A program made the position numbers and the translations under genes. A stretch of 34,143 nt of DNA, taken from Gammaproteobacteria bacterium. Lineage in GTDB: Bacteria > Pseudomonadota > Gammaproteobacteria > SZUA-229. The notes beneath the pieces were generated by a model. The model was given only the letters and a program-made list of their open reading frames with translations. It was not told the DNA's origin and did not search any database. Numbering within the stretch: the stretch's first letter is position 1; the number at the start of each line of letters is the position of its first letter. The DNA is taken from NCBI GenBank assembly GCA_041589615.1, contig JBFHVK010000003.1:1-34143 (forward strand), in the 5' to 3' direction. Below are positions 1 to 34,143 of the stretch, piece after piece.

Positions 1-203
1 AAACTGCAAAAAATCGATTCAAAAGTACCAGGATCAAGAATGTCCAGGTTATCCCGTTTTGCTGCCAATTTGGCTTGATGCGCCTCGACCGCGTGACGAT
101 GTTTAACAGCATCAGCGCTCAATCGTCTATTCCGTTTTTCGATGTTTTCTTTCTGTGTTTCAGTAATGCACAGATTTTTGAGCCGTGGATGTATTTCGTT
201 CAT
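1..203 (-). CDS. Hypothetical protein, truncated by the window edge (MNEIHPRLKNLC...)
   Basis: ATG at 203 overlaps the TGA of the macrodomain gene (ATGA). The frame stays open to base 1. Not in the ORF track. Confidence 0.65.
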   Translation of the reverse strand, partial: MNEIHPRLKNLCITETQKENIEKRNRRLSADAVKHRHAVEAHQAKLAAKRDNLDILDPGTFESIFCS

Positions 204-565
204 GATTTAGCCCTCATGGATTCAATTAATTTTTTCCACTCCGGATCAATATGACAATTATCCGGACAATCTGCAAACATCGGCGCTATCTGCTCATTGC
301 TATACCCAGCAAGACCGCAACCAATCCTCGTTACCTCAAAATCAAGATCAGGATTAGATTTCGCATAAGCAATAAACTGATCAACATAGAGTTTAATTTG
401 CTCAAGTGGTAACGTTCTTATAAATTGATCTTTTGTGGGTATCGCAAATGAATCACCGGTTCTTCCAAAACCAACGCCATATTCAGCATCGTAATGTTTT
501 CTTGCATGTAGAGCAGCACCTTTCCCATGTCGCCCTGCAAGATTGCTACCGAATACAAAGATCAT
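200..565 (-). CDS. Macrodomain-like protein (DarG/TARG1-like, 'IFVFGSN' phage family)
   Basis: Motifs GSNLAGRHGKGAA, AIPTK and TRIGCGLAG match the macrodomain ADP-ribose-binding loops. Start moved to ATG 565, which has GGAGGG just upstream. Confidence 0.75.
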   Translation of the reverse strand: MIFVFGSNLAGRHGKGAALHARKHYDAEYGVGFGRTGDSFAIPTKDQFIRTLPLEQIKLYVDQFIAYAKSNPDLDFEVTRIGCGLAGYSNEQIAPMFADCPDNCHIDPEWKKLIESMRAKS

Positions 566-567
566 GA

Positions 568-1215
568 TTAACCCTCCCACGGACAAGGAAACTCGCCAGT
601 ATCCAAGATTTCTTTTAGTTTTATTTTCTGTGCGGCCGTAGCGGCAGCCCTAGCAGTATCCCTAGCATCCAAAACAGCATCCAAAACAGCAGCCAAAACA
701 GCATCCCTAGCAGTATCCCTAGCACCCATAGCCGCATCCAAAACAGCAGCCCTAGCGCCCATAGCAGCAGCCAAAACAGCATCCCTAGCATCCCTAGCCG
801 CATCCAAAACAGCAGCCCTAGCAGCATCCCTAGCATCGGTTAGCTCTTCTTCGGTAGCATTACCCTCTGAATAAGCCCACGCCACACGTAAAGCATCTTT
901 AGATCGCTGATCAGTCATCAAATGCTCAACTTGATAAGCACACCAAACGGCAAACTTTCGAACCAAGTTTTGATCCTCAATACATTGAAGCGCCCAAATC
1001 GTACCATTCAGACCGTTTGTTCCTAACGCATCGGATATAGGGAATGGATCTTCAGGTAATGAAATACCATCCATGTCATATTGATCGTCATCCACCCAGC
1101 TATCGTGGATTTCTTCATCAATAACACCCTTAGCTAAAAGCAGCTTAGCCCAACCATCAACACATGGTTCTTTATCAAGAATTTGCTGGAATGTAATCAT
1201 TATCTGGTTAGTCAT
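568..1215 (-). CDS. Phage helical protein with Ala/Arg/Asp-rich C-terminal repeat (Imm5-like 'immunity' family)
   Basis: RKFAVWCAYQV...DQRSKDALRVA...GNATEEEL followed by AARDA-type repeats. Likely start ATG 1215, overlapping the upstream stop. Confidence 0.65.
   Translation of the reverse strand: MTNQIMITFQQILDKEPCVDGWAKLLLAKGVIDEEIHDSWVDDDQYDMDGISLPEDPFPISDALGTNGLNGTIWALQCIEDQNLVRKFAVWCAYQVEHLMTDQRSKDALRVAWAYSEGNATEEELTDARDAARAAVLDAARDARDAVLAAAMGARAAVLDAAMGARDTARDAVLAAVLDAVLDARDTARAAATAAQKIKLKEILDTGEFPCPWEG
633..837 (-). repeat. In-frame modular low-complexity repeat built from GCTAGGGAT, GCTGTTTTGG(A/C)T and GCTATGGG(C/T) units
   Basis: Read directly from the minus strand. All unit lengths are multiples of 3. 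Confidence 0.9.
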
Positions 1216-1435
1216 TTTTATCATCCCTATCTTCACGCGCTTTCGGCTCGCCTTTTTCTGTCCAGCTAATCATTGGATCAATTACTCTATATTCCAAGAA
1301 ATCACTGCAATAACATCCGGCAACATAAATCAAAGAACCAACCAGTTTTATCGCAACAAACAAATCAGCGAACGGCCAAAGGAAAATAGCGCACGCATTA
1401 CCAAACAGCTTTCTTTTGTTTTTTGGTAGTTTCAT
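1208..1435 (-). CDS. Hypothetical membrane protein
   Basis: 75 aa ORF with a hydrophobic stretch, tightly packed with its neighbours. Confidence 0.6.
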   Translation of the reverse strand: MKLPKNKRKLFGNACAIFLWPFADLFVAIKLVGSLIYVAGCYCSDFLEYRVIDPMISWTEKGEPKAREDRDDKND

Positions 1436-1438
1436 TGT

Positions 1439-1681
1439 TCAGCCCTCCAGAGTAAACGAGCGATGCCAGTCATTAGCCGGTCTAGACCAGAGTGTCTTGT
1501 TTTTGACGTTCTGATAAATAACAGTAACAGGGTATTTATCAGGGTTAGTGGTTTCAGAATTAGCAAACGCCAAAACCTTATAAACATTGCCATTCCAATG
1601 CCGCCAGATTGATTCTGATTTTATCTCAGGGTGAACAGCTTGGCTTTCACGGCTATCACCCTCTTGGAGTTTATTTGCCAT
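1439..1681 (-). CDS. DUF1653-like protein
   Basis: WRHWNGNVYKV...SET...VIYQ...LWSRP pattern. Start coupled to the upstream stop (TAATG). Confidence 0.75.
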   Translation of the reverse strand: MANKLQEGDSRESQAVHPEIKSESIWRHWNGNVYKVLAFANSETTNPDKYPVTVIYQNVKNKTLWSRPANDWHRSFTLEG

Positions 1682-1902
1682 TACTTAACCCTCTTCACCC
1701 AGTAAGAACCGGAACCGTCGATTTTACACTCAAACGAAACGCCTAATTTCTCACCGGACGCCTGAACAGAGCGGCGCACTTTTTTGTCAGACTCGCCACG
1801 ATGATCAATCTTAATCACGTCACCCACTTCCATACTATCAATCTGCCCACGAACGAACGGAAGAAAGAAGTCTGTTTTCTTTTTATCAAACGGGTTGCCC
1901 AC
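1681..1902 (-). CDS. Small hypothetical protein, possibly DNA-binding
   Basis: GTG start with AAGGAG RBS; basic 73 aa product. Confidence 0.7.
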   Translation of the reverse strand: MGNPFDKKKTDFFLPFVRGQIDSMEVGDVIKIDHRGESDKKVRRSVQASGEKLGVSFECKIDGSGSYWVKRVK

Positions 1903-1939
1903 TTTTCTTAACTCCTTACCAATCTTTAACAGTGATTAC

Positions 1940-1968
1940 ATTCTTACACACACTTGAACAACTAGCAA
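1940..1968 (-). promoter_or_regulatory. Putative sigma70 promoter for the leftward accessory operon
   Basis: TTGCTA-N17-AAGAAT with an extended-10 TG, about 40 bp upstream of GTG 1902. Confidence 0.45.
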
Positions 1969-1992
1969 GCACTTTCCATCAATTTTTGCGAA

Positions 1993-2297
1993 TTTCCCCG
2001 CTAGGGGCTTCAGCGGGGCGATTTCGGGGAACATTTCCCCGCGCTGGAGGCCGCACCACCACTGGGTTTTTTAATAAATATATATATATAGGGGTAATAT
2101 CATATATATATTATTATTTAGTATTATATTTGTTTGAATATTGGAACAGTGTTCCATATTTGCGCTGAGATTTATTTGCGCAGACATATACGTAAACAGG
2201 CTTCTCCGCCCCGCTTCCCCGCAAATCGAAGGAAACCAGTGGTGGACTGGGCTAGAGCGCGGGGAAGGTTTCCCCGCTGACTACCCCTCAGGGGAAA
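1993..2297. other. Putative replication origin: AT-rich core flanked by long imperfect inverted arms carrying TTCCCCG/CGGGGAA iteron-like motifs
   Basis: Arms 1993-2070 and 2231-2297 are inverted copies of each other. The core (2067-2142) is nearly all A/T and includes (TA)6. The site lies next to the DUF3987 helicase gene. Confidence 0.7.
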
Positions 2298-2398
2298 GTA
2301 AAAGCGGATTTTGGCTTGATTTGGGCGGATTGAAAGAGATTTGCGCCTGATTATCGCTTTATGATTGTTCCGTATTTGGAACGATAGAGGATGTACAC

Positions 2399-2423
2399 AA
2401 AAAAGCGCACCGGTTGGTACGCT
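2399..2423 (-). terminator. Rho-independent terminator downstream of the DUF3987 gene
   Basis: Minus strand AGCGTACC-AACC-GGTGCGCT-TTTTT, with one G-U pair. Confidence 0.75.
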
Positions 2424-2492
2424 GATTTGATAATTGGCTGGCGGATGATGATTGGTGGTAATCGGGCTAGGTTGATTAAGACCGCAGAAGAC

Positions 2493-2589
2493 CTGATCAG
2501 AGCAGGCAAGCGCCGCTTAAGATTGGCAAAGCTCAGCAATAGCTAGCCAGGATGAATCAAGAACGGAAAAGCCTGCTAACCCTGACCAG
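2493..2589 (-). ncRNA. Long rod-like RNA hairpin in the 3' region of the helicase transcript, function unknown
   Basis: Nested helices CUGGUCAG/CUGAUCAG, AGCAGGC/GCCUGCU, CCG/CGG, CUUGA/UUAAG, UGGC/GCCA, AGCU/AGCU. The G-U pairs work only on the minus strand. Confidence 0.45.
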
Positions 2590-2610
2590 ATTTATCAGTT
2601 TAATTATCAG

Positions 2611-4206
2611 TTACATCGTGATCTTCGGATTGATAAAAACACGATCATCATGAAACACACATAAACCCGCTTTCTCGCATGACGGCAGGAGAGCGTCTCT
2701 GAGGTGATCTGTGAGCTTAGGCTTACCTTTGAACACCTTGTGGTCTTTTATCGCTGAGCGGAGGCTCTGGAGCGTCAGAGAGCCTATTCCGCGCAGGTGG
2801 GGCTTCTTTTCTAGTTGTCGCTGAAAATAATCACGTAAACATGAGATTTCAGACATTTCTCCGGAATAGCCGAGCGAATCCACTGAGTAGATGTAAATTT
2901 TTATCAGGTCCTGGCATATCAGATAAGCATCCATGACTGTCTCCTGATCAATCACTTCGCTTTGACCGCCGCCGTCGCAGAACTCTTTAACAGCATGCAG
3001 CACGCAAGACATTTTCATGACCTGTTTGTCCATCTTGCCGACGGTTCCTCTGAGTAGTGAGTGTGAATATCGTCCGCCGTCCGCCAGGTTCGGCTCCTCA
3101 ATAGCCCGACTCATCATGATGTATTCCATGGCCTCATCACTGAATTTCAGTACCGTGTTTGCTCGATTGACTAGATTAAACACCAACTTCCGGTATCCCT
3201 CCTTCAGTTTCGGATCGATGCGCTGAAACGGTCGATCAAAGTCGCGCTTGCCCAGCATCGTCGGCTCTCTGAGTAGCAAAAAACGCTCATTCAGGCCGTT
3301 CGTGCGTTGGCTGCCGGAAGCTAAGATTGAGTCAATCACTTCATCTTGAGCGATTACAGCAATGCAGCCCTTGACCTGTCCTTGTAATGATTTACGAGTG
3401 ACTCGCCCGCCGGACATAAATTCCTCGTCAAACCCTTTGAGAATGATTTCAGCAGTCTTCTTCTTGTCGCTGTCGCCATAGCTAAGGCCGAGTAGTGTGT
3501 TGATTGCGGTAGCTTCGTCAGAGATTACTCTGAATGTGTTGTCGTGCTCCATAGCTCTGAGCTCTAGGCCTTCCGGAGTATCATCCGTCGATGGCCAGCC
3601 GTACAGCGGAAATTCTTTTAGCTCTTGGTGTTTGTTGTAAATGTCCTCTTCAAGTGATTCGATCTCGTTTTCAAGCGCGGCGCTGTCAAGTTCCTCATAA
3701 AGCGCGTCGATCTCTTTCTGAATGCGTTTTCGCTCTTTAGCATGCAGTTTCTCGCGCTCTTGGTAGCACTCTTGAACTGGATCAAGGAACGATGAGTTGA
3801 TTTTGGATTTGCCGGAGGACGGCGGCTGTGCACCAACGACGTAAAGGTTCACCGGTTTTGTATCGTCTGAATAGTATTCGTAGCGGAAGTTGTGGATCAT
3901 GGCAGCGGCTATGTTACCCAGCCCGTGGAGATACGCTGTATTGATCGGGAACTGTACCGAGTCGCAGATTGATTTTGTGAACTGAGTCAGGATGTCTTTA
4001 TTCTTTTCGGGATCGCATATGCTGATGTTTTTAAGAGCATCGGCCGCGCGCTCTTCGTCGATAATCTGCGGGGATGGCCACATATTGAGATCGCGCATGA
4101 CATGCGGGTTTGTCTCGATAGCTACCCTGGCAGCCGAAACTTTGCGAGCGGCGGCGTCTGCAAATATCTGATTAATGTTGTAAGTATCGTTAAACGGTTC
4201 ACTCAT
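2611..4206 (-). CDS. DUF3987/YfjI-family P-loop ATPase, putative replicative helicase or origin-binding protein
   Basis: Walker A (AQPPSSGKS), a coiled coil, Walker B (VISDEA), an Arg-finger-like NGLNERFL and a C-terminal helical domain. Confidence 0.8.
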   Translation of the reverse strand: MSEPFNDTYNINQIFADAAARKVSAARVAIETNPHVMRDLNMWPSPQIIDEERAADALKNISICDPEKNKDILTQFTKSICDSVQFPINTAYLHGLGNIAAAMIHNFRYEYYSDDTKPVNLYVVGAQPPSSGKSKINSSFLDPVQECYQEREKLHAKERKRIQKEIDALYEELDSAALENEIESLEEDIYNKHQELKEFPLYGWPSTDDTPEGLELRAMEHDNTFRVISDEATAINTLLGLSYGDSDKKKTAEIILKGFDEEFMSGGRVTRKSLQGQVKGCIAVIAQDEVIDSILASGSQRTNGLNERFLLLREPTMLGKRDFDRPFQRIDPKLKEGYRKLVFNLVNRANTVLKFSDEAMEYIMMSRAIEEPNLADGGRYSHSLLRGTVGKMDKQVMKMSCVLHAVKEFCDGGGQSEVIDQETVMDAYLICQDLIKIYIYSVDSLGYSGEMSEISCLRDYFQRQLEKKPHLRGIGSLTLQSLRSAIKDHKVFKGKPKLTDHLRDALLPSCEKAGLCVFHDDRVFINPKITM

Positions 4207-4233
4207 AAATTACACTCTCATAAATATTTATGC

Positions 4234-4261
4234 TTGACTTTCTGTTATAATTTGCAATACT
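4234..4261 (+). promoter_or_regulatory. Putative promoter(s) in the divergent intergenic region, driving the replication operon
   Basis: Extended -10 TGtTATAAT at 4243-4251. Also TTGACT-N16-AATACT with TG. Confidence 0.55.
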
Positions 4262-4302
4262 GTTTTCGTATCACTTATTACAGATTAACACGGGAATCAG
4301 GA

Positions 4303-4617
4303 ATGACAATAGACAATTTTACAGAAAAATCATCAGGCGATCTTAAAAAACAGTACCGTCCGCGCGTGCGACTAACTAAGAAACAAAAGGTGCAAGTTAA
4401 AAAAGAAACGGATCGTCTGTTTGAAGAGATCGGCACCCAGCAGTTGGCGTTATTATTGGATATGAAGCCGACTGCGCTAAATATGATGAAAGCGCGCGGG
4501 TATGTCGGTGGTGAAGCGGTGCTTAAGTTATGCAAAATCAAGGCAATTACTGACCGTGGGTTTACTCGTGAGAGTTTGCGTCCTGATGTGATTGCGTGGG
4601 ATGAGGAGCGGGTGTGA
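4303..4617 (+). CDS. Cro/YdaS-like HTH transcriptional regulator
   Basis: GTQQLALLLDMKPTALNMMKARG is HTH-like and the C-terminus has TRESLRPDV. Start moved to ATG 4303 because the longer ORF overlaps the helicase gene. Confidence 0.7.
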   Translation: MTIDNFTEKSSGDLKKQYRPRVRLTKKQKVQVKKETDRLFEEIGTQQLALLLDMKPTALNMMKARGYVGGEAVLKLCKIKAITDRGFTRESLRPDVIAWDEERV

Positions 4618-4739
4618 TGACCTCATCAAAAGAAAAGCGAGATGCGCTCAGAAAGGCCAGTAAAGCCATGGCAGCGGCAGAGCTTGCTATTAAGCGTGAA
4701 AGGACTGTAATGGAGTGGCATTCGGAGCAAACCAAATGA
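4617..4739 (+). CDS. 40 aa hypothetical protein (MTSSKEKRDALRK...)
   Basis: TGATG overlap upstream and ATGA overlap downstream. Below the ORF-track cutoff. Confidence 0.6.
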   Translation: MTSSKEKRDALRKASKAMAAAELAIKRERTVMEWHSEQTK

Positions 4740-5662
4740 TCAACTGGGACGACGTTTTGCCGCTAACTATTGGTCTATGGCCGGACATTCTGAAAACGGC
4801 TTGCGGCGTTCAGGATTCAGTGTTCAACGGAAAGCACCAGGCGTGCCCAAGCTGCGGCGGCAAAGATCGGTTCCGGTGGACTGATAACATTGACCGCATG
4901 GGCGATGGCGGCGCTATTTGTAATCAGTGTGGCTCGTCAAACGGCATGGGGTGGTTGATGCGCTTGTCTGGAATGGAGTTTCCAGAGGCGGTTAAAACTG
5001 TGTCTGATTATGTGAATTATATTCCAGTTGAGACGCGAGAAATCAAAAAGAAGGAGATTCAGAGTAAGTCAGCGGCTAAGTCGTTGAGTTACGTAGTGGA
5101 CGCCAGGGAGAAAGCATTGCCGATGTTGAAAATGGCCAAGCCTGCACCGGATGATTATGTTCCGACGGTATTCAAGCGTTACGGCATCATGCCGAGCAAT
5201 CTGATGATGCACGCAGTAGGTGAGCATGAATTTATCATCAATAGCGTGCGGAACGGCGCGGGCCGGATAATAAATGCGATGCTGATTTGTCCGGATACGG
5301 GTGATTACAATCATGCTACCAGCGACGGATTTTCTTGGACTGGCCGTACAGTGATTGGCGAAGACTCGGGAAGATTTATCTATCTGTGCTCTGGTTGGAT
5401 TCAGGGACATATATTGCACCGGATCACTCGTGCGCAAGTGTGGGTATGTTACGACACGTGCAACATCAATAATGTGCTACTGTCCGAGGCGGATCGCTCA
5501 AGACTTCGGGTGTTCTCTGATGGTCTGGATCGCGATACATTAACGGCTGCAAGTAATTACGATTTAGGTGTTTTAATGCCGGACGGCGACTCGCTGTTAC
5601 AGTCGCTAACGGTCCAGAAAAAAGTGTTTAATGCGGATGTTTTGTTGGGGGAGTTAGAGTGA
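4736..5662 (+). CDS. Primase-like protein with P4-alpha-type Zn ribbon and divergent TOPRIM region
   Basis: KHQACPSCGGKDRFR...GGAICNQCG. Start moved to the coupled ATG 4736. Confidence 0.8.
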   Translation: MINWDDVLPLTIGLWPDILKTACGVQDSVFNGKHQACPSCGGKDRFRWTDNIDRMGDGGAICNQCGSSNGMGWLMRLSGMEFPEAVKTVSDYVNYIPVETREIKKKEIQSKSAAKSLSYVVDAREKALPMLKMAKPAPDDYVPTVFKRYGIMPSNLMMHAVGEHEFIINSVRNGAGRIINAMLICPDTGDYNHATSDGFSWTGRTVIGEDSGRFIYLCSGWIQGHILHRITRAQVWVCYDTCNINNVLLSEADRSRLRVFSDGLDRDTLTAASNYDLGVLMPDGDSLLQSLTVQKKVFNADVLLGELE

Positions 5663-5892
5663 ACATATTTCAATCAATGCTAAATAAGAAAAACCAGAAA
5701 GTTTATGACCAGATTTGCAATTACGTAGACTCGTATATGAAAGCGAAAAATGGAAAGAAGCCGGAGCGGGCTGTTGTTAAGAAGGATGCTTTTATGTCGG
5801 TAATGAAGGATGTCGAAAAGTATTGTCAAAATAACAACAAGACAATACCGGAAAGGATATTTGTTGGAGGTGTTGAGATATGTCACGCGTAG
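5659..5892 (+). CDS. Hypothetical protein
   Basis: GTGA overlap with the primase stop; GGGGAG RBS. Confidence 0.7.
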   Translation: MNIFQSMLNKKNQKVYDQICNYVDSYMKAKNGKKPERAVVKKDAFMSVMKDVEKYCQNNNKTIPERIFVGGVEICHA

Positions 5893-6110
5893 ACGTTTCT
5901 GTAAGAGTTAATACTGAGTTGGAAGTTAGTGTAGATCTGGATGATATTGACTTTGGTGAACTGTGCGATTATGTCGATAGCAAGAGAGGCCGCGAAGCCG
6001 AGGACCCTGATTTTCGAGAGATTGCGGACTTGATTAAGACAGGCAATAAGGATCAGGCGTGGGATCAGATGGTTAAAATTATTGAAGACGCTACCGGGGT
6101 GATTTTATGA
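5880..6110 (+). CDS. Acidic hypothetical protein
   Basis: GGAGGT RBS; operon packing. Confidence 0.75.
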   Translation: MSRVDVSVRVNTELEVSVDLDDIDFGELCDYVDSKRGREAEDPDFREIADLIKTGNKDQAWDQMVKIIEDATGVIL

Positions 6111-6415
6111 GAGACCTGGATCAGATGAGCGAGTTTGAAATGATGATGTTTAATAAGATCGACGAAACCGCCAGAAACGGCGAAATCACGTTTGAAATGG
6201 GCGACCCCGATGCGCTGGCGTTTATTGATACTAAAGAAGTTGTAGCGCATTTGGAGGGGTTGGGTTATTTGGTAAAGGATTTGAGCGAGTGGACGCGCCC
6301 TGATGACGTTATCCCTGGGAGAAAGGATATTGGTGAAATTATCGCCCGATTGGATATTGTGGATGATGGCGCAAAGCCTTATGTTGATTTGATTTGCTGG
6401 AGGTATAAAGAATGA
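6107..6415 (+). CDS. Hypothetical protein
   Basis: ATGA overlaps at both ends. Confidence 0.75.
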   Translation: MRDLDQMSEFEMMMFNKIDETARNGEITFEMGDPDALAFIDTKEVVAHLEGLGYLVKDLSEWTRPDDVIPGRKDIGEIIARLDIVDDGAKPYVDLICWRYKE

Positions 6416-6726
6416 GCTATTACACAGATCTTGATGAGTGGATTGGTCAATCTGAAGAAGCAGAAAGAGACTTTAGGGAGTATGAGCGAGAGCAAAGAGA
6501 ACGCGCATCAATTGAAAGGAGGAAAATTAAAAATGAAGTTCAAAGGCAGCTTAAGAAGTTGGGAGTGTCGATAGAAAAGAAACCTCAAAGGGGCGCTAAA
6601 GTTGAAGTTTCTTGCGCTTGCTGTAAGAAAAAATTTATGGCCAGGGTTGCTGATAGAAATCGCGGTTGGGGTCGATTTTGCTCGAAGAGATGCAAGGCCA
6701 GAATGCAAAATAATAATTTGAGATGA
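6412..6726 (+). CDS. Hypothetical protein with C-terminal Zn finger
   Basis: CACCKKKF...RGWGRFCSKRC; GGAGG RBS. Confidence 0.75.
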   Translation: MSYYTDLDEWIGQSEEAERDFREYEREQRERASIERRKIKNEVQRQLKKLGVSIEKKPQRGAKVEVSCACCKKKFMARVADRNRGWGRFCSKRCKARMQNNNLR

Positions 6727-6842
6727 TTGTAATGACAATACTTCTGGCTTGGATAAACGCAAAGTACAAGGCGGGCTATGACGGTCTGTTTTATGCAGCG
6801 GTATTCCTGGACTACATGGCAATAATATCAATTTTTGGATGA
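6723..6842 (+). CDS. 39 aa hydrophobic microprotein (MIVMTILLAWINAKY...)
   Basis: ATGA overlap; two hydrophobic stretches. Not in the ORF track. Confidence 0.5.
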   Translation: MIVMTILLAWINAKYKAGYDGLFYAAVFLDYMAIISIFG

Positions 6843-6852
6843 TTTGGAGAAG

Positions 6853-7008
6853 ATGATGATTATGTGCCATAAGTGCCGTGTAAGCGCCGGATACATAAGA
6901 AAAGACGACGGATCGCACACTGCTGTTATTAAGTGCTGTCAGGTTTGCGGAGAATTAAAGCCTGTCCTGGATGACAGGCATTGGGTGAAAAAGGTGTATG
7001 AAAAATGA
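6853..7008 (+). CDS. 51 aa Zn-ribbon protein
   Basis: CHKC...CQVC; GGAG RBS; ATGA overlap with the next gene. Not in the ORF track. Confidence 0.65.
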   Translation: MMIMCHKCRVSAGYIRKDDGSHTAVIKCCQVCGELKPVLDDRHWVKKVYEK

Positions 7009-7196
7009 GTGATAACACAAAACCAACATGGAAAAACACGCTATACCCGCACGCATATTTTGGCCATATACATGAATTACAAAGGGTGGCTAAGCGAGTA
7101 GGGTACAAGTATTTGTGCTGGAATGGCGTTATTCATGATGCTGATACTTTGGTAGAAGTGTCGCCGCGTGGTGAGTTGCAATCATCCGGAAAATAA
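7005..7196 (+). CDS. Hypothetical protein
   Basis: 63 aa ORF with a coupled start. Confidence 0.65.
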   Translation: MSDNTKPTWKNTLYPHAYFGHIHELQRVAKRVGYKYLCWNGVIHDADTLVEVSPRGELQSSGK

Positions 7197-7204
7197 ACTA
7201 AATT
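7176..7204 (+). promoter_or_regulatory. Putative sigma70 promoter for the SF2 helicase leader
   Basis: TTGCAA-N17-TAAATT. The predicted start near 7211 coincides with the first base of the structured leader. Confidence 0.55.
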
Positions 7205-7210
7205 CAAACT

Positions 7211-7280
7211 GCGGCTAGGGGGCACCCGAACAGCATCTAGTCAATGCTTGCCGCTCAATCTGACTACCTTTGACTAAGGA
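7211..7280 (+). ncRNA. C4-like three-way-junction RNA leader with loop complementary to repeated sites next to the RBS
   Basis: GCGGC/GCCGC closing stem, GGG-GGCA-CCC GNRA hairpin and AGCAT-CTAGTCA-ATGCT hairpin. TGACTA occurs at 7261 and 7271, the second abutting AAGGA. Confidence 0.65.
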
Positions 7281-7287
7281 AATCAAA

Positions 7288-9060
7288 ATGACAAATCTAG
7301 ACCTGGGGCAAATCGTCCCACGATATTATCAGCAAGAAGCGCACGATGCGACTGTGCATCATATAAGAACAAGCTCAAAGCCTGCGTTTATCGACGCATC
7401 TGTGGGTGCTGGAAAAACGATCCTAATTGCAATGATCTGCAAACAGGCTCAGTTGCGAAACATGAGTGTATTGGTGCTAGCCAGGCAAGGCGAGCTGGTG
7501 GAGCAAAACGCACAGGAAATGTGGAATGTTGGCGCAAGGAATAGCATCTATTCAGCAAGCCTTGGCCGGAAATCCAAACACTATCCGATCATCGCTGGTA
7601 CTGAGGGCACTGTATGCAGATCACTAAATAGTGATTTTTCTGACGTTCGGCCTGATATATTGCTGATCGACGAAGCTCATCAAGTCAATTTTGAAGACTC
7701 CGAATGTCAGTATATGCAGATCATTACTGAAATGTACCGACGGAATCCGAAATTAAGAATCATCGGCTATACTGGTTCCCCGTTTCGCGGCACTGAGTCA
7801 ATCCTGGGTGATTTCTGGGATAAATGTCTGTACCAGATCAGCACCGAGCAGCTGGTGGAAGAAGGGTTCCTTGTTCCGACCGTGTTCGGATTTGGCCATG
7901 ACGATGTACAGTATGATCTAAGCGAGTTCAAAACAAAGAGCGAGCACGGCACGTCTGATTTTACGTCTAAAGAGCTGCAATCAATGCAGCGCGGAATCCT
8001 GAAGGACCCGACGAAGACTCAGTTGATTATGGCCGAGGTGCAGGAAATCACCAAGGATCGTAACGGAGTATTGATCACATGCGCAGGCAAAAAACACTGC
8101 GAAGAGGTGGCAAAGTCGCTGCCGGACGGCACGTGGGGTATTATCACGGATTCAACGAGCACAAAAGAGCGGCGCCGGATTCTTAAAGCGGCGTATCTCG
8201 GCAAGATCAAGTATGTCATCCAGGTGGGCGCGTTGACTACTGGTGTGAATATTCCGCTCTGGGATACGTCAGTGTTACTTAGACGAATTGCATCTTTGAC
8301 GCTGCTCATCCAGTTGCTTGGTCGTGGCATGCGCACGCTCAAGCCGGAGCACGAAGATTTAGGATTCACTAAGTCAGATCACCTGGTGCTTGATTATTCT
8401 GATACGCTTCACGAAATGGCGGAGTTGTATCACAATCCGATTCTTGAAAGAGCTGAAGCTGCACGCGCAAAAGAGCGCAAGGAAGAGAAAATCTGTCCTA
8501 AGTGCGATGCAATGAATAGCAATCACGCGCGTCGGTGTATCGGCGAAGTGGCAGGCGAGCGCTGTGACTTCTTCTGGAGCTCTATAGAGTGTAAAGAGTG
8601 CGGCACTGAAAATGATGTCGTTGCTCGTGAGTGTCGTAATTGCGGAAAGCAACTGAAAGACCCGAATGAAAACCTGTCAGTCAAGCACTACAAAGATAGC
8701 GAGTTGACTAGGGTTGTCAGTATGCAGCTCAAAGAAGCAAAAAACGGTGCGCTAGTGGTAGCATACAAGTTGGAAGACGGCAGGGAGCCGGTGCAATTTT
8801 TCCGGCCCGACGGCGGTAATAATGCTATTGTGAATAAGCGAATTTGGTTTAATGGCTTCGTTAAATATCACGTCGGCGGACAAGAAATGCAGATGCGCGT
8901 CAGAAATATGTCGTCAGTTGATAAGATTGTAAAAATGCAGGCTATGTTTGACGTGCCTACAATGATTAGTTGCCGATACAATGAAGAAAAGGGGCGCTGG
9001 AATATCGGTCGGCGCGTGTTTAATAGCGGTCGTGAGGTTGGTGAGGTGGCCAGTGAATAA
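7288..9060 (+). CDS. SF2 DEAH-box helicase with Zn fingers (RadD/YejH, T1-like)
   Basis: VGAGKT, DEAH, TGSP and QLLGRGMR motifs plus several CxxC pairs. ATG 7288 follows AAGGA. Confidence 0.92.
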   Translation: MTNLDLGQIVPRYYQQEAHDATVHHIRTSSKPAFIDASVGAGKTILIAMICKQAQLRNMSVLVLARQGELVEQNAQEMWNVGARNSIYSASLGRKSKHYPIIAGTEGTVCRSLNSDFSDVRPDILLIDEAHQVNFEDSECQYMQIITEMYRRNPKLRIIGYTGSPFRGTESILGDFWDKCLYQISTEQLVEEGFLVPTVFGFGHDDVQYDLSEFKTKSEHGTSDFTSKELQSMQRGILKDPTKTQLIMAEVQEITKDRNGVLITCAGKKHCEEVAKSLPDGTWGIITDSTSTKERRRILKAAYLGKIKYVIQVGALTTGVNIPLWDTSVLLRRIASLTLLIQLLGRGMRTLKPEHEDLGFTKSDHLVLDYSDTLHEMAELYHNPILERAEAARAKERKEEKICPKCDAMNSNHARRCIGEVAGERCDFFWSSIECKECGTENDVVARECRNCGKQLKDPNENLSVKHYKDSELTRVVSMQLKEAKNGALVVAYKLEDGREPVQFFRPDGGNNAIVNKRIWFNGFVKYHVGGQEMQMRVRNMSSVDKIVKMQAMFDVPTMISCRYNEEKGRWNIGRRVFNSGREVGEVASE

Positions 9061-9118
9061 AGAGCGATATTGCAGACTATCAAATAGCCTGTCTTGCTTC
9101 TGCATGGAAAATTAACAC

Positions 9119-9547
9119 ATGACCATCTCTCAAAAGAAGATCCAACAATTGAGAGAAAGCGGCGTCAGGGTTTATGATCCTGATTGCCGTGGTGACTGCC
9201 CTGTGGAGCGCGTTGAGCAGGTTAATTTTATGTCATGGCTTCGGTTTAACTACCCGCACATCATAGCGTTTCATCCTGTCAACGAGTCGGATATTCCGGT
9301 CCAGAAACGAAAAAGCCTGATATCTGAAGGCATGCTGCCAGGTGCTAGCGACATCATTATTTTGCACCAGACTGAATTTAACCCGTTCTGCGTTATTGAG
9401 ATGAAGCGTCAGAACATTCGTAAATCCAGTATATCTCAAGATCAGATCGACTTTCTTGTCAATTCAGCAATCGCAGGCGGTTTTGCTGCCGTTGCCTGTG
9501 GCTTTGAGTCCGCTAAGCAAGCATTTCTTGATTTTATTAACTGTTAG
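9119..9547 (+). CDS. VRR-NUC nuclease (Holliday junction resolvase-like)
   Basis: GMLPGASDII...IEMK...SQDQIDFL pattern. Confidence 0.88.
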   Translation: MTISQKKIQQLRESGVRVYDPDCRGDCPVERVEQVNFMSWLRFNYPHIIAFHPVNESDIPVQKRKSLISEGMLPGASDIIILHQTEFNPFCVIEMKRQNIRKSSISQDQIDFLVNSAIAGGFAAVACGFESAKQAFLDFINC

Positions 9548-9566
9548 TTATAGTTAGTGTAGCTAT

Positions 9567-9594
9567 TTGCATTATTGTTTTTGTGTGATACTAT
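9567..9594 (+). promoter_or_regulatory. Putative promoter for the recombination module
   Basis: TTGCAT-N16-TACTAT with extended TG, in an AT-rich intergenic gap. Confidence 0.55.
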
Positions 9595-9632
9595 TCATCT
9601 GTCGGTTAAATAACAACAATCAGAGGTTTGCA

Positions 9633-10604
9633 ATGATTGAGCAAAACGGTTTTCGCATTTACGACTGCGAAGAATTATCAAACGATGAATACCACGGAGA
9701 AGAGTTTGCTGATTATATTAGCGGCTCCGATATTGCTAAGGTATTAAGTAAAACGCCCGCTCATCTTGAGTACGGCGAAAGCAAAACGACTGCTGCAATG
9801 GAATTTGGCACGGCGGTGCACACAGCTATTTTGGAACCATTACACTTTGACAATGAGTATATCCGAGCGATCAGCAAGGACGATTATCCGAATGCGTTAA
9901 GCTCGGATGCAGCTATGAAATCATGGCTAAAAGAGCGAGGCATTGCTGGCTACTCAAGCAAGAAAACGGACGAGCTGGTTAAAATGGTTCACGCGGCTGA
10001 CCCTGGTGTACAAATCTGGGCTGAGATCAAGGCGGCATTTGACGCTGAAGCTAAAGACAGGAAGCAGTTGCCTCCAGCGGATTTTGACAAGATTGTCTAT
10101 ATGCGTGATACCGTTCGCGCTTACTATCCGGATGTGTTCAGATCGTTCCAGCCGGAAGTAAGTATTGTTGGTGAGCTGTACGGATATAAAGTAAAGGTGC
10201 GCGTTGATATTCTTAGGCTTAATGCCAGTCCGGCGACAATTACAGATTACAAAACATGTAGCGACGCAAGCTCAACCAAGTTTGGATATCATTCGTTCGA
10301 TCTTGGCTATGTAGAAAAAATGACGCTACAGGCAGAGGTTGTTAAGGTTGCGTTCGGTTTGAATGATGTCAATGTTGAGTTGTTAGCTCAAGAAAAGGAT
10401 GTTCCGTATATTCCACAGTCGTACTATCTGACGGAAGATCAATTATCTTACGGGTTTGACCGGTGCCTGGATGCACTCAAACTAATCAGCGTGTGCCGCG
10501 AATCAGGACAGTTTCCAGCCTACGGTGGTGGCGTGTTACCGCTAGAAACGCCTGCGTGGATTGATGCCAAAATGGAAGAGGAGTCAATAGGGGGTATCTC
10601 ATGA
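9633..10604 (+). CDS. RecE/exonuclease VIII-like PD-(D/E)XK exonuclease (DUF3799-like)
   Basis: LSNDEYH, ISGS, FGTAVHTAILEP, KVRVD and ITDYKT motifs. ATG 9633 follows GAGG. Confidence 0.88.
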   Translation: MIEQNGFRIYDCEELSNDEYHGEEFADYISGSDIAKVLSKTPAHLEYGESKTTAAMEFGTAVHTAILEPLHFDNEYIRAISKDDYPNALSSDAAMKSWLKERGIAGYSSKKTDELVKMVHAADPGVQIWAEIKAAFDAEAKDRKQLPPADFDKIVYMRDTVRAYYPDVFRSFQPEVSIVGELYGYKVKVRVDILRLNASPATITDYKTCSDASSTKFGYHSFDLGYVEKMTLQAEVVKVAFGLNDVNVELLAQEKDVPYIPQSYYLTEDQLSYGFDRCLDALKLISVCRESGQFPAYGGGVLPLETPAWIDAKMEEESIGGIS

Positions 10605-11287
10605 GTAATGTTGATTTCGCAATTCAAGCAAAAAGTGATCAGCTTAATGCAGTTGACTTAGCTGGCGGAGACAGGATTATCCGAGTCAGAGCTGTCGATG
10701 TTCAGCATGGTCGCGACCAGCCTGTTTGGATTTATTTTGATGGTGATAATAATAAGCCATGGAAGCCAAGCAAGGGGATGCTTCGAATTATATCTGGGTG
10801 CTGGGGGCTTGAGTCTGATAACTGGGTGGGGAAGAGTGCTCAGTTGTACATGGAGCCTTCGGTAGTATATGCAGGCAAAGAGGTGGGCGGAATCTGGATT
10901 AGGGCAATGTCAGATATCGATCCAAAGGGCCGGATATTTCCGCTGGCTATTAACAGAAAGAAACGAATCCAGATTAATGTGGCCTGCCTGTCTGTAGATG
11001 CTGGAATGTACCCAGAAGACAAGTTTAATGCAGCATTCGGGGCAATGGTTGATCAGATGAAAGCAGGAAAGACGGTTGATCAGATTGTTGCAAGATGCCA
11101 GCAAACTGGAAATCTCACCGGTGAGCAAATATCAAGACTTAACGCCGCTGCGGATGAGCTGAATCAACCCCAAGCCTTCGTACCGCCAAGCCAGGCAGCC
11201 AAGACTGGGCCAGAAGAAGCGTCTGAAGTCGCGCAATCCGTGACAGCTCAGCAAGACCAGCAGCCTCAATCAATTGACGAATTCTAA
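10601..11287 (+). CDS. Conserved phage protein in the recombinase position; candidate ssDNA-annealing protein
   Basis: AKSDQLNAVDL...KPWKPSKGM...GGIWIRAMS with an acidic tail (SIDEF). Coupled to the exonuclease. Confidence 0.6.
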   Translation: MSNVDFAIQAKSDQLNAVDLAGGDRIIRVRAVDVQHGRDQPVWIYFDGDNNKPWKPSKGMLRIISGCWGLESDNWVGKSAQLYMEPSVVYAGKEVGGIWIRAMSDIDPKGRIFPLAINRKKRIQINVACLSVDAGMYPEDKFNAAFGAMVDQMKAGKTVDQIVARCQQTGNLTGEQISRLNAAADELNQPQAFVPPSQAAKTGPEEASEVAQSVTAQQDQQPQSIDEF

Positions 11288-11304
11288 GGGCTTCGGCCCT
11301 TTTT
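11286..11304 (+). terminator. Rho-independent terminator
   Basis: AAGGGC-TTCG-GCCCTT-TTT. Confidence 0.75.
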
Positions 11305-11313
11305 GGAGTTTTT

Positions 11314-11580
11314 ATGAAGTTAACTAGCCTGGAAGTCGGGTTAGACCCTGAAGAAATCGGCCTTTGCTGCGATCTGGAATTTATTTTTCATTATAAGAAA
11401 CCCGCAGGCGATCAATCTTTATGCAAGAATGGCCAGTTGCACCCAGAAAGCGAACCAGCGAAAGTTGAAATTGGTATTATTAATATAGAGCCATACCTAT
11501 CACAACAGTCAATTAACACAATCGAAGCACATATTTTGGATTATTTGGAGAGCAAAAAAAATGGCACGTGGAGTAAATAA
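11314..11580 (+). CDS. Hypothetical protein
   Basis: GGAG RBS; 88 aa. Confidence 0.7.
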
Positions 11581-12076
11581 AGTCATCCTGGTCGGAAACC
11601 TTGGCCAAGACCCAGAAACGCGTCAGACATCAAACAATAGCGCGGTGACCAATATCACTGTCGCAACCAGTGAGTCATGGACTGATAAAAACACCGGGAA
11701 CAAGGAAGAGAGAACTGAGTGGCATCGGATTGTGTTCTTTGGCAAGCTGGCTGAAATTGCAGGCCAGTACCTTCGCAAAGGATCAAAGGTTTACATCGAA
11801 GGCTCTTTGCGCACCCGTAAGTGGCAAGATCAGCAAGGCCAAGATCGTTACACCACTGAAATCGTTTCCAGTGATATGCAAATGCTTGATAGCCGGCAGG
11901 ATGGACAGCAGCAAAGCAACCAAAGCCAGGCGGGCCAGACAGGACAGCAATATCAGTCTCCACCGCCACCATCGCCAACACCTAACCCCCAGAGCCACCA
12001 ACAAACCCCCAGAGCTAACCCCCAGAGCTCAAATCAAGCTTCAGGGTTTGGCGACTTTGATGATATTCCTTTCTGA
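11561..12076 (+). CDS. ssb: Single-stranded DNA-binding protein
   Basis: [28 protein letters not shown] and C-terminal DDIPF. Confidence 0.97.
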
Positions 12077-12078
12077 TT

Positions 12079-12120
12079 AAAATCGCCCGCCGCTCTGTTA
12101 TTATGAGCGGCGGGAAGATT
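12079..12120. terminator. Hairpin terminator between the convergent ssb and tailspike genes
   Basis: Perfect 10-bp stem CCCGCCGCTC-N9-GAGCGGCGGG at 12086-12114. Confidence 0.75.
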
Positions 12121-12175
12121 GTTGGGGTTGCTGAGCTTTATTAAGACAAAATCCAAGTTACAGGGCTTTCTGAGT

Positions 12176-14266
12176 CTAATCCCATGCAAAAGTTGGTGTT
12201 CCAGTTGACGGCCTACTGCAAACAGTAACCTCAACAGCCCCAGAATTAGCGCCTCCGCCTGCTGTTAATTGCAGAGTCGTGCCGCTCCACGATGCGGTTA
12301 ATGTATAAGCTCCGTTTCCTATAACTACTTGACTAGCACCTACTGACTGAGTTGAATTCACCACCATGGCTTCTGTTTCTACAACTGCACTATCAGTAAA
12401 ACTGTTTAACACACCCTTACAATATATACTTAGTACATAGTTATTTCCTGGGTCTACGTAAGTTAAAACATTAACAGCAGAATTTGTAACAGCTACGGTA
12501 TTCTTATAGAGTGCGCTGGATGGATTAAGCTGTATTGATGCTTCAGATGGTAGGCCTACTGCACCACGCTCTCCGAATTTAAATGTAGAATCCTGATTAT
12601 ACTGATTTAGCCCTTTCTGGACAATTTCAGAGTCTAAGCTGTATATCCTCTCAGACTCGCCCAGCCGCTCAACAAGTGAGCCAAAAGAGCTATCAAAAGT
12701 AACAAAGTTGTTGTACTCAGAGGGCGGTGGGAATAAGTTGTTTTCTATTGTTACTTTTGCATCACCTTGCAAATCAAAAAGATCGTAAACGCCTGTAGTT
12801 AAAAAATTTGGCAGTCTCAAGTTTGATATATTTGCCCTCGTTCCATTGAAATTAAATAACCGTATATTTGAAGTTCCTGTAGCCGAAACTGAAACGCCAG
12901 CACCACCTGATATAGTTATTTCTCTTGCTCCAGCACCGAAAACAAACCCGCCATCTTCTAGCTCGGCCTCTTCAAAACCACAGTTATAATAACCTATTGA
13001 AGCACCGCCATTATAAGCATAAGAAGTAAATTTATCGCAGCCACATGAGTGCAAAGAAGAATAAGCAACTGATCCTAAATCAAAACCCGCAACCACATTT
13101 TTAGCCCAACATGATAAAAATGTTAAGCTGGTTCCGTTCTGGAATTCATAAGCCAGTGTTGACGGGATCGAGCCAGTCTTATCATTTCTAACCCAAGTTC
13201 TAGTTAATGTTGAAAGGAATGTGTCGATTGACGAATAACCAGTCTTGCAATTAACAATTGTCAAATCACTATCATCAATTTTCGATTGTATGGGTGCAAA
13301 AATTCCGTAATCAGAGTTTTGCACTGAGTATATCGTTAAGTTTTTAACGCTAGACCCTAAAATCGTTGAATCAAAAACTAGCTCTTTAATAATAACAGCG
13401 TCAACAGCATAGGAAACCAATCCGTACTTGGCGTTAGTTGCTGAGCCAACACCGGCAGTATTGGTTGTTTTTACAATCTCAACCTCGTCACCTTCTCCAA
13501 TCAAATTAGTGTAGTACGAACTTATTTGTATTGGCTCAGATATAGCGTACCCAACAATAGCATACCCAGAAGTCTTAGGAAATAATAAGTCTTCGTTACT
13601 TGTAGCGGCTAAAATAGCTTTAATTGGCTCTATGTCGTCCGTAGGTGCAGGGTTAACATTTCCGTCCTGCAAATAATAGTCTCCAACCGCACCATACTGT
13701 TTAACGTTAACAACACCTCCGTGTTGAAGAATAGCAACATTACCATTATCCAGTGCATGATCGCCATATCCATCAACTGCCTGGCTTGCTTGAATCACGT
13801 ACACAGCACCACCACCATCACCTTCAGTATGGTATCCTTTGGTGCTGATAGTTTGCCCTGGCTGAAGATCCTTGGTTTTAAGTTCTGCTACTGTATTTGC
13901 AGATAAAACAATTTCAGTGCTGTCGCTAGTCAGCCCTTGAACAACAAAAAACTTACCTTCATCGTCACCCGACCAGGTGCCGGTTGTGGTAAACGGAATC
14001 TCAGAAGGCAATGGGGCGTAAACAATTCCGTTTCGGTCGATTGTTTTAGTGTTGTCGCTAACAGTAAACGCAATTGATCCAGCGTATAACTCCGGAGGTT
14101 CGAACCCTAGTTTTTTAAGCTGTCCGGCCAGCGTGCTTCTTGTTGATCCAAGTCTGTCTATCCATGTGTCAACAGTTGTGTTTACTGCGCTATCTAAGTT
14201 TTCTGCATTATCCGACAGGTCTTTGGCGTCTGACGACGGAACAGGGTTGCCAGTGTTGAATGTCAT
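12176..14266 (-). CDS. Tailspike / receptor-binding protein with pectate-lyase-like beta-helix
   Basis: N-terminal anchor NTGNPVPSSDAKDLSDNAENLD, then TKGYHTEGDGGGAVY and VNVKQYGAVGD. Last gene of the tail module. Confidence 0.88.
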   Translation of the reverse strand: MTFNTGNPVPSSDAKDLSDNAENLDSAVNTTVDTWIDRLGSTRSTLAGQLKKLGFEPPELYAGSIAFTVSDNTKTIDRNGIVYAPLPSEIPFTTTGTWSGDDEGKFFVVQGLTSDSTEIVLSANTVAELKTKDLQPGQTISTKGYHTEGDGGGAVYVIQASQAVDGYGDHALDNGNVAILQHGGVVNVKQYGAVGDYYLQDGNVNPAPTDDIEPIKAILAATSNEDLLFPKTSGYAIVGYAISEPIQISSYYTNLIGEGDEVEIVKTTNTAGVGSATNAKYGLVSYAVDAVIIKELVFDSTILGSSVKNLTIYSVQNSDYGIFAPIQSKIDDSDLTIVNCKTGYSSIDTFLSTLTRTWVRNDKTGSIPSTLAYEFQNGTSLTFLSCWAKNVVAGFDLGSVAYSSLHSCGCDKFTSYAYNGGASIGYYNCGFEEAELEDGGFVFGAGAREITISGGAGVSVSATGTSNIRLFNFNGTRANISNLRLPNFLTTGVYDLFDLQGDAKVTIENNLFPPPSEYNNFVTFDSSFGSLVERLGESERIYSLDSEIVQKGLNQYNQDSTFKFGERGAVGLPSEASIQLNPSSALYKNTVAVTNSAVNVLTYVDPGNNYVLSIYCKGVLNSFTDSAVVETEAMVVNSTQSVGASQVVIGNGAYTLTASWSGTTLQLTAGGGANSGAVEVTVCSRPSTGTPTFAWD

Positions 14267-14298
14267 TTTTAATCCTCGTTAGTGTTTTGTAAATATTA

Positions 14299-16980
14299 TC
14301 AAGATGGCGCCAGATTGTCGTCGTCATCGTAAACTCGGGCATCATAATTTGTCGCCGCGACAGAAGCCGTAAGCGGGCCGCCTGGGTTTATACTGGTTAT
14401 CAATGCCGGAAAGTGCCAGCGCTCGGTTGTTCCGAAATAAATATGAGTAGGCTCTTGAGTTGATGGAAGCACTTTAGGCCAAGGCTGAGGAATTGATACA
14501 TTTATCGTGTATTCATCTTCGCCTTGCGTTGCGGTGTACGGCCCTCTTGTTGTTCCATCCTCGTCTCTGTATGCAACAACATGCGTTTTTCCCGCCTCAA
14601 ATTCTAATGGCTCAGATACGGTTATCTGCGTTTCGCTTATTGACTCAAGAATCGCTACCTTTCCGTAGCCAGGAACATCATCAAGGAGTGGTACATAAGA
14701 AAGGTACGAGCTATTAAGAGAGTCAAGCTCTGTATCGAATGCATACGACCAGCGCCTGAATGCTTGTGACCTGCGTTGCCGCATGCCAATTCTCCAAGCT
14801 CTGTCACGATCGGTAACGCCGTCGAGCTGTATTTTCTCCACCTTTATTCCTGAGTCCCCAGGAAGGAAGCAATTTACAGTTTCTTTTGTCCAGGTTTCTG
14901 CATCAGTGTACTCAACTTCAACGCCGTCCGGTTCGTCAACCTGGATAGCGGTAAACGTCCTCTGCAATGGGCTAGTCATGTTTTCAGGGCTGTATCCTTG
15001 CTCAAATACCGTCCTAATGCCATCGCGAACAGCGGTTAGCTGTCCCTGCGGGTTTAGCGTAGGTTCTGCAAATCCTGCGCGTAGTATTTTCTCAATCGCC
15101 TCTTGTGCAGTTCCCGATGAAAAAACGTAATTAAACGTGTCATTGCGTGGCCCCCATACTTGCTCAAGGTCTTCAAGTGCGTCTAAGTCTATCTGATCTT
15201 CAGTATAGCCTAGCGACTGGACTACTCTAACCATTGCCGCGCTAATCTTTCGAGTAGCAGCGGGCGCTGTTAGCGTGCCGCCGGAAATCTCAGGTAGCTT
15301 TCTTGTTGCTACAAGATTAATCTGGTTGTTTGATTTTGAAGCAATCTTATTTGAACCAGTAATTGTGACAGCAAGAACAGTCACATCGTCGTAACTTGTT
15401 TTTGTGTCGAGTTTTGATCTAAGCTCAGTAAATTCCAGTTTGTCAAGATGGTCTAATTTTGTGATTTCTGTCTGATTTCTTCTAACTCTGACTTGTGGCC
15501 TGATTTTAGATGGAAGACTTACGCTAAACGTCCATCCAAGTTGGTCGCGTGTGCTGGCTGTAAAGCCGAATACTGTCGGATTCCATGGGCTAAATTGGTC
15601 TTCTCTCCATTCAACTGTGACTGACCTGCTCAAGGGGTCGACGGAATCCTCGTCGATTACGCCAATTCCGTTCGGGGCGAATATGTCCACCTCAATTTCA
15701 TCCGTTGTTTCGCCCTCTGGGCAAGCATAAAAAGGCTCTGAGTACGCAGGAGGTATTGCCGCTGGATCGAAAATAATCTCAAGTGTTAGCGATGCTTGCG
15801 GTAGATTGCCTGTCCAATCAGGATCAGTCGAACCTCCGGATAGCCTTCGTTCAACCTGAATTTCAGTGGTGCTTACAATATCAAGCACATAGTATTCAGT
15901 AGCATCTTTGTCGATTGACATACTGCCGGAGCCTGGCGTTGCTGAATCTACGGGAGCGCCACCAGTGGTTTCGAGAGTTATCTCTGTTTTGCCTGGGTTG
16001 ATCGTAGTCACGACGTAGGTGCCATTCACATTCACGTCAGACTCTACGTTTACTGTAATACCTGCAACTAAGTGCTCAAAGTTTCCGGTAAATGTGTCTG
16101 CGATGCCTGCGCCGCCTCCGTCCGTGACGGTAATGCTTTGCGTCATCTTGATTGAGCCTGTCATTCCGTCAACCCATTCAGGGCCGACAGTAATTCCGGT
16201 TAAGCTGTCAGATGATCCGGTGCCGCTACCAAAGTATGTAATGTCGTCAAAAACTACCGTTGTCAGCCGTATACCAGAGCTTCCGGTTGTGCTGCCTACT
16301 TCGTTTGATACATACCAGTTTTCATGGTTTGAGATTCCTGATAAGTCTTCTCCTGGCTCGAATATTTGATAACTAACCGTAGAAAGCTCATCAAGCGGAG
16401 TGTCACCAATTTTAAGCGTGTCGGTGTCAATGCTGTATTCGCCAATACCGACACAAAGAAGCAGCTCTAAAACCTGGGTTTTTGTATCAAGATAGTACCT
16501 GCGTGGATTATTTAGATAGTCAGGGTACCGAATGTATTCACCGAAAAGCTCTGGTATTGCATCGCCAAGCCTTGCTGTGTTTGCTCTTGCGTCTGCGGCC
16601 TCAATCTGGGCGCCTTGGCTGCCAACTTTTCCCTGTTTTGGCAGATCAGGAACAAGAAGCTTACCCAACTCCTCAGCGGCTTTAAAGAACAACTCAGAAG
16701 TGCCGACGGTAACGATTGCAAGATTTGCTCTAAAGAAGTCGCCAACCGATCCCTGGGGAAGCACTCTTATATCTACCGAGTCAGTCTTTTTTATAACATG
16801 CTTATGCCAGCAAAGCGGACTAATGACGTTCCCGTTAACTGAGCAAGCAATAGGCTGCGCCTTCTTTCGCTCATAGCAATCAGACTGAGACTTTACAAAA
16901 TCCTCAATTGATATACCAAACTCGTCGTAAGTTTCGTCCGGCTCGTTCGTCATGATTGAGCTATAAACATTAATCGTCAT
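14299..16980 (-). CDS. Central tail tip / host-specificity protein (lambda J-like)
   Basis: ANTARLGDAIPELFG, PDGVEVEY; size and position. Confidence 0.88.
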   Translation of the reverse strand: MTINVYSSIMTNEPDETYDEFGISIEDFVKSQSDCYERKKAQPIACSVNGNVISPLCWHKHVIKKTDSVDIRVLPQGSVGDFFRANLAIVTVGTSELFFKAAEELGKLLVPDLPKQGKVGSQGAQIEAADARANTARLGDAIPELFGEYIRYPDYLNNPRRYYLDTKTQVLELLLCVGIGEYSIDTDTLKIGDTPLDELSTVSYQIFEPGEDLSGISNHENWYVSNEVGSTTGSSGIRLTTVVFDDITYFGSGTGSSDSLTGITVGPEWVDGMTGSIKMTQSITVTDGGGAGIADTFTGNFEHLVAGITVNVESDVNVNGTYVVTTINPGKTEITLETTGGAPVDSATPGSGSMSIDKDATEYYVLDIVSTTEIQVERRLSGGSTDPDWTGNLPQASLTLEIIFDPAAIPPAYSEPFYACPEGETTDEIEVDIFAPNGIGVIDEDSVDPLSRSVTVEWREDQFSPWNPTVFGFTASTRDQLGWTFSVSLPSKIRPQVRVRRNQTEITKLDHLDKLEFTELRSKLDTKTSYDDVTVLAVTITGSNKIASKSNNQINLVATRKLPEISGGTLTAPAATRKISAAMVRVVQSLGYTEDQIDLDALEDLEQVWGPRNDTFNYVFSSGTAQEAIEKILRAGFAEPTLNPQGQLTAVRDGIRTVFEQGYSPENMTSPLQRTFTAIQVDEPDGVEVEYTDAETWTKETVNCFLPGDSGIKVEKIQLDGVTDRDRAWRIGMRQRRSQAFRRWSYAFDTELDSLNSSYLSYVPLLDDVPGYGKVAILESISETQITVSEPLEFEAGKTHVVAYRDEDGTTRGPYTATQGEDEYTINVSIPQPWPKVLPSTQEPTHIYFGTTERWHFPALITSINPGGPLTASVAATNYDARVYDDDDNLAPS

Positions 16981-17368
16981 AGTAATCCACTTTTAGAAAT
17001 CGCTGCTCAAAATATCGAATATCAACAAGTCTTGGTCCGTGATTTGTAACGTTTGGCTCATCTGTCTCTAGGATCATTCTTCGACCATCAACATCTACAA
17101 CAATAGCTATGTGAGTACACAAGTTGCCGCGCCATGCTGCTGCAATAGCGCCTGGTCTTGCTGAAACCTTTCTCATACTTTGAGCTTCTTTTTGCATGGC
17201 GTTGGTCATAGCCTGCTTGTCGCTACCTTCCACAGACGTGTAAGACTTCATCCATGGTTTGCCAAACAGATAAACCCTTGCCATTCTGACCAAGCCGTAA
17301 CAGTCCGCACCCTCTTTGCTACGTCCGTTCGGCTCGTACGGGACGGACATTAAATCTTCAAGCGTCAT
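16970..17368 (-). CDS. NlpC/P60 tail tip protein
   Basis: GRSKEGADCYGLV...HIAIV with catalytic Cys/His. Confidence 0.88.
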   Translation of the reverse strand: MTLEDLMSVPYEPNGRSKEGADCYGLVRMARVYLFGKPWMKSYTSVEGSDKQAMTNAMQKEAQSMRKVSARPGAIAAAWRGNLCTHIAIVVDVDGRRMILETDEPNVTNHGPRLVDIRYFEQRFLKVDYYDD

Positions 17369-17853
17369 TATATGTACCTCAATCCTGGGAAATCTTCAGC
17401 AATGTATCGACGACGGGGCCATTCAGAATTAAGAAGATCGTAATACCCCGCCTCAATTTCAACCATGATACCCCTAAATGCACCGCCTCGCATGGTCATC
17501 TTAATGGGGGTAATAGCTGGAGAAGACAGGTCGGTCGATAGAAATTCCCTATAATTGATCGGAACCTGTAAGGAGTTCTCTATCGCAAAATCAACCGCCT
17601 TCTGTGCTTCGCCGGTCACATTAGAGATTGAGAATGTAAGCCTCTGCGTGCCTGACGTGTCTTTGCTTGGTCTTTGATGTTCAAATGGAGCAGCAAGAAA
17701 AGTTACCGTTTCTGATGTCTCAAGTGTCGCTGTTAAATCCTCATAAGCAGCTACAATGCGTATTGGGTCGTAACCAGGAACAAGGATTTCAAGCGTTGAC
17801 AAGATTACATGCTCTGTTGGCGCGCTTGCGTAAACTACGTTAATTATACTCAT
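17368..17853 (-). CDS. Minor tail protein (DUF1833-like)
   Basis: VYASAP...TLEI...FPGLRY; position in the tail tip cluster. Confidence 0.8.
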   Translation of the reverse strand: MSIINVVYASAPTEHVILSTLEILVPGYDPIRIVAAYEDLTATLETSETVTFLAAPFEHQRPSKDTSGTQRLTFSISNVTGEAQKAVDFAIENSLQVPINYREFLSTDLSSPAITPIKMTMRGGAFRGIMVEIEAGYYDLLNSEWPRRRYIAEDFPGLRYI

Positions 17854-18314
17854 GTTTCAGGCCACAGGACATTCATAGCAGTGTCAACAATGCTTGCATC
17901 AAGTATGTATTGAGAGCCGTTTTCGTAGAAATCTCGGTCAAATATTGCACGCTCTCTAAGCTCAACTTGCGCAGTGAATTGCCACTGATTCAAACCGAAT
18001 AAAGAGGGGCCATTATACATCTCAATAAATCGGCATTCATAAGAATCAATTTCATCAAGCGGTGTTTTAAGGTCAATATTAAACCAGTCGCCACCGTCGG
18101 ATATCTCATAAGCAAACCAGGCTTCGAATATCTGTGCCTGGGTTTGCGACATAGTAAATTGAAGCTCGGTAACACTTGGAACGCTCTGAAACGTTCTTCT
18201 CTGTCTGGCTCGTCCTGTTGACATGTTAGTTCGAGCAAACGGACTAACATGCTGAAACTGGTAGTTGGACCTGGACGGCCTGGGCAGTGATGAAGGGTAA
18301 TCAATGTCGGCCAT
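17850..18314 (-). CDS. Distal tail protein
   Basis: YPSSLPRP, RTNMSTGRARQRR, FEAWF, DGGDWF; directly after the tape measure gene. Confidence 0.8.
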   Translation of the reverse strand: MADIDYPSSLPRPSRSNYQFQHVSPFARTNMSTGRARQRRTFQSVPSVTELQFTMSQTQAQIFEAWFAYEISDGGDWFNIDLKTPLDEIDSYECRFIEMYNGPSLFGLNQWQFTAQVELRERAIFDRDFYENGSQYILDASIVDTAMNVLWPET

Positions 18315-20110
18315 TACCTACCTTTCCTCCTTACGCCAAATGTTGACTGCATGGATCGGCTCATTGGGCCGCCGTTTGCCATGTCAGCCAAGAATATATT
18401 AATAAACCTGTTTCCATTTTCGTCGGTCGACTCTCTCGCGGTCGTTCCTGGTGGCGCGTTATTGATTATCACTGTAACATCGCCGCCGATGCCTTGACCC
18501 TGAGTATGATCCAGCACGGTTTCATTAGGGTGCAGGATGGCAGGGAATCCACCACGGCCATCAATGCCGCCAGTTCTTGAGCCTGACCCAGTAAACCCGC
18601 CTCCTTCGAATGAGCCTTGATACTCAGTAGCCTGGATAGTCGCTTGCTGAACGACACCGAGCGCACCAATGGTGCCAGCCAATGCAATACCCAGCGGCGC
18701 AGGCTGAACGGTTAGAGCGTTACTGATAGCAAGAGCGGTATTAACGGCTGCCTGAGCTGACGCAAAAATCTTCCATGCTTCAAACTGGTCACGTCCGGCT
18801 TGCTTAGACAGTTCGGCCATGTTGCCAAATATACTACCAATAGCGCCAAGCTGCTGACTTTGTGAGTCTGTGAACAGTTGAAGCCCTTGAGCCTGCTGTC
18901 TTTGCTGATTCTCACTAATACGGACTAATGCTTGTGCATGCTGTCGCTCTGCTTCAAGCTCAAGCTCTCGGCGTTGCTCTTTGCTGAAATTGAACTCATC
19001 GATCAGGGCTAGCTGATTCGCAAACCTGTCTCTCTCGGCTTGCAACGGATCAAGCTCTGATATCAGCTTTGTCCTCTGTCTCTCTCTAGCGTCTGCCTGA
19101 CGAGCCAGCTCTTCGCTCTTCTTCTGAGCTTCAATCTGATCAAATAGGGCGTTAGTCAGGCTTATAGCATTAGCTACCGCCTCTTGGTCTGCGCCATTCT
19201 TCTCAAGCTGTGCAATTTCTGCAAGTTTAATTGCGCGTTCAGATTGTCCGTATGTTGCAACCTGGAACGCAAGCGATTCGTTAAGACGGTCGATTTCTTT
19301 TCTTGCGTCAGAGATAGCGTCGCGCTCGTCCTTTGATCCACTTATCAGTTCATCGATCTCGTCACCTAGCTTTTGTGACTCTTGAAAGTATGTGTCTACA
19401 CTTGCTTGAGAGTTATCTAGCTCTGTGCGCAACTCAGAAAGTCGTTTTCTTAGACCGTCTACACTGTCGGTCTGCTTTTGCACGCCTTGAACATCGGTAG
19501 TCAAGAACCTATTATTGGCAACATCCGTTCTTTGTGCTGAGGGACTGGCTATTAGTGCCTCAAGTCTCTCTATCTCTCCGTTAAGCTCAGAGATTCGTTG
19601 GCGCTCTTTGATAATGTTTTGCAGCCGCTCTTGGTTTTGTATAAAGAAGTCTGCTTTTAGCGCTCTAACCTGTGCATCTGTTAGTTGATCCACAGAATCA
19701 GCAACATCTCTAATTCTGTCAATAAGGTCGCTAGCTTCTCCTTCTGCATCACTAAACGCATTAGACAGGCCTACAGCAATAGCTCCACCAATCGCTACAA
19801 TAGCGCCTAGAACTGGACCCGATGGCCCCAAGAAACCCGCCAGCTGTGAGAATTGCTGAGTAAAAGCAACAAGCGCGCTTTGGCCGGATGCGACCTGCGT
19901 TGCGAAGTCACCAACCTGAAAGCCTGCTTGCTGGACAAACTGGTTATTTACCTTGAACTGACGTCCGCTAGACTTTACAGCTCCAGTCAGTGAGTCGGTA
20001 GCTTTTTCGGCTTTTATTGAGCCGTCCTTAAGACCATCAAGTGTTCTTAGTGTTGATGCGGCCCCAGTAGTCTGGAACTTCATAGCCAAAACAGCTACAT
20101 CTGTCGCCAT
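18314..20110 (-). CDS. Tail tape measure protein
   Basis: QQAGFQVGDFATQVASGQS, long coiled coil, FEGGGFTG...AILHPNE. Confidence 0.92.
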   Translation of the reverse strand: MATDVAVLAMKFQTTGAASTLRTLDGLKDGSIKAEKATDSLTGAVKSSGRQFKVNNQFVQQAGFQVGDFATQVASGQSALVAFTQQFSQLAGFLGPSGPVLGAIVAIGGAIAVGLSNAFSDAEGEASDLIDRIRDVADSVDQLTDAQVRALKADFFIQNQERLQNIIKERQRISELNGEIERLEALIASPSAQRTDVANNRFLTTDVQGVQKQTDSVDGLRKRLSELRTELDNSQASVDTYFQESQKLGDEIDELISGSKDERDAISDARKEIDRLNESLAFQVATYGQSERAIKLAEIAQLEKNGADQEAVANAISLTNALFDQIEAQKKSEELARQADARERQRTKLISELDPLQAERDRFANQLALIDEFNFSKEQRRELELEAERQHAQALVRISENQQRQQAQGLQLFTDSQSQQLGAIGSIFGNMAELSKQAGRDQFEAWKIFASAQAAVNTALAISNALTVQPAPLGIALAGTIGALGVVQQATIQATEYQGSFEGGGFTGSGSRTGGIDGRGGFPAILHPNETVLDHTQGQGIGGDVTVIINNAPPGTTARESTDENGNRFINIFLADMANGGPMSRSMQSTFGVRRKGR

Positions 20111-20111
20111 T

Positions 20112-20504
20112 CTAAAACCTCTTGCTTAGCTTCTTGTGTTTGTCGTACTCTCTTTGGCGCTGGTCGCTAAGCTCGGCAATTAACGCAGGGATGTAAGCAC
20201 GATCCATCTTTACCAGGACTTTAAATTCTTCCAGTCGAACTTCTACTGAATTTATTTCAGCCCAGAACTTCCATTGATCAGGGGTGATATATCTCGGCTG
20301 TCCGTCATGATATTCACGAAACGCGCTTGCGCTTATAAACCACTCCCAGAGATAGCGCCCCTTTTGATTAACCCTAAGCGGAGCCGGAGACGAGACGCCA
20401 AACCTGGCATTACGCTCACGCCTCGTCTCTCCGTTCTGGTCAGGCGTGTCATACCTTGCCTGAATCCTAAGTCCTTCGCACAAATCTTCACTTAGGGTGT
20501 GTAA
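20112..20504 (-). CDS. Tail assembly chaperone, frameshifted T segment (G-T fusion)
   Basis: Open -1 frame continuous from G GAT TTT through TTG 20483 to the stop just before the tape measure gene. Confidence 0.7.
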   Translation of the reverse strand, partial: LHTLSEDLCEGLRIQARYDTPDQNGETRRERNARFGVSSPAPLRVNQKGRYLWEWFISASAFREYHDGQPRYITPDQWKFWAEINSVEVRLEEFKVLVKMDRAYIPALIAELSDQRQREYDKHKKLSKRF

Positions 20505-20860
20505 AAATCCTGAGTCGACCTAAACTTAGCAAGCACTTGCTCTTTGAGAGATTGGATTGAACAAATTTCAATAGCCAATGATTTGCTGAATTTTGGTCTT
20601 TCTCCTTCCCAGCATGAGTCACCCGTAAACTCTACATCAAAGATGCAAGCCGCCGCCATTTCATTATCAAGCGCTGATAACTGCTCTTCGGTAATATCCT
20701 TACCAAGACTCAATAGCTTGTCATTAATTTCACGAGTTGCTTTCTTAACTCGGTCATCATGAGAGCAGGCAATGGTAAGAATCATGCCTGTCTCTTTGTT
20801 GTTCGCTGGGTTTCGCAAGTTCAGCTTAGCCTCAATCGGCTTGATTTTGGCTAAATCCAT
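20492..20860 (-). CDS. Tail assembly chaperone (G-like)
   Basis: Lies between the tail tube and tape measure genes and ends in a slippery site. Confidence 0.8.
   Translation of the reverse strand: MDLAKIKPIEAKLNLRNPANNKETGMILTIACSHDDRVKKATREINDKLLSLGKDITEEQLSALDNEMAAACIFDVEFTGDSCWEGERPKFSKSLAIEICSIQSLKEQVLAKFRSTQDFYTP
20504..20510 (-). other. Putative -1 ribosomal frameshift site G GAT TTT
   Basis: CAG GAT TTT TAC ACA CCC TAA. The -1 frame reads LHTLSEDLCEG... into the next ORF. Confidence 0.7.
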
Positions 20861-21339
20861 TATGCAGCCTCCACTACAACCTCACGCTGATTTAGACCTA
20901 GAGTGTAAACCTCAAGATCAAAGTCTTCGTTTCCGCCGTTCGGACGAGATGGACCTGTTACTAAGCCGCGATTGTAATAAGTGGTTCCGTTTGTGCCTGC
21001 TGAGTCATCAAGCTCGTATTTGAATGCGTAACTGTCAGTTGTTAGTGACGCTGCACGCATTGCGATTTGACCAAGATCAGAACCTACGCGCGCGCATTCG
21101 ACAGTAGGGTCACCGGCATTTGAGATACCCTTACCCTTCTGTGTCACGTCAGTTGAGATGGTGTCGTAGGACACAATATTGGTGGTCGTTCCTGTTTCGC
21201 CAACATTGCCCACTTGAGACACCTCAAGCCAGGTTAGGGCTTCAAAGCCAGCTTGGTTAAGGTCTGAATTTTGCGGTACAGGATCATTTGAAACATCAAC
21301 GGCGATATAAAATTTAGCGCCTGATTGGGTTAATGCCAT
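20860..21339 (-). CDS. Major tail (tube) protein
   Basis: KGKGISNAGD, DLGQIAMRAA, YYNRGLV; position. Confidence 0.88.
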   Translation of the reverse strand: MALTQSGAKFYIAVDVSNDPVPQNSDLNQAGFEALTWLEVSQVGNVGETGTTTNIVSYDTISTDVTQKGKGISNAGDPTVECARVGSDLGQIAMRAASLTTDSYAFKYELDDSAGTNGTTYYNRGLVTGPSRPNGGNEDFDLEVYTLGLNQREVVVEAA

Positions 21340-21391
21340 TTTTATAGCCTCTCTTAATTGATTTAATGTCTGAATGATACCACAACAGTGG

Positions 21392-21781
21392 TCATTCGGA
21401 ATACTCGATAGTTACAGCCACGCTCATTCTATCAGACTCAATATCAAGCGCACTTGCGTACGGTGGTCGTGATACTCGGACGTTGCTGGAAATGCCTGTT
21501 CCTTTTGGGAATACAGCCTGGACGGCCTCGACTGCCGCCTGAATCTTTAGCTCTGATTGCGGTCTTGAGAATACTTCTATCTGATAAATCCCGCGCGGCG
21601 ATGTATCGCTATCGTTTGCTATCCATTGGTCAATTGCGACATTAGGAAGAAACCTAACTTCCAGCCATTCGCCAGTATCAGGCGGCGTAAAATCTATCCC
21701 TGGCCATGAGATTGGATAACCCAGCGATGCGGCCACCAGCGTGTCATTTAGTGATGTTAATATCTGCGAGTTAGTTGTCAT
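21392..21781 (-). CDS. Tail terminator (DUF4128-like)
   Basis: ISWPGIDFTPP, WLEVRFLPN, GIYQI, FPKG. Confidence 0.8.
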   Translation of the reverse strand: MTTNSQILTSLNDTLVAASLGYPISWPGIDFTPPDTGEWLEVRFLPNVAIDQWIANDSDTSPRGIYQIEVFSRPQSELKIQAAVEAVQAVFPKGTGISSNVRVSRPPYASALDIESDRMSVAVTIEYSE

Positions 21782-22200
21782 CTACCGAGTCTCCTCTCTA
21801 AAGCCCTTGCAGCACGCTTAACTATCTGATCCCAGTTTTGAGCTGCCAGCCTTGAGAAGCCATATCTTCGCTCCATAAACTGAGCGTAATTAGCTGACCA
21901 GCCAAAATACACACTGTCGCCAAGGCTCGATTGATTAATAATAATCAAAGATGCTGTCGGACTCCATTTGTAAACTCCATTATTTGCCTCCGGCAGCGAA
22001 TCACCGGATGGCAGTTTGTTTAGGGCTGCATCACCAGTTGCACGCAGAAAGCCAGTTTTAACAGGCATATTCCCGCCCTTTCCTCGTTCTCTCTGAGCTT
22101 CATTTATTGCATTCTGCATAGACTCCCTGAAAACGGTTGTCATTCGCTCTTCTGACTGAGCAACAAAAGCGCCCACTTGCTCGGCAAAACTCTTAGCCAT
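21778..22200 (-). CDS. HK97 gp10-like tail completion protein
   Basis: MPVKTGFLRA, WSANYAQFME, RLAAQNW. Confidence 0.8.
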   Translation of the reverse strand: MAKSFAEQVGAFVAQSEERMTTVFRESMQNAINEAQRERGKGGNMPVKTGFLRATGDAALNKLPSGDSLPEANNGVYKWSPTASLIIINQSSLGDSVYFGWSANYAQFMERRYGFSRLAAQNWDQIVKRAARALERRLGR

Positions 22201-23243
22201 TAACTGAACCCCTCTATACGGGCCTGACGACCAATAAAGTCAATAGTGTATTCAGCTCGACACCGACATTGAATAGTGAATGATCCAGCAGCGCCAAGGC
22301 TTGTATCGCCAGGGAACATTACGCTATTTCCGGACGTGCTGACAAACGGCTGATTAAACGGAATAGGATTACCCATACCGAAATCACGCTCCATCTGAAT
22401 ATGCTCAATCCTGGTTCTTGAATCGTTAGTTGCATCCCAGCTTTTCCGAACATCGGATAAGTCAACGCCGCCGCGCTCTGCTGATTGCCGGATAGCCTCA
22501 AATTGCCCAGCCCTTAATGCATTAAGACTTTCAGTCCTACTAACAACGTCACCACGGAATTTTAACGCCATCTGCTGCATTCTGGTCACAGCGGTATCAA
22601 TGGTTTTACTGTCTAGCGGCTCGCCGGATTCGATAGCCTTACGTATTCTTGAATCCAGTCTTTTGTCTCGAAGTTTTCTGTCAAAGTAGCTAGAGTCAAG
22701 CGACTCAAGCTCTTCCCTTGCGTTAATAGACCATCGCGCCTGCTGAGTGGTAAGCCCAATAGCTCCGCCCTCGCGCTTTTTTGTCTGAGGGTTTATGCGC
22801 CCAACAAGATCAAGGGCTGTAGTTCTGGGATTATCGCCTCTGGTTAAACCCTGACTAAGTAGTGACCTTACCATTTCACGCTGATCATTAGTGATCTCAA
22901 CTATTAACCCACTGGACAATGATGCAAGCCAAGCAAGTGCCTCCGGTGAGGTCATAGAGAAGCGAGCAATAACACTGCCGACCTCGAGCGGGATTCGCCC
23001 AACCTGCTCAGCACCTGTTAATCCGCCCTCTCTGTACGCCTGCCTAATTGCATCCTCAAGCGGTTCAAACATGGATTCATCAAGCTGTAGAAGCTGGATA
23101 ACGCCATCTACATTGCCAGTCTCAAGAAGTCTGACAATCTCTTGAATGACCGCCTGATCTTTCACCGACTGAATAGATTCACGAAAAGCGCGGAGTATTC
23201 GCGCCTCTTGTGCTTCTTGTATTGAGAGTAGGTTGACTGCCAT
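22200..23243 (-). CDS. Minor head / head morphogenesis protein (MuF, SPP1 gp7-like)
   Basis: SRTES, KSWDATNDSRTR, FPGD, IQCRC. Confidence 0.85.
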   Translation of the reverse strand: MAVNLLSIQEAQEARILRAFRESIQSVKDQAVIQEIVRLLETGNVDGVIQLLQLDESMFEPLEDAIRQAYREGGLTGAEQVGRIPLEVGSVIARFSMTSPEALAWLASLSSGLIVEITNDQREMVRSLLSQGLTRGDNPRTTALDLVGRINPQTKKREGGAIGLTTQQARWSINAREELESLDSSYFDRKLRDKRLDSRIRKAIESGEPLDSKTIDTAVTRMQQMALKFRGDVVSRTESLNALRAGQFEAIRQSAERGGVDLSDVRKSWDATNDSRTRIEHIQMERDFGMGNPIPFNQPFVSTSGNSVMFPGDTSLGAAGSFTIQCRCRAEYTIDFIGRQARIEGFS

Positions 23244-23245
23244 GA

Positions 23246-23701
23246 CTAAGACTTAACAAATTTCATCTTATTAACGTCGAACACCCTGATCCTTCCGCCG
23301 GTAGCACTATCCCTTGTTGAAGCATACTTTACAGCTTCTCGGGCTGTCTTTCCGTGATCCATAGCAGCAAGGGCGAATGCGTAACCGCTACCCATTGCGT
23401 CACTATAATCAATTTTTGTGGCGCGTGGCGCTCCATCATTATCAATTACGCAATAATAAACCTCTCCATTTCTTACTGCGATACCCGAGCACTCAATCTC
23501 TTGATCAGGCTTTTGAGGTGACTCATCCAAGAAGTGATCAACAAACTTTTCTCTATCGCATACTGATCCACATAAAAACCAATAATCACCATCTCTTTCA
23601 ATCCATTTAATAGCTTTGTCGGTTGCGATAATTTGCCCGGTAGTGGTTCTTCCATCGACGGCAATTTGTTTGTTTTCGTGGTCGTATGCAATAGTAGTCA
23701 T
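23246..23701 (-). CDS. HslV/proteasome-beta-like Ntn threonine peptidase
   Basis: N-terminal (M)TT, IAVDGR, Lys near residue 30, AMGSG, RDSATGG. Confidence 0.8.
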   Translation of the reverse strand: MTTIAYDHENKQIAVDGRTTTGQIIATDKAIKWIERDGDYWFLCGSVCDREKFVDHFLDESPQKPDQEIECSGIAVRNGEVYYCVIDNDGAPRATKIDYSDAMGSGYAFALAAMDHGKTAREAVKYASTRDSATGGRIRVFDVNKMKFVKS

Positions 23702-23710
23702 TAATGCCTC

Positions 23711-24067
23711 TTAAGACCTCACAAACAATCGCCAAGCCACCGGTGTGCCCGCTGCTGGTATTTGCTGAACTTCAATTATTTGACGGCGCACTCCATTCAC
23801 AAGAATCTCGCCCGAATTTGACGGCGACACACTAAACACCTTCAAGGTCATCTGAATGTCAGAGCCGCTAATGTATCCGTCTTTGATGTACTTCTCTTCG
23901 ACGCCGGATGCTGTTCCGCTAACCGTATGCTCGGTTTCTGGCCCAATAACGGGATCGTATTCAGGTCCACTAACAGTTCCAGGCTCGTAATAAGTAAACG
24001 GCCCTTGATCGTACTTATCAAGCAGTCTTGTTGCTGTTGCTTGCATTCGTTCGTATACACTAGCCAC
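23711..24067 (-). CDS. Head closure / head-tail adaptor
   Basis: YERMQATATRLLDKY...PAAGTPVAW. Start probably GTG 24067 (TTG 24079 is an alternative). Confidence 0.75.
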   Translation of the reverse strand: MASVYERMQATATRLLDKYDQGPFTYYEPGTVSGPEYDPVIGPETEHTVSGTASGVEEKYIKDGYISGSDIQMTLKVFSVSPSNSGEILVNGVRRQIIEVQQIPAAGTPVAWRLFVRS

Positions 24068-24509
24068 GAGTTCTTCCAAACTCCCATTTTCTAGCGCCGC
24101 CTGCCAGCTTCGACATAATAGCGGAAACCTTTTGGCTCAAAGTTGATGCGCTTGAATTGTCTTGGTATGTCACAGACACAGCGCCAAACACGGTTTCTTG
24201 CTTAACGTCCTGAGATAGCGCAAGGTTAGGGTCATTGCCCTGGTCTATGTCGATAGCCAACTGTAACTGTAACTCCTCGACAAGCGTAGGCACAGAGGCG
24301 CTATCTTGAAGAATTCCGTCAAGGTAAAAACCGATTCTGGGCCACTGATTATCTTGCTCGGGATCAGTCTTTTTGCCCTGATAGTTTTGCAACTCAATCC
24401 AGTCAAATGATTTTGTAAGCAGAATAGCCTCAGTTGATACCAGGGCTACCCCTCGGGCTGCTGCGTACGCTGTCAAATCTGTCTCGTCAACATATCCAAT
24501 AATGGCCAT
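24060..24509 (-). CDS. Head-tail connector (the 'DnaT-like' phage adaptor family)
   Basis: YAAARG, YQGKKTDPEQDNQWPR, KQETVFGAVSVTY. Confidence 0.8.
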   Translation of the reverse strand: MAIIGYVDETDLTAYAAARGVALVSTEAILLTKSFDWIELQNYQGKKTDPEQDNQWPRIGFYLDGILQDSASVPTLVEELQLQLAIDIDQGNDPNLALSQDVKQETVFGAVSVTYQDNSSASTLSQKVSAIMSKLAGGARKWEFGRTRG

Positions 24510-25162
24510 TACACAAACCTCCTATAGCCAGTTGCCAGAATCTCAAATCCGGATAGGCTTGTAATATCGTCACGGATTTCAATACCAAGACGCTGCTTTG
24601 TGTTTGCAGACAGTCGCAACCCAAGCCCGTAGGGTGATAGCCTGGTAACATCCCATATTGCAAGATACGAGTAGTCCAGCGCGTTTTTTGCCGCTCTGAT
24701 TCTATACGACATATCATCCTCGCCTAGATGAGGGCTTAGAGTGCCAATACGAACAAAATCAAAGTTAGTAAAAAGCGGTCGATCGGCAAATGCCAGCTTT
24801 TCGCCTTTGTTCTGAAAGAATGGAACCATACCATTAACCAGTCCGCCGCTAATCCCACCAAACTCATTCAGTGCGATCCCGCCGCCAACATCACTATCAG
24901 TGATTAATATTGATATAGTATTGATGTAAATGTCTGCACCAGATTCAGCGGATATGTAAGCATCAATAGGATCAGCAAGCGTTCCGGCAACCCTTAAATC
25001 TTCTGTAATCCCATCACCATCAACTGTAAGAAAACTCACATATGGCAGTGTAAGGATGTCCTGACTTGATGATGGTGCCGGAACCTGAGACACAACAAGA
25101 CCGCCATCAACAACGCTCGCAGCCTCATTATTAAGGCCGCGAATCTGAACAGGGGTGACCAT
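24509..25162 (-). CDS. Hypothetical beta-rich protein, probably virion-associated
   Basis: 217 aa, coupled within the head operon. Confidence 0.65.
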   Translation of the reverse strand: MVTPVQIRGLNNEAASVVDGGLVVSQVPAPSSSQDILTLPYVSFLTVDGDGITEDLRVAGTLADPIDAYISAESGADIYINTISILITDSDVGGGIALNEFGGISGGLVNGMVPFFQNKGEKLAFADRPLFTNFDFVRIGTLSPHLGEDDMSYRIRAAKNALDYSYLAIWDVTRLSPYGLGLRLSANTKQRLGIEIRDDITSLSGFEILATGYRRFV

Positions 25163-25163
25163 T

Positions 25164-25751
25164 TTAGACTGCCTCGATCACATGAAAACTAACCGTAATA
25201 GTCATGTTCATGCCTGTATTTCCTGCTGGCGGCGTGACCTCAATAGCCAGATTGCCACCTTTTGAGATGATGTTTGTAAGCTCAAATTGCTGCTCAACCG
25301 TGTAGTCACTCAGTGCACCAGATACAGGAACACCATTAACAGCAGAAGTTGACGGGCCTTTTCTGCACACGCCAACAAACTGACGAGCCGCGCCGCCGTT
25401 TCGGTTGATGAAAGGCACGTCTGTGCCATTTTGTACGATATCATCACTGGTCGCTGTATTTCCGACGGCCTCAACTAAAACAGAGTTATTAGCGCCACCT
25501 GTGGACAGCCCTGCACCGATTGTCGCACCGGTCACTAAAATATCTGAAACATCATCATTTTGCAGATACAAAACCGCTGTTTTTGCGCTTGATGTCAGAT
25601 TAATCACGCCAGTGTACACCTGAAATGCATCACCAGACGCTACACTGTTCTCAATCTCGGTTGCTGTAACTGATCGGGTTTTTAGCTGCCCTTCTTTGTT
25701 GACCTTGGCGATATTCAGACCGCCGTCATTGCTAACACCTTCAATCCTCAC
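25164..25751 (-). CDS. Hypothetical beta-rich protein, probably virion-associated
   Basis: 195 aa, G/T/V/N-rich, coupled within the head operon. Confidence 0.65.
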   Translation of the reverse strand: MRIEGVSNDGGLNIAKVNKEGQLKTRSVTATEIENSVASGDAFQVYTGVINLTSSAKTAVLYLQNDDVSDILVTGATIGAGLSTGGANNSVLVEAVGNTATSDDIVQNGTDVPFINRNGGAARQFVGVCRKGPSTSAVNGVPVSGALSDYTVEQQFELTNIISKGGNLAIEVTPPAGNTGMNMTITVSFHVIEAV

Positions 25752-25995
25752 TCTGAATATCCTCCAAATCTATTCGCGTCTCAAATGCCTCTTCTATTCT
25801 AGCATTTAACAGCTTTAATTCGTCTAAAATTTGCTTGTTTGTATCATTAATAGACAGAAGAGCACCAGCTATTGACGAACTTGCTGGATCGTCTTTACTA
25901 AAGCCTACTTTGAAAAATCTCTTGCCGACTTGCTCATTATTATTGAACATGTCAGACATTAGGATTTGCTTAGTCGGTGCTTTCGTGCTGGCCAT
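25741..25995 (-). CDS. Hypothetical protein with C-terminal coiled coil
   Basis: QILDELKLLNARIEE. The start is uncertain. Confidence 0.6.
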   Translation of the reverse strand: MASTKAPTKQILMSDMFNNNEQVGKRFFKVGFSKDDPASSSIAGALLSINDTNKQILDELKLLNARIEEAFETRIDLEDIQSED

Positions 25996-26176
25996 CTGCT
26001 TTTACCTGGTAGCTGCCGCTAGACTTGCGCTTTTTATTGACGACCTCCCTTTTTGATTTCTTAACATCATCAGGCGCAAATCTAATATCAACAATCCGCT
26101 TTCCTTCCTTATTTAGCCTTCTCTTTTCTTCCTGGCTTACAGGATGCTCCAAATAAACCACTTCAAATTTTTGCAT
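25970..26176 (-). CDS. Small basic hypothetical protein downstream of the capsid gene
   Basis: YLEHPVS...IVDIRFAP; AAGAGG RBS. Confidence 0.7.
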   Translation of the reverse strand: MQKFEVVYLEHPVSQEEKRRLNKEGKRIVDIRFAPDDVKKSKREVVNKKRKSSGSYQVKADGQHESTD

Positions 26177-26220
26177 TTAAGACCTCTTACAGGATATTGT
26201 GCCTTTAGCTAAAGAAACAG

Positions 26221-26739
26221 ATGGGATATAGCTCAATGCAAGCAAGAAAAGATTTTGATCACAATGAGCTATCATTCTTTTTTGATTATAACAAGGAAAC
26301 TGGATTGATAACATGGAAACATTCGGTAGGAAAAGCAAAGGAGGGCTCCATTGCTGGAAGCGTAAGCCAGACCGGATACAGAAAAATAACACTCAAAGGA
26401 AGAACGTTTCTGGCACACAGAATTGCCTGGTCAATGCATTATAAATCCCCACCGCCAGACGTAATAGATCACATCAACGGCAAGACAGATGATAATAGGA
26501 TAGAAAACCTAACAGATGGAACAAAATGCAGAAACCAAAGAAACCAAAAAAAAGCCCATTCCAGAAATATGTCAAGCAAGTTTCTTGGTGTGTCAAAGTT
26601 TAAAGGAAGATGGAGAGCAAAGATTTACTCAAAAGGAAAGTATGTATTCCTTGGGTATTTCAATACAGAAGACGAGGCAGCTCAAGCCTACAAGAAAGCT
26701 AAACTTGAGCTGCACGGCATAGACTTACTGCGAAATTAG
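26221..26739 (+). mobile_element. Free-standing HNH-AP2 homing endonuclease, antisense to the head operon
   Basis: AHRIAW, IDHINGKTDDNRIENL, and AP2-like GVS...WRAKI...LGYFNTEDEAAQAY. Confidence 0.9.
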
Positions 26740-27681
26740 CATGACGCCAGCGGTATCTTTGGTATCGCTTGCAATCAAATCCCAGTTCGAAGGAGTGGCC
26801 AATTCAGCATCTGTAGGCGACTTGCCACCGTTGGTGGTATCCCACGCATAACCTTTAAGGCCAATAGTAAATGAGGACTCACCTTTCCAGATGGTACCCA
26901 TGTTTTCCTGATCGGCTTTCGGCTGTGTCATAGTCAACAAAGGCTGAGTTTCGACCATTGCCGCGCCTGGTACAAGACCTACAGTGTTGTATTTGTCCGG
27001 AGCGCCGGAAACAAGCAATGCTGGGGCATCGGTAACAACGTAGCGACGACCTAGGCCATCCTGCATTACTCGAATATTGCCAACGTTGTACAACTGACTT
27101 GTGTTGGTGATTGCTTCGTTGGTTAGGTCAGTGAACACTTTTGAATGCATCAGCCACGCAACCAGCGCCATTTGACGATCGCCGAACTTACCAGCAGCCG
27201 TGTTAAGCTCAACCAGTTTGGCCGTACCTGTCGCTGAGTAGTCATTAACAAGTGCAGCCTGATTGCCAATCGCTGCAACAAGCGCAGTGGCAGCTGTGTT
27301 CAGATAGTCCTGAATCATTGCTTCGGCTGCTTGCTCACCGATAATTAAGCCTGCTTCTTCTTCGTTTTTAAGAAGTCGAGCGAACTGTTCAACTGTCCAT
27401 TCAACAGGGCCAATTGATTGATCTACTTTCACCGCAACGTCTTTCAATTGTTGCAGCGCTTTTGTTGCAAGAGTTCCCGATCCGTAAGCATCACGACGAG
27501 TTACAAGGGCAGAGATAGCTTTGTACGACGCTTCTTCTACGTAATCACCAAGTGTTGACTGTGACCCGAGTAGCAAGCCGCCGCCTGACGCTTGGTTAAA
27601 TGCTGTTAAATGCTGTGCTACCACTTCAGTAGCCACAAGCTGTGTTTGTTCGTTAAAAACGACCATATCCGATGTTGCCAT
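26725..27681 (-). CDS. Major capsid protein
   Basis: 318 aa after the scaffold gene; FNQASGG, KFGDR, GLKGYAWD...NW. Confidence 0.92.
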   Translation of the reverse strand: MATSDMVVFNEQTQLVATEVVAQHLTAFNQASGGGLLLGSQSTLGDYVEEASYKAISALVTRRDAYGSGTLATKALQQLKDVAVKVDQSIGPVEWTVEQFARLLKNEEEAGLIIGEQAAEAMIQDYLNTAATALVAAIGNQAALVNDYSATGTAKLVELNTAAGKFGDRQMALVAWLMHSKVFTDLTNEAITNTSQLYNVGNIRVMQDGLGRRYVVTDAPALLVSGAPDKYNTVGLVPGAAMVETQPLLTMTQPKADQENMGTIWKGESSFTIGLKGYAWDTTNGGKSPTDAELATPSNWDLIASDTKDTAGVMLISQ

Positions 27682-27683
27682 GG

Positions 27684-28331
27684 TTATTCACCTCTTTGTT
27701 GGCGGAAATATTCAAGTTTTTCTTGTTTGCTCATTTTTGAAATATCAGTACCGCTGCCAGCCCCGCCAACTTTCGGTTTTGCGGCCCCGCCGCTTGATTT
27801 TGTACCATCGATCAAGCTGTCAAATCGACCGCTCGACTCTAGCTCTTTCTTGAGGTCCGCCATTGTTGATACAGTTGGCTTACCTTCTTCTGATAGTACG
27901 ACGATCTTGCCCTCATCGTTGAAGTCCAATCGACGCTTGATAAATTCTGATAAAAGCTCGGCGTTTGTTCCGCTTGCCATCTGTGTGGCCAGTTTCATTG
28001 CCTCACCGTTGCGCTTTTCAGTACGAATAGACTGATTCAGTCCGTTGTACTTTTCTTCGATTTCCTTTCTCTTTGCCTCGCTTGACTCAAAAAGAGATTT
28101 AAAATCGTTCTCTTGTTTTGCGCGCTCTTCAGCTTCACGGGCTGCACGCTCTTCGGCCTCCTTGGCCTTCTGAGATGCAGACTTCTTTTCTCCAAGTAAC
28201 TCATCAACCTTGGATTTCAGTCCAGCCGTCTCTTTATCAAGAAGTGCCTTAACTTCGGCCTCGGAATACGACTTAACCTCCGTATTCGGTGCGCCAGTTT
28301 CTTGCTCTGTGATTTCTGTTTCTGTCGTCAT
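27684..28331 (-). CDS. Capsid scaffolding protein
   Basis: GLKSKVDELLGEKK coiled coil and G-rich tail. Start probably ATG 28331. Confidence 0.85.
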   Translation of the reverse strand: MTTETEITEQETGAPNTEVKSYSEAEVKALLDKETAGLKSKVDELLGEKKSASQKAKEAEERAAREAEERAKQENDFKSLFESSEAKRKEIEEKYNGLNQSIRTEKRNGEAMKLATQMASGTNAELLSEFIKRRLDFNDEGKIVVLSEEGKPTVSTMADLKKELESSGRFDSLIDGTKSSGGAAKPKVGGAGSGTDISKMSKQEKLEYFRQQRGE

Positions 28332-28365
28332 TTTATGCCCTGCATTCAATGATTATAGGCTCTGC

Positions 28366-29775
28366 CTATTGGTTTGTATCGGTAGTATTATCGCCAGTTA
28401 TCAAACTAAGCGCAATATCTTCGTCTATTTCGTCATCTGAGCGCTCTATTAAGCCTGTTTTCCTTAGATAGCTACGGGCATCCTCTTTGCCAATCAGGTT
28501 ATTCATCCATGCCGACACCATTAATTGCGCAGTCTGTGCGTCACTAACAATATTAGAAAGATCTGTATTGATAACAACCACAGGGGCCTGAGTAACGCCC
28601 ATGAACTCGGCCAGCACAACCAGGGCATCATTATACGCCTGCTCAACATTATCCATGATTGTCTGCACAACTGAATTAGAGCCAGCCTCGCCAATCATGG
28701 CCTCGGTCGCTGTATTGTATGACAGCTCACCAGTCAAATGTTTGGCACCTAATGCAACCATAACCTTCTGCTTGTACTGCATCGCCTCAAAAGACTGATC
28801 ATTAGGAGATGGCTGCTCAATACCAAAGCTGCCTCCTTCTGGAAGCGGGAATAGTGATCCAGAGCCAAACCGGAATCCTTGTAAATGATTCTCATACCAC
28901 GAGTCATTCAGACCACTGGCCCAGGGCTGAGGGCGCAACATGAATACACTGTCTTCATAGTCTGCGCTGTTACGATAATGCCCAATGTTCAACTCACAGA
29001 TCGGATAAATAGGCGAATCATCAAAACGGCTATCATTATTTTCGGCGCCGATAAAGAAAAACGGAATATAGTTCAAGGTTCGTCCGTTAATCTTTGGCTC
29101 ATACATTTCTACAAATGCACCGTCATGATAAATCTCGACGCGATAAACACCTCCATCAAGAATCAGGCGGCGTTCAATACCTACTCGCTGAATCGTAATC
29201 CCATCATCAAGTAGCTCATCGTTGATCTCAAACAAAGATACAAGCGAAAGCACCTCATGCGCGCCTTGCCTTGTCGTATGCCAGTTCGCAATCTGCAAGG
29301 CTTCATACCGACGAATAATGGCGTTTGCGCCTAAATCTCTCTGCTGCTGCCTGGTTAGAGAGCCATCAACCGGAGGGAAATCCGCCAGCAAGCCAGCACG
29401 ACCATCTTTGTACACACCGGTAAAACTTGACTTCATAGATTGCTCAAGACCTACGCCCTGGCCATCAATGTCTGAATTTATATACTCAAGCAGCGGAGAG
29501 ACATCATCAACGGTGATCCCCTTCATGAACGCAAGACCCGCCATGGATCGAACCGTCTGACCGCTAAACCCATAGTAGACCGCGCGATTCAGGTAGTTAG
29601 TGTACTTCTGTACATCAATAGCATCATTAATATCGCCAGGGTCGGGCAGATACTTTCTGCCAGCGTCCTTAACGCCAGTGGGACTACATGCGTCATTGAT
29701 AGTAATTAGCTGATTTTCCCTCTCTTTGTAGTCAGGGTGCTTAACTATCGTAACAGGGACTCTTTTGTAGCCCAT
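28366..29775 (-). CDS. Portal protein (DUF4055-like)
   Basis: YLNRAVYY, GRAGLLADFP, IPFFFIG, LNIGHYRNSADYE. Confidence 0.92.
   Translation of the reverse strand: MGYKRVPVTIVKHPDYKERENQLITINDACSPTGVKDAGRKYLPDPGDINDAIDVQKYTNYLNRAVYYGFSGQTVRSMAGLAFMKGITVDDVSPLLEYINSDIDGQGVGLEQSMKSSFTGVYKDGRAGLLADFPPVDGSLTRQQQRDLGANAIIRRYEALQIANWHTTRQGAHEVLSLVSLFEINDELLDDGITIQRVGIERRLILDGGVYRVEIYHDGAFVEMYEPKINGRTLNYIPFFFIGAENNDSRFDDSPIYPICELNIGHYRNSADYEDSVFMLRPQPWASGLNDSWYENHLQGFRFGSGSLFPLPEGGSFGIEQPSPNDQSFEAMQYKQKVMVALGAKHLTGELSYNTATEAMIGEAGSNSVVQTIMDNVEQAYNDALVVLAEFMGVTQAPVVVINTDLSNIVSDAQTAQLMVSAWMNNLIGKEDARSYLRKTGLIERSDDEIDEDIALSLITGDNTTDTNQ
28387..28415 (-). promoter_or_regulatory. Putative sigma70 promoter for scaffold/capsid genes, inside the portal 3' end
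   Basis: TTGCGC-N17-GATAAT. Confidence 0.55.
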
Positions 29776-29777
29776 TA

Positions 29778-31163
29778 TTAGAACCTCATTCTTATATCAA
29801 TGTTGGCTGTCATTTCAGGATTAGCAAGATGCGGGCACATGGCCATGATGAATGCGTCAGCCAGGTTGGGGGATGCAATTTCGCGCTTAGCCAGCTCTTG
29901 CTTTGTTTCAACCATATCAAGTCCGCGCTTACTGTACCGCACCCTGGGAGTAGATAACTCAGTCTTAAGCCGCTCAAGCAGTTTTCCCATACCTTCCGAG
30001 TCAATGCTAATCAAATCCTCGGCATCGTAATTGTGACCTTTGTTGATTGCATTATATGTGTTTCTGAATCTATCCGCTACTGAGCGCCATGCCTGGGCTT
30101 TTACATTCTCAAACTTCTCACCATTCTTTACCTTGGGGCTGTACTCCTCGTTCGGATTAACTACCGCGCCACCTGCATTGAACTTCCGGTATCTTGAGTT
30201 TATGCCATTACTTTTCAAAGTGGAACCAACACCAGCACCTACGCCAATGCAGTCATAAATCAGAGAACCATCATGGACAAAACTCCATGCCCTCATGGTT
30301 GATTCGGTAAGCTCATCCTCGCTTGCTTTCCACTCATCGACAACTGTAGCAACGGAGCCATTAGCGCCAATGATGGCATTCTTATCTTTGCCCGAGTCAG
30401 CAACATCATAACCAACAGTCCAGGCACCGAACATTTGGACATTAAGGTTTAAATGCGCATCGATGGCAGCCTCCACCCATGAGCGCTTGATAATAGCCTG
30501 ATCGTCGTCACTCTTAGGCACGCCAAGATAAACATGGTCATGCTCGTCCTTGTCCTCTTTGAGCATTTCCTCAATGTCAGACTTTGCTGTACTCGATAGA
30601 AACGGATTGTCTGGATAGTTAATCAGCCTAACGATTGAGTTTTCCGGTGGATTGACGATAAAGCGCTGATACACGAAGTCAGTAACAAGTTTCGGGTTAA
30701 AGCTGATCCAAATCTCCGACCCTTCTTTACGAATCGTTGGCTTCAGTATCTGCCATTGCTCAGCTGTGAGATTGTGTGCCTCTTCGATCCATAAGATGTC
30801 CGCGCCCTCGAAAGATTTAATTTCGTCTACGTTGCGCTCAATGCCGTAGAACACAAACTCAGAGCCGTTCTTGTGCTGAATATCTGTCGCTCTAACGTCA
30901 AATCCATCAAACCCAAAATTGCCTATTTGAGCACTGATCAGCGTATGAACGGACTCTTTAATCTTGTTCTGAAAGCGACGAACGCAAAGAAATCTTGTTT
31001 GATATTGGGATGCAATGCCAGCAGCCATGCCAGCGAATTCCCAGGACTTAGAAGAAGCTCGGCCACCGTACAAAACACGATGCCGGACTTTTATGAAGTT
31101 TTCTTCAGACGGGATTCCGTCTTTAAACCAGAAGTCAGCTAAATTAGGATTTAGACTCGCCAC
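29778..31163 (-). CDS. terL: Terminase large subunit (PBSX family)
   Basis: YGGRASSKS, WIEEA, PTIRKEGSEIW, GYDVAD, SPNLADA. Confidence 0.96.
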   Translation of the reverse strand: MASLNPNLADFWFKDGIPSEENFIKVRHRVLYGGRASSKSWEFAGMAAGIASQYQTRFLCVRRFQNKIKESVHTLISAQIGNFGFDGFDVRATDIQHKNGSEFVFYGIERNVDEIKSFEGADILWIEEAHNLTAEQWQILKPTIRKEGSEIWISFNPKLVTDFVYQRFIVNPPENSIVRLINYPDNPFLSSTAKSDIEEMLKEDKDEHDHVYLGVPKSDDDQAIIKRSWVEAAIDAHLNLNVQMFGAWTVGYDVADSGKDKNAIIGANGSVATVVDEWKASEDELTESTMRAWSFVHDGSLIYDCIGVGAGVGSTLKSNGINSRYRKFNAGGAVVNPNEEYSPKVKNGEKFENVKAQAWRSVADRFRNTYNAINKGHNYDAEDLISIDSEGMGKLLERLKTELSTPRVRYSKRGLDMVETKQELAKREIASPNLADAFIMAMCPHLANPEMTANIDIRMRF

Positions 31164-31563
31164 CTGGCTTGGTTCCGTATAGATTAGAGAATTTTGGTGT
31201 CATTGAGCCGTCAGAGCTTTGATGATCGATAATCTGCTTATCTAGTCCGCATAACTTAGCCTTGCCCATAGTTGCACTAATTGCAGCTGATGACTGCGGA
31301 GTCTCAGCAGAAAGCGCAGCCTGCCTGGCTTCTTCAAGCTCTTTAATTAAGCCTTCAACTGTAATCATATGTTTTTCCGATATAGAAGCCTTGTACTTAT
31401 CGATTTCACCGATTATCTCAGGTTTCTTCAAGTTCTCATTTGCTATTGAATAAGCGGTGGCCTCGCTGTAGCCCGCTTCTAATGCAGCTTGTGTGCCATT
31501 GAATCCGTTCGAACAATATGCAGAAACAAATAATTGCTGCTTTGTTGTCAGCTTATTACTCAT
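31144..31563 (-). CDS. terS: Terminase small subunit
   Basis: LTTKQQLF...NGTQAALEAGYS...ENLKKP. Confidence 0.93.
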   Translation of the reverse strand: MSNKLTTKQQLFVSAYCSNGFNGTQAALEAGYSEATAYSIANENLKKPEIIGEIDKYKASISEKHMITVEGLIKELEEARQAALSAETPQSSAAISATMGKAKLCGLDKQIIDHQSSDGSMTPKFSNLYGTKPGGESKS

Positions 31564-31727
31564 CACCCACCAAATTGCTCTTTCAGCTTCAGATACAATT
31601 TACGCTCAGCTTCCACGTGTTCCTCAGCAGTTTTAGATTGATGATGATGCTCGAAAGACTTATCCAGTCGCTCATCTTGAATGAGCTGTTTAGACAACCA
31701 ATCCACGTCAACCGTTGTTAGAAGCAT
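31563..31727 (-). CDS. 54 aa hypothetical protein (MLLTTVDVDWLS...)
   Basis: TGATG overlaps at both ends; AGAGGG RBS. Not in the ORF track. Confidence 0.65.
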   Translation of the reverse strand: MLLTTVDVDWLSKQLIQDERLDKSFEHHHQSKTAEEHVEAERKLYLKLKEQFGG

Positions 31728-31846
31728 CAGCCTACCCTCTTATTATCAGTGAATTTATTGTAGCACGCAATACAAAACCCGTCTCTAAGATTACCAGACC
31801 ACCTGCCGCAACCATCACAGTCGCCTTGTTTTTTAACTATAGTCAT
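31727..31846 (-). CDS. 39 aa Zn-finger microprotein (GDCDGCGRWSGNLRDGFCIAC)
   Basis: Two CxxC motifs; coupled stop/start. Not in the ORF track. Confidence 0.65.
   Translation of the reverse strand: MTIVKKQGDCDGCGRWSGNLRDGFCIACYNKFTDNKRVG
31742..31770 (-). promoter_or_regulatory. Putative sigma70 promoter upstream of the terminase genes
   Basis: TTGCGT-N17-GATAAT, the same pattern as at 28387-28415. Confidence 0.5.
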
Positions 31847-31982
31847 ACTCGTGCACCTTGTTTTTTGTTTTGTAGCACCGCTTACAAATCCAGCTTTCAC
31901 ACTTTGTGTAAGAATTGTAGCCGAAAATCTCCCATTTGTGGCCGGATACAGCGCATTTAATTTTTTTGACCAAGCGGATCAT
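31833..31982 (-). CDS. 49 aa DUF1660-like protein
   Basis: C...GHKW...CKRC. Start moved to the coupled ATG 31982. Confidence 0.65.
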   Translation of the reverse strand: MIRLVKKIKCAVSGHKWEIFGYNSYTKCESWICKRCYKTKNKVHEYDYS

Positions 31983-32101
31983 CCCGCCATCCCCCAGACA
32001 ACACCAACAACAACCCAAACGCCTACTGCAATTAGCAACCCAGCCGCAAAGCCGGATCGAGACTTCTTCTTCTCATCAATCACAACCTCAACCTCTTTCA
32101 T
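31979..32101 (-). CDS. 40 aa single-TM microprotein (MKEVEVVIDEKKKSRSGFAAGLLIAVGVW...)
   Basis: Open frame with an ATGA overlap downstream. Not in the ORF track. Confidence 0.55.
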   Translation of the reverse strand: MKEVEVVIDEKKKSRSGFAAGLLIAVGVWVVVGVVWGMAG

Positions 32102-32119
32102 TTTTAGTTACCCATTCAA

Positions 32120-32341
32120 TCAACCCTTCCAGTCCGGCAAAAGCGCCCAGCCATCTACCTGATACCACCAGAGCGTTAGCTCGTCGTCGTGGGCAAAATG
32201 ATAAGGCTCAAACCAATCCGGAGTTTCGTCTTCGCCATTCAGCATATAAGTAATATGCTGAACGACGCCGCCCGCCTTTAAAAGAACCGGCGCGCCATAA
32301 GGTGGCCTTTTCTCGTGAATCGACACAAACTCAAACACCAT
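32120..32341 (-). CDS. DUF551-like protein
   Basis: FVSIHEKRP...VLL...VDGWALLP. Confidence 0.7.
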   Translation of the reverse strand: MVFEFVSIHEKRPPYGAPVLLKAGGVVQHITYMLNGEDETPDWFEPYHFAHDDELTLWWYQVDGWALLPDWKG

Positions 32342-32343
32342 AA

Positions 32344-32484
32344 CTAAGATCCAGCCCCAGCCGCCAAGGCAGCACCGATAGAAAACAGCACAATAATAGC
32401 AAGCACATCCAAAGCGGCTTGTGTTTTTGTTTGCGTTTTGCCGTTGATGAAGCCTGGTATTTCGTGTTGCTGATTTTCTCTCAT
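32344..32484 (-). CDS. 46 aa single-TM protein
   Basis: ATG 32484 after AAGGA; hydrophobic C-terminus. Confidence 0.6.
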   Translation of the reverse strand: MRENQQHEIPGFINGKTQTKTQAALDVLAIIVLFSIGAALAAGAGS

Positions 32485-32543
32485 CTTACTTTCCTTCTTA
32501 ATAATTGCAGCACCAAGTTTAGCGCCATCTGGTTTTGACACAT
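32481..32543 (-). CDS. 20 aa micropeptide MCQNQMALNLVLQLLRRKVR
   Basis: TAATG overlap upstream and ATGA overlap downstream; fills the gap exactly. Confidence 0.4.
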   Translation of the reverse strand: MCQNQMALNLVLQLLRRKVR

Positions 32544-32806
32544 TAAAGTCCTTGAGACTCCAGGAAGTCCCAGTATTCACCCTCCGACATAACATTGACA
32601 CCACCATCACAAATCAAATCCTCAAGAAATAAGAAAAGATCATGGTCATTAAATTTAATAATTATCTGCTCCAACTGAGCACGGGTCGCACTTTTAACCA
32701 GCAGTACTCTTTCTGTTTTGGCCAGGTCTTTCACGTCATCACGAAAAAGATGGTAAAGATTTACATCTTTATTTTCTAGCATTTGATCAAGCTTGTTCAT
32801 TTCCAT
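32543..32806 (-). CDS. Hypothetical protein
   Basis: First gene after a promoter; 87 aa. Confidence 0.7.
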   Translation of the reverse strand: MEMNKLDQMLENKDVNLYHLFRDDVKDLAKTERVLLVKSATRAQLEQIIIKFNDHDLFLFLEDLICDGGVNVMSEGEYWDFLESQGL

Positions 32807-32834
32807 ATCCCCGTTCGCGTTGTCTATGGTTATA

Positions 32835-32871
32835 ACTATAACACTAACAAAAGATATTGCAATAGTCTTTT
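32835..32871 (-). promoter_or_regulatory. Putative promoter with overlapping operator-like palindrome
   Basis: TTGCAA-N16-TATAGT with extended TG. Dyad AAAAGA-TATTGCAATA-G-TCTTTT at 32849-32871. Confidence 0.65.
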
Positions 32872-32897
32872 GAAATATTTTTAGTTATTTTCCGGAT

Positions 32898-32922
32898 AAA
32901 AAAATACCCTCCGAAGAGGGTA
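32898..32922 (-). terminator. Rho-independent terminator after the holin-like gene
   Basis: TACCCTC-TTCG-GAGGGTA-TTTTTTT. Confidence 0.88.
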
Positions 32923-33028
32923 AAAGCGTTCGAAAAAGGAATATGCGGCTTCAGCATAATGCCAAGGATGAGGGTGTAATTTGACGCATTACTACGAGAC
33001 TCGTATCACCACCTTATGGATAGAGTGA

Positions 33029-33457
33029 TTACTGCTTACTGTCGGGTATTTCCGGTTTGCGATTTAATTGTAGCTCAACATCATCAAGGGTTGCAAACTT
33101 ACTAAGAAATTCTTTTGTGATTGGGCCGTCTGCGGATTTATTCAGATCCAGCAATCGCTCGGCCATTCGAATTTTATGCTCTTGATCTCTGCGCCGCTCT
33201 TCTCTGTCTTTTCTCTGTTCATCGCGCGCCCTGCGCTGTTCGTCTCGGTCTTTGCGCTGCTTTTCGCACCACTTGAAATAATGATTACCAACGAACGTAA
33301 GGATACATATAACCAGCGTAATCGCCCAAGCATAAGTCTGAATACTCGTCATCAAATCAACAAACGAAAAACCCACTGTGGCGGCACCGTTCGTGTAAAT
33401 CACCATAGGCGCGTTATTCGTCACGACTTCTTTTATGTGCTCCAACCTTTCGGGCAT
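33029..33457 (-). CDS. Holin-like protein (HP1 / phage 21 S-like) with long charged tail
   Basis: TM segment ending LTFVGNHYFK, followed by an R/E/D-rich helix. Confidence 0.6.
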   Translation of the reverse strand: MPERLEHIKEVVTNNAPMVIYTNGAATVGFSFVDLMTSIQTYAWAITLVICILTFVGNHYFKWCEKQRKDRDEQRRARDEQRKDREERRRDQEHKIRMAERLLDLNKSADGPITKEFLSKFATLDDVELQLNRKPEIPDSKQ

Positions 33458-33459
33458 TC

Positions 33460-33942
33460 TTAATGGTTCTCCAGCCTTTTCTTACCGCCGACCAAAGGCA
33501 GTAGCATTGCAATATTAGAAATGCGAACGTCATAAAAATGCTCAACAATTCCGATATGTCGTACACGCATCCCGCCTATTGCGATCAGCGAAGCAGCCTG
33601 GGCCAACGTTATCGCTGCATTTATGTTTTCGTACTGATTATAGAAAAATCCGCCGCCCGTGTTGTAGTCAATGTAAAACAGTACGGACGCAACTGTTTGC
33701 GATAATAACAAACAAGTCATTACAGTTCCATATATGACGTTAGACAGTGCAAAAAACAGAACAGCGAACGCAAGGTCAATAGCGGCAACCGTAATAAGCG
33801 TAGCCGCTGGCGGATCAGACCAAGACACAGCCGGGATGGTAGATACATACATGACCAGAGCGGCGACAAATAGTCGCCAGTCTTTGGTCATAACGCCCAT
33901 CCATGCAGCACTAAAAATAATCGCAAAAGTCGTATTGTCCAT
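33460..33942 (-). CDS. Multi-pass membrane protein
   Basis: About 4-5 hydrophobic segments; ends 2 bp upstream of the holin-like gene. Confidence 0.7.
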   Translation of the reverse strand: MDNTTFAIIFSAAWMGVMTKDWRLFVAALVMYVSTIPAVSWSDPPAATLITVAAIDLAFAVLFFALSNVIYGTVMTCLLLSQTVASVLFYIDYNTGGGFFYNQYENINAAITLAQAASLIAIGGMRVRHIGIVEHFYDVRISNIAMLLPLVGGKKRLENH

Positions 33943-34135
33943 TAGCTCGATCTTTGTTTCCGTGGTTTTGCTGGCCCAGACTTGTTTGTGCTTGGTCGTC
34001 TTGCAGCTGGTTTATTTCCTTTTGTTTTAGTTGCCATTGCATAGCCTTATTTTCATCGTCAATTGAATTCAGGATTCTAGCGCATAGCCAGATTAACAGC
34101 AAAACAAGAAATGTTGCGGCATAGGCTTGCTCCAT
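33911..34135 (-). CDS. Membrane-anchored hypothetical protein
   Basis: N-terminal TM segment followed by a short coiled coil. Confidence 0.55.
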   Translation of the reverse strand: MEQAYAATFLVLLLIWLCARILNSIDDENKAMQWQLKQKEINQLQDDQAQTSLGQQNHGNKDRANGQYDFCDYF

Positions 34136-34143
34136 TAGTTTTG

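Follow-up and report, generated by a model that had tools for sequence, protein, structure and literature searches.

A gene-free stretch near one end of an uncultured phage genome carries a mirror-image array of G4/C4 boxes around a very AT-rich core, and the question raised by this locus is which process the array serves. The window, that is, the whole stretch of 34,143 nucleotides that was analyzed, corresponds to one entire contig from a bin that is fragmented into 638 contigs (3.29 Mb), and it carries the genome of a marine T1-like siphophage. A sequence-only reading of this DNA had proposed a symmetric origin for the bidirectional loading of a neighboring DUF3987 ATPase, and overall this interpretation is partly supported by the present analysis. 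The element is most likely a lytic replication origin built like those of self-loading initiator-helicases, and the form of it that we favor, with a probability of roughly 0.55, is an iteron origin with embedded packaging-recognition boxes.

Anatomy of the element and its surroundings

On its left the element is bordered by the first gene of a leftward operon, and on its right by the helicase gene, whose 3' end faces it (Table 1). Contigs from three public runs, compared over positions 1-6000 as assembled contigs that carry no read ends, showed no differences within 1900-2700. The cumulative GC skew has its minimum at 1951-2050, a signal that gene orientation confounds. The 33 ORFs scanned with PHROG included no integrase, protelomerase or partition gene, and readings of the element as an attP site, a telomere-resolution site or a centromere were set aside for this reason. 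The sequence-only reading had also framed the element with two transcription signals. The terminator that it placed at 2399-2423 is present, but on the minus strand (2423-2404), where it ends the helicase gene; the outward promoter that it placed at 1940-1968 agrees with the consensus at only about 8 of 12 positions when read by eye and was not borne out by the promoter scan, which lists a minus-strand site at 2138-2110 instead.

Table 1. Features of the mirror-image element and of the modules around it (positions within the window)
Feature	Position	Strand	Description
Leftward genes	1902 down to 200	minus	
Gene-free stretch with the element	1903-2610		708 bp, bordered by the first leftward gene (start 1902) and the helicase gene's 3' end
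Weak candidate promoter for the leftward genes	1940..1968	minus	read by eye; absent from the promoter scan list
Left arm	1993..2068		TTTCCCCGCT (1993), AGGGG, TCAGCGGGGCG, 17-bp dyad CGGGGAA-CAT-TTCCCCG (2025-2041), N10, CCACCACTGG
Inner box CCACCACTGG (reverse of CCAGTGGTGG)	2056..2065	minus	candidate small-terminase recognition box
AT core, proposed unwinding element	2067..2146		12.5% G+C; (AT)6 at 2078, (AT)5 at 2102
Promoter-like site inside the AT core	2138-2110	minus	promoter scan
Dyad TGGAACAGTGTTCCA (2142-2156) followed by two TATTTGCGC copies	2142..2181		second box class
Extra boxes outside the arms as earlier described	2205..2227	plus	CGCCCCGCT, TTCCCCGCA, CGCAAATCG
Right arm	2233..2297		CCAGTGGTGG (2236-2245), N10, AGCGCGGGGAA, 17-bp dyad CGGGGAA-GGT-TTCCCCG (2260-2276), CCCCGCTGA, CCCCT, GGGGAAA
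Three GATTT(T/G/-)GGC-type repeats	2304..2346	plus	helicase side of the arms; family from the repeat search
Intrinsic terminator of the helicase gene	2404..2423	minus	terminator scan
DUF3987 / MCM-like AAA+ helicase, proposed initiator	2611..4206	minus	C-terminal winged helix at about residues 444-531
Replication module	4.3 to 12.1 kb	plus	Cro-like protein, primase, SF2 helicase, exonuclease VIII, SSB
Cro/YdaS-like small HTH protein	4303..4617	plus	first gene of the primase operon; alternative candidate binder of the 17-bp dyads
DnaG-type primase with zinc ribbon	4715..5662	plus	Pfam, PHROG
Structural and packaging module	12.2 to 31.6 kb	minus	
Small terminase subunit (TerS)	31144..31566	minus	PHROG 51; 62% identical to AsC4_1 TerS; proposed reader of the CCAGTGGTGG boxes

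Two imperfect inverted arms flank the least stable DNA of the contig. The repeat search returned them as one inverted pair at 2025-2068/2233-2276 (44 nt, 77% complementary) and a second one at 1993-2018/2272-2297 (26 nt, 73% complementary). The similarity of the inverted arms is far above chance: when the left arm was aligned, with gaps allowed, to the reverse-complemented right arm, 54 of 79 columns were identical and the score was 74, as compared to a mean of 24.9 (sd 5.5) and a maximum of 44 among 2000 shuffles. The core-facing end of both arms reads TTCCCCGCGCT-N10-CCACCACTGG, with N10 differing between the arms, and the start of the inner box CCACCACTGG/CCAGTGGTGG lies 21 bp from the start of the innermost iteron (TTCCCCGCGCT) on either side. 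The arms, their boxes, the 10-bp spacing with differing spacers, the AT core, the dyad and the TATTTGCGC copies were all found in the sequence as had been described, and so was the accumulation of 12 G4/C4 runs in about 300 bp, with 12 of the 66 runs of the window falling inside a single 305-bp stretch from 1987.

Six of the seven TTCCCCG/CGGGGAA words of the window are located in 1994-2276, the CGGGGAA-type words being divided into three to the left and three to the right of the AT core, and further TTCCCCGC/CCCCGC boxes occur at 2205-2223. The inner box CCACCACTGG/CCAGTGGTGG has only two copies in the window (2056 and 2236), TATTTGCGC occurs there only at 2157 and 2173, and the word (T)ATTTGCGC is found at 2158, 2174 and 2339. 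No other 80-bp stretch of the 34-kb contig is as unstable as the AT core, with -77.0 kcal/mol against a mean of -109.6 (sd 5.7) and -87.5 kcal/mol for the next-lowest 80-bp window, and the core also holds the only (TA)n runs of at least four units in the contig. On the helicase side of the arms, the three GATTT-type repeats resemble a stretch rich in GATTT that phage TLS has at the end assigned as pac. It may tentatively be suggested that these repeats are part of a packaging-start region.

Throughout the 3.29-Mb bin, TTCCCCGCGCT is confined to the two arms and the 401-bp stretch 1950-2350 has no second copy, and a blastn search with 1700-2700 against 50,697 phage records gave no match. Rfam (E <= 1) returned only a sub-threshold snoRNA match at 2441-2498, which scored 18.1 bits where the gathering score is 38. 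In the other ORF-poor, AT-poor stretch of the window (31566-33029) no further copy of the module was seen, and no other box cluster was found.

The DUF3987 helicase and the hub of related phages

The helicase gene encodes a DUF3987 protein (Pfam PF13148, E 3e-33, 115.9 bits against a cut-off of 27; PHROG 2373, 'DNA helicase'), and the right arm ends 313 nt past its stop codon. An AlphaFold (AF2) model was obtained from 30 homologues, in which residues Q127, P128, K133 and S134 are invariant, in line with a conserved P-loop, and its pLDDT is 89.4. The top 11 matches of this model in a wide structure search (VIA) were MCM chains (Z 13.8-16.2, 255-277 residues aligned), MCM subunits head the Foldseek list as well, and the part matching MCM ATPase domains comprises residues 67-444. 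Within residues 75-531, the model also matches Cch (Z 9.1, 293 residues) and the SaPI5 primase-helicase (Z 7.5, 243 residues). The C-terminus is modeled as a helix-helix-helix-hairpin arrangement (450-525). For residues 444-531 the structure search gave a small domain within the JetABC complex, which we take to be a winged helix (Z 8.8, with 79 residues aligned at an rmsd of 2.8 A). A sequence profile search of the PDB with the helicase gave 0 matches at E <= 1. As judged from the model, the DUF3987 protein belongs with the MCM-like (SF6) AAA+ ATPases and has a winged helix at its C-terminus, in keeping with the sequence-only reading, which had called it an ATPase. The model agrees with the class defined by Kazlauskas et al., where DUF3987 proteins are described (PMC4889955) as MCM-related replicative helicases with a C-terminal wHTH. 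One member of the family is a proven helicase (PMC11724360); this sole characterized DUF3987 helicase unwinds 5' to 3', and no origin binding is reported for it, which counts against the origin reading.

Relatives of the helicase were identified in 1165 phage records, all of them at most 41% identical, and the best of these belong to T1-like phages of Vibrio, Pseudoalteromonas, Pectobacterium, Aeromonas and enterobacteria. Viral contigs contributed one locus (42% identity) and metagenome contigs four (three at 40-42% and one weak partial match of 29% over 115 residues), no close relatives were found in genome contigs, and a protein search gave two homologues at 50-52% identity. A scan of viral contigs for CGGGGAANNNTTCCCCG returned 120 loci, each of them with one chance palindrome and none with a cluster of more than four words, with CAGTGGTGG or with a helicase relative; CGGGGAANNNTTCCCCG is too short a pattern for specificity.

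The hub that corresponds to the gene-free stretch was read in 11 relatives (STGO-35-1, TW1, Taid, D93, XCL1123, AsC4_1, Avpx2, IMG/VR L001, T1, TLS and MSK), and those of L007 and Skenny were found by script alone. All 13 relatives have a very AT-rich core, usually with (TA)n and sometimes with a short tandem repeat, and a short word that is repeated in both orientations on both flanks. The script called a locus positive when a G/C-containing 7-mer recurred at least 3 times no more than 230 bp from the AT minimum, and this was the case for 12 of the 16 loci in its table, two of the four failures being contigs that end short of the hub. The box word itself is different in almost every lineage: it is TTCCCCACG in STGO-35-1, GTGGGGAA in Taid, TACCCCCA in D93, CCCGCCCCA in XCL1123, CATCCCC / ATCTCCCC in AsC4_1, ACCCGTC in L001 and L007, ATCTTACAC in TW1, CGATTAAC in T1, GTTCACG / CGTGAAC in TLS, GTAGGAA in MSK and TGCGCAA in Skenny.

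The gene order around the hub is conserved, with terL, terS and small genes running one way, and a small ORF, the helicase, the primase, the SF2 helicase and exonuclease VIII running the other way. In the phage studied here the helicase gene alone is inverted relative to this order, and the hub adjoins the gene's 3' end because of this inversion. In most relatives the hub is located upstream of the helicase operon, up to about 4 kb off, and in Drexlerviridae proper it is about 4 kb from the gene; the adjacency of element and helicase gene, which the sequence-only reading had pointed out, is thus no rule of the family. The conserved small gene is the plus-strand gene 4303-4617, whose product is 39% identical (E 2e-20) to the small ORF directly upstream of the helicase in Vibrio phage D93 and has a Pfam YdaS match below threshold (E 0.045). 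The minus-strand ORF 4278-4541 was also considered as the counterpart of the small pre-helicase ORF of the relatives and was rejected, as it showed no similarity. As had been proposed, the comparative evidence favors a conserved cis-acting element that would work with the replication module.

Boxes, gene modules and packaging starts

Two pairs of phages bear on which boxes follow which genes. In the first pair, Taid and STGO-35-1 have the box GTGGGGAA in common, with seven of seven genome copies located in the hub in Taid and five of six in STGO-35-1. Seven proteins are common to these phages at E <= 1e-5, namely SSB (62%), the DUF3987 helicase (48.7%), exonuclease VIII, the SF2 helicase, the primase, a spanin and one small neighbor of the SF2 helicase. 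At this threshold nothing was found in common among their packaging and structural proteins, and the two small terminases gave no BLAST match. The ratio of C-terminal to core identity of the helicase is 0.91 in this pair versus 0.51-0.75 in five pairs with different boxes, and a stretch with 11 of 15 positions identical within the winged helix is found in Taid and STGO-35-1 alone, although this stretch is not the canonical third helix.

In the second pair, formed by the window and Aeromonas phage AsC4_1, the G boxes differ and the helicases are only 38% identical, and the TerS proteins are 62% identical, with no match between their TerL or portal proteins. In both genomes CAGTGGTGG occurs exactly twice and in the hub only, and the match around it extends to 16 of 19 positions as counted by eye; the hub of Avpx2, a relative of AsC4_1, has CA(A/G)TGGTGG twice. 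The inner-box word is common only to phages with TerS proteins 62-64% identical, and it shows no enrichment in the 3.29-Mb bin (12 copies versus 13 for a reversed control). In ES18, whose TerS is 48% identical, no CAGTGGTGG-type word was seen near terS. From these two swaps, each represented by one lineage pair (Taid/STGO-35-1 and window/AsC4_1, respectively), we would infer that the G4/C4 boxes move together with the replication module, and the CCAGTGGTGG boxes with terS.

These comparisons modify the earlier expectations in two respects. The arms had been regarded as one class of initiator sites, and this no longer holds, as the inner CCACCACTGG boxes co-vary with the small terminase and not with the helicase. 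It had further been anticipated that related phages would have the same architecture, with boxes co-varying with the C-terminal domain of the helicase. The layout is indeed present in the 13 relatives with words that differ by lineage, and the C-terminus is relatively conserved between Taid and STGO-35-1, but pairs with 51-65% identical helicases (TW1/XCL1123/L001 and T1/TLS/Skenny) have different boxes. Judged from these pairs, box identity does not track overall helicase identity, which counts against the origin reading.

The packaging starts of three relatives are located in the homologous hub. The T1 record begins with an annotated terminal repeat (from base 1), the TLS record begins at an AGATTT that was chosen as pac by its authors after restriction mapping, and the packaging start of MSK was placed at 36,862 by PhageTerm. 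All three lie on the helicase side, 130-230 bp from the AT core, with the end mapping of T1 and TLS being too coarse to separate pac from this core. The T1-like hub appears in print only as a pac region, for which ATATA repeats were once predicted in T1 (as stated in one paper), and the TLS paper found no iterons anywhere in the genome and the SU57 paper no origin. No description of an origin for the T1-like group was found in the literature searched; the Rtp and T1 genome papers were outside its scope and might describe the hub. Since the mapped starts of all three relatives fall in the same hub, part of the element is probably packaging-related, and the CCAGTGGTGG boxes are most likely recognition marks of the small terminase. 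The sequence-only reading had named MITE ends and the packaging site as outcomes at odds with an origin; the former were not borne out, the element being single-copy and lacking a target duplication, whereas the latter appears to account for a part of it.

Origin reading, rival explanations and known systems

The element is read as a lytic origin because it has the anatomy of SaPI origins. The latter (PMC9371898) have 6-12 iterons directly downstream of rep that are split by a central AT-rich region, with at least two iterons per side in opposite directions, and these are read by the winged helix of Rep. The SaPI Rep/Pri-Rep proteins and SCCmec Cch (PMC9371898) resemble the present case in that the iterons are located downstream of the helicase gene, split by AT-rich DNA and in opposed directions, that the protein has a C-terminal winged helix, and that no separate loader would be needed. 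Unlike in SaPI Rep and Cch, the ATPase here is much closer to MCM (Z 13.8-16.2). Other differences from the SaPIs are that the host element is a virulent-type T1-like phage and not a satellite, that a second, terminase-linked box class is interleaved, and that the hub of most T1-like relatives is upstream of the helicase operon and not downstream of the gene.

Under the proposed mechanism, about 8-10 G4/C4 iterons (core TTCCCCGC), half of them per side and in both orientations, would be bound by a protein of the replication module. The binder would most likely be the MCM-like DUF3987 helicase, acting via its C-terminal winged helix, and less likely another protein of this module. Assembly on both arms would lead to melting of the 80-bp AT/(TA)n core, two helicase rings would load outward, and the neighboring primase and the host polymerase would then carry out synthesis. 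The two CCAGTGGTGG boxes, which sit among the iterons on the inner side of either arm, two helical turns from the innermost iteron, would most likely be those of the small terminase and would mark the point recognized for cutting and headful packaging. As the CCAGTGGTGG boxes are likely the terminase's and the hub includes the mapped packaging starts of T1, TLS and MSK, the 300 bp would represent a combined origin and pac hub, as would be the case in T1-like phages generally. A further-reaching version is doubtful. It holds that the initiation of replication and that of packaging are interlocked on one 300-bp element with opposed, self-loaded MCM-like rings and TerS boxes on the same helix face, so that the occupancy of one machine would exclude or recruit the other as a replication-to-packaging switch, and that the modules could be exchanged independently among phages, the terminase box together with terS and the iterons together with the helicase.

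An origin in which all box classes including CCAGTGGTGG serve replication, and packaging starts elsewhere, for instance at the GATTT repeats (2304-2346) or near terS, is unlikely. A strictly mirrored layout, with iteron and CCAGTGGTGG offset by the same 21 bp in each arm, would suit bidirectional loading better than one-directional packaging, ES18 is without the word in spite of its related TerS, and the mapped ends of T1, TLS and MSK lie at 130-230 bp from the AT core and not inside it. It is difficult to reconcile with such an origin, however, that CAGTGGTGG is common only to phages that share TerS, despite helicases of 38% identity and different G boxes.

It is quite unlikely that the whole element is instead a packaging-initiation region, with terminase repeats around a cleavage or bending region and the origin located elsewhere. 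The main G boxes are identical in Taid and STGO-35-1, which have unrelated TerS proteins and related replication genes, and both the extreme instability of the duplex and the mirror symmetry are features of origins; in addition, the mapped ends fall beside the core and not within it, and no other iteron/AT cluster that could serve as the origin was seen in the examined parts of the window. These points stand against the location of the T1 (annotated terminal repeat), TLS (restriction mapping) and MSK (PhageTerm) starts in the homologous hub, the co-variation of CCAGTGGTGG with TerS, and the older prediction that tied ATATA repeats to the T1 pac site.

Transcriptional control is an improbable explanation, according to which the 17-bp dyads CGGGGAA-N3-TTCCCCG would be operators of a phage Cro/YdaS-like regulator of early promoters. 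Dyads of operator size are present twice, as for a dimeric HTH protein, a Cro/YdaS-like gene (4303-4617) is located 2 kb away, promoter-like sites exist in or beside the region, and the hub of the relatives is situated between divergent early operons. However, the right arm is fully kept even though nothing is transcribed rightward and the helicase gene converges on the hub with its own terminator. Moreover, Taid and STGO-35-1 have the same box and no common small regulator at E <= 1e-5, and the Cro-like proteins of the window and D93 are 39% identical despite their differing boxes. MITE or other mobile-element ends, which the approximately 70-bp imperfect terminal-type inverted repeats around a short non-coding core might suggest, are scarcely credible, given that 1950-2350 is single-copy in the 3.29-Mb bin with TTCCCCGCGCT only in the two arms, that no target-site duplication was seen at 1993/2297, that blastn found no phage match, and that the same position in relatives has the same architecture in unrelated sequence.

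The favored reading of an iteron origin with embedded packaging boxes can be placed among several other known systems. The hubs of T1, TLS, Rtp and MSK have the same syntenic position between the terS-side and helicase-side operons and an AT/(TA)n core with flanking repeats, whereas the box words of T1 and TLS are unrelated to those found here, where in addition the helicase gene is inverted and the hub adjoins its 3' end. The alpha protein of satellite phage P4 is an SF3 helicase fused to a primase, whose C-terminal winged helix binds short iterons that are split between ori and the distant crr. The initiator-helicase with a C-terminal winged helix on short iterons is common to both systems, but the P4 iterons are not mirrored around one AT core. 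Archaeal origins, with their inverted ORB elements, and the SV40 core origin have mirror-image initiator sites around AT-rich DNA and MCM-type or SF3 rings that load head to head. In archaea, Orc1/Cdc6 acts as the loader of MCM, whereas no separate initiator gene is recognizable here and the helicase would be self-loading. For packaging, the P1 pac site and pacL/pacC/pacR of SPP1 have short protein-binding repeats around a central cleavage region and a link to the small terminase. These sites are asymmetric and located in or beside the terminase genes, whereas in the present phage the main repeats go with the replication module, and terS is separated from the element by at least 4.6 kb.

The kind of element, an iteron origin of an initiator-helicase, is already known, and the differences lie in the MCM-like DUF3987 helicase, in the T1-like group, for which the literature searched describes no origin, and in the interleaved terminase-linked boxes. 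T1 is a classic T phage, yet the origin of its relatives had not been found according to the TLS and SU57 papers, and the element provides a concrete candidate for a SaPI-type origin read by an MCM-like DUF3987 helicase, which is testable in the culturable phages T1, TLS, STGO-35-1 and Taid. The first swap predicts that the helicases of Taid and STGO-35-1 would bind each other's GTGGGGAA boxes, and the second that the small terminases of the window and AsC4_1 would bind CCAGTGGTGG. If the favored reading is true, the hub would offer a bacterial-virus model for self-loading MCM-type rings, as well as origin and pac cassettes for engineering T1-like phages; if the element is only a pac or control region, the finding would be an ordinary one. 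The contribution of this particular phage is the case with the inverted helicase gene, together with the two swap comparisons.

Orientation of the helicase gene and the adjoining small gene

In the closest relatives (L004, L005 and L010-L012), the small ORF, the helicase gene and the primase gene are co-directional and follow one another in that order, whereas the DUF3987 helicase gene of the window is inverted relative to these loci. The inverted gene is therefore convergent on the hub, the gene-free stretch with mirror-image box arms around an AT core, and divergent from the primase operon. Directly preceding the helicase terminator is a second GTTCC…GGAAC dyad (2366-2383, TGTTCCGTATTTGGAAC), the leading 13 bases of which match positions 2150-2162 at 12 of 13. 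In Vibrio phage D93, the ORF that directly precedes the helicase is a homologue of the Cro/YdaS-like protein (39% identity); in the ORF list of the window, the gene for this protein appears only as part of a longer frame of 171 aa that begins at 4102 and overlaps the helicase start.

Coordinates of genes in the window
Feature	Position	Strand	Remark
ORF	568-1236	-	product in PHROG 18326
DUF3987 helicase gene	2611-4206	-	
Cro/YdaS-like small protein	4303-4617	+	C-terminal end GFTRESLRPDV
HNH endonuclease gene	26221-26739	+	strand opposite to surrounding head gene block
Small terminase gene (terS)	31144-31566	-	

Hubs of related phages

The record of Pectobacterium phage Taid (L142) opens inside the AT core of its hub. 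Four GTGGGGAA/TTCCCCAC boxes of the right arm of this hub overlap with the first CDS annotated in the record (1-153), and this CDS is probably spurious. At the terS-side hub edge, Aeromonas phage AsC4_1 and Avpx2 share a near-identical stretch of 160 nt (L012 2095-2125 and L141; aligned columns 40-160 of alignment A2), and the remainder of the hub has diverged between them. A CCACC…GGTGG hairpin lies within this stretch, which could represent a terminator or a small RNA.

Terminase, HNH and repeat-protein genes

The small terminase of the window is 62% identical to that of AsC4_1 (L020), and the large terminase and portal adjoining terS gave no match between the same two phages at E <= 1e-5; on these sequence comparisons, terS appears to have been swapped alone, without its neighbouring genes. 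Within the head gene block, the HNH endonuclease gene adjoins the major capsid gene; it probably codes for a homing endonuclease of the free-standing type. With respect to the extent of the window, one public run yielded a contig of 36,841 nt that spans it entirely, with overhangs of ~1.9 kb past base 1 and ~0.8 kb past base 34143, and the window is therefore not a complete genome; a search for a terminal repeat at its ends (1 and 34143) found none. In the leftward operon, imperfect tandem repeats with periods of 12, 33, 45 and 57 occupy window positions 639-837 within the PHROG 18326 gene, include nine copies of CCCTAGC, and are translated into an alanine/aspartate-rich repeat of the protein (…ARDAVLDAARDARDAVLAA…).
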